DNA of 64,000 nucleotides from an uncultured Alphaproteobacteria bacterium (lineage in GTDB: Bacteria; Pseudomonadota; Alphaproteobacteria; Methylaequorales; Methylaequoraceae): positions 66,682-130,681 of the forward strand of contig CABZJY010000001.1 of the NCBI GenBank assembly GCA_902526175.1. Reading direction: 5' to 3'. The notes under the pieces were generated by a model. The model ran no database searches and was not told the origin of the DNA. It saw only the letters and a program-made list of their open reading frames with translations. Below are positions 1 through 64,000 of this stretch, piece by piece (positions within the stretch are counted from its first letter, which is position 1; the number at the start of each line of letters is the position of its first letter). Position numbers and translations under genes: made by a program.

Positions 1-486
1 CGTACTCGCTTCGGTAAATTCTATTATTTTTTCAACTTTTTTCTTTGTATTTAAAACAACCCTACCATATTGTTTTGGATCCTTTGGTTTCATAGTTAGA
101 ATACACATATCAGATTTATTCTTTAATTTGTTTTCTAATTTTCTTAATGTAGCCAATTTTATTAAAGGCGTGTCACCATATAACACTAATACTTTTTTAA
201 CCTCATTTTTAAAATACGTTTTTGCTGAATCTAGGGCATTTGCTGTACCAAGTTGTCTTTTTTGGATGCAAAATTTTAAATCTGGAAATTTTTTTTTTAT
301 CTCTTTCTCATGACCTTTCATTGCTTCGGAAATTACAATTATTATTCTTTTGGGATTAAGTTGCTTTGCAGTATTTACGATATGATAAAGCATTGGAAAA
401 TTACCTATTTCATGAAAAACTTTATATTTTTCTGAGTTTAATCTCTTTCCTTTTCCTGCGGCTAAAATAATTACTGCTAGTGACAT
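1..486 (-). CDS. glmU: GlmU (GlcNAc-1-P uridyltransferase / GlcN-1-P acetyltransferase), N-terminal portion; the rest of the gene lies beyond the window start
   Basis: Absent from the ORF track because it runs off the window. My translation of the minus strand from the ATG at 486: MSLAVIILAAGKGKRLNSEKYKVFHEIGNFPMLYHIV...KRQLGTANALDSAK...VLVLYGDTPLI. LAAGKGxR, QxGTA and YGDxPL are GlmU-type nucleotidyltransferase motifs. Confidence 0.7.
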   Translation of the reverse strand, partial: MSLAVIILAAGKGKRLNSEKYKVFHEIGNFPMLYHIVNTAKQLNPKRIIIVISEAMKGHEKEIKKKFPDLKFCIQKRQLGTANALDSAKTYFKNEVKKVLVLYGDTPLIKLATLRKLENKLKNKSDMCILTMKPKDPKQYGRVVLNTKKKVEKIIEFTEAST

Positions 487-561
487 TAATTTTATTTATA
501 AAAATTTCATTATTGATAACACATCTTATACTATAAGATTAATTTTTGTTCTTAAATATTT

Positions 562-1215
562 ATGAAAAAAAAAATTGAATGTATTTTTTTTGATTTAGAC
601 GGTACATTGATTGAAAGTGGACCAGACCTACTTGATTCCCTCAACTATGTACTAATAAAAAATAAAATGCCAGAAATACCAAAAGGAATAATTGGTAATC
701 TCGTAGGGGGTGGGGCTGCAAACATGTTAAAAAAAGCATACAAACACTTTAATAAAGAAATCAATAAAAATGAAATGGATCTCTTAGTTTCTCAATTTCT
801 TGACTTTTATTCGATTAATTGCTCCAAAAAAACTACTTTGTATGAGGCTGTAGGATCAACACTAGAAAAATTAAAATTAAAAGGGATTGAAATGTGTATA
901 TGTACAAATAAAAAACAATACCTAGCTGAAAAAATCATTTTAGATCTTGGTGTAAATAATTTTTTTTCATTAATTTTAGGATCAACTCACGAAATGGAAT
1001 TAAAGCCTAATTCTGCAATGTTACGTTTTCTTATAAATAAGCTAAATTTAAATGTTGAAAATATTATGATGGTTGGTGACAGTGATAATGATATAATTCC
1101 ATCAAATGAACTTGGGATAACCTCAGTCTTTGTTGAATATGGGTACGGAGATTTTTTTAATTCAAAACCCACCCACAAAATTAAAAACTTTAAACAATTA
1201 TTAGATTTCTTTTAA
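562..1215 (+). CDS. HAD-superfamily hydrolase, phosphoglycolate phosphatase-like
   Basis: FFDLDGTLIES (HAD motif I) and MVGDSDNDI (motif IV); 217 aa. Confidence 0.65.
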   Translation: MKKKIECIFFDLDGTLIESGPDLLDSLNYVLIKNKMPEIPKGIIGNLVGGGAANMLKKAYKHFNKEINKNEMDLLVSQFLDFYSINCSKKTTLYEAVGSTLEKLKLKGIEMCICTNKKQYLAEKIILDLGVNNFFSLILGSTHEMELKPNSAMLRFLINKLNLNVENIMMVGDSDNDIIPSNELGITSVFVEYGYGDFFNSKPTHKIKNFKQLLDFF

Positions 1216-1337
1216 ATTTTTATTTTTTCAGTAAAAAAATTGTTTATTTCGCTTAAAACTGCAAATATGGTTATACAAGCGATAACTATAGCCAAAAAGC
1301 CTATTAAATACAGATATTTATGATATGTATTTTTCAT
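1212..1337 (-). CDS. Possible 41-aa single-pass membrane peptide
   Basis: My translation: MKNTYHKYLYLIGFLAIVIACITIFAVLSEINNFFTEKIKI, with a hydrophobic core. No other support. Confidence 0.2.
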   Translation of the reverse strand: MKNTYHKYLYLIGFLAIVIACITIFAVLSEINNFFTEKIKI

Positions 1338-1460
1338 AGTTTTATATTATAGATTTATTAAATTGAGTAAATTATTATAATTATTAAAGGTCCAAGTTTA
1401 TTAATAATTAAGATGATCATTATATCTATAGCCGAAAAAATTTATTAGAAAAAATTTACG

Positions 1461-2405
1461 ATGTGTGTTTTTAAAGAATCAGAGAAAGTTCTTGATAGAG
1501 CTGCAAAAATTTTATTGGAAGGAAAGGTCATAAGTGCAATGACAGAAACCGTTTACGGCCTACTTGGAAATGCTGAAGATCCTAGAGCTATAAAAGCAAT
1601 CTATGAATTTAAAAAAAGACCAATCTTTAATCCTTTGATAGTTCACGTAAATTCAATAAAAATGGCAAAAAGAATTGCTTGTTTTACAAAAGATGCTGAA
1701 AAACTGTCAAATAGTCTTTGGCCTGGTCCGCTCACATTAATCCTTAAAAAAAAAAAATCAAATATTTGTTCTACTGTTACTGCAAATTTGGAAACTATTG
1801 CAATTAGATTTGCAGATTCAAAAATATTCTCAAAAATTATCTCAAAAATTAATAAACCTATTGCTGCACCTTCTGCGAATATAAGTGGTTTTGTTTCATC
1901 TACAAAACCCTCACACGTTAAGAAATACTTTAAAAATAAAATAGACTTAATTATAGATTCTGGACAATCAAGATATGGAATTGAATCGACAGTGATTAAT
2001 CTTACAACTTGTCCATACCAAATTTTGAGATTGGGAATTATTGAAAAAAAAATAATTAAAGATCTATTAGGAAAGGATATAATTGAAATAACTAAACAAA
2101 ACAGCAAAATTTCCTCACCAGGACAATTATTAAAACATTATTCAACAAATACACCAATTAGAATGAATGCTAAAAAAAAACTTAAAGGAGAGGCATTTTT
2201 AGGTTTTGGCGAAAAACAAAATGAAGAAAAAATAAACCTAAATTTATCTAAAGATTCAAACTTAAATGAAGCAGCATTTAATTTGTTTGATTATTTAATT
2301 AAATTGGACAAATTAAATATGAGAAAGATAGCAATTTCACCAATTCCTGATATAGGTTTAGGAAGAGTAATTAATGATAAACTTAAAAGAGCATCTAAAA
2401 AATGA
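1461..2405 (+). CDS. tsaC: L-threonylcarbamoyladenylate synthase (Sua5/YwlC/TsaC family, long form)
   Basis: TETVYGLLGNA, KKRPIFNPLIVHV and APSANISG motifs; 314 aa with a C-terminal Sua5-type extension. Confidence 0.7.
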   Translation: MCVFKESEKVLDRAAKILLEGKVISAMTETVYGLLGNAEDPRAIKAIYEFKKRPIFNPLIVHVNSIKMAKRIACFTKDAEKLSNSLWPGPLTLILKKKKSNICSTVTANLETIAIRFADSKIFSKIISKINKPIAAPSANISGFVSSTKPSHVKKYFKNKIDLIIDSGQSRYGIESTVINLTTCPYQILRLGIIEKKIIKDLLGKDIIEITKQNSKISSPGQLLKHYSTNTPIRMNAKKKLKGEAFLGFGEKQNEEKINLNLSKDSNLNEAAFNLFDYLIKLDKLNMRKIAISPIPDIGLGRVINDKLKRASKK

Positions 2406-3808
2406 ATGAGCAGTTAACCTATTTAATACAAAATCTTGATCAAAACGAATATTCCTATGAATCGGAAGTAATCTCTAATCATTCAATTGATTGGAGAAAA
2501 AATTTTAACGGCAATGCCTCCATAGTAATATTTCCAAAATCAGTGGATAAGTTGGTTAATGTAATAAAAAAATGTAATGAAAAAAAAATATCAGTTATTC
2601 CTCAGGGTGGAAACACTAGTTTGGTTGGCGGTTCAGTACCACTCGAAAATTCAAAAATGCTTCAAATAATTATTAATTTCAAAAAGTTAAATAAAATCAT
2701 TAATCTTGACCCTAATAGTTTTAGCATTCAAATTGAATCAGGATGCATACTAGAAGATATTCAACATTTTCTTTCAAAAAAAAATTTTTACTTCCCGTTA
2801 TCAATTGGATCAAGAGGAAATTGCCAAATTGGAGGAAATATTTCTTCACATGCAGGTGGAACGAACGTAATAAAATATGGAACGTTACGTTCAAATATTT
2901 TAGGCCTAGAAGCTGTAATGGCCGATGGCAGTTTTTTTTCAAGTATGAAAAATGTTAGAAAAGATAATACTGGTTACGACTTAAAACAATTACTTATTGG
3001 TTCTGAAGGTACTCTTGGTTTAATTACAGCAGCTAATATTCGAGTTTTTCCTAAACCCTTAGAAACAAGAGTAGTTTTTGGTACATTTTCTAATATAGAA
3101 GATTTATTAAATTTTTATTCTAAGATTAGAATTAATTATCACGACTTATTAACAAGTTTTGAACTAGTAAATAGTGAAGCAATGGAACTAGTGATTCAAA
3201 AAAATAACAAAAAAAGAATATTAAAGAAAAATAATTTTTATTGTTTAATTGAACTTTCTAATTTTACTCATAACGTTGACTTTTTTGGAAAAATTGAAGA
3301 TTTCTTTTTTGAAAGTTTGGAGGATTCCGAAGATTTTATCTTTTCAAAATCTTATGAAGAAAATAAGCAACTATGGGATTATAGAGAATTAATTCCAATT
3401 GCAGAAACGAAATTAGAATTCTGCATTAATCATGATATTTCAATTCCATTAGATAAAATTAGCAGTTTTATAAAAAAAACAGAAAAGGAAATTTCATTAA
3501 TTGATAAATGTTTTAGAATAATTAACTTTGGGCATATTGGAGATAATAATCTTCATTACAATATATTTTCAACCGATGATAAAAAAAATGAAAAATTAAA
3601 GCAAAAGCAATCAGTTATTAACAAAATTATTTTTGAAAATGTAAGTAATCATGGTGGAAGTTTTAGCGCCGAACATGGTGTGGGACAATTACGAATAGAC
3701 GAATTAAAAAGATACAAGACCAGTTTTGAAGTGGAACAAATGAGAAAAATAAAAAAAATATTTGACCCTAACAATATATTAAATCCAAATAAGTTATTTA
3801 AAAATTAA
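2402..3808 (+). CDS. FAD-linked oxidase (GlcD / D-2-hydroxyacid dehydrogenase family)
   Basis: PQGGNTSLVGGSVP FAD-binding motif and C-terminal HGGSFSAEHGVG; ATGA overlap with the upstream gene. Confidence 0.65.
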   Translation: MNEQLTYLIQNLDQNEYSYESEVISNHSIDWRKNFNGNASIVIFPKSVDKLVNVIKKCNEKKISVIPQGGNTSLVGGSVPLENSKMLQIIINFKKLNKIINLDPNSFSIQIESGCILEDIQHFLSKKNFYFPLSIGSRGNCQIGGNISSHAGGTNVIKYGTLRSNILGLEAVMADGSFFSSMKNVRKDNTGYDLKQLLIGSEGTLGLITAANIRVFPKPLETRVVFGTFSNIEDLLNFYSKIRINYHDLLTSFELVNSEAMELVIQKNNKKRILKKNNFYCLIELSNFTHNVDFFGKIEDFFFESLEDSEDFIFSKSYEENKQLWDYRELIPIAETKLEFCINHDISIPLDKISSFIKKTEKEISLIDKCFRIINFGHIGDNNLHYNIFSTDDKKNEKLKQKQSVINKIIFENVSNHGGSFSAEHGVGQLRIDELKRYKTSFEVEQMRKIKKIFDPNNILNPNKLFKN

Positions 3809-4699
3809 TTCTTTATATATTTTATTAGCTTCCTCACATGTTTTAATAATATCACTATTTATACCTACTAAACCTCTAAGGTAATAATAAAACCATTTCG
3901 AGAAATAAGAAAGACCAAGTTGTTTTCTTGCAAATCTCCAAGCTCTTCCAGTTAATCTTCTTTGAGCTTTCAATAATGTAATATTAGATAATTTATTATC
4001 TTTTATGAAAAGTTCTAAGGCTTTTGAAACCCTATAAATTTGCTCAGTTTTATTTTCAGATATTTGACCAGGAGCAAACAATGGCAAAACAGTTACAAAG
4101 TCGTCTATTTTAAGAAATTTGCCTTTTAAAGCTAATCTTAATGTCAAAGAATATTCTTGGCTATATTTAATTCTTTCATCGCACCCACCAACTTTTTTAC
4201 ACATGTCAGTTTTTACAAGGAACTGTGAGGGATTAAACATTGAGTTTCTCATTGCAAGATTTATTGGTTTATTAATAATCTTGTAGTTTGCACTTATCTT
4301 ACCTTCTAATTTTACTTTTGAAATATCTTTAATCTTCCGTTGTAATCCGTAAACTAAAACAGCGTCTCTATTTGCCTCTATAGTTTTTAACAGCATTAAT
4401 GTAGAATTTTCTAATAGAACATCATCGGCATCTAAAAATTTAATATATTTATTTTGCGCTTTTCTGATTCCTACATTTGTTGCATTTGCTGAGCCCTTAT
4501 TTCTTTGGTCGATTATAAAACAGTTTTTCCAATTTTTGGTATATGTCTTTAAAATATTCAGTGATTTGTCTGTTGATCCATCGTTAACAAAGATATACTC
4601 TTTTTTAAAATTGCCTTTTTGTTTTTCTAATGATTTTAGAACATATCTTAGATAATTTGATTTATTAAATACTGGTACTACAAATGAAACAGATGACAT
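3794..4699 (-). CDS. Glycosyltransferase family 2
   Basis: VSFVVPVFNKSNYL, FVNDGSTD and LDADD motifs. Confidence 0.7.
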   Translation of the reverse strand: MSSVSFVVPVFNKSNYLRYVLKSLEKQKGNFKKEYIFVNDGSTDKSLNILKTYTKNWKNCFIIDQRNKGSANATNVGIRKAQNKYIKFLDADDVLLENSTLMLLKTIEANRDAVLVYGLQRKIKDISKVKLEGKISANYKIINKPINLAMRNSMFNPSQFLVKTDMCKKVGGCDERIKYSQEYSLTLRLALKGKFLKIDDFVTVLPLFAPGQISENKTEQIYRVSKALELFIKDNKLSNITLLKAQRRLTGRAWRFARKQLGLSYFSKWFYYYLRGLVGINSDIIKTCEEANKIYKELIFK

Positions 4700-5401
4700 C
4701 TAATTTTTAAAATCTATTAATTCCGCACTATAAAACATATTCCCGAAAGCCGAGGCATTTGTAGACTCAAGTCTTTCTTCTTTTACAAGGCCAACGCCAG
4801 GACAAAGCCATTCCTTTGTTTTAATTTCAATCGGAATTGGGCCTGATCTGGTATCAGCAATAAATTCCGACTTCCCAGTTCCAGTAATAAAAATACAGTT
4901 CTTAAATTTATTTCCTTGTACTTCAACTGTGAGATCTCTTTTTTCTATCAAATAATCAATATCAAAAACAGCAGATGGAATAAATCCTCGAAGTGGGGGT
5001 TGAAATCCCCGTGTTATAAAAAGCTGACTTACTGCTTTCCAATTATTTTTATGAAACAATATTGATGGATAAATTATTTTTTTTACTGGTTCATCTAATC
5101 CGTCCGAAGATTTAAATAAAGCACCTGTTCTTAAAAGAGAATTATTTTTTTTTTCTTTAAGAAAAGAAACTATATTTCCGTTTGAATAAAGTTTTGAAAA
5201 TGCAACCCCCTCTTTATTGATAAACAATGATGAATTTGTAATTGATAATCTTTTTTTTTCTTCAATACCAGTATAATTTGATTTAAATACTATTTTATAA
5301 TTCCAATGTAAACCTTGTTCATGAGGAAAATAACTATAGTCTGATTTGCAGCCTATCATAAACAATAATAAGATATACATTTGTATGAATTTTGTTTTCA
5401 T
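4700..5401 (-). CDS. Putative lipoprotein of unknown function (paralog of 32133-32846)
   Basis: Signal peptide with lipobox LFMIGC. Shares the blocks YFP..G..W.Y, FKNCI.I.G.G and EW..P..GL.K with the 32133-32846 product. Confidence 0.5.
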   Translation of the reverse strand: MKTKFIQMYILLLFMIGCKSDYSYFPHEQGLHWNYKIVFKSNYTGIEEKKRLSITNSSLFINKEGVAFSKLYSNGNIVSFLKEKKNNSLLRTGALFKSSDGLDEPVKKIIYPSILFHKNNWKAVSQLFITRGFQPPLRGFIPSAVFDIDYLIEKRDLTVEVQGNKFKNCIFITGTGKSEFIADTRSGPIPIEIKTKEWLCPGVGLVKEERLESTNASAFGNMFYSAELIDFKN

Positions 5402-5405
5402 GAGG

Positions 5406-5478
5406 TGCCCAGGGGAGGAATTGAACCACCGACACAGCGATTTTCAGTCGCTTGCTCTACCAACTGAGCTACCTGGGC
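5406..5478 (-). tRNA. tRNA-Phe (anticodon GAA)
   Basis: Reverse complement GCCCAGGTAGCTCAGTTGGTAGAGCAAGCGACTGAAAATCGCTGTGTCGGTGGTTCAATTCCTCCCCTGGGCA folds as a cloverleaf: acceptor GCCCAGG/CCTGGGC, anticodon loop CTGAAAA, T-loop TTCAATT. There is one U-U mismatch in the T stem. Confidence 0.9.
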
Positions 5479-5534
5479 TAAGAAGAATAATATAGAAATA
5501 TATACTACTATTAAAAAAAAAAAACATAAAATTA

Positions 5535-6119
5535 TCATCTTGTCCATCCTAGCCCTTTCAACATTAATAATACATCAAAAATAGACAAACCAACAACATT
5601 GAAATATGATCCCTTAATTTTTGAAACCAAACTAGCACCATAACCTTGAATAGCATATCCTCCTGCTTTTCCAATTCCTTCATTAATTAGATCATCATTA
5701 TTAAAATCATTTTTAAAAAGTCTTCTAAAAAAAACTTCGGTTTTAACTACTCTGTTAGATATAGAACCATCTGGAGCTATAACACAAATTCCTCCATAAA
5801 CTAAATGTTTTTTCCCAGATAATTGATTTAAATACTCCTTGACTAAATTTTTATCATTAGTCTTTTCAAATATACTATTTCCTCTAGCCACTGCAGTGTC
5901 TGCGGATATTACGAATTTATTATTTTGAACCTTTTTTTTAATATTCATTGCTTTATGGTATGATAATTTTTTTACCATTTTTGTTGGCTTAAGGTCTAAA
6001 TAGTCCTTCTCATTTATATTATGAGGAATTATTTCATATGGCTCAATCTGAATTTGCTTTAATAATTTTACTCGTCTGGGAGACGAGGAAGCGAGAATTA
6101 TTTTTGATTCAATAACCAA
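5535..6119 (-). CDS. maf: Maf-like nucleoside triphosphate pyrophosphatase (septum formation protein)
   Basis: IILASSSPRRVKLL, ISADT and GKAGGYAIQG motifs; 194 aa. Confidence 0.8.
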   Translation of the reverse strand: MVIESKIILASSSPRRVKLLKQIQIEPYEIIPHNINEKDYLDLKPTKMVKKLSYHKAMNIKKKVQNNKFVISADTAVARGNSIFEKTNDKNLVKEYLNQLSGKKHLVYGGICVIAPDGSISNRVVKTEVFFRRLFKNDFNNDDLINEGIGKAGGYAIQGYGASLVSKIKGSYFNVVGLSIFDVLLMLKGLGWTR

Positions 6120-6126
6120 CTAAAAT

Positions 6127-6345
6127 TTATTTAAATCTAAATGTTATTCTACCCTTTGTAAGATCATAAGGGGTCATTTCAACTGTTACTCTGTCACCAG
6201 CTAGTACCCTTATTCTAAATTTTCTCATTTTACCAGCAGTATGAGCTATGATCTCATGATTGTTATCCAAAAGGACTCTAAACATTGCATTAGGCAGTAA
6301 TTCTTTAACAATGCCGTTAAATTCCATTACTTCTTCTTTTGCCAT
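6127..6345 (-). CDS. infA: Translation initiation factor IF-1
   Basis: [72 protein letters not shown] is near-canonical IF-1. I place the start at the internal Met of the 89-aa track ORF. Confidence 0.9.
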
Positions 6346-6396
6346 ATATAAATACTCCCTTAAGATTTTAACTTCTAACAAATAAAGGTCATACAA

Positions 6397-7722
6397 TCAA
6401 TTTTTATTTAACCTTTTATAAATAGATCTTGCATGTGCTCCAAGGCCTTCCTCATTAGCTAATGTAATAGCATCTGGACCAATTTTGTTAATACTTTCTT
6501 TACTACATTCCACTAAAGAAGTTCTCTTCATAAAATCAAGAACATTTAAACCAGATGAAAATTTTGCTGTCTTGTCAGTGGGAAGAACATGATTTGGTCC
6601 AGCAATGTAGTCGCCTATTGCTTCTGGCGAAAATTTTCCTAAAAAAATTGCACCTGCATTTTTTATTTTTTTAAGTAGTTTACTAGGTTTCTGAACTGAA
6701 ATTTCTAAATGTTCTGGAGCTATCTCATTAACTAACGTGTGAGAATCATTAATATTTTTCATAACAATCACACAACCAAAGTTTTTCCAACTTTTCTCAG
6801 CTATATTTCTTCTTTTAAGTGTTTTCAATTCTGATTCAACATGTTTTAAGACTTTTTTAGCGAATTTTTCAGAATCTGTGATTAATATAGCTTGAGCGTT
6901 TTCATCATGTTCTGCTTGGGATAATAAATCAATTGCTATGTGACTTGGGTCATTAGTTTTGTCAGCTACAACTAAAATTTCAGAAGGACCAGCAATCATG
7001 TCAATACCTACATCCCCAAAAACTTTTTTCTTGGCTGATGCTACATAGGCATTACCTGGTCCAAAAATCTTGTTCACCTTTTTAATACTTTCAGTACCAA
7101 AAGCCAATGCTGCAATAGCTTGGGCACCACCAATTTTGTAAATTTCTTCAATTTTAAGTATTTCTGCAACGGCAAGTACAACAGGATTAATCTTACCACC
7201 CATTGCTGGGCAAACCATTACAATTCTCTCCACACCAGCTACAATAGCTGGAACAGCATTCATTATAACTGAAGATGGGTATGATGCACTTCCTCCTGGA
7301 ACATATAGACCGACTGAATCAATTGCTGACCATCTACTTCCAAGTTTAACACCTTGACTGTCAGTGTAATAAAAATCTTTTGGTAATTGTTTTGCATGAT
7401 AATTTTTTATTCTAAAAGCTGCTTTCTTGAGTGCTTTTATTACATCATGGGAGATTAATGACTTTGCTCTTTTTATTTCTTTTTTACTTACGATCAAATC
7501 TTTAAATTTTATAGCTGGGTTTTTGTCATATTTTCTTGTTAATTCAAGCAAAGACTTCTCGGAACCTTTTTTCACACTGTCAATAATTTTTTCAACAGTA
7601 TTGTCAATCGCTTGGTCAGAGTGTTCTCTTTTTTTTAAAATCTTCAAAAAATTATTTTGGAAATTTTTACTGTTTTGAAATATTATTTTACTCAATTTTG
7701 GCAACCTCAAATTTTTTAACAA
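6397..7722 (-). CDS. hisD: Histidinol dehydrogenase
   Basis: SQAEHDENAQ, GDYIAGPNHVLPT and GLGAHARS motifs; sits downstream of hisG. Confidence 0.9.
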   Translation of the reverse strand: MLKNLRLPKLSKIIFQNSKNFQNNFLKILKKREHSDQAIDNTVEKIIDSVKKGSEKSLLELTRKYDKNPAIKFKDLIVSKKEIKRAKSLISHDVIKALKKAAFRIKNYHAKQLPKDFYYTDSQGVKLGSRWSAIDSVGLYVPGGSASYPSSVIMNAVPAIVAGVERIVMVCPAMGGKINPVVLAVAEILKIEEIYKIGGAQAIAALAFGTESIKKVNKIFGPGNAYVASAKKKVFGDVGIDMIAGPSEILVVADKTNDPSHIAIDLLSQAEHDENAQAILITDSEKFAKKVLKHVESELKTLKRRNIAEKSWKNFGCVIVMKNINDSHTLVNEIAPEHLEISVQKPSKLLKKIKNAGAIFLGKFSPEAIGDYIAGPNHVLPTDKTAKFSSGLNVLDFMKRTSLVECSKESINKIGPDAITLANEEGLGAHARSIYKRLNKN

Positions 7723-8335
7723 TTTGTTGTAATTCTTTATTCATTAATTTAAAAGCAATTTTGTTAGTTATAAGCTTTGCTGTAATATTCATCAATACTT
7801 CTTGCTCGACTAAATCATTTTCATATAAAGTTTTACCTGTTGATACCAAATCGACTATATAATCACATATACCTAGTTTTGGAGCTAGTTCAATAGCTCC
7901 ATTTAATTTTATACACTCAGCCCTCACACCTTTAGATGCAAAATAATTAATTACAGTATCTTTATATTTTGTGGCAACTGTAATATTACCAAGTTTTTTT
8001 TCTTCAAAATCCAAATTGTTTTTTTGTTTGGCTAATGATAACTTACATTTACCAATATCTAAGTCTAATATTGAATAGATTTCTTCATAGTTAAACTCTT
8101 TTAAAACATCGTCTCCTGCAACTCCAATTTGTGCAGCACCAAAGGCAACAAAAGTAGCAACATCAAATGCTCTGACTCTTATAATTTCAAAATTTGGTAG
8201 ACTTGTTTTAAATATTAGTTTTCTTGAACTAGTATTAAAAAATTCTTTTTCGGGTACTATTTCTGCTTTTTTCATTAAAGGCAATAGATCATCAAGTATT
8301 CTACCTTTGGGAACTGCAAAAATTATCTTTTTCAT
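7688..8335 (-). CDS. hisG: ATP phosphoribosyltransferase (short form)
   Basis: AVPKGRILDD and DLVSTGKTL motifs; 215 aa; adjacent to hisD. Confidence 0.85.
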   Translation of the reverse strand: MKKIIFAVPKGRILDDLLPLMKKAEIVPEKEFFNTSSRKLIFKTSLPNFEIIRVRAFDVATFVAFGAAQIGVAGDDVLKEFNYEEIYSILDLDIGKCKLSLAKQKNNLDFEEKKLGNITVATKYKDTVINYFASKGVRAECIKLNGAIELAPKLGICDYIVDLVSTGKTLYENDLVEQEVLMNITAKLITNKIAFKLMNKELQQIVKKFEVAKIE

Positions 8336-8344
8336 AGATTAAAA

Positions 8345-9607
8345 CTATATTCTTTTTATCTCAGCGCAACAAGATGATAGTTTTTCAACAAGATTTTCAT
8401 ATCCTCTATCAAGATGATATATTCTATTGATTGTTGTTAAGCCGTCAGCCATCAAACCGGCGATAATTAAAGATGAAGAAGCTCTTAAATCTGTTGCCAT
8501 TACTTCTGCTCCATTGAGTTTTTTTTTACCAACAATAATAGCATTTGAACCTTTTAAACTTATGTCTGCGCCCATCCTGATTAGTTCTTGTACGTGCATA
8601 AATCTGTTTTCAAAAATTGTTTCTTCTATTTTTGTTTTACAATCTGAAATACTCATTGCTGCCATTAATTGAGCCTGTAAATCAGTAGGAAATCCAGGAA
8701 AAATATCTGTTTTAATTTTTAAATTTTTTTTTACTCTTTTCATACACAAAACCTCTAGCATTGTTTTATCTTTTGAAATTTTAAAATGCAATTCAGAAAT
8801 TGAGGAAAAAATATTAATCAAATGTTTAATTAAATCTATGTTTAAATTAGTTAGCTTTATTTTTCCTTTACAACCAAGAACAGCAAGTATATATGTTCCA
8901 GCTTCAATTCTGTCAGGCATTACAGAAAATTTTCCACCTATTAATTTTTTTTTACCAATTATTTTTAATGTGCGAGAACCAATTCCATAAATTTCTGCCC
9001 CAATCGCATTCAGAAAGTTTGCCAAATCAGAAATTTCTGGTTCAATTGCTGCATTTTTAATAACAGTTTGACCATTTGCAAGAGTTGCTGCCATTAGTAT
9101 ATTTTCAGTTGCACCTACAGAACTAAAAGGCATTTTTATTTCAGCACCTTTTAGCAACCCTTCAACTTTACCGATTACGTAACCATCTTTGATCTCAAAG
9201 TTTACACCCATCTTTTTAAGACATTCTAAATGAATATTTATTGGACGAGCTCCTATTGCACATCCACCTGGTAAAGAAACTTTAGCATATGAATACCTAG
9301 CTAGTAGTGGTCCTAAAACTAAAAATGACGCCCTCATTTTTCTAACTAAATTATATGAAGCAACACAACTTTCAGGTTGCCCGGATTTAATTTTGATAAA
9401 TTCTTTAGTCTGAAGAATAGTTGAGTTAAGACTTTCCAACAATTTTAGCATAGATTGTGAATCTGAAAGATTAGGAATGTTTTTTAGTATTATTTTGTTT
9501 TTTGATAATAATGTAGCCGCCAGAATTGGTAATGCAGAATTTTTTGATCCACTGATTCTTATTTTTCCACTCAGTGTTTTCCCGCCAGAAATTATTATTT
9601 TTTCCAT
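8345..9607 (-). CDS. murA: UDP-N-acetylglucosamine 1-carboxyvinyltransferase
   Basis: ISGSKNSALPILAATLL, LPGGCAIGARPI and DLRASSSLIIAGL motifs; 420 aa. Confidence 0.9.
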   Translation of the reverse strand: MEKIIISGGKTLSGKIRISGSKNSALPILAATLLSKNKIILKNIPNLSDSQSMLKLLESLNSTILQTKEFIKIKSGQPESCVASYNLVRKMRASFLVLGPLLARYSYAKVSLPGGCAIGARPINIHLECLKKMGVNFEIKDGYVIGKVEGLLKGAEIKMPFSSVGATENILMAATLANGQTVIKNAAIEPEISDLANFLNAIGAEIYGIGSRTLKIIGKKKLIGGKFSVMPDRIEAGTYILAVLGCKGKIKLTNLNIDLIKHLINIFSSISELHFKISKDKTMLEVLCMKRVKKNLKIKTDIFPGFPTDLQAQLMAAMSISDCKTKIEETIFENRFMHVQELIRMGADISLKGSNAIIVGKKKLNGAEVMATDLRASSSLIIAGLMADGLTTINRIYHLDRGYENLVEKLSSCCAEIKRI

Positions 9608-9611
9608 AAAT

Positions 9612-10166
9612 TTATAGTTTTGGAAGCGTTACACCTAATTGCTTCATATATTTTCCTTTTCTATCTGCATATGATTTTTCACATATTTCCTCACCTTTAA
9701 AAAAAAGAAATTGAGCAGCACCTTCATTGGCGTAAATTTTTGCTGGAAGTGGTGTTGTATTTGAAAATTCTAGCGTTACATGTCCTTCCCATTCAGGTTC
9801 TAGTGGTGTAACATTAACTATAATCCCACATCTTGCATATGTTGATTTACCAACACAAATGACCAAAACTTCTCTTGGAATTCGAAAATATTCTACTGTT
9901 CTTGCAAGTACAAAGCTATTTGGAGGAATCATACAGTAATCTGACTCTCTATCAACAAAACTTGATTTTTGAAATTTTTTTGGATCAACAGTTGCTGAAT
10001 CTACATTAGTAAAAATTTTAAAACTATTTGAAACTCTAGCATCATAACCGTAGGACGACAAACCGTATGATAAAACATTTTTTTTAATTAACTTATCTTC
10101 AAAAGGTTGAATCATCTTTTTTTCTAAAGCTTGTTTTTTTATCCATTTATCATTCATTATCGCCAT
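9612..10166 (-). CDS. dcd: dCTP deaminase
   Basis: [10 protein letters not shown] and [23 protein letters not shown] motifs; 184 aa. Confidence 0.85.
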
Positions 10167-10168
10167 AA

Positions 10169-10261
10169 TTAATTCTTCCTCTTGCGTCTTTTAAGATTTT
10201 CTCTTAAAGCTTGTGCCCTTTTCTCATCTTTTTGTTTTTGTGTAATTTTTTTTTTATTCAT
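10169..10261 (-). CDS. Possible 30-aa highly basic peptide
   Basis: My translation: [30 protein letters not shown]. It lies 2 nt upstream of the dcd start. No further support. Confidence 0.25.
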
Positions 10262-10286
10262 TATCCTTAATACTAAAAAATAATTT

Positions 10287-10631
10287 TCACAGATCTGTAT
10301 ATTTTTTTGAATTACCTTTAGACAGATTTACAGGATATTTTTTTTTATTCTTTTCAATTTTTTTTAAACATGCCTTTTCTAAATCTATCTCAGCCAAATC
10401 AGAAAATCTTAACAAATATAGCATAATATCAGCAACCTCATCAGAAACATTTTCTTTAAGTTTATTTTGTTTAATATCCAAACTTGAGAGATCTTGCCAT
10501 TGAAAGATTTCTAATAATTCACTTGACTCAATACTAATCGAACATGCAAGGTTTTTTAAAGTATGAAATTTATTCCATTCGCGATCATTTGAAAACTGAC
10601 GCAGAAGAAATTTTAATTTTTTACAATCCAT
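10287..10631 (-). CDS. MazG-like nucleotide pyrophosphohydrolase
   Basis: REWNKFHTLKNL, ESSELLEIFQW and EVADIMLYLLRFSD follow the MazG/dCTPase helical-bundle pattern; 114 aa. Confidence 0.65.
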   Translation of the reverse strand: MDCKKLKFLLRQFSNDREWNKFHTLKNLACSISIESSELLEIFQWQDLSSLDIKQNKLKENVSDEVADIMLYLLRFSDLAEIDLEKACLKKIEKNKKKYPVNLSKGNSKKYTDL

Positions 10632-10719
10632 TATTCACTCATTTCTAAAACTTAGATATTTTTTTTATATTTTTGTAAAATTACTATATTATATCACATT
10701 TTAGGGTTATTATTTTTTT

Positions 10720-12321
10720 ATGAGTGAAATAATTTGGGGAAGATATTCACTATTAGTTTATACTGGCATATTTAGTGCCATCACCTTCCTCTTGTTATTA
10801 TACTACCCATTTGTTGTAATTTTTTTCTTACCTTCATTTATATTATTTTCTATAGCAATTTATGATTTTCTTCAAAAAAAAAGATCAGTTTTATCAAATT
10901 TTCCATTATTAGGTAGATTCCGATTTTTTCTTGAAAGTATAAGACCTGAATTGCGTCAATATTATTGGGAATCCGACGATGATGAATTACCTTATTCACG
11001 AAATCAAAGAACCATGGTTTATGAAAGGGCAAAAAATGTTGGAGGAGTAAGGCCCTTTGGATCATTGGAGAAAATGTATAATGATGATTTTGTCTGGTTA
11101 AACCACTCCATTCAGCCTTCAAATATAACGGTTGATGATTTTAAAACAAAAGTAGGAATAGGGAAAAATTCATATTTAATGTCTGTTCTCAATATTTCTG
11201 GAACGTCTTTTGGTGCTATGTCACCTCCAGCAATAGAGTCACTAAATAAATCAGCTAAAATTGGAAAGTTTGCCCATAATACCGGAGAAGGTTCATTGTC
11301 AAAATATCACGAGGCTGGAGGGGGAGATTTAGTTTGGCAAATTTCAACAGGTTATTTTGGTTGTAGAACAAAGAATGGAAATTTTTGTAGAAAACAGTTT
11401 TCTAAGAAGTCAAAACTAGATCAAGTTAAAATGATAGAAATAAAATTAAGTCAAGGAGCTAAACCTGGTCATGGTGGAATGTTACTTGCTGAAAAAGTAA
11501 CAGAAGAAATAGCAGAGACAAGAGGTGTTGAAGTTGGTAAAGATTGTATATCACCTTCAAGTCATTCAGAATTTTCAAACCCTATTCAACTTTTGAACTT
11601 TGTTGAAGACTTGAGGAAACTGTCAAATGGAAAACCTGTAGGTATAAAGCTTTGCGTTGGGCACCCTTGGGAGCTCATTTCTATAATTAAGGCAATGGTT
11701 AATACAAAAAAATATATTGACTTTATAACTGTAGACGGTGCGGAGGGAGGAACTGGTGCAGCTCCAGTTGAATTTACAGATCATTTAGGCTGTCCTTTAA
11801 AGGATGCTGTCGTATTTGTTGAAAATGCCTTAATTGGTGCTAATTTAAGAGATCGTGTTAAAGTCGGTGCTTCAGGAAAAATAGTATCAGCATTTGATAT
11901 TGCGCATATATGTGCATTAGGAGCTGACTGGGTTAATATGGCAAGGCCATTTATGTTTTCAATTGGTTGTATTCAATGTAGATCATGTCATACGGGAGAA
12001 TGTCCAACTGGAATTGCTACAATGGATCCTATGAGATATCGCGCAATTGATATAGAGGATAGATCAAATAGAGCTGCAAATTTTCACAAAAACACAATTT
12101 CAGTTTTAAAAGAATTTCTTGAAGCTGCTGGAGTTGAACATACACACGAACTGAATAGAAGACATGTCGTTAGAAGATTATCTGAAAGTGAAATAAAACT
12201 CGCCGACCAAATTTATCCAAAAGTTGAAAAAGGAGAACTAATTAAAGGTAAAAAAACTGCTGATCCGAGATTAGCAAGTTACTGGGACAGAGTGAGTCAA
12301 AATAGTTTTCAATTCAAGTAA
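10720..12321 (+). CDS. FMN-binding glutamate synthase family protein (GltB domain-2-like) with N-terminal TM segments
   Basis: KLSQGAKPGHGG, TVDGAEGGTGAAP and the CxxC..C cluster CIQCRSCHTGECP. Confidence 0.7.
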   Translation: MSEIIWGRYSLLVYTGIFSAITFLLLLYYPFVVIFFLPSFILFSIAIYDFLQKKRSVLSNFPLLGRFRFFLESIRPELRQYYWESDDDELPYSRNQRTMVYERAKNVGGVRPFGSLEKMYNDDFVWLNHSIQPSNITVDDFKTKVGIGKNSYLMSVLNISGTSFGAMSPPAIESLNKSAKIGKFAHNTGEGSLSKYHEAGGGDLVWQISTGYFGCRTKNGNFCRKQFSKKSKLDQVKMIEIKLSQGAKPGHGGMLLAEKVTEEIAETRGVEVGKDCISPSSHSEFSNPIQLLNFVEDLRKLSNGKPVGIKLCVGHPWELISIIKAMVNTKKYIDFITVDGAEGGTGAAPVEFTDHLGCPLKDAVVFVENALIGANLRDRVKVGASGKIVSAFDIAHICALGADWVNMARPFMFSIGCIQCRSCHTGECPTGIATMDPMRYRAIDIEDRSNRAANFHKNTISVLKEFLEAAGVEHTHELNRRHVVRRLSESEIKLADQIYPKVEKGELIKGKKTADPRLASYWDRVSQNSFQFK

Positions 12322-12324
12322 ATT

Positions 12325-12693
12325 ATGAATAAAGATATTATACATTGGAAAAAAGGTGAAGTTATTTATGACATAGGAGATGAGCCTGAAGCCGCATTCA
12401 TAATTAATAGCGGGCAAGTTGAAATTAAGTCCTCAGAGGGTATCAAAGTTGGTATTATAAAGGAAAATGAGATTTTTGGTGATAAGGCCTGTATATTAGG
12501 CTTAAAAAGATCTGTTAAAGCGATCGCTTTCATTGAAACCTCAGGTATTATAGTATCGCGAAATGTCTTACTTGATGCCATGAAGGATACCCCAGTAATA
12601 ATTAAAGCAATTCTAAGATCAACCTATTTAAGATTGGATGGTGCAAATCTTATAAATGAAAAAATAAAGGATTTGAAATCAAGCTTATCATGA
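12325..12693 (+). CDS. Cyclic nucleotide-binding domain protein
   Basis: The IFGDKACILGLKRSVKAIA pattern is typical of cNMP-binding beta-barrels; 122 aa. Confidence 0.5.
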   Translation: MNKDIIHWKKGEVIYDIGDEPEAAFIINSGQVEIKSSEGIKVGIIKENEIFGDKACILGLKRSVKAIAFIETSGIIVSRNVLLDAMKDTPVIIKAILRSTYLRLDGANLINEKIKDLKSSLS

Positions 12694-12706
12694 TATAAAA
12701 AAAATT

Positions 12707-13315
12707 ATGACAAATGATGATCAAGAGAATGAAAATTCAATTAGTAAAGCAGGAAAGTTTTTTTCAAAAAAATTAGATCAAAAATATGTTATTGATGATG
12801 AATTTGAAAATGCTAAATTTAGGGATCTTGATGATGAATCATTAAAAATTAGTAAAATTAAGGCACGAATAAATACTTTAAGAAATAAAGAAAAAAAAAT
12901 TAAAGTAAAAATAACTGAGAAAAATCAAGACAAAACAAATCAAGAGAGTATAAAAGAAAATCTAAAGCAATCAAATACGGAAAAGTTTGTAATAAATAAC
13001 TCAACTAAAAATTTAGATTCAAACAGTAATCCAATTTTAAACTTTTTGCTCAAAAAAGATAATGATGATAAAATTAAAGTGGTTGTTTTGAATAACTTTG
13101 AAATTAATTCTTCATTATTTTTATCAGGGCAAACAATAGAAATCCCAAAATATTTAATTATTGAAATGATATCTAGAGGGTTAGCAAGATTGTTAAACAA
13201 ACATGAAATACAAAAATATAAGGAAAGTTACACTTTTACAGTAAATGAAACATTCGGGTTATCAGAACTTAAAAAATCAAAACTAAATAATAACAAGAAA
13301 TTTTCTGATAATTAA
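12707..13315 (+). CDS. Hypothetical protein (Lys/Asn/Glu-rich)
   Basis: ORF only; no motif recognised. Confidence 0.35.
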   Translation: MTNDDQENENSISKAGKFFSKKLDQKYVIDDEFENAKFRDLDDESLKISKIKARINTLRNKEKKIKVKITEKNQDKTNQESIKENLKQSNTEKFVINNSTKNLDSNSNPILNFLLKKDNDDKIKVVVLNNFEINSSLFLSGQTIEIPKYLIIEMISRGLARLLNKHEIQKYKESYTFTVNETFGLSELKKSKLNNNKKFSDN

Positions 13316-13340
13316 ATTTATCATTTAAATTTCAGATGTT

Positions 13341-13414
13341 GCTCTTATAGTTAAATGGTATAATACATTCTTGGTAAGAATGAGTTTCCTGGTCAGTACA
13401 GGGTAAGAGCACCA
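13341..13414 (+). tRNA. tRNA-Thr(GGU)-like gene, atypically AT-rich, with encoded CCA
   Basis: GCTCTTA-TA-GTTA-AATGGTA-TAAT-A-CATTC-TTGGTAA-GAATG-AGTT-TCCTG-GTCAGTA-CAGGG-TAAGAGC-ACCA. Cloverleaf with U8, A14, G18G19, U33, G53:C61, G1:C72 and C2:G71, but an unusual T-loop (G54, G58). Confidence 0.55.
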
Positions 13415-13419
13415 AAAAT

Positions 13420-14634
13420 ATGAAAAAAAATATAACAAAATACATTTTATATTCTTTTATTTATGGATTTTTACTTGGGATTATCTTAAATATCTTCCAA
13501 GATTTAAACAATGATGTATTCAATTTTTTTGTAACTGTTTTTGACTTTGGGGGAAACTTCTTTCTCTCAGTACTAAAAATGCTTGTTGTCCCTATAGTCT
13601 TTGCATCAATTATTTGTGGTCTTTTTGGTCTCAAGGATTTTTCTAGTCTTGGGAGGATTAGCCTTAAAACAATAACTGTATATCTTATTACAACATCTTT
13701 AGCTATTTCTTTGGCCTTGTTAGTATCTTATTTTATTCAACCTGGGTTAGGTACTGAAATAAAACTCCAAACTGGAGACTTTTCTATTGGAGAAAAACCA
13801 TCAGTTTTAGAAGTACTGTTAAATATAATTCCGCAAAATCCTTTCAAAGCATTAGTAGAGGGAAATATGTTACAAGTTATTTTTTTTTCAATCCTATTAG
13901 GCGTTGGAATATCTCTTTGTGGAGAAAACGGAAAACCACTTGAGAAGTTTTTTCAAAGTTTAAATATTGTTAACCTTAAGTGCCTAGAAATTATTATGAA
14001 AGTTGCACCTTTAGGAATTTTTTGTCTAATATCAAAAACCTTTTCATCCCAAGGAATTGAAATAATATATGAATTAGGAAAATATTTTTTTACTGTCGCT
14101 TTTTGCTTAGTCGTTCATATGTTCTTAGTTTATGGTTCATTAATTAAATTTCTAAGCAAAATAAACCTAATATTCTTTTTTAAACAAATAAAAGACGCAA
14201 TGTTTTTTGCCTTCTCCACTTCAAGTAGTAGTGCGACAATACCTATAACATTGAGGGTTGCAAAAGAAAATCTAAAAATTAGAGAGAATATTGCCTCTTT
14301 TACTGTGCCATTAGGATCCACAATTAATATGGATGGTACAGCAATTATGCAAGGTGTCGCAACAGTTTTTATCGCCAATATTTATGGTATTAGTTTAATG
14401 CCAAGTGATTATATATCTGTCATAGTAACTGCTACTTTAGCGTCTATTGGAACTGCTGGAGTTCCTGGTGTTGGTCTTATTATGCTAGGAATGGTATTAA
14501 ATCAAATTGGACTACCTCTTGAAGGAATAGCTTTAATTATTGGTGTTGATAGAGTTTTAGATATGATGAGAACTGCAACAAATGTTTCAGGAGATATTGC
14601 AGTAAGTTTATTTATTAATCATACTGAAAAATAA
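13420..14634 (+). CDS. Dicarboxylate/amino acid:cation symporter (DAACS/GltP-SstT family)
   Basis: FSTSSSSATIPIT, TINMDGTA and GVDRVLDMMRTATNVSGD are family signature blocks; multi-TM. Confidence 0.8.
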   Translation: MKKNITKYILYSFIYGFLLGIILNIFQDLNNDVFNFFVTVFDFGGNFFLSVLKMLVVPIVFASIICGLFGLKDFSSLGRISLKTITVYLITTSLAISLALLVSYFIQPGLGTEIKLQTGDFSIGEKPSVLEVLLNIIPQNPFKALVEGNMLQVIFFSILLGVGISLCGENGKPLEKFFQSLNIVNLKCLEIIMKVAPLGIFCLISKTFSSQGIEIIYELGKYFFTVAFCLVVHMFLVYGSLIKFLSKINLIFFFKQIKDAMFFAFSTSSSSATIPITLRVAKENLKIRENIASFTVPLGSTINMDGTAIMQGVATVFIANIYGISLMPSDYISVIVTATLASIGTAGVPGVGLIMLGMVLNQIGLPLEGIALIIGVDRVLDMMRTATNVSGDIAVSLFINHTEK

Positions 14635-14644
14635 AGAGTTTTTA

Positions 14645-14818
14645 ATGAAATGGTTTATAATAGATTATGAAATTTCAATTTTTGGTAAAGATACTGAGAC
14701 TGTAAAAGCCACAGATAAAGAAACAGCAAAATCTATTGCTTTATTAGAAATTGCGAAAAGGCACGGAGTAAAAGAGCACGAAATAGAAATTTTTAGTTGT
14801 AAAGTTATTCAATCCTAA
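14645..14818 (+). CDS. Possible 57-aa protein
   Basis: My translation: MKWFIIDYEISIFGKDTETVKATDKETAKSIALLEIAKRHGVKEHEIEIFSCKVIQS. Below the track length cut-off; its 3' end overlaps the convergent pyrC-like gene by 14 nt. Confidence 0.25.
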   Translation: MKWFIIDYEISIFGKDTETVKATDKETAKSIALLEIAKRHGVKEHEIEIFSCKVIQS

Positions 14819-16136
14819 ATTTTATTTTTTGGCCTCTTGGCTTGCCTAATATTTGGTCTTCAGACATAACAATTTCTCCATTTACAATTGTATGAACAGG
14901 CCATCCAATAACTGTTTCTCCATCATATGGAGTCCATCCAGATTTGCTAGCTATCCAATTATTTTCAATTCTTCTTTTTTTTTTCAAGTCGACAATTGTA
15001 AAATCTGCATCATTTCCAACTTCAATCTTACCTTTTCCAATGATACTAAATATTTTGCAAGGGTTTGAGGAAGTTAGTCTAACAAAATCATGAATTCCAA
15101 TTTTATTTTGATTAACAAAATTAAGCATTATTGGGACTAATGTCTGAACTCCAGTCATGCCTGAAGGAGAATTTGGATATTTTTTTTTTTTCTCTTCCAG
15201 AGTATGGGGAGCATGATCTGAACCAATAACATCAATGATTTTATTTTTTACTCCGTACCATATTCCTTCTTGATGATCCTTACTCCTAATAGGAGGATTC
15301 ATTTGTGCTAATGTCCCCAATTTTTGGTAACAATCAGGTGAATGAAAATATAAATGTTGAGGTGTAGCTTCACAGGTAACTAATTTTTTATTTTTTTTTA
15401 TTAAATCTATTTCTTCTTTTGTTGATATATGCAAGATATGTATTTTTCTGGAAACCTTTTTTGAAATTTGAATTAACCTTTTTGTGCTCTCAATTGCTGA
15501 GATAGAATCTCTCCATATTGGGTGATATTTAACATCTACATTAGAATCATTGACAATTGTTTTTCTTTTTCTTAATCTATACTCATCCTCAGAATGTATC
15601 GCAACTCGTCTGGCGCCACAAGCTAATATTTTTTCTAAACTATTATCATCTTCTATCAATAAACTTCCTGTTGAAGAACCCATAAATATTTTAATTCCAG
15701 AACAGCCTTCGCTTTTTTCAAGATATTTTAATTCTCCAATATTTTCTCTTACAGCACCAATATAGAAACTATAATTACAAAAACTGTTGTCTTCTGCTAT
15801 TTTTAATTTTTGATTAAGGGCTTCCACTGTGGATGTTGGTGGATTAGTATTAGGCATTTCAAAGATACTAGTGATTCCCCCAAGTATGGCTCCCCTCGTA
15901 CCAGAGTTAATATCCTCCTTATGAGTAAGTCCTGGTTCTCTAAAATGTACTTGTGAATCAATGCATCCTGGTAATATTGTCAAATTACTCATATCATATG
16001 TGTTTTTACCCTTATTTTGATTAATATTACCAATATGAGATATTTTATTTTTTTTTATACCAATATCAATTTCAGACTGAATGCTATTTCCAACGAAAGC
16101 ATTTCCATTTTTCAAGATATAGTCAAAATATTCCAT
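14805..16136 (-). CDS. pyrC: Dihydroorotase-type cyclic amidohydrolase
   Basis: CIDSQVHFREPG metal-binding motif and GSDHAPHTLEEK; 443 aa. An allantoinase or hydantoinase alternative cannot be excluded. Confidence 0.6.
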   Translation of the reverse strand: MEYFDYILKNGNAFVGNSIQSEIDIGIKKNKISHIGNINQNKGKNTYDMSNLTILPGCIDSQVHFREPGLTHKEDINSGTRGAILGGITSIFEMPNTNPPTSTVEALNQKLKIAEDNSFCNYSFYIGAVRENIGELKYLEKSEGCSGIKIFMGSSTGSLLIEDDNSLEKILACGARRVAIHSEDEYRLRKRKTIVNDSNVDVKYHPIWRDSISAIESTKRLIQISKKVSRKIHILHISTKEEIDLIKKNKKLVTCEATPQHLYFHSPDCYQKLGTLAQMNPPIRSKDHQEGIWYGVKNKIIDVIGSDHAPHTLEEKKKKYPNSPSGMTGVQTLVPIMLNFVNQNKIGIHDFVRLTSSNPCKIFSIIGKGKIEVGNDADFTIVDLKKKRRIENNWIASKSGWTPYDGETVIGWPVHTIVNGEIVMSEDQILGKPRGQKIKFRIE

Positions 16137-16148
16137 CTTAAATTATTA

Positions 16149-17891
16149 TTAATTATAATTTTCCAATATATCAAAAGAATTTCCAAAGTCCTTAATATTT
16201 TCATGGTGAATGAGAAACCAGATAGAAAAAAATAATAATCTCCAAACTATTATAGAATTCTTTTTGTTATTTTTAGTATTCATACATAAACTTTTAATTT
16301 TAGAGGGTTTAAGAAGTTCATTAAGTATTTTACTTTTTGGAAGTAGATCAGATAGTATTTTAGATTTTTTTGGAATCCATTCTGATATAGGAACTGTAAA
16401 ACCCTCTTTTTTTGAAAAAGCTTTATAAAAAGGAATTTCATTATTTAGAAAAACTCTGAGACAGTATTTACCGTAATTATTTTTAATTTTGCTTTCATCG
16501 GTCATAAAAAAAAAGTTTTCAAATAATTCTTTGTCTACTAATGGGGTCCTGCCCTCAATACTGTGAGCCATTAGACATCTATCCAACTTAGTTAAAATGT
16601 TATTCGGTAACCATTCATAATAATCAAAAATTTGATCCTTTTGTAAAGCAGTTAAATCATAATCAAATATTTTTGATTTAACGAACGATAAATCAAAATC
16701 CCATTTTGTCTTATTACTTTCTTCAGCAAGAAATTTATCAAATATACCTCTACTTAAAAATCCCTTTCTAAACCTCTTTCTTAAATTATCTCTATACCTT
16801 CCATAACCAGCAAATAATTCATCACCACCCTCGCCTGTTAAAACAACCTTTACATAATTTTTTGCCACTGAAGCTAATTTATAGGTCGGTATTATTGCAT
16901 AGTCTGATACTGGATCATCCATAAAACTAATAGATTTTGGTAAAATATTCCAAAAATCGTTTTCACTAAATTCAATGGATTGTAAATTAGCTCCAAATCT
17001 TTTTGCAAGTAATCCAATGTCATCATTCTTTTTTTCCATACCTTTAAAAAAAATATTGAATGCTTTTATTGGCTTTTTATTAATCAAAGACATAAGATAC
17101 AATACCAAGGTAGAATCAATACCTCCTGAAAAAAAAACTCCATAGGGTACATCACTTCTTTGATGAAGATATACTGATTCTAATAATTTATCTTTCAATT
17201 TATTATGACTAACAACAACTTTTTTTGTTGAATTTTCAATATTTATAATTTTACTTTTTATAATCTTAAAATCTCTAATTATCAGAGTCTCTCCAGGTCT
17301 TATTCTTGAAATATTTTTAAAAATTGTTTTTCTCCCTGAATTAAATTGTATTTGTACTAATTCAACAATTTTTCTTTTATCTATTTTCTTTTTTATTAAT
17401 TTTGATTTAATTATTGGTTTAATTTCTGATGAAAAAACAAAATTATTATTATCTTGGAAAAAATATAATGGTTTAATGCCAAAGGAATCTCTTGACAGGA
17501 TTAGCTCTTTTTTAGTTTTGTCATAGATTGCAAACGAAAACATACCCCTTAACTTTTCAAAACCCTTAATTCCATATTTTTTATATACTGCAATTATAGT
17601 CTCGCAATCTGAATTTGTTTTATACTTGAAATCTTTTAACAAATTTCTCAATTCAAGATCATTATAAATTTCTCCATTAGCTACCAAAACACACCCAGCG
17701 TTTATTATAGGTTGTATTCCACCTTCAATATCAACAATTGATAATCTTTTATGAACAAAAATAAGGTTTTTACTTTTAAAAGTTCCAGTATTGTCAGGCC
17801 CCCGATGATGAAGTAAGTTTCCTGCATTAAGAAATTTGTTAACTTTTCTTTTATCCAACTCTTTTGATAATAATCCTAAGAATCCACACAT
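16149..17891 (-). CDS. asnB: Asparagine synthase (glutamine-hydrolysing) family amidotransferase
   Basis: N-terminal MCGF (Cys2 nucleophile) and FFSGGIDS PP-loop; 580 aa; within a glycosyltransferase block. Confidence 0.7.
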   Translation of the reverse strand: MCGFLGLLSKELDKRKVNKFLNAGNLLHHRGPDNTGTFKSKNLIFVHKRLSIVDIEGGIQPIINAGCVLVANGEIYNDLELRNLLKDFKYKTNSDCETIIAVYKKYGIKGFEKLRGMFSFAIYDKTKKELILSRDSFGIKPLYFFQDNNNFVFSSEIKPIIKSKLIKKKIDKRKIVELVQIQFNSGRKTIFKNISRIRPGETLIIRDFKIIKSKIINIENSTKKVVVSHNKLKDKLLESVYLHQRSDVPYGVFFSGGIDSTLVLYLMSLINKKPIKAFNIFFKGMEKKNDDIGLLAKRFGANLQSIEFSENDFWNILPKSISFMDDPVSDYAIIPTYKLASVAKNYVKVVLTGEGGDELFAGYGRYRDNLRKRFRKGFLSRGIFDKFLAEESNKTKWDFDLSFVKSKIFDYDLTALQKDQIFDYYEWLPNNILTKLDRCLMAHSIEGRTPLVDKELFENFFFMTDESKIKNNYGKYCLRVFLNNEIPFYKAFSKKEGFTVPISEWIPKKSKILSDLLPKSKILNELLKPSKIKSLCMNTKNNKKNSIIVWRLLFFSIWFLIHHENIKDFGNSFDILENYN

Positions 17892-18946
17892 AATTTATTA
17901 ACTTTGTAAAAAAAATTTATATATTTCTTAGTAACATTTTTTTCTGAATAATATTTTGTAAACATTTCAAATCCATTTTGTATTATTTTTTGTTTTAACT
18001 CTTTGTTTGCCTCCAATATTTTTATACATTCTACAAGTTTTCTAATATTTTTTTTTTGGAACTTGAGTCCGTTCACCTTATGTTTTATAAGATTTGCTGG
18101 TCCCATAACATTTGCAGCAACAACTGGTACCTTGTGTGACCATGCTTCTAAAATTACATTTCCAAGTGGCTCAATGATTGATGAGCATACTACTACATCC
18201 ACTGAATTATAATATTTTGATATCTTGTCTTCCCAACTAAATATTTTGACTCTTTCCTGAACATTATGTTTTTTTGCAATTGAAATATATTCACTTTTTA
18301 AAAAACCTTCTCCAACCAACCACAATTTATGTTCAGGGAGCTGGTCAAGTGCTTTTATAACTGTTTCAAAGTTCTTATTTTCATGAAATCTACCAACTCC
18401 TAAAATTATTTTATCACTGTGTTTTCTTTTGAAATTTGGAATAGAATTTTCTTGCACAAAATTAGGTAAATAAAATACTTTATTTTTATCCCAACCCTTA
18501 TCAATAATATATTTTCTAATTTCTTCAGTATTTGCTATTAAATAATCACAATTGATATAATTTTTTAATTTATAAAATCCACCTAATCTACCAATTCTTA
18601 TTTCATTATTATATTTTTTTTCAGGAATCATTAATGAAGCTCGATTCATCCATGTTACAATTAAATTTGGTTTAAATTCTTTACAAATTTTTACAAATTT
18701 TGATTTAGAAAGAAAATCAAACTTGTTATAAAAATTTAATTCATAAACCTTTATTTTGTTAATTTTAAAAAAATTAGATCTTTTTTTATTTTTTCTTATT
18801 ACAACTCGAACATCAAATTTATTTTCTTTGTTTAATGAAATAGAGATTCTTTCAAAAAACCTTTCAGCACCGCCTCCAGCGGATCCGGACATAACGTTTA
18901 AAACTTTTAAAAATTCTTTTCCCACATTTCTGCTACTTTTTGCCAT
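17876..18946 (-). CDS. Glycosyltransferase family 4 (GT-B)
   Basis: SGSAGGGAERFF at the N-terminus and C-terminal EPLGNVILEAWSHKVPVV (E-x7-E type). Confidence 0.65.
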   Translation of the reverse strand: MAKSSRNVGKEFLKVLNVMSGSAGGGAERFFERISISLNKENKFDVRVVIRKNKKRSNFFKINKIKVYELNFYNKFDFLSKSKFVKICKEFKPNLIVTWMNRASLMIPEKKYNNEIRIGRLGGFYKLKNYINCDYLIANTEEIRKYIIDKGWDKNKVFYLPNFVQENSIPNFKRKHSDKIILGVGRFHENKNFETVIKALDQLPEHKLWLVGEGFLKSEYISIAKKHNVQERVKIFSWEDKISKYYNSVDVVVCSSIIEPLGNVILEAWSHKVPVVAANVMGPANLIKHKVNGLKFQKKNIRKLVECIKILEANKELKQKIIQNGFEMFTKYYSEKNVTKKYINFFYKVNKLCVDS

Positions 18947-19941
18947 GAATAATGCAAATTATTTTTTAACATATATTTATGCATCTTCAACCAACATTTA
19001 TTGTCTGTCAATATTTCAATCGCCCTACTACTAAATTCTTCATCTGAATTACAAACATAACCTGACCTTTTATTAGAAACTCTTTCAGCTAAACACCCAA
19101 GATTTTTAACCACTGTCGGTATACCTAATACTTGTGCTTCAGCAACTGACATACAAAATGTTTCATTTATACTACCTTGATACAAAAATAATCTTGAGGT
19201 TTTTATATATTTTACTAATTCTTGCCTTTTGACAGGCTTATTTAAAATAACACCTTTATTCTTTAAATTTTCGGCTCTTTGTAAAATAGGTAAAACTTTT
19301 TCTAATTTTTTCTTTCCAAAATCTCCATAGGTTTTTAAACCAGTAAATAAATTTAATTTTGCATCAGGAACTTTTGGATAAATATCCTTTTCCCATCTAT
19401 CTAATAACCAATCTAAACCTCTTTCCGGATTGGATGTAAAAATTACATTTTTTTTCGGTACTTTAAGTTCAGTTATATTTTTGAAAATAAAATTTTGAAT
19501 ACCGTATGGAATAACAATTCTTTTTTTTGATGGTGCCCATTTTGGGTAACTATTTAAATGATAATTACTTGAGAAGATTATGTTCGCAGGATTGAAAAAA
19601 AGTTTTTTAATATACCTTAATTTCAGAAGATAAGTTGCTGGATTGTGAATCCAGAAAATTCTATTTTTACAATTTTTTTTAAAATTAAGAAATTTATCTC
19701 CTCTGTTCATGATTAATATATTGAATTTTTCATCATTTATTTTATATGAAAGTTTTTTCCAATTAACGCCTTTAATTAAGCCAGTATTTTTACAATTATT
19801 ATAAACACACACTTCGTAATTTTTTTTTGCTAATGCCTCAGCAAGAGAAACAAAAGCTGACTCCGCTCCACCTGTAGATTTTTCTCTTGCAGTAATGCTA
19901 TCAAATTCAATGCCATCATCAATAAATAAAATTTTCTTCAT
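18907..19941 (-). CDS. Glycosyltransferase family 4 (GT-B)
   Basis: TGGAESAFVSLAEAL and ETFCMSVAEAQVLGIPTV motifs. Confidence 0.6.
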   Translation of the reverse strand: MKKILFIDDGIEFDSITAREKSTGGAESAFVSLAEALAKKNYEVCVYNNCKNTGLIKGVNWKKLSYKINDEKFNILIMNRGDKFLNFKKNCKNRIFWIHNPATYLLKLRYIKKLFFNPANIIFSSNYHLNSYPKWAPSKKRIVIPYGIQNFIFKNITELKVPKKNVIFTSNPERGLDWLLDRWEKDIYPKVPDAKLNLFTGLKTYGDFGKKKLEKVLPILQRAENLKNKGVILNKPVKRQELVKYIKTSRLFLYQGSINETFCMSVAEAQVLGIPTVVKNLGCLAERVSNKRSGYVCNSDEEFSSRAIEILTDNKCWLKMHKYMLKNNLHYSWQKVAEMWEKNF

Positions 19942-20696
19942 TTTTTTTGTTGATTTTTATATTTTAAAAAAGAAATTAATGGATAGATAGATGCTATTAT
20001 TGCAATTACAAAACCATATTTTTTTTCTTTATAACCTTTCCTAAGAAAAAAACATTTCCAAAACCTTGAAAATAAACGTCTTATATTCATTGTCAAATTT
20101 TCATCAATATTAAGATCTAGTATATCTTTTGCTCTCGCTTCAGAATAGGAATTTAATTTATGAAACATATCTTCAACGTCCTTACAATAAAAATGCGTAA
20201 GTCTATTTTTGAGGGTAAACCCCTTCTTACCATTTAATGAAATTTTTGGGTGAACATTCTGAAAGCCCCATTTCTTACTTTTCCTTTTAAATAATCCTGG
20301 ATATGAAGATTTTCCAAAATATGCTCCCCAACCAAATTTAACTGGGTCCTTTCCAATAAAATTCATAACTGGTATGTGATGAAAATTATATTTAGAAATT
20401 TTTATAACCTCTTTTATTTCTTTGCTCAGAGATTCACTTACTCTTTCATCGGCGTCAATTTCAAGTACCCATTCATATTTACATTTTGAAATTCCATAAT
20501 TTCTTCTCTCGCCTTCATTTTTCCAAGAACCTGAGTAAATAGTGTTTGTATATTTTTTTGCAATTTTTTTTGTATTATCTTCACAAGAATCAAGTATAAC
20601 AACTATCTCATCACCAAAATTTAACGTTTCTAAACAATTTGAAATTTGCTTTTCTTCATTCTTTGCAACAACTAAAATTGAAAGTCTATTGCTCAT
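19938..20696 (-). CDS. Glycosyltransferase family 2
   Basis: LSILVVAKNEE and EIDADERV (DxD region) motifs. Confidence 0.6.
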   Translation of the reverse strand: MSNRLSILVVAKNEEKQISNCLETLNFGDEIVVILDSCEDNTKKIAKKYTNTIYSGSWKNEGERRNYGISKCKYEWVLEIDADERVSESLSKEIKEVIKISKYNFHHIPVMNFIGKDPVKFGWGAYFGKSSYPGLFKRKSKKWGFQNVHPKISLNGKKGFTLKNRLTHFYCKDVEDMFHKLNSYSEARAKDILDLNIDENLTMNIRRLFSRFWKCFFLRKGYKEKKYGFVIAIIASIYPLISFLKYKNQQKK

Positions 20697-21661
20697 TTAT
20701 ATTTTTTAAAAAAAGTTATTGTATTTAATGTTACTGTTTTAACAGTTAATGTCTTCATTAAATTTACTGTATTTTTATGTGAAAAATTTTCTTTATTCAT
20801 TAATGTTTCAGGAGTTTCCGGTGTTGATAAGGCTAAAATTTTTTCTCCCCAAGGATGGTATTGATATTTATCACTTGGACCAAATAACCCTATGGTAGGA
20901 ATACCAGTCACAGCTGCAAGATGCATTAGCCCAGAATCATTTCCTATAAATAACTTACATTCTTTTAATAAAAAATATATTTCTATTAATGACGGTAAGC
21001 CAACTAAGTTAATAATATTCTTTTTTTTCGAATTTAACTTAATAAAATTCCCTGTTTCTAACTCATTTTTTGAACCTAATAAAATAAAATTGTAATTTTT
21101 AAAATTATGATTGGACTGAAGATTTTTTAATAACAACAAAAAATTTTCTTTTGGCCATTGCTTAGCGTTCCAATTTGCTCCAGGAGCAATAGCTACAATA
21201 TTTTTAGAATGAGATAAATATTTATTTAAAATTTCTTCTTTCTCTACTTTATAATTTAGGTCTAAATTCGGTGGAATTAATTTTTCTCCAAAAAATTTTG
21301 ACAGCAAAGCTACTTTATGGACTTTTTTTTCTTTATATTTCTTGGTATGAAGAGGGTTTATAATCCTTTTTTTTGAAAAAAGAAAAAAAGATATACCTGT
21401 CCCTCTCAAATCTAGAATTATATCCCAAAATTCCAAAACAACTTTTTTCCATAAAAAAAACCAATGTAAGGAAAATTTCAATTTTTTAATAACAATAACT
21501 TTGTCAATATTACTACAATATTTAAACAATAAAGATGGTAACTCTCCACAGGCAAATGTAATTTCAGTTTTTTTATATTTGGATCTAAAGTAATTGATTA
21601 AACCTGATGTCAGAATTGAGTCTCCAAGTCTATTTGAAGATATTATGAGAATTTTTTTCAT
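20693..21661 (-). CDS. Glycosyltransferase family 9 (LPS heptosyltransferase-like)
   Basis: KILIISSNRLGDSILT and GNDSGLMHLAAVTGIPTIGLFGPS motifs. Confidence 0.75.
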   Translation of the reverse strand: MKKILIISSNRLGDSILTSGLINYFRSKYKKTEITFACGELPSLLFKYCSNIDKVIVIKKLKFSLHWFFLWKKVVLEFWDIILDLRGTGISFFLFSKKRIINPLHTKKYKEKKVHKVALLSKFFGEKLIPPNLDLNYKVEKEEILNKYLSHSKNIVAIAPGANWNAKQWPKENFLLLLKNLQSNHNFKNYNFILLGSKNELETGNFIKLNSKKKNIINLVGLPSLIEIYFLLKECKLFIGNDSGLMHLAAVTGIPTIGLFGPSDKYQYHPWGEKILALSTPETPETLMNKENFSHKNTVNLMKTLTVKTVTLNTITFFKKYK

Positions 21662-21704
21662 AATTTAAATTATAAGATATAATGATTAAAAAAGAATTAC
21701 ATTC

Positions 21705-22580
21705 ATGCTACCAGAAAATAAATACCATCTTTGTTTAAACAAATCTATTCTAAAAATAAGTGGATCAGATAGGTTTAAATTTTTACAAGGAATGGTTTCA
21801 AATGATTTGACAATTCTTAAAAAAGACAATTCTATTTATTGTGCATTTTTAACACCTCAAGGAAAATTTTTATATGATTTTTATATTACCAATCATAAAA
21901 ATTTTTATTATTTGGAATGTTTAAAAAAAAATGAAGACGAAATAATTAACAAATTTCAGCTGTATAAATTACGCGCTGAAGTCAATTTTAATAAAATGCA
22001 GGATATGGTTAGTATACTTGTTAACAATAATTTGCAAATAAAATTTGATCAAAATAGGATAGAAGGTTTTTTTTACTTTCCTGATCCAAGAAATAATAAG
22101 TTTTTTTTAAAAGGTTTCTGCCAAAAATCTTCAATAAAATCTTTACAAAAAGAATTTGGATTATCTAAAATTGATCAAAATTTCTATGAAAAAATTAGAA
22201 TTAGCAATACTATTCCTGAAGCTGAAAAAGACATTAAAGTAGGTAAAACATTATTACTTGAAGCAAGGTTTGATAAATTAAATGGAATTAGTTGGAAAAA
22301 AGGCTGTTACATTGGTCAAGAGGTGACTGCAATTACAAATTATAGAGGTAAACTAAAAAAGCAAATATATGGAGTAAAAATTGAAGGAAAAATTTCATCA
22401 AATGAAATTACTTACAATGGAAAAAATATTGGTATTCTTACTAGCCATATGGATGATTATGGAATTGCGCTACTAAATATAAAAGAAACTGAAAATTGTA
22501 TTAACCAAACACAAAATCTTAAATCCAATGAAGCTTTGTTAAATCCTTTTAATCCAAAATGGGTTAATGACTCAAATTAA
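21705..22580 (+). CDS. ygfZ: Folate-binding YgfZ/GcvT-like protein
   Basis: KKGCYIGQEV signature; 291 aa. Confidence 0.65.
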   Translation: MLPENKYHLCLNKSILKISGSDRFKFLQGMVSNDLTILKKDNSIYCAFLTPQGKFLYDFYITNHKNFYYLECLKKNEDEIINKFQLYKLRAEVNFNKMQDMVSILVNNNLQIKFDQNRIEGFFYFPDPRNNKFFLKGFCQKSSIKSLQKEFGLSKIDQNFYEKIRISNTIPEAEKDIKVGKTLLLEARFDKLNGISWKKGCYIGQEVTAITNYRGKLKKQIYGVKIEGKISSNEITYNGKNIGILTSHMDDYGIALLNIKETENCINQTQNLKSNEALLNPFNPKWVNDSN

Positions 22581-23477
22581 ATCAACTTTTATTTTATTTA
22601 CAATTTTGTAATAAAATTTGTACGGCTGTGAATTAAAAACCAACATTTCCTTTACAAGTTTAAATCCAAATTCACCAATCTTTTCTTTAATTTTCTTTTC
22701 AATCCATAATTTGTCTTGATAATATCTTTTTTTTTTTAAAATATTATTATCTACGAGCCATTTCCATCTCTTTTGTAAAATAGCATACAGTTCCTTAATA
22801 CCAATTTGGCTTTCAGCTGAAACACTCATAATTTCAATAGGCCAATCATATAAACTATTTAAATATTTACTGCTACTTTTTAAGTCAGATAAAGTATTAT
22901 TTGATAACTCCATTAAATCACTCTTTGTAACACAAATAATATCAGGAATTTCAATTATACCAGATTTCATAAATTGCAGTGTATCACCACTACCAGGTTG
23001 AACACAAAATATTATTGAATCTGCAACATCCTCAATACTTATTTCTGATTGTCCTACACCTACTGTTTCGACTATTAAAATATCAAAAAAAGATCTCATT
23101 ACTGATATACATGGATATGTCATTTCTGATATACCACCAAGGGAATCTTTAGCTGCTAAAGAACGTATAAAAATATTATAGTCTTTTGGATCTACTGAAA
23201 ATCTTGCTCGATCGCCTAATAAAGCCCCGCCTGATTTCCTGGAACTTGGGTCAACAGCTATAACTCCGACTGAAAAGTTATCACGCCGTATTATTTTGAT
23301 AAGTGCATTTATTAATGATGATTTTCCTACTCCAGGTGGTCCTGTTATTCCAATTACATGGGCCTTAGCCTTGGCATGGTATTTATCTAATAGATTATTG
23401 ATTTTTGGTGTATCTTTATTAATTTCAATTGATTCTAAAATTTTTGAAAGCTCAACTTTTTTCTTTAAAGAATTCAT
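22572..23477 (-). CDS. meaB: MeaB/ArgK-type G3E GTPase (methylmalonyl-CoA mutase accessory protein)
   Basis: GITGPPGVGKSSLI P-loop, GGALLGDR, VETVGVGQSE and VTKSD motifs. Confidence 0.75.
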   Translation of the reverse strand: MNSLKKKVELSKILESIEINKDTPKINNLLDKYHAKAKAHVIGITGPPGVGKSSLINALIKIIRRDNFSVGVIAVDPSSRKSGGALLGDRARFSVDPKDYNIFIRSLAAKDSLGGISEMTYPCISVMRSFFDILIVETVGVGQSEISIEDVADSIIFCVQPGSGDTLQFMKSGIIEIPDIICVTKSDLMELSNNTLSDLKSSSKYLNSLYDWPIEIMSVSAESQIGIKELYAILQKRWKWLVDNNILKKKRYYQDKLWIEKKIKEKIGEFGFKLVKEMLVFNSQPYKFYYKIVNKIKVDLI

Positions 23478-25579
23478 TTGGTATTTAAAATTTTTGAAAA
23501 GTTACATATTTCCTGAAATATCTTTTTACACATTAACAAAATATTTAACCTATTGTCTTTTAATTTTTTATCAGAAGAATTGACTTGAACCTTATCAAAG
23601 AAATTATCAATAAGAGAAGAAAAATTATTCAATAAAATTAAATTTTCTGAGAACTCTGAAATATTTTTTTCCTTTTGATTCATTAATAAATTTTTCATTT
23701 CAAGTATTCTGTTAAACAGAACCATTTCTTCTTTTTTTTTAATTAGACTTTTATTAATACTAGCATTTTGTGGTGTTTCAATTAATATCGAATTTATTCT
23801 TTTGTATGCCTTTAAAAAATTTTGTGAATCTTTTTGTGAGAGATAATCTTCTAGTTTTTTTACTTTTTGAAAAATATAATAAGGTCTTAGTTCATCTTTG
23901 GTATCAAGTATTGAATAAATTTTTTCCTGGGAAAATTTATCTTTTAGATAGTAGACTAATCTTTGACTAAAATATTCATTTATCTCGGATTTTTTTGATT
24001 CGGTGATATTTAGGGCATTTAAATTTTTATTAACAAGATTTTTATTCAAATTATTTTTCTGATGTAAATATACTTCTTCAGCAAAGCTGATAATTCTATT
24101 TAAATCAATATCAAGTTTATTTTCAATAATAATTCTTATTAATCCAAATGCAGATCGTCTTAGGGCAAATGGGTCTTTCGATCCAGTTGGTTTCTTACCA
24201 ATTAAAAATATTCCCACTAAATGATCAATTTTGTCAGCAATTGATAAACAAATAGATAATGGTTCTTTTGGGCACTTGTCGTTTAAAGTATTTGGAAGAT
24301 ATTGCTCTCTAATTGCTAAACATACTTCTTTACTTGATTTATTTAATTCTAACAAGTGCGATCCAACATCACCTTGGAGTTCTGGAAATTCTTGTACAAG
24401 ATTCGATACTAGATCTGCTTTTGCGTACTTGATTTCATTAAATTTTAACTCTCCATTATTATTTATTAATATTTTACTGTATAGAAATTTTGCTATAAAT
24501 TTACAAAGATTATTTATTCTCTCAGATTTTTGTCTTAAATTTCCTAGGCCTTCAAAATATTTAAGACCTCCTAACTTATTGTAATATTGCTCTAAACCAA
24601 TTTTAATATCTGAATTTAAAAAATAAATTGTATCTAAAAATCTTGAATTAAGAACTTTTTCAAAGTCTTTTTTAATTATATTATTTTCTTTTTTATTTGA
24701 AATATAACCAAAAATATTTTCTATTTTATTTTGATTATTATTTTTTTTTTTAAAAGAAAAATAATTTTGTTTTCCTGATATCACTGCAATTAGAAAATTG
24801 GTAGGAAGTTTTAAATAAGATTTTTCAAAACATCCTATATGTAAACTTGGGAATTCAACACTATTGATTGTAGATTCGTCAAAAATGATTTCATAATTCT
24901 GAGCTTTATATCTTGTGAGCAATTTATCAATTCTTTTCCTTCTTATTTCTTCTTTCAAAACAACATAATTTTCTTCCAGTTTATCTTCATATTCTTTAAA
25001 AGAATTACACTTAAGTTTTGTATTTCCGTATTGATAATTACCATAAAAGTAATTTGAGGATTCAATACCTTCAAAATTAATCGAAATATTTTCTTTATTA
25101 AAAATACAAAAAACATGTTTGATTGGTCGAATCCATCTTATTTTCCGAGATACCCATACCATTGATTTACTCCATCTAATACTGGACAAAATCTCAGGAA
25201 TACCAATCTCTAAAATTTCTTTTATAGGAGTTTTAGGAAGAATTTTTTCAAAAAAAAAATATTCTTTGGTATTTATTATTTTTTTTTTTAAAAGAGAAAT
25301 ATCTGAAATTTTTTTTGACTTTAAAAAACCATCGATTGCATTTTGATTAGCGGATGTAATTGGTCCTCTGACGAGCTCTCTTGATTCCAGGGTATTTATT
25401 GGGAGTCCGTTTATAACAATTACAAATCTTCTAGCAGTAGCAAAGGCATTTATTTCATTATAGTTTATTTTTTTTTCATTAAAAAAAGTTATAAATGCAT
25501 CTTTAATTTTTTCTTTACCTTCGTGCTGAAAGTGAGGGGGTATTTCCTCACCATAAATTTCCAATAATAGTTCAGTCAT
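23474..25579 (-). CDS. glyS: Glycine--tRNA ligase beta subunit
   Basis: MTELLLEIYGEEIPP N-terminus; follows glyQ directly. I place the start at the internal Met, which abuts the glyQ stop. Confidence 0.85.
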   Translation of the reverse strand: MTELLLEIYGEEIPPHFQHEGKEKIKDAFITFFNEKKINYNEINAFATARRFVIVINGLPINTLESRELVRGPITSANQNAIDGFLKSKKISDISLLKKKIINTKEYFFFEKILPKTPIKEILEIGIPEILSSIRWSKSMVWVSRKIRWIRPIKHVFCIFNKENISINFEGIESSNYFYGNYQYGNTKLKCNSFKEYEDKLEENYVVLKEEIRRKRIDKLLTRYKAQNYEIIFDESTINSVEFPSLHIGCFEKSYLKLPTNFLIAVISGKQNYFSFKKKNNNQNKIENIFGYISNKKENNIIKKDFEKVLNSRFLDTIYFLNSDIKIGLEQYYNKLGGLKYFEGLGNLRQKSERINNLCKFIAKFLYSKILINNNGELKFNEIKYAKADLVSNLVQEFPELQGDVGSHLLELNKSSKEVCLAIREQYLPNTLNDKCPKEPLSICLSIADKIDHLVGIFLIGKKPTGSKDPFALRRSAFGLIRIIIENKLDIDLNRIISFAEEVYLHQKNNLNKNLVNKNLNALNITESKKSEINEYFSQRLVYYLKDKFSQEKIYSILDTKDELRPYYIFQKVKKLEDYLSQKDSQNFLKAYKRINSILIETPQNASINKSLIKKKEEMVLFNRILEMKNLLMNQKEKNISEFSENLILLNNFSSLIDNFFDKVQVNSSDKKLKDNRLNILLMCKKIFQEICNFSKILNTK

Positions 25580-26451
25580 TTTTTGAGACTCTCTAAATAT
25601 AGCTGACAACATCTTTTAAAAAAACTTCTTATTTCTAGAATATCAGATTGCCTTTTTGAAACTGATATTTCACCACCAGCATCTCTCTGATTAAAAAAAT
25701 GTGTGTATCTGAGACACTCTTCATAAGCGGGATATAATAATTTTTGATCTAATAATTGAGTAATATTTTTTTTATATGCATTTTCTGCTTCAAATAAAAA
25801 ATTACTATAATCCTCCTTTTGATTACCTACCCATTCATATTCAAAATTATATTTTGAAAATTCTTTTTCATTATTTAAATAAAGATCACCATATGTGACT
25901 CCTTGATTATTCCAAATAATATCGTACAAACTGTCAATATTTTGAATAAAAGTGGCAATTCTTTCTAGTCCATATGTGAATTCTACACTTACTGGATTAC
26001 AATCATATCCACCCATTTGTTGAAAATAAGTAAATTGACTTATCTCAGTACCATTACATTGTACTTCCCAACCAAGACCTGCAGCTCCTAATGTTGGACT
26101 TTCCCAATTATCTTCTAGGAATTTGATATCATGTTTATGAAAATCAATTGATATATTCTTTAAGCTATCCAAAAAAAGATCTTGAGCATTTTTGGGTGAT
26201 GGCTTAATTAAAACCTGAAATTGAAAATAGTGTTGGAGTCTATTTGGATTCTCGCCATACCTTCCATCCGTTGGCCTTCTACAAGGTTGTAAATATGCAA
26301 CCTTCCATGGATCTGGTCCAAGAGACTTTAGAGAAGTAGCTGGATGAAATGTAGCAGCACCCATATTCAGATCGTAAGGTTGAAGGAGAATGCAACCTTG
26401 CTGAGACCAAAAATTTTGTAGCTTGAAAATTAACTCTTGGAAAGTAAGCAT
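25576..26451 (-). CDS. glyQ: Glycine--tRNA ligase alpha subunit
   Basis: MLTFQELIFKLQNFWSQQGC, PCRRPTDGRYGENPNRLQHYFQFQV and YGLERIA are near-canonical. Confidence 0.95.
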   Translation of the reverse strand: MLTFQELIFKLQNFWSQQGCILLQPYDLNMGAATFHPATSLKSLGPDPWKVAYLQPCRRPTDGRYGENPNRLQHYFQFQVLIKPSPKNAQDLFLDSLKNISIDFHKHDIKFLEDNWESPTLGAAGLGWEVQCNGTEISQFTYFQQMGGYDCNPVSVEFTYGLERIATFIQNIDSLYDIIWNNQGVTYGDLYLNNEKEFSKYNFEYEWVGNQKEDYSNFLFEAENAYKKNITQLLDQKLLYPAYEECLRYTHFFNQRDAGGEISVSKRQSDILEIRSFFKRCCQLYLESLKK

Positions 26452-26557
26452 AAAATATGTTTTAATTCACTATTGAAAATTTCAAATTATAAATAAATAT
26501 ACATAATATCTCTTAAGTTTTAAACATTATATAATCTTTGTTACAATTCTTTTTACT

Positions 26558-27574
26558 ATGCAAAAAATCGAAATATTTTCCTCTAATAAAAAAAAAATAG
26601 ATTTTTGGGATAAAATGCTCACCTGGTTGAAGGATGACTTTGCAAAGGTTAATAATGTAATTATGGACAACATGAATAGTAGTGTACCTCTTATTTCTCA
26701 ACTAGCTGGATACATTATTTCCTCTGGTGGAAAAAGAATAAGACCTCTGCTTACATTATCTACTTCTAAACTTTGTCAATATAATGGAACCCGACATGTT
26801 AATCTTGCTGCTTGTATTGAATTTATTCATACTGCAACACTTCTTCACGACGATGTGGTTGATGAAAGTAAAAAAAGAAGGGGGAAAACCAGTGCTAATA
26901 ATGTTTGGAATAATAAATCTTCCATTTTAGTTGGTGATTTTTTATTGAGTAAAGCATTTAGACTTATGATTAAAGATGGATCAAATCAATGTCTCGAAAT
27001 AATTTCTAAAGCATCAGTTGAGATTTCTCAAGGAGAAGTTCTTCAACTTGAATCTTGTAATCAAATTGATACTTCAGAATCTAATTACTTAAAAATTATT
27101 GAAGCTAAAACCGCTTCATTATTTTGTGCGGCATGCACAGTTAGCGGGATAATATCAAAAATTGATAACTGTAAACAACAAGCATTAAATGATTTCGGAA
27201 AAAATATTGGAATGGCTTTTCAAATAACCGATGATACACTCGATTATTGTTCAAACGATTTAGTTTTAGGTAAAAATACTGGAGACGATTTTAGAGAGGG
27301 AAAAGTTTCACTTCCTATAATTTTAGCATATAAGAGATCTAACAAAAAAGAAAAAGAATTTTGGACTAGAACAATAAATAATCAGGATCAAAATTGTACT
27401 GACTTTATTATAGCTAAAGAGATTCTTCAAAAATATAATGTTATTGAAGATTGTTTTCTTAAAGCACAACATTATTCTTTGATTGCAAAAGATTCTCTGA
27501 GCCCATTTGAAAATAATTCTGATAAAGAAAAACTTTTAGAAATGTGTGAAGTAATAGTGAAAAGAAAGAGTTAA
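26558..27574 (+). CDS. ispB: Polyprenyl diphosphate synthase (octaprenyl-type)
   Basis: LLHDDVVDES (first DDxxD) and FQITDDTLD (second) motifs. Confidence 0.8.
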   Translation: MQKIEIFSSNKKKIDFWDKMLTWLKDDFAKVNNVIMDNMNSSVPLISQLAGYIISSGGKRIRPLLTLSTSKLCQYNGTRHVNLAACIEFIHTATLLHDDVVDESKKRRGKTSANNVWNNKSSILVGDFLLSKAFRLMIKDGSNQCLEIISKASVEISQGEVLQLESCNQIDTSESNYLKIIEAKTASLFCAACTVSGIISKIDNCKQQALNDFGKNIGMAFQITDDTLDYCSNDLVLGKNTGDDFREGKVSLPIILAYKRSNKKEKEFWTRTINNQDQNCTDFIIAKEILQKYNVIEDCFLKAQHYSLIAKDSLSPFENNSDKEKLLEMCEVIVKRKS

Positions 27575-27766
27575 GAAATGGAACAAAAATTGCAATTTCT
27601 TTCACATGTTTAAATTTAAAGTTTTTACGCCAACTGCCTACTACACAGTAAAAATTCTAGAATTTGTTTCAAAAAAATATTTAATTATTTTTATAACTAT
27701 CTGTTTGGGTTTGTATTTCATTTAATTTATATTAAATATTATCAAAGTTAGTATAAATTTAATGTA

Positions 27767-29101
27767 ATGGAAGAATATAACCGTTTTACAAAAAGAATAA
27801 AAAGATACGCTAATCTTGGTGGTTCCGCAGGTGCATTTGCACTAAAGCTAGCAGGTACAAAATTATTCAAAGGTAGGGGTAAAGAAACAGCTGATCAATT
27901 GACTGAAATATTAGGAGGTCTTAAAGGCCCGGTAATGAAAATTGGTCAACTACTTTCAACAATACCTGACCTTCTTCCACCTGAATATGTAAATGCCTTA
28001 TCGCAACTTCAGTCGAATGCACCGCCGATGGGTTGGAATTTTGTAAAAAGAAGGATGAAATCTGAGCTGGGTATAAATTGGGAAAAAAAATTTAAAAAAT
28101 TTGAAAATGAACCCTTCGCAGCTGCCTCACTTGGACAAGTACATAAGGCTTTAAATAAAAAAGGACAAAATATTGCGTGTAAACTCCAATATCCTGATAT
28201 GGAATCTATTGTTGAAGCTGATATAAACCAACTCAAGCTAGTTTTTAAAATTTATCGACAAATAGATGCAAGCATTGACACTTCAAATATTTTAAAAGAA
28301 TTATCTTATAGAGTTAGAGAAGAATTAGATTATGAAAGAGAGAGGAAAAACCTTTTAGTTTATTCTAAAATTTTTGAGAATCATAAAGAAGTTAGAGTAC
28401 CAAAAGTGTTTGATAGTTTGTCTACAAAAAAGTTACTTTCAATGGAATGGTTGAAAGGAAAAAAATTAATGGTGTTTAAAGATAACCCTCCAAGAATAAG
28501 AAATAAAATAGCCTTAAATATGTTTAAGGCTTGGTATTATCCATTTTACAATTATGGTATCATTCACGGTGACCCTCATTTAGGTAATTATTCTGTTAGA
28601 GATGATTTTGGAATTAATTTGTTAGATTTTGGATGTATTAGAGTTTTTAAACCTTCTTTTGTAAAAGGTGTTATAGATTTGTACTTTGCAATTCTAAATA
28701 ATGATGAAGAACTAGCAGTAAATGCATATGAGACCTGGGGATTTGAAAATATAAACAAAGAATTAATTAATATTTTAAATATATGGGCTAAATTTCTCTA
28801 TTCTCCACTACTTGAAAGTAAAATTCGAAAAATGCAGGAAACCAATTCTACTGCATATGGTGCTGAGGCAGCTTCAAAAGTACATAAAGAATTAAAAAAA
28901 ATAGGTGGAGTAAAACCACCAAGAGAATTTGTTTTTATGGATAGAGCTGCTATAGGACTGGGATCAGTTTTCCTTCACTTAAATGCTGAAATTAATTGGT
29001 ATGAATTGTTTCATTCATTAATTAAAGATTTCAACGTCAAAAAAATTGAAAGTTCTCAACAAAAACTGTTAAATCAACTTGGAATTACTAAGATAAATTA
29101 A
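27767..29101 (+). CDS. ubiB: ABC1/UbiB atypical kinase family protein
   Basis: PFAAASLGQVHKA and IHGDPHLGN motifs; 444 aa. Confidence 0.7.
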   Translation: MEEYNRFTKRIKRYANLGGSAGAFALKLAGTKLFKGRGKETADQLTEILGGLKGPVMKIGQLLSTIPDLLPPEYVNALSQLQSNAPPMGWNFVKRRMKSELGINWEKKFKKFENEPFAAASLGQVHKALNKKGQNIACKLQYPDMESIVEADINQLKLVFKIYRQIDASIDTSNILKELSYRVREELDYERERKNLLVYSKIFENHKEVRVPKVFDSLSTKKLLSMEWLKGKKLMVFKDNPPRIRNKIALNMFKAWYYPFYNYGIIHGDPHLGNYSVRDDFGINLLDFGCIRVFKPSFVKGVIDLYFAILNNDEELAVNAYETWGFENINKELINILNIWAKFLYSPLLESKIRKMQETNSTAYGAEAASKVHKELKKIGGVKPPREFVFMDRAAIGLGSVFLHLNAEINWYELFHSLIKDFNVKKIESSQQKLLNQLGITKIN

Positions 29102-29654
29102 CTTTTTTCATTATCATTTCAGCTCTTGATAAACATAGATCTAAGTCTGACATAGTCTTACTCATTTCAGAACTGTTATCTTTTATCCATGTATTAAAAA
29201 CATATAAGTAAATTAGGAAAAGTGTATTAATGCTTAATTTATCCAAAATAAAGTTTTTTTTTGCTCCAGATAAATTAAAAATTGTTTGAATAAAATTGAA
29301 AATCTTCATAGAAATAAAATTTAATAACTTAGGATTTTTTCTTACCTGTTCATATATCTTTATTAGGCCATTTTTATATGGTGTCAGTTTGTCGAATCTA
29401 ATCATAATAAACTCAAACAATGTGTCTTTTGTGATTGACTTGTCTATGCTAGGATCAGAAATTTCTTTATAAACTTGATCATTTATCATTTTTATAAAAA
29501 CATCAATCATTTGGTATTCTGATATAAAATATTTTTCGATTTTGAGCATATTAATATTTAATTGCTTTGATAGTTCATTTAAAGAGAAGTTTGAAAATCC
29601 ATTAGTTTCAATATAATTAAAAACAGATTTAAATAATTTTTCTTTTTCAGTCAT
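29088..29654 (-). CDS. TetR-fold protein, possibly COQ9-like
   Basis: N-terminal HTH-like GFSNFSLNELSKQLNINMLKIEKYF, and adjacent to ubiB. The assignment is tentative. Confidence 0.4.
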   Translation of the reverse strand: MTEKEKLFKSVFNYIETNGFSNFSLNELSKQLNINMLKIEKYFISEYQMIDVFIKMINDQVYKEISDPSIDKSITKDTLFEFIMIRFDKLTPYKNGLIKIYEQVRKNPKLLNFISMKIFNFIQTIFNLSGAKKNFILDKLSINTLFLIYLYVFNTWIKDNSSEMSKTMSDLDLCLSRAEMIMKKVNLS

Positions 29655-29748
29655 AGTTGTGTTTCTTAATTAAACTTTCAAGTTGTAATTAGAATAATTA
29701 TATATAAACTTTATAACACTTAAATAAAATTTTAAAAATTGATTTTGT

Positions 29749-30270
29749 ATGAATGTATCTCTATTAGAAAAATGCATTGGTAAAATACCTGATTACCCAA
29801 AAAAAGGTATTTTATTCTACGATTTTTTACCCTTAATCTATAATAGTGATGCACTGTCGTTAGCTACGGACATGTTTGAAAATAAATTAAATAAGTATAA
29901 TTTTGATAAATTTGCTGCAATTGATGCTAGAGGTTTTTTATTTGGAGGAATACTTTGTGAGAGATTTAAAAAGGGAATAACTCTAATAAGAAAAAAAGGT
30001 AAAATTCCTGGGGAAAAAAAAATTAAGATTAATTATGAGTTAGAATATGGAACAGATTCACTAGAAATAAACCCCGATCTTTCAAAAGGAAAGTTTATTC
30101 TAGTTGATGACCTACTTGCGACTGGAGGAACAGCAAGTGCAGCTGAAAAACTAATTTGTAAAGCAGGAGGAGAAGTAGTCTGTTTTATTTCTTTAATTGA
30201 ACTTTGTTTTTTAAAAGGTAGAGACGCAATTAGTGCACCATGTGAATCTTTAATTAAATATGAAACATGA
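29749..30270 (+). CDS. apt: Adenine phosphoribosyltransferase
   Basis: FILVDDLLATGGTASAA PRPP-binding motif and the N-terminal DYPKKGILFYDF pattern. Confidence 0.9.
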   Translation: MNVSLLEKCIGKIPDYPKKGILFYDFLPLIYNSDALSLATDMFENKLNKYNFDKFAAIDARGFLFGGILCERFKKGITLIRKKGKIPGEKKIKINYELEYGTDSLEINPDLSKGKFILVDDLLATGGTASAAEKLICKAGGEVVCFISLIELCFLKGRDAISAPCESLIKYET

Positions 30271-30977
30271 CAAGAGACCACAAATTATTTTTAAATTGGT
30301 TGTTAACCTTTAGTTTAATTTTCTTTTTTTTCTATATTTTATACGACAATAATATTATCCAGCATCTTTTGTCAGCTGATAGAAGTTATATAACAACTAT
30401 TATTTTTTCTGCCTTTTTTATAATATCAATGCATTGTGGTTTTTATACATTTCTTGTATCTTGCGAATTAAATAAAGCCCACATTATAAAAAAAAATCTT
30501 CTTAAAGATGATGTTAAACTTCGACTTATTGATGATCACTTAATTTTATCTTCCAAAGGGGAAATGTCTGATGGAATAGTATCGCAGTATTTCAAGGATT
30601 TAATAAATCTAAAAAAAAAAGGAAATACTGAAAGTGCTCAAATACTGGATATATATATTAAGAAAGTGAATGCATATTTTGAATTTGGTTGGTTTAGTGC
30701 TGATATAATGCTCAAGCTTGGCTTAATTGGTACTGTTATTGGTTTTATAATTATGTTGGGCTCTTTATCTGATATAACTACTTTTGATGTATCATTACTT
30801 CAAGGCGTTTTAACTACAATGGGAAGTGGTATGGGCGTTGCCCTATACACGACACTATCAGCACTTGTAACTGGAGTATTAATTGCTCTTCAATACTTTA
30901 ATTTAGAAAATGGTTGCGAAGAATTGTTTTCAGTTTTAAATCAAGTTTCTGAAGTAAGTTTAGATAATAGTTTATAA
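30267..30977 (+). CDS. MotA/TolQ/ExbB proton-channel family protein
   Basis: MLKLGLIGTVIGFIIM and GVALYTTLSALVTGVLIAL motifs; ATGA overlap with apt. Confidence 0.65.
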   Translation: MTRDHKLFLNWLLTFSLIFFFFYILYDNNIIQHLLSADRSYITTIIFSAFFIISMHCGFYTFLVSCELNKAHIIKKNLLKDDVKLRLIDDHLILSSKGEMSDGIVSQYFKDLINLKKKGNTESAQILDIYIKKVNAYFEFGWFSADIMLKLGLIGTVIGFIIMLGSLSDITTFDVSLLQGVLTTMGSGMGVALYTTLSALVTGVLIALQYFNLENGCEELFSVLNQVSEVSLDNSL

Positions 30978-30978
30978 T

Positions 30979-31575
30979 ATGGCATATTCTGGAAGAAGAT
31001 TAAGAACTGACCCTTTTACAGACTTATTATTTAATGTTTTGTTAGCTTTTACATTACTCATGTTTTTGGCCATTATTTTTATGAACCCAATACCTAAAAC
31101 TGGAGTAATAAACCCAAAAGCAGAATATATAATTACAGTGAGTTGGGAAGATAATAGCCCTGATGATATTGATACTTATGTACAAAGTCCAAACGGAGAT
31201 CTTGTTTGGTTTAGAGGCACAGAGGCCGGGTTCGTTCATTTAGATAGAGATGACAGAGGATTATTAAATGATACAATCCTGGTCAACGGAGAAGAAATTC
31301 AAAATCCTTTGAATCAAGAAGTTGTAACACTACGTGCTGTAATACCTGGAGAATATATAGTTAATGTACATTATTATGCAACTAAAACCAAATTACCTAT
31401 TGATGTTAATGTAAAAGTTGAAAAGGTTAACCCACAACTTGAGGTAATTTACTATGGTACTGTCAACTTAGTGAATAAAGGTGAAGAAAAAACTGCAACT
31501 AGATTTAGAATTTCTCAGGACGGTCTTGTAACTGTCACGGGTAATTTATATAAAAAACTAGTACCTGATGTTTAA
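30979..31575 (+). CDS. Membrane-anchored protein with an ExbD/TolR-like N-terminal TM and an unrelated beta-rich domain
   Basis: DPFTDLLFNVLLAFTLLMFLAIIFMNP resembles the ExbD/TolR anchor. The remainder is not recognised. Confidence 0.4.
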   Translation: MAYSGRRLRTDPFTDLLFNVLLAFTLLMFLAIIFMNPIPKTGVINPKAEYIITVSWEDNSPDDIDTYVQSPNGDLVWFRGTEAGFVHLDRDDRGLLNDTILVNGEEIQNPLNQEVVTLRAVIPGEYIVNVHYYATKTKLPIDVNVKVEKVNPQLEVIYYGTVNLVNKGEEKTATRFRISQDGLVTVTGNLYKKLVPDV

Positions 31576-31608
31576 ATTAATAATGAAACAAAGGAAGGAA
31601 AATAAATA

Positions 31609-32133
31609 ATGGATTCTACTATAATATTAATAATTTTGGGGTATGTAATTCTGGCATTCTTATTACTTATTTTTAGTATGAGAACAAGTTTCCATTGGTT
31701 TTTAAAAGCAACAATGATCACAGTTCTTACTTTCTTTTATATCACAACTTATAAGTCATTTAATGATCTACTTGGCTGGCCTACAAAAGATTCACTTCCA
31801 GATAGATTTAGGTTGATAGCAGCGCAGATATATGAACCAAATATTGTAATAAACTCTGAAGGATCAATTTATATATGGATAACTAATATGAACGAAAAAT
31901 CCGGTCTTAGCACACCTAGATCTCTTGAAATTCCATACTCAAAAGAAATACATCAGAAAATTTCTAAAGCATTAGTTAACATCAAAAATGGGGTGCCGCA
32001 GATGGGTGAAATGAGTGACGAAAATAATGAAGAGGGCATAGTGGCAAAGATATTAGAAAAGAAAAAAGCTGTAAGTAATAGCATAAAAGTAAATTTTTTT
32101 GATATGCCAAGTCAGCTCCTACCTGAAAAATAA
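31609..32133 (+). CDS. Hypothetical two-TM membrane protein
   Basis: Two N-terminal hydrophobic segments; in an operon with the MotA-like gene. Confidence 0.4.
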   Translation: MDSTIILIILGYVILAFLLLIFSMRTSFHWFLKATMITVLTFFYITTYKSFNDLLGWPTKDSLPDRFRLIAAQIYEPNIVINSEGSIYIWITNMNEKSGLSTPRSLEIPYSKEIHQKISKALVNIKNGVPQMGEMSDENNEEGIVAKILEKKKAVSNSIKVNFFDMPSQLLPEK

Positions 32134-32846
32134 TGATAATAATAAAATTTTTTTTAGCATTGCTTTCTTTGGTGTATTTGAGCTCATGTAACACTGAAAA
32201 AAAAAATTATTTTCCACTTGGAGAAGAAAGATTTTGGAGTTATCAAATAGATGTGATACCAGAAATTGAAGCAAAAAAAATCTATAAAAAAATTAATAGT
32301 GGTTTAAAAAAACAGAAAATTACAAATTCAACAACCAATGAAGAAATAACTGTATTCCCAATTCAAAGAGAAAATAATAGTATTTATTTTTATACTAAAT
32401 CTAATAATGGCATCTCAAGAATAGGAGTTCAATTCTCCGGTAATAATGATATTATTTTTGAAAAAAATAATAGATTTGTTATAAAATACCCACTTAAAAA
32501 AGGCAGTAGCTGGAACTCTATGAGTAAAACCTACCTTACTTTAAGAAGATATCCATATTTTGACTATAAAGCAATTACAGATTTTGAAATATCTAATCAG
32601 ATTATCTCTACTAATGAAGTCGTCAGAGTTCCTGCGGGTGAATTTAAAAATTGTATTCAAATTAAAGGTTCAGGGGAAACAAATTTTATAGATAGAGAGA
32701 TTGGCTCTATCAAAATTAAAATTTTAACAAATGAATGGTATGCTCCTAATATTGGTTTAATTAAAAGTGTTAGGGTTGAAGAAACTGATACTGACTTATT
32801 TGGAACAACAAAAATGGTCCAAGTACTAGATGAATATACTTTTTAA
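32133..32846 (+). CDS. Putative lipoprotein (paralog of 4700-5401)
   Basis: Lipobox YLSSC; shared FKNCIQIKGSGE and EWYAPNIGLIK blocks. Confidence 0.5.
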   Translation: MIIIKFFLALLSLVYLSSCNTEKKNYFPLGEERFWSYQIDVIPEIEAKKIYKKINSGLKKQKITNSTTNEEITVFPIQRENNSIYFYTKSNNGISRIGVQFSGNNDIIFEKNNRFVIKYPLKKGSSWNSMSKTYLTLRRYPYFDYKAITDFEISNQIISTNEVVRVPAGEFKNCIQIKGSGETNFIDREIGSIKIKILTNEWYAPNIGLIKSVRVEETDTDLFGTTKMVQVLDEYTF

Positions 32847-32848
32847 AA

Positions 32849-33850
32849 ATGAAATATTATCTAATTATACCTTTAATTTTTCTAATATTGTATCTTGGTA
32901 AATTCTTAATACTACCTCTTTTATTTTCTTTTTTGATATTTATTCTACTTAAATCAGTAAGTAATAAAATTACTTCAATTCATACATTTGGATATTCATT
33001 AAATTATTATGTATCCTTCTTTATTGTATGCCTAGGTTTATTTTTATTCTTTTATTTCATTGGTGCATTAGTAGACAATGATATTTCAAAAGTAATAGTA
33101 GATGCTAATATTTATCAAGAAAATATTCAGGAAATTATAAGCGCTATCAATACATATGAACTAAATTCGTCTCTGTTTTCTACAGATAATTTTCTGAAAG
33201 ATATTGATCTCAAAAGAATTCTATCAAATACATTAAACTTTTTTACAAATGCAGCTGGTAATATCTCACTAGTAATAATTTATTTAATTTTTTTTCTTAT
33301 AGAGGAAAAGTTTTTTAAAATTAAACTAGAAAAAATTTCTCCTAACAAATCAACAAAGCAAATATTAGAAAAAATAAATAAGCAAATCTATGAGTATTTT
33401 GAAATTAAAATATTAACAAGTTTTTTTACTGGAATTCTTACCTTTTTAATTCTTTTAGCACTATCTAATGATCTTGCAATTTTATTCGGCATTTTCTCTT
33501 TTTTATTAAATTTTATTCCTTTCATTGGTTCATTAATATCTATAGTTTTACCTGTAATTTTTTCTATAGTTCAATCATTCGATTTTTCTATTACTATATT
33601 AACGATAGTTTCTTTAATATTTGTACAACTTTTAATTGGAAACTTCATTGAACCTAAACTAATGGGTAAATCTTTAAATTTAAGTCCTATTATTATGATA
33701 ATATCTCTTGGAATTTTTGGGAAAATTTGGGGGATTGCAGGCATGTTTCTGAGTGTTCCGATTTTAGTCGTCTTGCTGATAATATTTAGTAATTTAAGTC
33801 AAACAAAAAAAATTGCTATTTTCCTATCTGAAAAAGGGAATATAAAATAA
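32849..33850 (+). CDS. AI-2E family transporter (PerM/UPF0118)
   Basis: Multi-TM with the FIPFIGSLISIVLPVIFS pattern typical of the family. Confidence 0.6.
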   Translation: MKYYLIIPLIFLILYLGKFLILPLLFSFLIFILLKSVSNKITSIHTFGYSLNYYVSFFIVCLGLFLFFYFIGALVDNDISKVIVDANIYQENIQEIISAINTYELNSSLFSTDNFLKDIDLKRILSNTLNFFTNAAGNISLVIIYLIFFLIEEKFFKIKLEKISPNKSTKQILEKINKQIYEYFEIKILTSFFTGILTFLILLALSNDLAILFGIFSFLLNFIPFIGSLISIVLPVIFSIVQSFDFSITILTIVSLIFVQLLIGNFIEPKLMGKSLNLSPIIMIISLGIFGKIWGIAGMFLSVPILVVLLIIFSNLSQTKKIAIFLSEKGNIK

Positions 33851-33851
33851 T

Positions 33852-34958
33852 TTAATATTTTGTTTTATTTATTTTATGACTTAAATCAGAAGACAAAATT
33901 AGACCAAATCCCAAAAAAGTCATTACAAGAGAAGATCCTCCGAAAGATACTAATGGTAACGGTATACCTACAACTGGAGTTAAGCCCATTACCATTGCCA
34001 TATTTAACGAAGCCGAAAGAAAAAAATTCGTTATTATTGAAATCCCAACAACTCTTGAAAAAAAATCCTTTTCTGCATTGTTTGAAATTATATAACCAAT
34101 TAGGCAAACTAAAATAAAAAGTCCTATTATAGAAATAGTACCCATAAATCCAAATTCTTCACCTAACATTGAAAATATAAAGTCTGTTTTTTTTTCAGGT
34201 AAGTAATCTAAATGTGACTGGGTTCCTTTTAACCAACCTTTGCCAAAAAAACCTCCTGAACCAATTGCGATCTCAGATTGTATAATATGGTATCCAGTCC
34301 CAAGTGGATCTTTGTAGGGATCAAAAAAAGTAAGCAATCTTTGTTTTTGATATTGATGAAGTGTGTTCCAAAGAATTGGGCTAGAGATTAGAAAAATTAT
34401 AAAACAGAAAATAAAAAATTTTATATTAACACCAACAATAAAAAATATTATAAAACCTAATGATAAAATTATTAAACCTGTACCAAGATCTGGTTGTTTG
34501 AGAATTATTAAAAATGGTAAAACAATTAGAAAAATTGGAAAGATAATAAATAAATGCTCTTTAAATGTTTGAATTTTTTTTTCATCAAAAAACTTTGCAA
34601 TTGCAAGTATTAAAACAATTTTCATTATCTCTGAAGGTTGAACATTCACCCCAAAAATATTAATCCACCTTCTTGCACCTTTTCCAACAAATCCATAGAA
34701 AGTTGCATATATTAAAAAAAATAAGCCCACAAAATACAGAATATATGCGTACTTTTGAAAGGAATTTATATTTACCATTGCTACTATAAACATTAGAAAT
34801 ATTCCTAAAATTAATTTTGAAATATGAGAATATGTTGGATTCAAACCCTCTGCTTTTGATGCACTGTAAATCATTACTATGCCCACAAATGATATAAAAA
34901 GAACCAAAGATATCAAAGTCCAGTGAAGGTTTTTAAATTTAAAAACTAGCTCTTTCAT
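33852..34958 (-). CDS. rodA: Rod shape-determining SEDS protein RodA
   Basis: FtsW/RodA/SpoVE blocks (QPSEIMK, DFIFSMLGEEFGF, GIPLPLVSFGGSS); sits downstream of mrdA. Confidence 0.85.
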   Translation of the reverse strand: MKELVFKFKNLHWTLISLVLFISFVGIVMIYSASKAEGLNPTYSHISKLILGIFLMFIVAMVNINSFQKYAYILYFVGLFFLIYATFYGFVGKGARRWINIFGVNVQPSEIMKIVLILAIAKFFDEKKIQTFKEHLFIIFPIFLIVLPFLIILKQPDLGTGLIILSLGFIIFFIVGVNIKFFIFCFIIFLISSPILWNTLHQYQKQRLLTFFDPYKDPLGTGYHIIQSEIAIGSGGFFGKGWLKGTQSHLDYLPEKKTDFIFSMLGEEFGFMGTISIIGLFILVCLIGYIISNNAEKDFFSRVVGISIITNFFLSASLNMAMVMGLTPVVGIPLPLVSFGGSSLVMTFLGFGLILSSDLSHKINKTKY

Positions 34959-36740
34959 CTAACTAATATTTTTTTTTAGGGCAAAATCGATCACCTTTCT
35001 TGCAAAAGGGGCTGCGAACTTTGAACCACTTCCATGATGCTCTAAAACTACAGAGACTGCTAATCTCGGGTTAACAAAAGGGGCATATCCGGCAAATATT
35101 GAATGATCTCTTAGATTGTATGGTAATTCCTGATTTTCCAAAACACCACTTTCTCTCTCAGTTAAAGAAATTCTTCTTACTTGTGATGTTCCAGTTTTCC
35201 CTGCCATTTGATATTTATTATTTTTGAGTTTTGAAGAAAATGCAGTACCTTTGTAATCATTAACAACATTGTACATTGATTTTCTGACAAAATTTAAATG
35301 CTCTAAAGGAATATTTAGTTTTTCAAAAGTTTCGTTTTTTCTTAAAATGCTGGGTTTAATTTTCTTACCAGCTGCAATTCTCGAAATCATAGTTGCAATT
35401 TGCAATGGTGTAGAAAGTGTAAAGCCTTGCCCAATAACAGCATTATAAGTTTCTCCTAAATGCCAAATATCTCCTTTTTTATCTTTTTTCCATTTATTGT
35501 TGGGCATTAATCCTCCTAATTCATTCGGAAGATCAACTCCAGTTTTTTTACCAATCGAAAAAATATTAGAAAATTCTGCTAATTTATCTATTTCGATAGA
35601 ATTGGCTAAATTGTAAAAATAGCAATCACATGATTCTTCTATAGCTGACGAAAGGTCCATTAATCCGTGACCTTTTCTTTTCCAACAATGAAATTTATGA
35701 TCAGCTAAAAATAAATGACCATTACAAAAAAATTTTTGATTAGGATTAAATCCAACTTCATTCAATGCCAATAATGCTACAATAAGTTTAAATGTAGATC
35801 CTGGTGAATAAAGCCCTGAAATAGATTTATTTAGCAATGGTTTCATTGGATCGTTTTTAAGAAGATTCCATTGATCTTCTCTTATTCCATAGCTAAATTC
35901 ATTAATATCGAATGAGGGGGAAGAAACAAGTGAAACTATACCACCAGTATTCACATTCATTACAACTACACTCCCACTTTTTCCTTGTAGTTGTTTGAAA
36001 CAAAATTCCTGAAGTTGTTTACTAATATTTGTATCAAGATTTTTACCTGACAAACTTTTTTTTGCCTCGAGAAGCCTTACTATCTTTCCACTTGCATGCG
36101 ATTCAATTTTTTGAAGCCCTTCTTTCCCTTGAAGTATAGAGTTATATTTTTGTTCGAAACCAGTCTTACCAATCTTGAGTTCTTGTAGTTTACTATCTTT
36201 TTTTTTGGTAGAATATCCAACATATCCAATAACATGGGAAAACGCTAAACTATTATTGTAATTTCTTACTTTTTGTTTATTAATTGACAAATAAGGAAAT
36301 AAGTAAGAATAATATTCGAAAACTTCAAGCTCGTCCCAACTTAGATTTTTTTTTACAATAATGAAGTCATCAAGCGATTTTTTTTTTAAATTTTTTTTTA
36401 TAAAATCTTTTTCTTCTTCTGAAAAAGATAAAAAATTACTTAGTTTTTTTATATTATCTGGAATCTTATGTTTATCTTCTTTTAATATCGTTATCTGATA
36501 ATCTATCCTATTTTCAGCAATCTTACTTCCTGTTGAGTCATAAATAACTCCTCTTTCAGGATAAAGAATTCGTATTTTAACTCTATTCGTATCAGAAAGT
36601 TTTCCAAATTTAGATTTATTCAATATTTGCAAATAATATAATTTTGATATTAATACAAAACTAAAAAAAGCTTTTCCCATTCCCAAAATGAATGTTCTTT
36701 TCTGAAATGTTCTAAGATCTTGTAGATTTCTATTCAACAT
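34959..36740 (-). CDS. mrdA: Penicillin-binding protein 2 (elongasome transpeptidase)
   Basis: SPGSTFK (SxxK) and KTGTS (KTG) motifs; context mreBCD-mrdA-rodA. Confidence 0.85.
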   Translation of the reverse strand: MLNRNLQDLRTFQKRTFILGMGKAFFSFVLISKLYYLQILNKSKFGKLSDTNRVKIRILYPERGVIYDSTGSKIAENRIDYQITILKEDKHKIPDNIKKLSNFLSFSEEEKDFIKKNLKKKSLDDFIIVKKNLSWDELEVFEYYSYLFPYLSINKQKVRNYNNSLAFSHVIGYVGYSTKKKDSKLQELKIGKTGFEQKYNSILQGKEGLQKIESHASGKIVRLLEAKKSLSGKNLDTNISKQLQEFCFKQLQGKSGSVVVMNVNTGGIVSLVSSPSFDINEFSYGIREDQWNLLKNDPMKPLLNKSISGLYSPGSTFKLIVALLALNEVGFNPNQKFFCNGHLFLADHKFHCWKRKGHGLMDLSSAIEESCDCYFYNLANSIEIDKLAEFSNIFSIGKKTGVDLPNELGGLMPNNKWKKDKKGDIWHLGETYNAVIGQGFTLSTPLQIATMISRIAAGKKIKPSILRKNETFEKLNIPLEHLNFVRKSMYNVVNDYKGTAFSSKLKNNKYQMAGKTGTSQVRRISLTERESGVLENQELPYNLRDHSIFAGYAPFVNPRLAVSVVLEHHGSGSKFAAPFARKVIDFALKKNIS

Positions 36741-37248
36741 ATATTTTTAACTGTTTGTTATAATATCTTACAATTAAAAATAAAAATGGGAAAGCCAACA
36801 ATGAAACTAAATTAATAATAAAAAAATCTTTAATATTAAAAATTAGATCTATTTCAGAGAGTTTTTCAAAAATAGATGAAAAAATATTTACGAATATAAT
36901 AAAAAAAGAAAACTTCACAAAGGTTATTTTTATATCAAGACTATTTAGAAATGTGTTGTCTTTTTTTTGAATAAATAAAACTAAAGATAAAAAAAAAGTT
37001 GTAAATCCAAAAAGAAAATTATTTAAAATATCAATTAATAGTCCAAGAATTAAAAGAAAAATCGGTCTGATAGATTCTGGGTTTAAACAAATCCATAAAT
37101 AAGCAATTATGAAACTCAACTGAGTTTTAACTGAAAAATCTCCAAAAAGATAAAATGGAACTGCATCAATAATTATAAACAAAATAGTAGTAGTTAAAGG
37201 GGTGCTTGTAATGAAAAGTTTTTTAAAATTAAAAGGATTATCAATCAT
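36730..37248 (-). CDS. mreD: Rod shape-determining protein MreD
   Basis: Small polytopic membrane protein between mreC and mrdA. Confidence 0.6.
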   Translation of the reverse strand: MIDNPFNFKKLFITSTPLTTTILFIIIDAVPFYLFGDFSVKTQLSFIIAYLWICLNPESIRPIFLLILGLLIDILNNFLFGFTTFFLSLVLFIQKKDNTFLNSLDIKITFVKFSFFIIFVNIFSSIFEKLSEIDLIFNIKDFFIINLVSLLAFPFLFLIVRYYNKQLKIYVE

Positions 37249-38095
37249 TATAATTTTCTAAAAGTATTTTTTTTTGGTCTTCATAATTAACAGTCATAAC
37301 ATATACTGAATCAGTTTTTTTCGCTGAAGGTAAAACAGCATAGTTGTAAGTTTTATCTTTTACTACTTTTCCTACAATTATTCCCTTTTTAAAATATCCA
37401 GAAACATCAGTTGAAATTACAAGCTCATTTTCATAAATAATACTATTTTCTGGTAAGTGCTTTATACTGAGATTTTCCATATTTCCCTCAACAAAAAATT
37501 TTATCTTAGTTGTATCTGTCATTACAGGTACAGACGATTTTGAGTCAATAAGCAATAGCACTTCTGATGATTTTTTTTTTACATCAATTACTCTTCCTAA
37601 TAATCCATTCTCATTAAAAACAGGTGAATTAATTTGTATATTTTCATCAGAACCTACATCAATAAATACTCTTGAAGAATGAATATCTGAAGGGTCGAGA
37701 ATTATTCTTGAAACAACTTTATTTATTGTTTGAGGTATTTGTAAATTAAGTAGGCTTCTCAGCTCTTCATTTTCAACCTTTAATTGATAAAATTCACTTA
37801 AAGCATTATTTGCATGTAAAAGTTTATTCTCCAATTCAAGATTGATTTCTTTAAGATTAACCATATTATTTGTCCAATCCTTAAGATTATTAATTTGATT
37901 TCCAGGTATTTGAAAGATAATGTTTATTGGAGAAAAAAAATCAACTACATGATTTCTAAGGTATCTTTGCTCCTCCTTCTTACTAAAATTTACAATTATA
38001 AATACTACTGAAATTAATAATACTAAAAATCTCTCAACAAATTCATAGTTTAATTGAGTTGGTTTTAAAAATCTGGAAAGGGACCTTTTTCTCAC
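37241..38095 (-). CDS. mreC: Rod shape-determining protein MreC
   Basis: N-terminal anchor, coiled-coil region and a GLLGRVIDV-type beta domain; sits downstream of mreB. Confidence 0.75.
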   Translation of the reverse strand: MRKRSLSRFLKPTQLNYEFVERFLVLLISVVFIIVNFSKKEEQRYLRNHVVDFFSPINIIFQIPGNQINNLKDWTNNMVNLKEINLELENKLLHANNALSEFYQLKVENEELRSLLNLQIPQTINKVVSRIILDPSDIHSSRVFIDVGSDENIQINSPVFNENGLLGRVIDVKKKSSEVLLLIDSKSSVPVMTDTTKIKFFVEGNMENLSIKHLPENSIIYENELVISTDVSGYFKKGIIVGKVVKDKTYNYAVLPSAKKTDSVYVMTVNYEDQKKILLENYND

Positions 38096-38110
38096 TATTA
38101 AAGTTACAAA

Positions 38111-39205
<1,095 letters not shown>

Positions 39206-39219
39206 TTAAATTTTTTTAA

Positions 39220-40791
39220 CTAGATAACGTGCTTATCAATTGGTTGAATTTTAGATGAAAATTTCATTGATCCTGATTTATGTTTTTCACGTTTATTAAT
39301 CAATTTATTTAAAGCGTTTATATAAGCTTTGGCTGATGCAACCATTGTATCAATATCTTTTCCTTGCCCTTGAACTGATATTCCAGACTCTTGTAACCGA
39401 ACGTTGACTTCAGCTTGAGCATCAACTCCTTTTGTTATGGAGTTTACTTGAAAAAGAATTAACTGAGCACTGTTGGCTACAATTTTTTGAATTGACTTAA
39501 ATATTGAATCAATTGGCCCCTGTCCATCAGACATAGATTTTTTTAACTTACCATCAATTTCAATTTGAATCTCTGCATTTGCATTTAAGTTTGATCCACA
39601 TTTTACCTTTAAATCTATAAATTTTATCTTACTATTTGTTGAAGATTCATCGTCTACAAGCGCAATTAAATCTTCCTCGAATAATTGTTTCTTCTTATCT
39701 GCCAAATCTTTAAATTTTTTAAATAATTTATCTAATTCTTTTTCTTTGATTTTAAAACCTAATTCCTCAAGTTTAACTTTAAAAGCATGTCTTCCAGAAT
39801 GTTTACCCAATACCAATTCTGATGAAGATAACCCAATAGATTCTGGAGTCATGATTTCATATGTATTTGAATGTTTTAGCATTCCATCTTGATGAATACC
39901 TGACTCGTGAGCGAATGCATTTTTCCCAACAATAGCTTTATTTGGTTGAACAAAAAACCCAGTTGTTTTAGATACCAAATGAGATATCTTCGAAATATTT
40001 TTTGTTTTAATACCAGTCTTATACGGGAGTAAATCCTTCCTAGTTTTTAAACACATAACTATCTCTTCTAGTGCTGCATTTCCTGCCCTCTCACCAATTC
40101 CATTTATTGTACATTCTACTTGTCGAGCACCATTGACTATGGCACTCAAGGAATTAGATACAGCTAGACCAAGATCATTATGACAATGAACAGAAATAAT
40201 CGCTTTATCAATATTGATAACATTACTTTTGATTTTTTTTATTAAATTTCCAAATTCATCTGGTATTGAATAACCTACTGTATCGGGTATGTTGATGGTT
40301 CTTGCTCCGTAATTTATAGCTATTTCTATTGTTTTGTATAAAAAGTCTCTATCTGATCTTGAAGCATCCTCTGGGGACCATTCTACATCATCAGTAAAAT
40401 TTCTCGCCATCGAAACGCTTCTTTTTATACAATCTTTAACCTCTACTTTATTCATTCTTAATTTATATTTCATGTGAAGATCACTTGTTGAAATAAAGGT
40501 ATGAATTCTGAATCTTTTTGCTTTCTTCAATGCATTTCTGGCTGCTTCAATATCTGTTCTTTGCGCCCTTGCTAAACCACAGACTATTGAGTTTTTTGAA
40601 TTTGAAGCAACCTTTTCAACTGCTTCAAAATCACCTTTTGATGCAAAAGGGAAACCAGCTTCAATTACATCAACACCCATTTCATCTAATGCTTTACCAA
40701 TCTCAATTTTTTCCTCAACTGACATAGATGCACCAGCAGATTGTTCTCCATCCCTCAGAGTAGTATCAAATATTATAATTTTGTCAGACAT
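39220..40791 (-). CDS. leuA: 2-isopropylmalate synthase
   Basis: IIFDTTLRDGEQ and HCHNDLGLAV motifs, with a C-terminal LeuA dimerisation/regulatory domain. Confidence 0.9.
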   Translation of the reverse strand: MSDKIIIFDTTLRDGEQSAGASMSVEEKIEIGKALDEMGVDVIEAGFPFASKGDFEAVEKVASNSKNSIVCGLARAQRTDIEAARNALKKAKRFRIHTFISTSDLHMKYKLRMNKVEVKDCIKRSVSMARNFTDDVEWSPEDASRSDRDFLYKTIEIAINYGARTINIPDTVGYSIPDEFGNLIKKIKSNVINIDKAIISVHCHNDLGLAVSNSLSAIVNGARQVECTINGIGERAGNAALEEIVMCLKTRKDLLPYKTGIKTKNISKISHLVSKTTGFFVQPNKAIVGKNAFAHESGIHQDGMLKHSNTYEIMTPESIGLSSSELVLGKHSGRHAFKVKLEELGFKIKEKELDKLFKKFKDLADKKKQLFEEDLIALVDDESSTNSKIKFIDLKVKCGSNLNANAEIQIEIDGKLKKSMSDGQGPIDSIFKSIQKIVANSAQLILFQVNSITKGVDAQAEVNVRLQESGISVQGQGKDIDTMVASAKAYINALNKLINKREKHKSGSMKFSSKIQPIDKHVI

Positions 40792-40814
40792 AATTTATTT
40801 ATATCATATACACG

Positions 40815-41837
<1,023 letters not shown>

Positions 41838-41848
41838 TTATCCTTACA

Positions 41849-42361
41849 CTATTTTTTAATATAATCAACACCAGAAGCCATAGAAACTAGTCCCGATCTC
41901 GTAACTTCAATAATTCCAAAAGGCCTAAGCTTTGAAATGAATTTAGAAATCTCTTTTTTATTACCAGACATTTCTAATATCATCTCAACCTCAGAATCAC
42001 TAAGAATACAAGCATTGAATTTATTGGCAATATCTAATGTTTTTTTTCTATATTGTTTTTTATTGCTTAATTTTACTAATACCAATTCTTTACCTATAAA
42101 ATACTCTTCTTCAGTAAGGTCAACAAGATTATGCACGGGGATTAATTTTAGTAATTGAGCTTTAATTTGATCAACTATAATTTTTGTACCAGATGTAACT
42201 ATAGTAACTCTAGATAAGAATTTATCTGAGTCTACCTCTGATACAGATAAACTTTCTATATTATAACCTCTTCCTGAAAATAAACCGACAACTCTTGCTA
42301 ATACTCCTGGTTCATTATCAACCATTATAGAAATAATATGCTCGTTTATTTTTTTTATCAT
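41849..42361 (-). CDS. ilvH: Acetolactate synthase small (regulatory) subunit
   Basis: ISIMVDNEPGVLARVVGLFSGRGYNIESLSV ACT domain. Confidence 0.9.
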   Translation of the reverse strand: MIKKINEHIISIMVDNEPGVLARVVGLFSGRGYNIESLSVSEVDSDKFLSRVTIVTSGTKIIVDQIKAQLLKLIPVHNLVDLTEEEYFIGKELVLVKLSNKKQYRKKTLDIANKFNACILSDSEVEMILEMSGNKKEISKFISKLRPFGIIEVTRSGLVSMASGVDYIKK

Positions 42362-42369
42362 AAAAAAAT

Positions 42370-44130
42370 TTAAACTAAAACCATTCCTTCTTCAGAATTA
42401 TTTTCATCAACTTCATCATCAGGGCCTAAAAGCATTTGATCGTGTGTAGAACCTGACGGAATCATAGGAAAACAGTTTTCTTTTTGATCCACCCAAACAT
42501 CAAATATAACTGGTTTTTTTACATTTATCATTTCTTTAATCATACCATCAAGTTCATTGGGTTTAGTTGCTCTTAATCCTAGAGCACCAAATGATTCAGC
42601 AAGTTTTACAAAATCTGGCAAAGAATCCATGTAAGATTCTGAGAGACGATTACCGTGGAGTAATTCTTGCCATTGTCTTACCATACCCATATAGTGATTA
42701 TTCAAAATAAATATCTTAACTGGTAATCTGTATTGACTCAGTGTGGACATTTCTTGAATATTCATAAGTATTGATGCTTCCCCAGCAACGTCAATGACTA
42801 AACCCCTTGGATGTGCAATTTGAACACCCATTGCAGCAGGTAATCCATATCCCATTGTGCCTAAACCACCAGAGGTCATCCAATGCTTAGGCTTGTTAAA
42901 ACTTAAATATTGAGCTGCCCACATTTGGTGTTGCCCAACTTCAGTAGTAAAGTATGGAGAAAACTTTTTTGTAAGTTCATTTAATCTTTGTAAAGCATAT
43001 TGAGGTTTAATTATTGTTTTACTATTTTTAAAATTCAAACAATCCTTTTTCTTCCATTTTTCAATTTTATTGTACCAAGCTTGGTAATTTTGTTTTTTAA
43101 ATTTTAATCCTTTCTTAATCATAATTAAATTAAGTTTTGTCAAAACTTTTGCGATATCACCCTTAATTGTTAAATCTACATTAACGCTTTTATTAAAAGA
43201 GGAAGCATCAATATCAATATGAACTTTTTTTGATTTAGGAGAAAATCCAGATACTTTTCCAGTAATTCTGTCATCAAATCTAGCACCTATACAAATCATT
43301 AGATCTGATTGATGCATCGCTAGATTAGCTTCATAAGTTCCATGCATTCCTAACATACCAAGAAATTGATAATCATCAGTAGGATAAGAACCTAAGCCCA
43401 TCAAAGTTTGTGTACAAGGGAAGTGAGTGTATTTTAGAAATTTATATAATTGTTTAGATGCGTTTATACCTGAATTAATAACACCCCCTCCAATATAAAC
43501 GATGGGTTTTTTTGTTTTTTGCAACATTTCAACGAATTGATTTAGTGACGAGTCCTGATTAATGTCTTTTGATCTATACAAAATAGGTTTTTTAAATGAA
43601 GATTTTTCTTTATTTGGGGCCTTAAATGTCTGGATATCTTTTGGAATATCAATCAATACAGGGCCTGGCCTACCATTTGATGCAATAAAAAAACCTTCAT
43701 GAATTACTTGTTGGAGTTTATTAACATCCTTTACAAGATAATTATGTTTTGTACATGGTCGTGTTATACCTACAATGTCAGCTTCTTGAAAAGCATCATT
43801 GCCGATCATGTGAGTAGGTACTTGTCCCGATATACAAACCACGGGAATTGAATCCATCATCGCATCTGCCAGACCAGTTACAGTGTTTGTTGCACCCGGT
43901 CCTGAAGTAACTAAAACAACCCCAACTTTTCCCGTAGATCTTGCATATCCCTCAGCCGCGTGCACAGCTGCTTGTTCATGCCTAACAAGAATGTGTCGTA
44001 TTTTATTTTGTTTGAAAAGTTCATCATAAATCGGTAGTACAGCTCCACCTGGATATCCAAAAATGATTTTTACATTTTCGTCAATTAAGGATTTAATTAC
44101 TAATTCTGCGCCAGTATATTTTTTTTTCAT
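42370..44130 (-). CDS. ilvI: Acetolactate synthase large subunit
   Basis: TGAELVIKSL, GYPGGAVLPIYD and the ThDP motif GGLGTMGYGLPAA...NN. The start is probably the second Met (MKKKYTG). Confidence 0.9.
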   Translation of the reverse strand: MKKKYTGAELVIKSLIDENVKIIFGYPGGAVLPIYDELFKQNKIRHILVRHEQAAVHAAEGYARSTGKVGVVLVTSGPGATNTVTGLADAMMDSIPVVCISGQVPTHMIGNDAFQEADIVGITRPCTKHNYLVKDVNKLQQVIHEGFFIASNGRPGPVLIDIPKDIQTFKAPNKEKSSFKKPILYRSKDINQDSSLNQFVEMLQKTKKPIVYIGGGVINSGINASKQLYKFLKYTHFPCTQTLMGLGSYPTDDYQFLGMLGMHGTYEANLAMHQSDLMICIGARFDDRITGKVSGFSPKSKKVHIDIDASSFNKSVNVDLTIKGDIAKVLTKLNLIMIKKGLKFKKQNYQAWYNKIEKWKKKDCLNFKNSKTIIKPQYALQRLNELTKKFSPYFTTEVGQHQMWAAQYLSFNKPKHWMTSGGLGTMGYGLPAAMGVQIAHPRGLVIDVAGEASILMNIQEMSTLSQYRLPVKIFILNNHYMGMVRQWQELLHGNRLSESYMDSLPDFVKLAESFGALGLRATKPNELDGMIKEMINVKKPVIFDVWVDQKENCFPMIPSGSTHDQMLLGPDDEVDENNSEEGMVLV

Positions 44131-44157
44131 ATAATTAAAATAAACCAAATATTTTTA

Positions 44158-45078
44158 TTAAACATCTAAAAAATAATATAAATTTTTTTTTAAATAATTA
44201 TAAGCATCATAATAAGAAAAATGAATAGCATTTTGTGGTTGGTGTTTAAACCATGTAATTTGTCTTTTAGCATACCTTCTACTGTCTCTTTGACTTAAAC
44301 TAATTGCTTCATCTAGATTAATTTCTCCTTCAATAAATTTTTTAATATGTTTTAATCCAATCATTTTGTTTATAGGGTGATCTGTACTAATCTTTTTTCT
44401 TATAAAACTTCTTACCTCTTTAACCACACCTTTTTCTACCATCTTTTCGAACCTTTGATTAATATTATTGTAAAGAGTATCTCTGGAGGTTTGTAAAATT
44501 AGAAAAATATAATTATTAATATTTTTTGAGCAGTTTTTTTCTCTCCAATAATTGAGGCTTTTGCCAGTTCCAATTTTTACCTCTAAAGCTCTAAGAATCC
44601 TTTGCTTATCTTTATGGTGAATTTTTTTTGATATTGAATAATCTTTTTTTTTTAACATTTCGTAAATATATTCTAAACCTTCATTAGAATAAATTTCCCT
44701 TATTCGGGCTCTTATCTTTTCATTAATTTTTGGAACATAAGAAATTTTTTTTTCTAAACTTCTTAAATATAGACCTGTTCCACCAACAACAATAGGTACT
44801 TTTTTTTTTATTTGAGCTTTTTTGATCTCAATCTTTGCAGATTTTGACCACCATCCTAAGTCTGCTGCATTCGGGGTTTTTATGACACCAAATAACTTAT
44901 TTTCAACACCTTCAAATTCGAATTTTGAAGGTCTATTTGATAAAGTTCGCAAGTCCTTGTAAACCTGCATACTGTCGGCATTTATAACTACAGAAGGTAC
45001 TTCCTTTGCAATTTTAATCGCCAAATCTGTTTTATGTGAAGCTGTAGCACCGCCTATTATAAAAATTTTTTCTGACAA
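44158..45078 (-). CDS. miaA: tRNA dimethylallyltransferase
   Basis: DSMQVYKDL and VGGTGLYLRSL motifs, with a degenerate N-terminal P-loop. Confidence 0.8.
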   Translation of the reverse strand: MSEKIFIIGGATASHKTDLAIKIAKEVPSVVINADSMQVYKDLRTLSNRPSKFEFEGVENKLFGVIKTPNAADLGWWSKSAKIEIKKAQIKKKVPIVVGGTGLYLRSLEKKISYVPKINEKIRARIREIYSNEGLEYIYEMLKKKDYSISKKIHHKDKQRILRALEVKIGTGKSLNYWREKNCSKNINNYIFLILQTSRDTLYNNINQRFEKMVEKGVVKEVRSFIRKKISTDHPINKMIGLKHIKKFIEGEINLDEAISLSQRDSRRYAKRQITWFKHQPQNAIHFSYYDAYNYLKKNLYYFLDV

Positions 45079-45079
45079 G

Positions 45080-46540
45080 TTATTTTAACTTTAACGGTAT
45101 AAACCGAGGGAAACCATTTTGATAAATTTGTACAAGAACTGAATCCATATTATTTTTTACGGCGTCATCAAAAATTTGCTTTGCCTGCTTTGCAGAAGTT
45201 ATTTTTTTTTGCGATACTTGAGAAATTACATTACCAACACTCAATCCAGCGTTTGATGCAGGGGAATTATTTTTTACTCCAGTTATTACAGAACCAGAAA
45301 TATTTTCATCAATTTTGTATTGATCTCTAATAAAATCTGTAATGTCTTTTAATCTCAGTCCAACTTGATCAATTTCATATTCTTCATTAGTCTTTTCAGT
45401 AGAGTCTTTTTTTGGATCAATCTTTGCTTGATCATCAAATTTTTCTCGCTCTGCAAGCTTTACTTTAAATTTTTTAATTTTCTTATCTCTCCACACATCA
45501 ACTTTTGCAGAACTTGATACGGCTGCTTCGGCTACAATTCGTTGTAAATCTCTTACATTTTTTATTTTTTTTCCATTAAAGTTTATGATAACATCACCAG
45601 CTCTAATACCTGCTTTTTCCGCAGGTTCACCAGGATTTACCATTGAGATAAGAACGCCATCGCTTTCTTTTAAACCTAAGCTTTCAGCTATTTCTGGAGT
45701 GACCTCTTGAATTCTTACACCAAGCCAACCCCTTTGAGTTTTTCCAAACTTTCTTAGTTGTTCAATAATTGGTTTAGCTAAATTAGATGGAATTGAGAAC
45801 CCTATTCCCACACTACCACCAGAAGGAGAAAATATTGCAGAATTAATTCCTACAACATCTCCATTAATATTGAATAATGGGCCACCTGAATTACCCTTAT
45901 TTATCGATGCATCTGTTTGTATAAAACTATCGTAAGGTCCGGAGTTTATATCTCGATTAAAAGCAGAAATTATTCCTGATGTAACAGTACCACCGAGACC
46001 AAAAGGATTACCAATAGCAATAACTGAATGTCCAACTCTTGCTTTATCAGAATCTGCAAAGTCTACAAATTTTAACGGTTTTTTTGATTTCACTTTAAGT
46101 AAAGCTAGATCGGTTAATTTATCTTGCCCTATCAATTCTGCTGTTAGTTCAGAATCATCTTGAAATTTAACTTTTATTTCATTGGCTTGAGCAATTACAT
46201 GGTGATTTGTTACAATGTACCCTTCTGGATCAATTACAAAACCAGAACCTAAAGCTTGTGGCTGTTCTCTTTTCTGATCTGGGTTCTGAGGCTGTCCAGG
46301 ACCAAAGCCTGGAGGAAAGTTTTTAAAAAAATCTCTAAATTGTGGAGGTATATTATCAAAGGGAAGTTGTTGAGAAGGTGAGTCCTCAGCTTTTTGTGTT
46401 GTAAATACGTTAACCACTGCAGGGGATAAGTCTTCAACTAGATCAGCAAACTCATCAGATGAAGGATGTGAAAATGATTCCCTGAATTGAAGAAATAAAA
46501 ATGTAGTTAGTATAAATAAAAATTTAGGTAAATTTGACAT
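45080..46540 (-). CDS. degP: Periplasmic serine endoprotease DegP/DegQ (HtrA family), two PDZ domains
   Basis: TNHHV, DLALLK and GNSGGPL catalytic-triad motifs; signal peptide. Confidence 0.85.
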   Translation of the reverse strand: MSNLPKFLFILTTFLFLQFRESFSHPSSDEFADLVEDLSPAVVNVFTTQKAEDSPSQQLPFDNIPPQFRDFFKNFPPGFGPGQPQNPDQKREQPQALGSGFVIDPEGYIVTNHHVIAQANEIKVKFQDDSELTAELIGQDKLTDLALLKVKSKKPLKFVDFADSDKARVGHSVIAIGNPFGLGGTVTSGIISAFNRDINSGPYDSFIQTDASINKGNSGGPLFNINGDVVGINSAIFSPSGGSVGIGFSIPSNLAKPIIEQLRKFGKTQRGWLGVRIQEVTPEIAESLGLKESDGVLISMVNPGEPAEKAGIRAGDVIINFNGKKIKNVRDLQRIVAEAAVSSSAKVDVWRDKKIKKFKVKLAEREKFDDQAKIDPKKDSTEKTNEEYEIDQVGLRLKDITDFIRDQYKIDENISGSVITGVKNNSPASNAGLSVGNVISQVSQKKITSAKQAKQIFDDAVKNNMDSVLVQIYQNGFPRFIPLKLK

Positions 46541-46545
46541 AACTA

Positions 46546-47415
46546 CTATTGACCTCGAGAATTATTAAAAAATTCTAAAAATTGGCTATCAGGTGACAAA
46601 ATCATGGTTGTACCATCTTCTCCTAAAACATTTCTGTATGCCTGCATAGATCTGTAAAACGAATAAAAATTAGAGTCTCTCTCAAATGCATCAGCATAAA
46701 TAGCAATTGATTCTGATTCTCCTTCACCTCTAAGTATTTCACTTTTTCTAGTTGCTTCTGCTAATAATACTGTTTTTTCTTTATCGGCTTCAGCACGAAT
46801 AATTTGAGCTTGTTCAGCACCTTTTGCTCTGAATTCTTTGGCTTCTTTTACCCTTTCACTAATCATTCTGTCAAAAATCGCTTGACTATTTGCTTCTGGT
46901 AAATCAGCTCTTCTAATTCTTACATCCACAACTTCAATACCAAACCTTTGTGCGGCATCGTTTACCTCAATTTGTATTCTATCCATGATATTGCTTCTCT
47001 CAGATGATAGTAATTCATCAAGGGTAACTTTTCCAACTACTCTTCTTAAGGAAGAAATTACATTTGAGTTTAATCTATTTCTTACATTTGCTTCGTTACC
47101 AACTGTTTTGTAAAACTCTAAGGGATCAATTATTTTAAATCTCGCAAAAGAATCAATTAACATCCTTTTTTTATCAACAGCAATAACCTCTTCAATTGGA
47201 AGATTGTATTCTAATATTCTATTATCATATCTAACGACATTTTGAATAAAAGGGATCTTAAAGTGCAAACCAGATTTTTGTATTACTCTTTTTGGATCAC
47301 CAAACTGAAGTACCAAACCCTGTTGAGTTTCCTTCATAGTAAATATGCCATTTAATACTACTAGAAATGAAACAAATAAAATTGAATAAATTAATACCTT
47401 AGTTGCCTTCATCAT
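46546..47415 (-). CDS. hflC: HflC (SPFH-domain protease modulator)
   Basis: SPFH/band-7 pattern; follows hflK. Confidence 0.8.
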   Translation of the reverse strand: MMKATKVLIYSILFVSFLVVLNGIFTMKETQQGLVLQFGDPKRVIQKSGLHFKIPFIQNVVRYDNRILEYNLPIEEVIAVDKKRMLIDSFARFKIIDPLEFYKTVGNEANVRNRLNSNVISSLRRVVGKVTLDELLSSERSNIMDRIQIEVNDAAQRFGIEVVDVRIRRADLPEANSQAIFDRMISERVKEAKEFRAKGAEQAQIIRAEADKEKTVLLAEATRKSEILRGEGESESIAIYADAFERDSNFYSFYRSMQAYRNVLGEDGTTMILSPDSQFLEFFNNSRGQ

Positions 47416-48529
47416 CTATTCCTTTAATTACATTAGACCTTTTTTTTAATTCTGGAAGAGGTAGGTATGGAACGATTCCGCTACCCGCATCTTTATCAAC
47501 AATAACTTTATCAATTTTTCCCAATGTCTGTTCTAGTGTCTCTAAATAAATTCTTTTTCTAGTAACATCCTTTGAATTTTTGTACGAATTATAAACTGAA
47601 ATAAACCTTTCAGCTTCACCTTTTGCTTTTGAAACAACTTCTTTTTTATATGCCTCTGATTCTTGAATCATTTTTTCGGCTTGACCTCTGGCTTTTGGAA
47701 TAATATCGTTTCTGTAGGCTTGAGCCTCATTAATTAGTTTTTGTTCGTCAGTTTTTGCTCTTTGGACATCTCTGTACGAATCTATAACGTTTTCTGGGGG
47801 ATCAGCTTTTTGGAGTTGCACTTGAGTAACTAATATTCCAGATTTATAATAATCAAGAACATTCTGAAGTTTAAGTTTGGCATCTTCCTCAACTATAGAT
47901 TTACCTTCGGCAAGGATTGGATCAATTGGTGTTTGCCCAATTTTTTCCCTCATAACGCTTTCTCCAATACTTTTAATAGTCGCCTCTGGATTTCTTACGT
48001 TAAATAAAAAATCTTTTGCGTCATTAATAATCCAAAAAATTGTGAAATTTAAATCAACAATGTTTTCGTCACCAGTCAGCATCAGCGCCTCTTCTGGAAC
48101 TTGTCTTGTTTGTGAATTTTGACTAAATTGACTCTGAGTATTTCTAAAACCCACTTCAATCCTATTAACTTTAGTCACTTTTGGTTTTGATACACTCTCA
48201 ATGGGAAGAGGTAAATGATAATGTAATCCAGGTTCTGAAGTTCTAACATATTTTCCAAATCTAACCACAACACCTTGTTCATCGGTCCCGACTCTGTAAA
48301 AACCACTGGCTAACCAAAACAATCCCACTATTACAACTAAAACCAGAAGGTTTGAGGAAGAATTCTTAGGGAACATGGATTTAAACCTATTTTGAATATT
48401 TTTTAAAATATCATCATAGTCACCAGGATCAAATGAACCATTACCTTTGCTAGATCCCTTCTTGTTGTTACCCCCACTACTACTCCCCCACGGACTTTGA
48501 TTATCTCCATCATTTGGCGACCAAACCAT
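47399..48529 (-). CDS. hflK: HflK (SPFH-domain protease modulator)
   Basis: Gly/Ser-rich N-terminus, a TM segment and an SPFH domain; paired with hflC. Confidence 0.8.
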   Translation of the reverse strand: MVWSPNDGDNQSPWGSSSGGNNKKGSSKGNGSFDPGDYDDILKNIQNRFKSMFPKNSSSNLLVLVVIVGLFWLASGFYRVGTDEQGVVVRFGKYVRTSEPGLHYHLPLPIESVSKPKVTKVNRIEVGFRNTQSQFSQNSQTRQVPEEALMLTGDENIVDLNFTIFWIINDAKDFLFNVRNPEATIKSIGESVMREKIGQTPIDPILAEGKSIVEEDAKLKLQNVLDYYKSGILVTQVQLQKADPPENVIDSYRDVQRAKTDEQKLINEAQAYRNDIIPKARGQAEKMIQESEAYKKEVVSKAKGEAERFISVYNSYKNSKDVTRKRIYLETLEQTLGKIDKVIVDKDAGSGIVPYLPLPELKKRSNVIKGIDDEGN

Positions 48530-48625
48530 TAATTTACTCCAATTAAAATTTATGTTTCATTTTTATATAAGAATTGTTTTAATCATGCAAAGTAATTATT
48601 TCATATTTATACAAAATATAAAGCT

Positions 48626-49411
48626 TTGAGAAATATAAAAAATATTATTGTTGTAGGTTCAGGTAAAGGAGGTGTTGGTAAATCAACAGTTTCAACAAAC
48701 TTAGCGATATGCTTGTCCCAAAAGAAATTTAAAGTTGGCTTACTTGATGCTGATATATATGGTCCCTCGATACCAAAGATGCTTAAAATAAATGAAAAAC
48801 CAAAAATTAGTAAAGAAAAAAAAATTTTGCCTTTTGAAAAATATGGCATTAGGTCAATGTCAATAGGTAATCTTATTGATGAGGAAAAACCAATTATCTG
48901 GAGAGGGGCTATGGTTGTTAGAGCTCTCAATCAAATGTTAACTGATATTGCTTGGGGTGAATTGGATTTTTTGATAATAGATTTACCACCTGGTACTGGG
49001 GATATTCAATTGTCTTTGTCTCAATCACTAAGCATTAGTGGGGCTGTCGTAGTTACCACTCCTCAAGACATTTCACTGATAGATGTAAGAAAAGCTATAA
49101 ATATGTTTAAAAGAGTAAATGTTGAAATAACAGGGATAATAGAAAATATGAGTTTTTTAAAACAAGGAAATAAAAAAATTTATATTTTTGGCAAAGATGG
49201 CGGTTTAAATGAATCAAAAAAACAAAAAATTCCTTTTTTAGGACAGATACCAATTTTGCCTGAAATAACTACTCATTCCGATCTTGGAAAACCCGTAGCA
49301 ACAGATAAGAAAAGCGAGTCTTTTTTAGTTTATGATAAGGTTATTAATAATTTTCTTAAATATCTCAAAAAGGACAGTAAATCGAACAATACAAAAATTA
49401 CTTTTGAATAA
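48626..49411 (+). CDS. apbC: Mrp/NBP35 (ApbC) Fe-S cluster carrier ATPase
   Basis: GSGKGGVGKSTVS deviant Walker A and DLPPGTGD motifs. Confidence 0.8.
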   Translation: MRNIKNIIVVGSGKGGVGKSTVSTNLAICLSQKKFKVGLLDADIYGPSIPKMLKINEKPKISKEKKILPFEKYGIRSMSIGNLIDEEKPIIWRGAMVVRALNQMLTDIAWGELDFLIIDLPPGTGDIQLSLSQSLSISGAVVVTTPQDISLIDVRKAINMFKRVNVEITGIIENMSFLKQGNKKIYIFGKDGGLNESKKQKIPFLGQIPILPEITTHSDLGKPVATDKKSESFLVYDKVINNFLKYLKKDSKSNNTKITFE

Positions 49412-49414
49412 AAT

Positions 49415-50353
49415 TTATATAATACCAAATCTTTTTTTCAATTCATCTTCTTCTCTTTTTGAAATTTTGATTTTGTCATTTTTCTTACCGTGAATTAAGT
49501 TTTTAATAAACTCAATCCCATGTTTTGATAAACTTATATTTTCTAATCTATGTGAAATAAATGCTTCATAAGTTAGTGGAACCCATTTTTTCAGTATATC
49601 AAGCATTGCTTCCGCATACACTCTTATTTCATATTGAGCATGATAATCAAATCTCAATGATAAAAAATGCATGAGATTATGAAGATCAATCTTCCAATAC
49701 CACTCAGTATAGGCATTTAGTGGAAGAATCATTCGTGCTAGTTCTCTTGCAACACCATTCTTATTTTTATCAATAGTTTTTCCGCTGTCATCTTCATTCA
49801 ACAATTCTCTGTAGTCACTAAATGCATGCTTTGAGTTTTTCTTTATTATATCTAGATATTCTTTTGATTCTATGTCATTAAGTTGTTGTTCTCTTCCTTG
49901 ATTGTTTGATTTTGATTGTGCCTGCATATTTTTTTTGTTTGGTATATAAAACTCACTTTCTAAAATTGAATATCTTGCCGAATATTCGTTTACATTTGCT
50001 GTTCTATGTCTTATCCACTGTCTAGCTACAAAAATTGGTAATTTAACATGAAATTTAATTTCATTCATTTCAAAAGGTGTAGAATGCCTATGACTTAAAA
50101 GGTAATTTATAAGGTTTTTATCTTGATTTATTTTTTTTGTACCCTTCCCATATGAAACTCTAGCAGCTTGAACTATTGAGCTATCATCTCCCATGTAATC
50201 AATTACTCTAATAAAACCTTTATCTAAAACCTTAAAACTTTTATATAAAATATTTTCAATTTTTTTTACTGTAGCTCTTCTAGTGGTATTAGTGTTTTTT
50301 CTGATCTTATTAATTTGATCAAGATTTTTTTTTTTCTGTTCCATCATAAACAT
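49415..50353 (-). CDS. thyX: FAD-dependent thymidylate synthase
   Basis: [19 protein letters not shown] contains the ThyX RHRxxxxxxxS motif. Confidence 0.9.
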
Positions 50354-50449
50354 TAAAACTTTTTTGTTTAAAAAAACAAATACAAAAATAATATTCTTTA
50401 ATTTTTTTTTTTTTTATATATTCTTAAGGTGCTGATTTTTCAGCTATAG

Positions 50450-50720
50450 CAATAAATGTTTGATGAGGAATCGAGGCGGACCCGGGGGCGGTACCCGGCG
50501 CCTCCACCAAAGTTTAAGGGGGCGATATAGGATCGACGTGCGTGGAATTATCAAAACTTTGCTCGGTGTAGTTCCGTCGTTATTGGACTAAAACATAATA
50601 AGTGCCAACGATAATGAAATGGTACTCGCTGCTTAAATATTAAGTAAGCGCGGCTGTGAGACGCCGGGCAACAGAAGTCTCATCGGCAAGGGCGGGCAAT
50701 TGTTCGCCCTTGTTTGTTTT
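50450..50720 (+). ncRNA. ssrA: Two-piece (circularly permuted) tmRNA; the 5' boundary is approximate
   Basis: Acceptor piece ends ...CCGGG-GGCGGTA-CCCGG-CGCCTCC-A-CCA at 50509. The coding piece starts GGGGGCG at 50518 and pairs with CGCCTCC, including a G3:U pair. Tag ORF 50604-50636 GCC AAC GAT AAT GAA ATG GTA CTC GCT GCT TAA encodes ANDNEMVLAA. CTCATCG (50679-50685) pairs with TGATGAG (50461-50467). Ends in a hairpin plus a T-run. Confidence 0.85.
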
Positions 50721-50832
50721 AGGCACAGTCACAAAGGGTTTCAGAGGATTCACTCTTCAACAAATAAGGGAAACAAAAGTGCAATAAGTTCAATGCACTT
50801 TCAATGCACTTTCAATGCACTCTTGTTTGTTC
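50672..50832 (+). repeat. Module M0 (attL-like): native ssrA left side, then core, terminator and right arm with 3x CAATGCAC
   Basis: Core 50672-50720. Right arm AGGCACAGTCACAAAGGGTTTCAGAGGATTCACTC... CAATGCAC at 50791, 50802 and 50813. Ends TCTTGTTTGTTC. Confidence 0.85.
50688..50720 (+). terminator. Rho-independent terminator of ssrA
   Basis: AAGGGCG-GGCAATTGTT-CGCCCTT followed by GTTTGTTTT. Identical copies lie at 53894-53926, 55823-55855 and 57385-57417. Confidence 0.75.
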
Positions 50833-50835
50833 TTT

Positions 50836-52038
50836 TTAATCATTAAGTTCAATAACACGATGGAATTTAAACAATAATTTTTTATGTTTAGGTTTTATTT
50901 TCCATAGAAAATCGTAACCCTTTTTTTTAATAAAATTTTGCCACCCATCTATTTTTACCCATAAAAGATAATCTAACGTAATATCTCCTGTCTCTAACAA
51001 AGTAAAAAAGTTGGTGGAATCTATAGATCCAGTATGTGTTAATGTTTTATAATGAAAACTTTCATTTTCTGATCGCTTCTGACCTGAGGTAATTGCCTTT
51101 ATCCAAAATGTCTCTTTATGTTTCTCCTCTAGTTTTTGGATAAGTTCACTTTTCAACCAGGCTACATCTTCTTCAATAATATTATTAGGTTGGTAGACCT
51201 GTAAGACTTTGTCATCTTTAATATCTAATCTCAAATCATGAGAATTTTTTTTTATTGCACTAATAGTATTGAAGATAACTTTAAAATGATATTTATCACT
51301 TGGTTTACCCCTTTTTTCTACAATGTCTTCTGAACTTTTAAGATTACTGATATTCCAATTTGGAACTTTAGAAAATAAAGTATCTCTAGTTTTAAAATCA
51401 TTTCTACTTGTTTTTATCTCTATTCCTTTATAATCAGGTTTGCCTGAACTATTGGGTTTAATGCCACATAGATTTTCAAATGTTAGACCAATACCTGTAT
51501 CACCTGCTTTAATTGTTTTTACAAATCCCAGTTTTGATATTTCCTTACATTTATCTAAAAGTTCATTTGAAAATTGAGAATAGATAACATTTTTTTTTAT
51601 TAACTCATTAACCCTTTTATCCGTTGAATTAAATAAATTTTCTAAACTAGAAGAACTACAATTAATTACTATTAACTTTTTATCACTTGCCATTAATGCT
51701 AATAAATCTGTAGGTTTTGAATATTTTGATAAGTTATAAATCCATATTCTTGGGTCACCATTTTTGGTATGAGGTCTGTAAAATGAAGTTTTTGTTTTAA
51801 TAATCTCATTTTTTGAAAATAAAAAAGTTTCTGAAATTTTTTTATGCTCCTCACCTTGTTTTTGCGAATGATAATCATGAATTTTATTTTCTTTTAAAAA
51901 ATCTCTAACTGAATGAGTTGCATCTATAATAGATTTACTAATAGCAGTTTCTGTGGGTACTAAAAAAGTAACCTGCTTATCATACCTTTTAAAAACATCT
52001 AATGTCTCAGTTATATTTTTGTTCGAAATAGAAAGCAT
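50836..52038 (-). CDS. Putative type II restriction endonuclease: MutH/MvaI/BcnI-like C-terminal nuclease domain plus an unknown N-terminal domain of about 170 aa (cassette A)
   Basis: GDTGIGLTFENLCGIKPNSSGKPDYKGIEIKTSR matches the G..G...E..G....PD-x4-E-x-K pattern of that nuclease family. Lies immediately downstream of a C5-MTase. Confidence 0.55.
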   Translation of the reverse strand: MLSISNKNITETLDVFKRYDKQVTFLVPTETAISKSIIDATHSVRDFLKENKIHDYHSQKQGEEHKKISETFLFSKNEIIKTKTSFYRPHTKNGDPRIWIYNLSKYSKPTDLLALMASDKKLIVINCSSSSLENLFNSTDKRVNELIKKNVIYSQFSNELLDKCKEISKLGFVKTIKAGDTGIGLTFENLCGIKPNSSGKPDYKGIEIKTSRNDFKTRDTLFSKVPNWNISNLKSSEDIVEKRGKPSDKYHFKVIFNTISAIKKNSHDLRLDIKDDKVLQVYQPNNIIEEDVAWLKSELIQKLEEKHKETFWIKAITSGQKRSENESFHYKTLTHTGSIDSTNFFTLLETGDITLDYLLWVKIDGWQNFIKKKGYDFLWKIKPKHKKLLFKFHRVIELND

Positions 52039-52051
52039 AAAACTATTTGAT

Positions 52052-53326
52052 TTAACTTATTTCATTTCTTAAAATTAAATTTTTAAAAAATTTTCCAATT
52101 TCGTAGGCAAGTTTTGGAGGCACTGCATTTCCTATTTGTGTATATTTTGGAACCTCTCTATCAAAAATAGATGTTCTTGGATTCCCTGCCCGCCTTATTC
52201 CACCTGTGGTTCTTTTTCCGTAAAATTTATACCAATCTGGAAATGTTTGTATTCTTGCCATCTCTCTGACAGTGATTGATCGTGGTTGAGAATAATGAAC
52301 AAAATCGTCTGGCAATGAACAAGTTGTTATCGAAGGTCCACTATTACTCCAAACTTTTGGTAATACTCTTTGAGCAAATTTTTTTGTCTTTAATTCTTCG
52401 GGTATTTTGCCATTATTTTTAATCATAAAATTGAATCTCTTGATAACAGTCTCGCTATGTCTACTATACTGTTGTTCTGATAGATCATTCAAATAACTTG
52501 AATTTCCGTTATTTTTTGACCTAAACATTTTTTGCCATTTATTTTGGGGTGCTTTACTATAAAATTTTGACTCTCCACCGTATTCAAAATCCTTATCTAC
52601 AAGGTCAGACAGAATTTCCTCAATATTAGGATAATCATTGGTTGGTTTTGGAAGAAACCCACCCTCAATTGCATCGATATTCTCTCGATTAACATCCTTA
52701 AAATAATTTTTGTTTAAACCTACTAGTATAACCCTTGGTCTATTTTGGGGAACACCATAATCCTTTGCATGAAGTAATTTATACTTGATTATATAATTAG
52801 GAATTTCTGTAAAAGTATTTAACACATCGTTGAAGATTTCACCTTTGATACCATTCTTTGTCCATCTTGCACTCAATAAACCTCTTACATTTTCAAATAA
52901 AAAAATTTTTGGTTGAATCTTAAAAATCATATATGCCATATCTTGATAAAGATGATTTGAAGGTAATTGAATCTTATCTACGGAATAAGATCGTCTAATT
53001 CCTATTCCAGAGAAACCTTGACACGGTGGTCCACCTACCAATAAATCAACAGGTGTATCTTTTAGATCAAGGTTTAGGTTTTTTTTTATTTCTGACTTAA
53101 ATTTTTCAAAAAATTTCTCATCACTAACAACATCTTTGATGTCATTTGAATTTAATTTTTTTCTCAAATACGGAAATTGATTATCTCTATTGATCAAATA
53201 AGATTCCAATGCATCATTATTAAGTTCATTTACATATATTGGAATAAAACCTGCTTGTTCTAAACCTAACGAGAGTCCTCCACAACCTGCAAATAAATCA
53301 ATTAGAGTAAATTTTTTTTTAGTCAT
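52052..53326 (-). CDS. DNA (cytosine-5)-methyltransferase (cassette A)
   Basis: Motif I DLFAGCGG, IV GGPPCQGFS, VI FENV, VIII PQNRPRV and X GNAVPP. Confidence 0.9.
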   Translation of the reverse strand: MTKKKFTLIDLFAGCGGLSLGLEQAGFIPIYVNELNNDALESYLINRDNQFPYLRKKLNSNDIKDVVSDEKFFEKFKSEIKKNLNLDLKDTPVDLLVGGPPCQGFSGIGIRRSYSVDKIQLPSNHLYQDMAYMIFKIQPKIFLFENVRGLLSARWTKNGIKGEIFNDVLNTFTEIPNYIIKYKLLHAKDYGVPQNRPRVILVGLNKNYFKDVNRENIDAIEGGFLPKPTNDYPNIEEILSDLVDKDFEYGGESKFYSKAPQNKWQKMFRSKNNGNSSYLNDLSEQQYSRHSETVIKRFNFMIKNNGKIPEELKTKKFAQRVLPKVWSNSGPSITTCSLPDDFVHYSQPRSITVREMARIQTFPDWYKFYGKRTTGGIRRAGNPRTSIFDREVPKYTQIGNAVPPKLAYEIGKFFKNLILRNEIS

Positions 53327-53405
53327 TTAATAAATATAACATGTTATTATTCATTACATATTAATCTAACATTGATAGTTTTTTATCTCCAATTTAATTT
53401 GGGGT

Positions 53406-53452
53406 ATAGTAACGACCTACCGTTCTGGAATAGTAACGACCTAATCGTTCTG
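53406..53452. promoter_or_regulatory. Tandem direct repeat (about 23 nt, two copies) in the divergent intergenic region of cassette A; candidate operator
   Basis: ATAGTAACGACCTACCGTTCTG (53406-53427) and ATAGTAACGACCTAATCGTTCTG (53430-53452), between the MTase start (53326) and the mini-ORF start (53523). Confidence 0.4.
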
Positions 53453-53522
53453 TCTCAAACTGTAAAGGTTTCCGTACATTCAAATTTTCTTGGTTAATAA
53501 CAATTAACAAAGGAGAACTAAA

Positions 53523-53639
53523 ATGGTTAAAATCATTTGGAAAGAACTTAAAGAGGATGACCCCATCTTCAAAACTGGATTTATAATCTCAAATCCAAAA
53601 CTAAACTTTAATAAAAAAAGTAAAGGAGATAAAAAATGA
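53523..53639 (+). CDS. Mini-ORF 1 (38 aa), cassette A
   Basis: MVKIIWKELKEDDPIFKTGFIISNPKLNFNKKSKGDKK, preceded by AAAGGAG 7 nt upstream of the ATG. Its stop overlaps the next start (ATGA). Confidence 0.4.
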   Translation: MVKIIWKELKEDDPIFKTGFIISNPKLNFNKKSKGDKK

Positions 53640-53770
53640 AGAAATTCTCTTTTTTCTCAATTCCTAGAAATAAAACAAGGAAGGAAACTATTGAAATAAT
53701 AAAAAATGCTCTCATTGCAAATGGGTGGAAATTTGTTGAAAAATCAGAAAGGAGTAAGATTAAGTCTTGA
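53636..53770 (+). CDS. Mini-ORF 2 (44 aa), cassette A
   Basis: MKKFSFFSIPRNKTRKETIEIIKNALIANGWKFVEKSERSKIKS, with its own AAAGGAG. Translationally coupled to mini-ORF 1. Its stop abuts module M1. Confidence 0.4.
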   Translation: MKKFSFFSIPRNKTRKETIEIIKNALIANGWKFVEKSERSKIKS

Positions 53771-54037
53771 GTCCGTGCAGAAGTCGTGCAGAAAATGACC
53801 TCATTTTCAATGCACTTTTCAATGCACTATTTTCAAAACCCCAAGAAATAAAGGGTTTTAGACCAAACACCGAGACACAGAAGTCTCATCGGCAAGGGCG
53901 GGCAATTGTTCGCCCTTGTTTGTTTTAAGCACAGTCACAAAGGGTTTCAGAGGACTCACTCATCACAAATAAGGGAAATAATAGTGCAATAAAGTACAGA
54001 CACTTTACAGACACTTTACAGACACTTTTGTTTGTTC
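53771..54037 (+). repeat. Module M1 (complete attP-like unit): left arm with 2x CAATGCAC, core, terminator, right arm with 3x TACAGACAC
   Basis: GTCCGTGCAGAAGTCGTGCAGAAAATGAC... CAATGCAC at 53808 and 53820. Core 53878-53926. TACAGACAC at 53995, 54006 and 54017. Ends TTTTGTTTGTTC. Confidence 0.85.
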
Positions 54038-54379
54038 AATATATGTTCTACTCTACATTTTGCAGACCCCAACATACACATCTCAAACACATCAAATGTA
54101 TAAATAGTTATAGATGATTATGGACTATGAGAAAATGTTAAGACACATGAACAATGTTTCTTGTGATATATGGAATGATTTAGTAATAGTTTAATTTATT
54201 GATTTTAAATTGAACACCTAGTCGATTAAACGAACTTTAACGGAAATTATAGGATTTAGAATCCATTCAGTTCTTTTGTAAGTCAATGTGAGTAGGATTT
54301 TTAAATTTATTAACACATAAATTTATAAACTTTTATACAGATCAATTATTAATGGAATAAAAATTGCTATTATGTTGGT

Positions 54380-55225
54380 ATGAAAGATAATGCAATAGGA
54401 TTAGTTAACGCCAAACATGGAAACTTCATGTTTTATAATTACGATTCATTTGTTGGAATGAGTATAAGAGAATACGGTGAGTGGTCGGAAAAATTACTAC
54501 AAAAAATTTTATCATTTATAAAAAAATCGGATTATATAATTGATATTGGTTCACATGTAGGTTTGATGAGTATACCAATTGCTAAAAAAGTTGGAGAAAA
54601 AGGGATGGTTTATTCTTTTGAACCTCAAAGAATGCTTTATAATCTTCAGTGTGGGAATCTCGCTTTAAATAACATAAAGAATATAGAAACTTTTAATGTC
54701 GCAATGGGCAAATCATCAAAACATATTTTACTTGATGATATTGACTATTCTGAAATAGGTAACTTTGGAGGTTTTGGGATAAAAAAAAATTATAATTATT
54801 CAGAATTTATTTCAATAAGAAAAAATAAAAAAATGAAAATAAAAATTCAAAATCTAGATAAATTTCTTAATTTAAAAAAATGTAATTTGATTAAACTAGA
54901 AGCAGAACAACTTGAAACTGAAATTCTAAAAGGAGGAAAAAAGTTTTTGGATAAATTTAGACCTATAATTGTTTCTGAGAATAACCCTAAAAATCCATAT
55001 ACACTTAATAAATATTTAATATCTCAAAACTACAAACTTTTTTGGTTTGAATACAAGTTCTTTAACGAAGATAATTATTTGGTAAATTCAAATAATTATT
55101 TCAAAAATTCAGGTAAATTTTACATATTTGCTTTTCCTAAAGAAAAAAAAATCAAAGACCCAGATATGGTTGAGATTGTTCGACCTGATCAAAAAAACAT
55201 GAATTACAATGGCAACCTTCAGTAA
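54380..55225 (+). CDS. FkbM-family SAM-dependent methyltransferase (cassette B)
   Basis: IIDIGSHVGLMSIPIAKK and VYSFEPQ motifs in the FkbM/Methyltransf_21 pattern. Confidence 0.65.
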   Translation: MKDNAIGLVNAKHGNFMFYNYDSFVGMSIREYGEWSEKLLQKILSFIKKSDYIIDIGSHVGLMSIPIAKKVGEKGMVYSFEPQRMLYNLQCGNLALNNIKNIETFNVAMGKSSKHILLDDIDYSEIGNFGGFGIKKNYNYSEFISIRKNKKMKIKIQNLDKFLNLKKCNLIKLEAEQLETEILKGGKKFLDKFRPIIVSENNPKNPYTLNKYLISQNYKLFWFEYKFFNEDNYLVNSNNYFKNSGKFYIFAFPKEKKIKDPDMVEIVRPDQKNMNYNGNLQ

Positions 55226-55362
55226 TTAAAAAATACTTCTGCATGGGAGTTTTTTTACTCCACAAAATTTGGTTTTACGCTTTTAAAGTTACACTATGAG
55301 AATCGGGATCTCTCCCTTTTGCATCAGTATAAACAAGATATTCAGTATCGATTTTCATTGTA

Positions 55363-55677
55363 TTATCGACTAATTGAACCTTTTAAACTTCCAGTAGAAT
55401 CAAAAATCTTTTTCTTATTTTTAATTCTTCCTTTGTATTTTCCATAAGGGTCATAAATCTTCCCACTACTTTCAATCTTTCCAAAAAACTTTCCATAAGG
55501 TGAGTATATACTTCCTTCTTTTGTTATTTTTCCTTTGTATTTTTCAAAGGGATCAAAAAAAAGACCATCATCAAATTTACCTTTGTATTTTCCATACTTA
55601 TCAAAGATTTTTTCATCTTCTGACTTCACTTCAAAAGATACAAACAAACAAATCAGAATCAGTAATATTTTTTGCAT
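55363..55677 (-). CDS. Small secreted protein with about five tandem [FY]-[DS]-x-[YF]-G-K-[YF]-K-G-[KR] repeats (cassette B)
   Basis: Signal peptide MQKILLILICLFVSFEV. Repeats: FDKYGKYKGKF, FDPFEKYKGKI, YSPYGKFFGKI, YDPYGKYKGRI and FDSTGSLKGSI. Confidence 0.5.
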   Translation of the reverse strand: MQKILLILICLFVSFEVKSEDEKIFDKYGKYKGKFDDGLFFDPFEKYKGKITKEGSIYSPYGKFFGKIESSGKIYDPYGKYKGRIKNKKKIFDSTGSLKGSISR

Positions 55678-55697
55678 AATTTATTGTAGCAGAAAAG

Positions 55698-55972
55698 TAG
55701 TCTGTGCAGAAGTCGTGCAGAAAATGACATCAATTTACAGACACTTTTACAGACACTTTTTAAGAACTCCGCAGAAACAGTGGGTCTTAGACCAAACACC
55801 GAGACACAGAAGTCTCATCGGCAAGGGCGGGCAATTGTTCGCCCTTGTTTGTTTTAGCGAAACTCACAAAGGGTTTCAGAGGATTCACTCAACAGAAAAT
55901 AAGGGAAAATAAAACGAGTAAAAGTGCAGACACACGCAGACACTAATGAGTGTTTTATATTTGTTCTATATG
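55698..55972 (+). repeat. Module M2: left arm with 2x TACAGACAC, core, terminator, right arm with 2x GCAGACAC
   Basis: TAGTCTGTGCAGAAGTCGTGCAGAAAATGAC... TACAGACAC at 55736 and 55748. Core 55807-55855. GCAGACAC at 55926 and 55936. Confidence 0.85.
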
Positions 55973-56054
55973 CATCTTTGGAAAATTCAAATATAATATA
56001 AAATACTTAAAGTAAGTAAAGAGTATATTGGTATAAAACTTGCTCCCTTAATTC

Positions 56055-57218
56055 ATGTATAAAACATCTTATTATGATGATTTTAAATGTATTGGATCAG
56101 AATGTCCTAATTCATGTTGCGTAGGTTGGGAGATAGATCTTGATATTAAAACTTTTCAAAAATATAGAGACTTGCATGATAGTAACATAAATAAATGCAT
56201 TTCTGTGAATCAAAAACCAACATATGACAAATTCGCAAAAATTAAAAATGTCAAGGATCAAAGATGTTCTTTTCTAGACAAAAATAATCTTTGTAATATT
56301 CAAAAAAAATATTCAGAAAAACTTCTATCTCCAACATGTTCAAATTTTCCAAGGCGGAAAGTTGATTTTGGGTCTAAACAATTGTCATCATGTTTACTAA
56401 GTTGTCCTGAAATATCGAGAATTTTTTTTGCAGACAATGAAGAATTTAAAATCATTGATGATGAGAAAAAATTAGTTGATACAAATTTAAAGATTATTCC
56501 TGACGAATTTAGGAACAATCTTTATGCAGTGTCTGGAGAAAGAGTCTTTAATTTCCTATATAAGTTATATAACAGTAGTGATATATCTCTAGAAAAATGT
56601 TTGATGATCACAAATCAAATTATTAACGAATTTTCTAATAAAAAAATAGAACCTCACGAACTTAATGAAGTTTTTAAGTATATAAAAAGTTTTTTTTTAA
56701 ATCATAAAATTGAAAAAAAAATAGATACAGAAATGCAACTAAACTTCTTAAAGAAATTTTTTAGATGTTTTCTAAACAAGAAAATTAATAATAAACTTAG
56801 TGAGTTAATTAACAAACTCTATGCAGATTGTTTTTTAAACAGAGACTTAAAAAAAATTAAATTATTATACGAAAAAAACAAATTACATAATTTCAATCAA
56901 TTTCTAATAAAACATCCAAATATATTTAAAAAATTTTTTATACATGAGTTCTTCGGTAAAACTCAATTGCTCACTAATGAAGATTTTGACTCTAATGACG
57001 GTTTTTATTTAATTTTTTTTATAGCATTGGTCTCTAAACTAATCATAATTTTAAATACTTTGTATAAAGACAAAATAGTCGTTGAGGATTTTATTGAGGT
57101 TATTTCTTTGGTCTCTAGATATTATGGTGGAAAAGATAATCTTGATAAAGACGAAAAAGAATTAGTATCTAAAGATAATCAAACCTTTGTGAATCTTTTT
57201 TATCTATTTTTTGGGTAA
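56055..57218 (+). CDS. FliB-like (flagellin lysine-N-methylase family) Cys-cluster protein (cassette C)
   Basis: The N-terminus YYDDFKCIGSECPNSCCVGWEIDLDIKTFQKYR matches the F.CIG..C...CC.GW.I..D..T..KY signature I recall for FliB/YkgJ-type Cys-cluster proteins. Confidence 0.55.
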   Translation: MYKTSYYDDFKCIGSECPNSCCVGWEIDLDIKTFQKYRDLHDSNINKCISVNQKPTYDKFAKIKNVKDQRCSFLDKNNLCNIQKKYSEKLLSPTCSNFPRRKVDFGSKQLSSCLLSCPEISRIFFADNEEFKIIDDEKKLVDTNLKIIPDEFRNNLYAVSGERVFNFLYKLYNSSDISLEKCLMITNQIINEFSNKKIEPHELNEVFKYIKSFFLNHKIEKKIDTEMQLNFLKKFFRCFLNKKINNKLSELINKLYADCFLNRDLKKIKLLYEKNKLHNFNQFLIKHPNIFKKFFIHEFFGKTQLLTNEDFDSNDGFYLIFFIALVSKLIIILNTLYKDKIVVEDFIEVISLVSRYYGGKDNLDKDEKELVSKDNQTFVNLFYLFFG

Positions 57219-57228
57219 AAAACTAAAG

Positions 57229-57517
57229 AAAAATGTTCCCAGATTACTATGGTTAAAAGTAAGTTCGTTCAGAAGTCGTTCTTAAAAAATAGAAAAACGC
57301 AGACACAAACGCAGACACTATTTTCAAAACCCTCAGAAATTAAGGGTTTTAGACCAAACACCGAGACACAGAAGTCTCATCGGCAAGGGCGGGCAATTGT
57401 TCGCCCTTGTTTGTTTTAGGGAGACTCACAAAGGGTTTCAGAGGATTAACTCTTCAACAAATAAGGGAAACAATAGTGCAATAAAGTACAGACACTTTAC
57501 AGACACTCTACAGACAC
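57229..57517 (+). repeat. Module M3: extended left arm with 2x ACGCAGACAC, core, terminator, right arm with 3x TACAGACAC
   Basis: AAAAATGTTCCCAGATTACTATGGTTAAAAGTAAGTTCGTTCAGAAGTCGTTC... ACGCAGACAC at 57297 and 57309. Core 57369-57417. TACAGACAC at 57487, 57498 and 57509. Confidence 0.85.
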
Positions 57518-57581
57518 TTTTTAAGAATACCAAGAAACAAAGGGACTTAAGTCATTTACCAAGACACAGGAATCTCATCTA
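57518..57581 (+). repeat. Module M3b: decayed left arm plus left half of core only (right end of the empty cassette D)
   Basis: TTTTTAAGAATACCAAGAAACAAAGGGACTTAAGTCATTTACCAAGACACAGGAATCTCATCT aligns with the M2 left arm TTTTTAAGAACTCCGCAGAAACAGTGGGTCTTAGACCAAACACCGAGACACAGAAGTCTCATCGG. Confidence 0.65.
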
Positions 57582-57753
57582 ATTTTTTGAAGTTTAAAAT
57601 GAAATTTGTGTCAATTTTTTCAATGTTAGTATTGAAATAACCCACCTTATAGATTGCTCCAAATTAAAGTATTTCTTAGATTTCAGATTTGATCATTATT
57701 TAAAATTGGCAAGAAACTTTGTTTAATGCTAATTTTCAATTTGAGATTTTAAT

Positions 57754-58509
57754 ATGCCAAAATATGAAATTAAATCTAAAACAAATAATTTAACATTCAA
57801 AAGATCAGATGGATCCCTTGGAGTAGTAGAAATTAGATTTTTTATTGAAGCAATTAAAGAATTTAACAGAATTATAAGAATTTTTGATGATGTAGAAATC
57901 CCGATTGGAGATATTTTAGGACTCAGGAATCTCAGTGCCTTCGTAGGAGAAGTTTTTAATCGATCAGTAAAAAAAATATCGGGTGGGTATATACAAAATA
58001 ATCCCCATCAAGATGGTTATCCCGACCTATTGATTATGGATAATATAGGAAAAAACTTATGGGACAAATTATCATCTCAACACCACGAAAAAGAACCTTT
58101 TAGTCCTTTTGTAGCGGGCGGAATAGAGGTAAAAGCAACATGTGGAGATCTTAAAAGTGGAAAATGGTTTACCGAAAAAAATATTCCTAAACCCATCATT
58201 GGTGACCAAAGATTGGAATGGGTTACGGGTTATAATTGGAAAGCACATCATAGAGAAACAAATAATCTAATTGGTTTGATATGGGATTTTGTAGAAAGAA
58301 AACCCACTATTGTTAGCATAATGTATTCTAATAATCTTAAGGAAGAAGATTGGGGCAAGACTGTAACTCCAAAAGAAGGAGGTGGAAGAACAACTTCTGT
58401 TAGTATAATGAATAAGATGGGAATTAAAAAAATGAAAGATGGAATAATATTATTGATAAATGACCAAAAATATTCAGTCCCTTTCATTAAAAAATTAAGT
58501 AAATATTAA
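57754..58509 (+). CDS. Putative type II restriction endonuclease, PD-(D/E)XK fold (cassette E)
   Basis: GYPDLLIMD ... GGIEVKATCG (PD...ExK). Convergent with the adjacent C5-MTase and overlapping it by 15 nt. Confidence 0.55.
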   Translation: MPKYEIKSKTNNLTFKRSDGSLGVVEIRFFIEAIKEFNRIIRIFDDVEIPIGDILGLRNLSAFVGEVFNRSVKKISGGYIQNNPHQDGYPDLLIMDNIGKNLWDKLSSQHHEKEPFSPFVAGGIEVKATCGDLKSGKWFTEKNIPKPIIGDQRLEWVTGYNWKAHHRETNNLIGLIWDFVERKPTIVSIMYSNNLKEEDWGKTVTPKEGGGRTTSVSIMNKMGIKKMKDGIILLINDQKYSVPFIKKLSKY

Positions 58510-59817
58510 TTGCTTTTGAATTAATGTTTCATTCAAGTCAAAGTTTTTCGAAGCAATACTTTGTAAATTTTTTAAAAGTATTTCTATGATTAATGGAGGA
58601 ACGCTCTCGCCAAGTGTGTCTCTTATAGTTGTTAGTTTAGCATCAACACCTTTGCATGTTTCAAAATAAAAATCTTCATTTGATATTGTATGTAATAAGC
58701 ATGCCTCTCTTATTGAAAGTGACCTATTTTGCTCTGGGTGTATCTTATTATCACTACAAACATAAGGAAAATTTCGAGTTATAGCAGAAGCAGGCAAGTC
58801 CCAATCCATTCTTTTATAAGCACTTGTAAAACCAGTCATAATCTGAATTTTTCCATTTTTTTTAATTGATGGTCTTGGAAGTAAAGCATTACAATTTTTA
58901 CAATAAACTGGAGTATCTCTTGAAGACTTATTAACTCCAAATGAATTTTTATTGCTTGAATGAAGTTTATTTTTGTTAAATCCACAACTTACACATTGAT
59001 TATCAAAAGCAGATTTGTTTAAGGGAGTATTGCTTACCCACCAAAATTTCATTTCATCTAATTTAGGCACTTTATGGAGAGGATCATTAAAGGAATTAGT
59101 TTTAGTCTTACCATCTAATTTTTCTAGACTACCAATTACATCCCTAACAGTTACCCATTTCATTAATCCTTCATTAGAGTTTTTTGAATGTGTCTTCGGG
59201 GGAAAAAAAGAACCATAATTCATTTTATGTTTCTTTATAAGGTCACTCCTAGTAGCAATAGTAATCAATCTCAATCGACGCTGGGGTATACCATAATCAG
59301 CAAATTCTATGACTTTTGGTTCAACTTCATATTCTGTAAGAGTATTTTTTATTATCTCAATAATAGGCAATATTTTTCCATCAAAAGGAATACTTGTATT
59401 GATCATTTCTGATACATTTTCAAAAATTACCGTGGTTGGTTTTAATTCTTTTATAATTTCTAATGCAGGTATTATTAATAAATTTCTAGGATCGATTTTA
59501 GGTCTTCTACCGGCATTTATTTCTGCTAAGAGTTTACCTCTTCCATTTTTAGACATTCCTTGACACGGAGGGGTAACAAGAGCGTAATCTAATTTATGTC
59601 CATTAAGTTTTAATAAAGTTTGTTGTATAATTTCTGATTTCTTTTCATTAATGTCACCCTCAATTAAGTGTGTTTCTGGAAAATTTCGCCGAAATAACTT
59701 ACATCTATCTTCAAGTAACTCATTTGCAACGATAGTCTCAATATTACATCTTTTTAGTGCTATATCACCTATTCCAGAGGATGAAAATAAACTAATCGCT
59801 TTATATCTATTATCCAT
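58495..59817 (-). CDS. DNA (cytosine-5)-methyltransferase (cassette E)
   Basis: Motif I LFSSSGIGD, IV TPPCQGMS, VI FENVSEM, VIII PQRRLRL and X GESVPP. Confidence 0.85.
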   Translation of the reverse strand: MDNRYKAISLFSSSGIGDIALKRCNIETIVANELLEDRCKLFRRNFPETHLIEGDINEKKSEIIQQTLLKLNGHKLDYALVTPPCQGMSKNGRGKLLAEINAGRRPKIDPRNLLIIPALEIIKELKPTTVIFENVSEMINTSIPFDGKILPIIEIIKNTLTEYEVEPKVIEFADYGIPQRRLRLITIATRSDLIKKHKMNYGSFFPPKTHSKNSNEGLMKWVTVRDVIGSLEKLDGKTKTNSFNDPLHKVPKLDEMKFWWVSNTPLNKSAFDNQCVSCGFNKNKLHSSNKNSFGVNKSSRDTPVYCKNCNALLPRPSIKKNGKIQIMTGFTSAYKRMDWDLPASAITRNFPYVCSDNKIHPEQNRSLSIREACLLHTISNEDFYFETCKGVDAKLTTIRDTLGESVPPLIIEILLKNLQSIASKNFDLNETLIQKQLIFT

Positions 59818-59983
59818 TTTGATATCAAAAACTATATCTATATAATTATAAACTAATCAATTATTTTTATCATACATCGTTCATCTTCTTTTTCAAACTA
59901 CACTAACATCTTTGTCCGCCGAAGTTATTAAAAACTTTTACCAAGATGTAGGAAATCAAAAACAAATGGTAAATGACCACATA

Positions 59984-60166
59984 AAATTGTTCCCAGATTA
60001 CTTTGGTTAAAAGTAAGTTTGTTCAGAAGTCGTTCTTAAAAAATAGAAAAACGCAGACACTATTTTCAAAACCGGAAGAAATAAAGTGTTTCAGACCATA
60101 CGCCGAGACACAGAAGTCAAATCGGCAAGGGTTTGAAATTGTTAATTGTTCGCTCTTATTTGTTTT
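59984..60166 (+). repeat. Module M4 (attR-like): left arm with 1x ACGCAGACAC plus a decayed core and terminator, probably the displaced ancestral ssrA 3' end
   Basis: The left arm matches the M3 left arm from AAAATTGTTCCCAGATTACTTTGG. The core reads CAGAAGTCAAATCGGCAAGGGTTTGAAATTGTTAATTGTTCGCTCTTATTTGTTTT, with substitutions and an insertion that break the hairpin. Confidence 0.7.
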
Positions 60167-60215
60167 AGGAAGTCTCGCAAAAATTTCGAAAATATTCTTG
60201 TAATAATATTTGTTT

Positions 60216-61070
60216 TTAAATTACATAACCTATTTTCTCTTTATTGATTTTATTAATTAAATGTTCAGGTTTTTTTGTGAAAAAATGATTTCTCCATATA
60301 GTTCTAGATGATTTTATCTTAGGTTTGGGAATTGTGAGTGGTTTAAATTCTCTGATTAAACCTTTATTAGTCATTAAGTAAGAGTCATAACCAAAATTTA
60401 TCAATAGATTAAATAGTTTATTATTAAAAGGATTATTGATGTTAAACTCTATAATAAGATCAACATTTCTTAATGTTTCCAATATTTTTGTTGATGAAAT
60501 TATTTTATATTCCCACCCTTCAACATCAATTTTAATTAAATAATTTTTTTTTGGATTAATATCTTTAAGTACACTAGAAAAGGGAATTGTACTCACTTCT
60601 ATAGTCTCATATTTAATTTTTTCATAAATTCTTTTCATTTCCTCAATATCTAATGTAGACGAAGATGCAAGTTTAGATGAATTCTTTGCAATAGGTACAT
60701 GGAATTTTGATTTTCCAAATTTATTAGAAATTGCGGTCTCATTAATTTCAAAAAAAATATTATTAAGCTTCATTATTTTTTTTATATATTCAATATTTCT
60801 TGGGTATGCCTCATATGCAGTAGTTGGCCATCCCTTAATTTTTGTTGCATAAAAACTAAATAAACCAATGTTAGCTCCAATATCAAAAAAGTGATCGTAT
60901 CTAAAAAAATCAAAAAAAATTAACATTTCTTCCTCATACGAGTTTGAAATAAATATTTCTATGAGGAGATTAGAGTCCTTAATATTAGTATATTTTGTGC
61001 CTTCAAATATTAGTGAAGGCGGAAATATTCTTAATTTAAATAATATTCTTTTCAATAATGAAGTAAACAT
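60216..61070 (-). CDS. FkbM-family SAM-dependent methyltransferase
   Basis: FFDIGANIGLFSFYATK and AYEAYP motifs. Confidence 0.65.
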   Translation of the reverse strand: MFTSLLKRILFKLRIFPPSLIFEGTKYTNIKDSNLLIEIFISNSYEEEMLIFFDFFRYDHFFDIGANIGLFSFYATKIKGWPTTAYEAYPRNIEYIKKIMKLNNIFFEINETAISNKFGKSKFHVPIAKNSSKLASSSTLDIEEMKRIYEKIKYETIEVSTIPFSSVLKDINPKKNYLIKIDVEGWEYKIISSTKILETLRNVDLIIEFNINNPFNNKLFNLLINFGYDSYLMTNKGLIREFKPLTIPKPKIKSSRTIWRNHFFTKKPEHLINKINKEKIGYVI

Positions 61071-61247
61071 TTTTCAATCTGATGTGTCTGAACAGTAAAC
61101 TATTTTTTTTGTTTTATGAAGATTTTTTTTACTCATCTATTTCATTTCATAAAATCTATTTCTATAATTTTGTCTTTAAGTTATTTATCTATATCTTTTA
61201 AAAATGCGAATAAAATTGTAAAAAAATAATACCAAAATTATATTGAT

Positions 61248-62720
61248 ATGTTGTTTAGTTCCTTTGAGTTTATTTTTATCTTTCTTCCTATAATAATTAT
61301 ACTATTTCTATTTTTTAATAAAAAAAATAGAAATATTTTTTCTTTTGTAATTATTATCTTCTCATTATATTTTTACTCCTTCTCAAATAGTTCTTGGTTA
61401 TTAATATTAGTGTTTTCAATAATATTTAACTTCTTAGTGGGGAAGTCATTAATTAAAAATAGTTCAAAATTAATTCTTTTTTTGGGTATTTTTTCAAATT
61501 TACTTGTATTGATTTATTTTAAATATACAAATTTTTTTTTAGAAAATTTAAACAATTTTTTCTCAATTAAATTAAATTATCTTGATATTATTTTACCTAT
61601 TGGAATATCTTTTTTTACTTTTCAACAAATTGCATTTTTAATTGATGCAAATAAAAAAAAAATTAAAAATCCTTCATTTATCAACTATTCATTATTTGTA
61701 TCTTTTTTTCCACAATTAATTGCAGGACCAATTATTCTTTATGGAGATATAATTAAGCAATTAGAAAAGAAAATTTCTTTTAGGTTTTTTAAGAAAAATT
61801 TTTTTATTGGTTTATTCATATTTAACATTGGTTTATTTAAAAAAATGTGTATTGCAGATACTCTGGAAATATTTTCAAAGCCTATCTTTTACCAAGCAGA
61901 AACTGATCAGACTCTTACTTTTATTGAATGTTGGAGTGGTCTTATTTCATACAGTTTTCAAATCTATTTCGATTTTTCAGGTTATTCAGATATGGCGATA
62001 GGACTTGCAAAAATGTTTGGAATCACATTACCAATAAATTTTAATTCACCTTATAAATCTAATTCAATAATTGAATTCTGGAAAAGGTGGCACATTACTT
62101 TATCGACTTTTTTTAAGCATTATATCTACTTTCCTTTAGGTGGTAATAGAGAAGGTATATTCAGACAATTGTTAAATATTTTGTTTGTTATGACACTTGC
62201 AGGTTTTTGGCATGGAGCTTCTTGGAATTTTATTATTTGGGGAGGACTCCACGGAATATTCATAGTAACTAATCATTTGTGGAGAATTCTTACTAAAAGT
62301 TGGTTTGAGAGTAAAAAATTGAATATTATTAAAGTATTATTAACATTTTTATGTGTTACTGTTGCTTGGGCTTTTTTTAGAGCTGAAACTGTAAATGGTG
62401 CATTAAATATTATATCAGGATGTTTTCCATTCTTTAATTCATCTATATTTTTGGAATATAGTGAGATTGATTATTATCTACCTTACATCTATCAAATTAA
62501 ATGGTTTGTGTTGTTATTTATCGTTATATGGATACTTCCTAATACTAACCAAATTTCAATTTATTTGAAAAGCCCAAGTTTTAAGAGAGGTAGTTTAAGC
62601 ATCTACAAATATAATTTAAATAATAGCTACATACATCTAGTAATTATTTCTTTTTTTCTTTTTATTGCATCATTTCCAGGTAATCAATTAAATCAACCTT
62701 TTATCTATTTTCAATTTTAA
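61248..62720 (+). CDS. MBOAT-family membrane-bound O-acyltransferase (AlgI/DltB-like)
   Basis: FWKRWHITLSTFFKHYIYFPLGGNR and FWHGASWNFIIWG signature blocks with the conserved His; polytopic. Confidence 0.8.
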   Translation: MLFSSFEFIFIFLPIIIILFLFFNKKNRNIFSFVIIIFSLYFYSFSNSSWLLILVFSIIFNFLVGKSLIKNSSKLILFLGIFSNLLVLIYFKYTNFFLENLNNFFSIKLNYLDIILPIGISFFTFQQIAFLIDANKKKIKNPSFINYSLFVSFFPQLIAGPIILYGDIIKQLEKKISFRFFKKNFFIGLFIFNIGLFKKMCIADTLEIFSKPIFYQAETDQTLTFIECWSGLISYSFQIYFDFSGYSDMAIGLAKMFGITLPINFNSPYKSNSIIEFWKRWHITLSTFFKHYIYFPLGGNREGIFRQLLNILFVMTLAGFWHGASWNFIIWGGLHGIFIVTNHLWRILTKSWFESKKLNIIKVLLTFLCVTVAWAFFRAETVNGALNIISGCFPFFNSSIFLEYSEIDYYLPYIYQIKWFVLLFIVIWILPNTNQISIYLKSPSFKRGSLSIYKYNLNNSYIHLVIISFFLFIASFPGNQLNQPFIYFQF

Positions 62721-62722
62721 CT

Positions 62723-63793
62723 ATGAAAAAAAGTATCATTGTATTTACATTTATTTCTTTTATTTCGTTTGAAATATTCATGTATCTCTATGGCGCCATT
62801 TTTTCAAATTATGGAATTAGGGATGACAACTATGGCTATAGATATTTTAAAAATATTCAAATAGTTTTTAATTATAAAAATGAATTAATAAATTTCTCAA
62901 CAAATAACTATGGTTACAGAGACAAAAATTGGAATTTTGAGAGTAATGAAAAAAACAAAAGAATAGCGGTTATTGGAGATAGTATTGTATCGGCATTAGG
63001 AACACATCGAGATAGAAGATTTACTGAAATCTTAGAGAAAAAACTCTCTAAAGGAGAAAACAATTATCAGATTTTAAATATGGGAATTAATGGACAAAGT
63101 GTTATTAATCATATCAATAGCACTGATAGTATAATAAAAGAAATAAACCCTGATTATATTTTTGTAGTTTTATCAACTACCGATGATTTTGATGGCGAAA
63201 ACCACAAAACATTTCTTAATTCAAAGAAATTGACCTATCTTATAAAAAATCAAGAAGTTATAAATTTCCAAGAAAAATTAAATATTTTTGAAGATATTTA
63301 TAGAAAAATTCTTGTTTTAATTAGACAATCCTCAACTATTAATCAAGTTCATAAAACATTTAACTTTATGAAATTTAAATTTATTGAATTTACAAAATCA
63401 TCTTTAGCTGAAACTAATGAGAAATTTGATACAATTGATCATGATTCAATTTGTAACAATTCTGTATTTAAATCAAAAATTAAAATAAATCTAATTGAAA
63501 AAATTCTCATAGATATTAATAAAATAGCTAAAAATAATTTGATTTTGTTACTTTCTCCATCTGAACAAGACTTTTTGTCAAAAAAAAAAAATATTATGAA
63601 TTGCAAAGATAAGATTCATGTCTTTAATTGGTTTGATGAGTTTACGAAAAGACAAAATATCAGTAGAATTAATATTCATAAAAAATTAAATTATAAAAAT
63701 AATATTTTCTTAGATGGAGCTCATTATAATGATCACGGCCACAGGTTAGTTGCAGAAATTATTTATAAAGAATTTATTAAGCTTATGGATTAA
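62723..63793 (+). CDS. SGNH/GDSL-like hydrolase or acyltransferase partner of the MBOAT protein
   Basis: IAVIGDSIV (GDS block I) and C-terminal DGAHYNDHGH (DxxH block V); N-terminal anchor. Confidence 0.55.
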   Translation: MKKSIIVFTFISFISFEIFMYLYGAIFSNYGIRDDNYGYRYFKNIQIVFNYKNELINFSTNNYGYRDKNWNFESNEKNKRIAVIGDSIVSALGTHRDRRFTEILEKKLSKGENNYQILNMGINGQSVINHINSTDSIIKEINPDYIFVVLSTTDDFDGENHKTFLNSKKLTYLIKNQEVINFQEKLNIFEDIYRKILVLIRQSSTINQVHKTFNFMKFKFIEFTKSSLAETNEKFDTIDHDSICNNSVFKSKIKINLIEKILIDINKIAKNNLILLLSPSEQDFLSKKKNIMNCKDKIHVFNWFDEFTKRQNISRINIHKKLNYKNNIFLDGAHYNDHGHRLVAEIIYKEFIKLMD

Positions 63794-63877
63794 AATAAAT
63801 TTGTAGATTATAACTGTTAAATAAAGATTCAATTAAACATAAATTTAATAAAACTTTTAATTCTTCTTTAGACCAAA

Positions 63878-64000
63878 ATGAAAAAAATTAAAATATCAAT
63901 AATTGGATCTGGTTATGTTGGATTAGTAACAGGAGCCTGTCTATCAGAAATGGGACACGAAGTAATCTGTCTTGATAGTAATAATAAGAAAATAAATAGT
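63878..64000 (+). CDS. ugd: UDP-glucose/GDP-mannose 6-dehydrogenase family, N-terminal fragment (continues past the window end)
   Basis: My translation: [41 protein letters not shown], the canonical GxGYVG Rossmann start of this family. Confidence 0.7.

Follow-up and report, generated by a model that had tools for sequence, protein, structure and literature searches.

A cargo-less junction in a stack of integrase-less cassettes at the tmRNA gene of a SAR11-like marine bacterium

Tandem genomic islands at tRNA and tmRNA genes were reportedly described by Williams in 2002 (in NAR) and again in 2003 ('Traffic at the tmRNA gene'). In additive islands, elements insert one after another at the 3' end of a target gene; every insertion adds a partial gene copy and pushes older units distally, with degenerate remnants and extra partial gene copies scattered within. 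In Prochlorococcus, tandem elements are parted by partial tRNAs, and degenerate remnants are found among them (Hackl et al., bioRxiv 10.1101/2020.12.28.424599). The gMED islands of SAR11 are bounded by tRNA genes, and one of them by a tmRNA gene, with partial tRNA repeats marking the inserted cassettes (PMC11796062). The island fGI-2 of the Methylophilaceae carries repeats of a tRNA-Lys end (PMC10872708).

We analyzed a stretch of 64,000 nucleotides from an uncultured alphaproteobacterium (the window). Between 50.4 and 60.2 kb, small integrase-less cassettes are stacked in tandem at the 3' end of the ssrA (tmRNA) gene, forming an additive island, and the host is a SAR11-like marine bacterium. 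That the cassettes are integrative is suggested by their architecture. The locus resembles additive islands in the partial gene copies left by successive insertions, in the distal position of older units, and in the remnants and extra copies within the stack. Unlike the tycheposons of Hackl et al., which have a tyrosine or serine recombinase and a replication/mobility module, the region from 50.8 to 60.2 kb contains neither. It also differs from additive islands: no unit here, and none in the arrays of 42 related genomes, contains an integrase, and the array units are very small, with long conserved arms that carry class-specific tandem motifs. Within the stack, a cargo-less stretch (D) adjoins a cassette (E) with restriction-modification genes, and the cargo-less stretch departs from the stray partial gene copies of additive islands in that it appears to be a fusion of arm parts.

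In accretion, tandem composites form, and the loss of an internal att site welds two units together. Integrase-less DNA between functional att sites (a cis-mobilizable element, CIME) is said to be movable by the integrase of a related element, reportedly as found for ICESt1 and ICESt3 of Streptococcus thermophilus by Pavlovic in 2004 and Bellanger in 2011. By analogy, D and E may have been welded by the loss of an internal att site, and a putative helper may mobilize such units. The attP site of phage lambda has arm-type sites (P1, P2 and P'1–P'3) that heterobivalent tyrosine integrases contact through their N-terminal domain. The modules at ssrA are similar in layout, each being ~270–330 bp long with a central core that carries a short inverted repeat (GAGAC-N6-GTCTC), and with tandem motif copies spaced at the helical repeat (two on one arm, three on the opposite one); the putative arm sites are known from this architecture only. 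Unlike lambda attP, the ssrA modules combine at least 10 motif classes with one core. Like integron cassettes, the units form a stack at one chromosomal site, are small, mostly have one or two genes, and lack a recombinase of their own. Unlike in integrons, there is no IntI gene or attI, the repeat consists of the ssrA 3' end with long arms rather than an attC hairpin, and the cargo genes lie in both orientations. As far as the literature was searched, long arms of many classes, integrase-free arrays and reassortment at the level of arms are absent from the three reports on marine islands (Hackl et al., PMC11796062 and PMC10872708).

The cassette array downstream of ssrA

Rfam model RF01849 matched the tmRNA at 50393–50685 with 207.6 bits, the model ending one base past TCTCATC, and ARAGORN placed the gene at 50417–50727 with the tag ANDNEMVLAA. 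In direct orientation downstream of the intact gene, the last ~50 nt of ssrA were found again at 53.88, 55.81 and 57.37 kb. Two further copies of the ssrA end were decayed (60.1 kb) and truncated (57566–57579). The core of each "att scaffold" in the original prediction is such a copy, made up of ACAGAAGTCTCATC, which is the last 14 nt of the tmRNA, and the terminator hairpin.

In an internal module, the left (P) arm of ~135 nt contains TGTTCCCAGATTACT, GTGCAGAAGTCGTGCAG, two motif copies and a core-proximal part, in this order. The right (P') arm of ~100 nt contains CACAAAGGGTTTCAGAGGA, AAATAAGGGAAA, and two or three motif copies. The tandem motifs, 2 + 3 per module, lie ~60 and ~100 nt off the core. 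The word CAGACAC had 16 matches in the 64-kb window, compared to 1.8 expected. The features of the island are listed in Table 1.

Table 1 Coordinates of ssrA, cassette cargo and module parts in the window.
Feature	Position	Strand	Basis or remark
ssrA, two-piece (permuted) alphaproteobacterial tmRNA with terminator	50393..50727	+	Rfam and ARAGORN
Cassette 1 cargo: MvaI/BcnI-type endonuclease and C5 methylase	50836–53326		
Cassette 2 cargo: FkbM methyltransferase and small protein	cassette at 54.0–55.7 kb		
Cassette 3 cargo: FliB-like lysine methylase, single gene	56055–57218		
M3 left (P) arm, of cassette 3	57234..57367	+	alignment, repeat families, motif positions
M3 intact att core: ACAGAAGTCTCATC, terminator hairpin and T-run	57368..57418	+	letter-for-letter the same as 50671–50721
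Core-proximal right (P') arm, now of the D+E unit: CACAAAGGGTTTCAGAGGA, AAATAAGGGAAA	57419..57486	+	conserved in all modules
Right-arm motif array TACAGACAC x3, putative arm-type recombinase sites	57487..57517	+	motif search, G017 comparison
Probable left (P) arm relic of another cassette, TGCAYACAC-arm type	57518..57565	+	joined to the motif array at CACTTTT
Truncated, mutated att core ACAGGAATCTCATC (consensus ACAGAAGTCTCATC)	57566..57579	+	ends where the terminator would start
Cassette E cargo: putative endonuclease and C5 cytosine methyltransferase	57580..59987	.	
E leader	57580–57663		no match in other arrays
E putative restriction endonuclease, 251 aa	57754–58509	+	context of homologues
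E C5 cytosine methyltransferase	58495–59817	-	PF00145, E = 2.6e-39
Terminal module M4: left arm (TGTTCCCAGATTACT, one CGCAGACAC) with decayed core and terminator	59988..60166	+	

Three complete cassettes in the window each had one motif class on both sides of their cargo, namely TCAATGCAC around the cargo of 50.8–53.8 kb, TACAGACAC around that of 54.0–55.7 kb and GCAGACAC around that of 55.9–57.3 kb. Over 22 arrays, these three cassettes included, the two motif arrays flanking a cargo were of the same class in 14 of 19 cases, compared to 5 of 15 for the arrays flanking a core. Since the classes pair across the cargo and not across the core, the unit is core, P' arm, cargo, P arm and core, and a scaffold lies where two neighboring cassettes meet. 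The original prediction had placed the cargo inside the motif array of an otherwise self-contained att scaffold, which inverts this order. A scaffold is thus made up of the P arm of one cassette, a core and the P' arm of its neighbor, an arrangement that fits tandem site-specific insertion at ssrA. By analogy with lambda, the short tandem arm motif is probably the arm-type site of a tyrosine integrase acting in trans, on which the cassettes would depend.

Arrays of the same kind were present at ssrA in 35 of the 42 genomes of the family (here equivalent to the order), with up to 7 module copies. The cassette units measure 1.3–3.2 kb, with one or two genes each. A left-arm segment, GTGCAGAAGTCGTGCAGAA, at 53772–53794, 55705–55727 and 57256–57276 and at the equivalent places in relatives includes CAGAAGTC, a word that also occurs in the att core (ACAGAAGTCTC), and CAGAAGTC could be a second core-like site in each left arm. 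The terminator stems varied on both strands among the modules of arrays L002, L003, L008, L013, L019 and L021, the variants being GGGCGGGC...GCCC, GGGGTGGCG...CACCCC, GGGGGGGC...CCCCC and GGAGAGGCG...CTCTCC. These changes on both strands suggest that the hairpin is under selection even in internal copies. Six arrays from genera g11 and g5 (L007, L015, L016, L017, L019 and L020) had a TGGATTTA x2 repeat ~200 nt beyond the last module. This repeat was followed by an extra GTGCAGAAGTCGTGCAG-like segment in L016 and L019, by a weaker one in L007 and L015, and by none in L017 and L020. The TGGATTTA x2 region is a conserved distal boundary structure of the arrays.

In terms of cargo, the island is largely a defense locus, with two of the four cassettes being restriction-modification pairs that each include a C5 cytosine methylase. 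The cassette 3 protein matched the FliB-like flagellin lysine-N-methylase model NF038110 with 178.7 bits (cut-off 85). Its gene is found in a streamlined 1.3-Mb genome, of a kind in which flagella are not expected.

Pfam scans of all cargo proteins from 50.8 to 60.2 kb found no recombinase and no replication or mobility genes. In the genome to which the window belongs (1.33 Mb, 83% complete), searches with PF00589 and PF00239 yielded a single XerC-like tyrosine recombinase, whose best NCBIfam match was XerC, and no serine recombinase. Across the 42 family genomes, PF00589 had no match inside any ssrA array. Its matches elsewhere in these genomes were Xer-type proteins or integrases of 377–457 aa, and the 13 integrase neighborhoods examined contained tRNA-Thr or tRNA-Ser genes or fragments, or no tRNA, and no ssrA modules. 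Scans of IMG/VR for the arm-core junction, the core with terminator, and the right-arm segment gave 0 matches each. Integration of the Xer/dif type (IMEX) was rejected: the repeats are ssrA ends, and the core is unlike a dif site on reading alone.

Five tyrosine integrases of 377–396 aa (L153 = G024:C34, L151, L152, L154 and L155) adjoin a 3' fragment of tRNA-Thr(tgt). The fragment is followed by TCACCAAGGGTTTCAG in L153 and L155 and by looser variants in the other three, and this sequence resembles the ssrA right-arm segment CTCACAAAGGGTTTCAGAGGA. Going by this resemblance, the integrases on the tRNA-Thr side may be a related lineage with another target.

Anatomy of the cargo-less junction

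The junction lies downstream of the intact module M3, whose left arm contains TGTTCCCAGATTACT, the CAGAAGTCG segment, CGCAGACAC x2, and a core-proximal part. Beyond the M3 core, three TACAGACAC copies were located at 57487–57495, 57498–57506 and 57509–57517 (CAGACAC at 57489, 57500 and 57511). As the original prediction had noted, they run straight into left-arm sequence with no cargo in between, which reading and alignment both confirmed. The three copies are spaced at 11 nt with the spacers TT and TC, and both spacers are those of the intact TACAGACAC right arm in G017 (SAG AG-901-J22), the sole relevant match, among the matches listed, of a TACAGACAC-N2-3-TACAGACAC scan of genome contigs. 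With the right-arm spacing and the same spacers as in G017, 57487–57517 is taken to be the entire right-arm array. In G017 the array is followed by TTTTGTTTGTTC, and in the window by the left-arm type TTTTTAAGAA instead.

The left-arm sequence at 57518–57579 (the stub) reads TTTTTAAGAATACCAAGAAACAAAGGGACTTAAGTCATTTACCAAGACACAGGAATCTCATC, and its core-proximal sequence is of the AGTCATTTACC type. Compared to the M2 left arm (55758–55820), the stub was identical at 46 of 62 positions, with a local alignment score of 42. Dinucleotide-preserving shuffles (n = 2000) of this alignment had a mean score of 14.1, a standard deviation of 2.3 and a maximum of 29 (z = 12), and none reached 42, showing that the stub resembles left arms beyond chance. 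The M1 arm matched equally well (45/61, z = 10). Closer relatives of the stub were found in other genomes. Its 49-nt core-proximal arm was 84–88% identical to arms in G026, G008, G040 and G024, where the motifs are TGCACACAC, TGCATACAC or TGCGCACAC, but only 72–78% identical to arms with (T/G)ACAGACAC or TGCAGACAC motifs (72% for M2). Three features of a complete module were absent before the stub, namely TGTTCCCAGATTACT, the CAGAAGTCG segment, and two motif copies at 12-nt spacing.

On its right-hand side, the stub is cut short. The truncation after the left half of the core stands as predicted, and its end moves two bases upstream from ~57581, since the similarity to arms ends at 57579, after TCTCATC. 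Of the 38 nt that follow, 31 mismatched the terminator consensus. A terminator scan of the + strand from 57200 to 57800 found the M3 hairpin (57382–57411) as the sole hairpin and none after the stub, and a probe for the right-arm segments CACAAAGGGTTTCAGAGGA and AAATAAGGGAAA after the stub found neither, consistent with the claim that E has no terminator and right arm of its own. Across 21 arrays, from 20 related genomes and the window, the terminator hairpin, counted with variants that have compensatory stem changes or small indels, follows every one of ~50 arm-core copies except the stub (57550–57579). The 21-nt core segment CCGAGACACAGAAGTCTCATC had 0 or 1 mismatch in 36 of ~47 copies, compared to 3 in the stub (CCAAGACACAGGAATCTCATC). 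The inverted repeat of the stub reads AAGAC-ACAGGA-ATCTC, against GAGAC-ACAGAA-GTCTC in intact cores, and is weakened by these substitutions. On this anatomy, 57487–57579 is best read as a fusion of parts of two different cassettes.

Constancy of the junction with cassette E in metagenomes

The 251-aa protein of cassette E had 1495 homologues, usually with a C5 methylase adjoining, and a phage homologue carries an endonuclease annotation. Homologues of the endonuclease at 72–75% identity were found in unrelated contexts without modules, and no ancestral left end of E was visible there. The closest other E-like cassette, on L143, had 94% protein identity, and its leader differs upstream of ~57664; this contig begins 127 nt upstream of the endonuclease gene, which leaves any preceding stub out of view. 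A comparison of the E leader (57582–57680) with other arrays gave no match.

The exact 251-aa protein was present on 21 contigs, ten of which were listed. The junction of the stub with E (...CAGGAATCTCATC|TAATTTTTTGAAG...) was identical on all nine listed contigs that reach far enough upstream, which came from nine samples, and D was never apart from E among these nine. When metagenomes were scanned for ACCRAGACACAGGAATCTCATC, the core variant peculiar to the stub, one contig matched (L150, MDTB01211862.1), with the same junction and E.

The surroundings of the junction were not constant. L150 was at least 99.5% identical to the window over ~57451–59990, a block of ~2.5 kb, and differed outside it. 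Its upstream left arm belongs to the TGCACGCAG class, compared to CGCAGACAC in the window, and its downstream left arm has TGCAACGCAC x2 and an intact core, compared to a single CGCAGACAC and a decayed core in the window. At M4, the identity of the window to the metagenome version of E breaks directly after CAGATTACT, and this right-hand break comes immediately behind the universally conserved TGTTCCCAGATTACT. On the 17-kb contig L164, the D+E block lies inside a longer array and both flanking cores are intact. Arms were swapped on both sides of the E cargo, with TACAGACAC vs a TTCAATACAC-hybrid array on the left and CGCAGACAC vs TGCAACGCAC arms on the right. The hybrid array is that of L167 (TARA_SAMEA6051768 scaffold_45889, positions 57–131), where the same stub and E are preceded by TTCAATACAC x2, TGCAGACAC and CAAAGACAC, and its composition suggests recombination inside the motif array.

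The identical junction among changing neighbors indicates that D is not a free-standing empty cassette but an inherited part of the restriction-modification cassette E. Judging from the contigs compared, the stub and E form one block that is older than the divergence of its contexts, and its neighbors have been exchanged at conserved module segments. The persistence of an identical scar with one cargo through nine ocean samples, while the neighboring arms changed, provides direct evidence on the evolution of the array. In the window, where the left core is intact but the right core has decayed, the D+E unit is probably immobile.

Origin of the junction

The most probable origin of 57487–57579, and one we hold with reasonable confidence, is an old deletion scar inside the stack that has become a fixed component, apparently without function, of the composite D+E unit. 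A complete TACAGACAC x3 array would have been fused, within the common CACTTTT, to the last 62 nt of a different cassette's left arm with half a core, and this relic would abut the restriction-modification cargo of E at the place where the terminator should begin. Such a structure would take two or more rounds of breakage and joining, or else a single complex template switch. In one join, the right-arm array would have been connected to a downstream left arm at CACTTTT, with the loss of at least one cargo and probably a whole core. In the other, the foot of the terminator would have been joined into the left end of E, with the loss of the terminator and the former right arm of E. Microhomology or short-repeat recombination may have mediated these deletions. 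The D+E unit, which extends between the cores at 57368 and ~60100, would later have spread or recombined into arrays with other neighbors, and the joining of E to the terminal left arm at TGTTCCCAGATTACT would imply that the sequence once downstream of E was lost.

An ancestral E whose left module is complete was not found, and the deleted material is therefore deduced rather than seen. The different leader of L143 further indicates that one simple deletion leaves part of the structure unexplained. The breakpoint on the right falls exactly at the end of the tmRNA homology, where the terminator starts, a coincidence that might point to a site-specific event and not a random one. A start of E right after a lost GCAGACAC-class right arm was also considered and dropped, as it rests on four bases only (both continue TAAT).

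The original prediction had offered two versions of another history, in which E is a separate, independently truncated neighbor and D is either a single TACAGACAC-class cassette emptied between its own three-copy and two-copy arrays or a minimal att-only element. The motif before the stub is indeed TACAGACAC, and the left arm that matched the stub at 46 of 62 positions belongs to the intact TACAGACAC-class cassette (54.0–55.7 kb). Arrays of the same class in direct orientation are obvious substrates for deletion, and a fusion of same-class arrays is seen in G018. However, we regard this history as unlikely. The stub arm is nearer to the TGCAYACAC type (TGCACACAC/TGCATACAC/TGCGCACAC, 84–88%) than to any CAGACAC-type arm (72–78%), all motif copies have the right-arm spacing and none of the 12-nt left-arm spacing remains, and on L167 the same stub follows a TTCAATACAC-type array. 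Nor is D a self-contained att element: its core is incomplete and has three substitutions in 21 nt, and D never occurred without E on the nine contigs.

A slightly weaker candidate is the capture of cargo, in which an integrase crossover of a normal left arm and core with a non-att (secondary) site beside a foreign restriction-modification module produced the boundary at 57579/57580, leaving the stub as the footprint of cargo entry. The break is only a few bases away from the putative core site GAGAC-ACAGAA-GTCTC and coincides precisely with the end of the tmRNA homology. The module-free, unrelated contexts of the E gene homologues suggest that the restriction-modification module was imported, and the leader at 57580–57663 has no match in other arrays. 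These observations are outweighed by the position of the break, which is ~7 nt to the right of the presumed 6–7-nt overlap region and not within it, and by its singularity, as it is the sole such junction among ~50 arm-core copies and the sole metagenome match to ACCRAGACACAGGAATCTCATC is the same E junction. The substitutions in the stub core would also hinder recombination, though they possibly arose later. If cargo capture were true, a new cassette would have been created by crossover and would then have spread. Taken with the arm swaps, it would make the conserved module parts the joints by which cargo passes between cassette lineages served by different integrases.

It is highly improbable that the stub was kept because cassette E uses it, for example in transcription (promoter or operator region), as an RNA element, or in recombination. 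Its sequence is identical in all nine contigs and it lies 174 nt upstream of the endonuclease gene, but with the whole 2.5-kb block at least 99.5% identical this conservation is uninformative, no promoter-like site was found on the + strand from 57200 to 57800, and the E-like cassette on L143 manages without the leader 57580–57663. As a deletion scar, the sequence is probably functionless, because the M3 terminator 170 nt upstream still insulates E, because the + strand lacks a promoter-like site, and because the stub is no more conserved than the remainder of the block.

The scar reflects ordinary decay in a cassette system that is itself modestly novel. Taken alone it is a dead remnant, and its value is that of a dated marker of array evolution; the wider system of integrase-less units with class-specific arm motifs is more interesting than the scar itself. 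In these streamlined marine bacteria, cassettes at ssrA undergo deletion, are welded into composite units and are re-assorted at conserved module segments, besides being added singly by site-specific integration. This is relevant to the question of how a flexible gene pool is maintained in genomes that are said to be free of mobile elements.

Module parts repeated in direct orientation favor deletions, whose products recur in G018, in G028, and at the right end of E, in agreement with the earlier proposal that the array decays as well as gains. In G018 (L010, G018:C13, 6464–6540), a left arm with the CAGAAGTCG segment and TGCAACGCAC copies runs directly into the end of a right-arm array (TTTTGTTTGTTC). 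The core, the terminator and the proximal part of the right arm are all deleted there, and two TGCAACGCAC-class cassettes are welded, which makes this junction the reciprocal of the scar. At the distal end of the G028 array, a second cargo-less junction was found (L006, G028:C7, 10779–11010), where a complete left arm comes within ~50 nt after a right arm (TACCACA x2); this left arm has one CACAGACAC copy, and the terminator of the core behind it is shortened.
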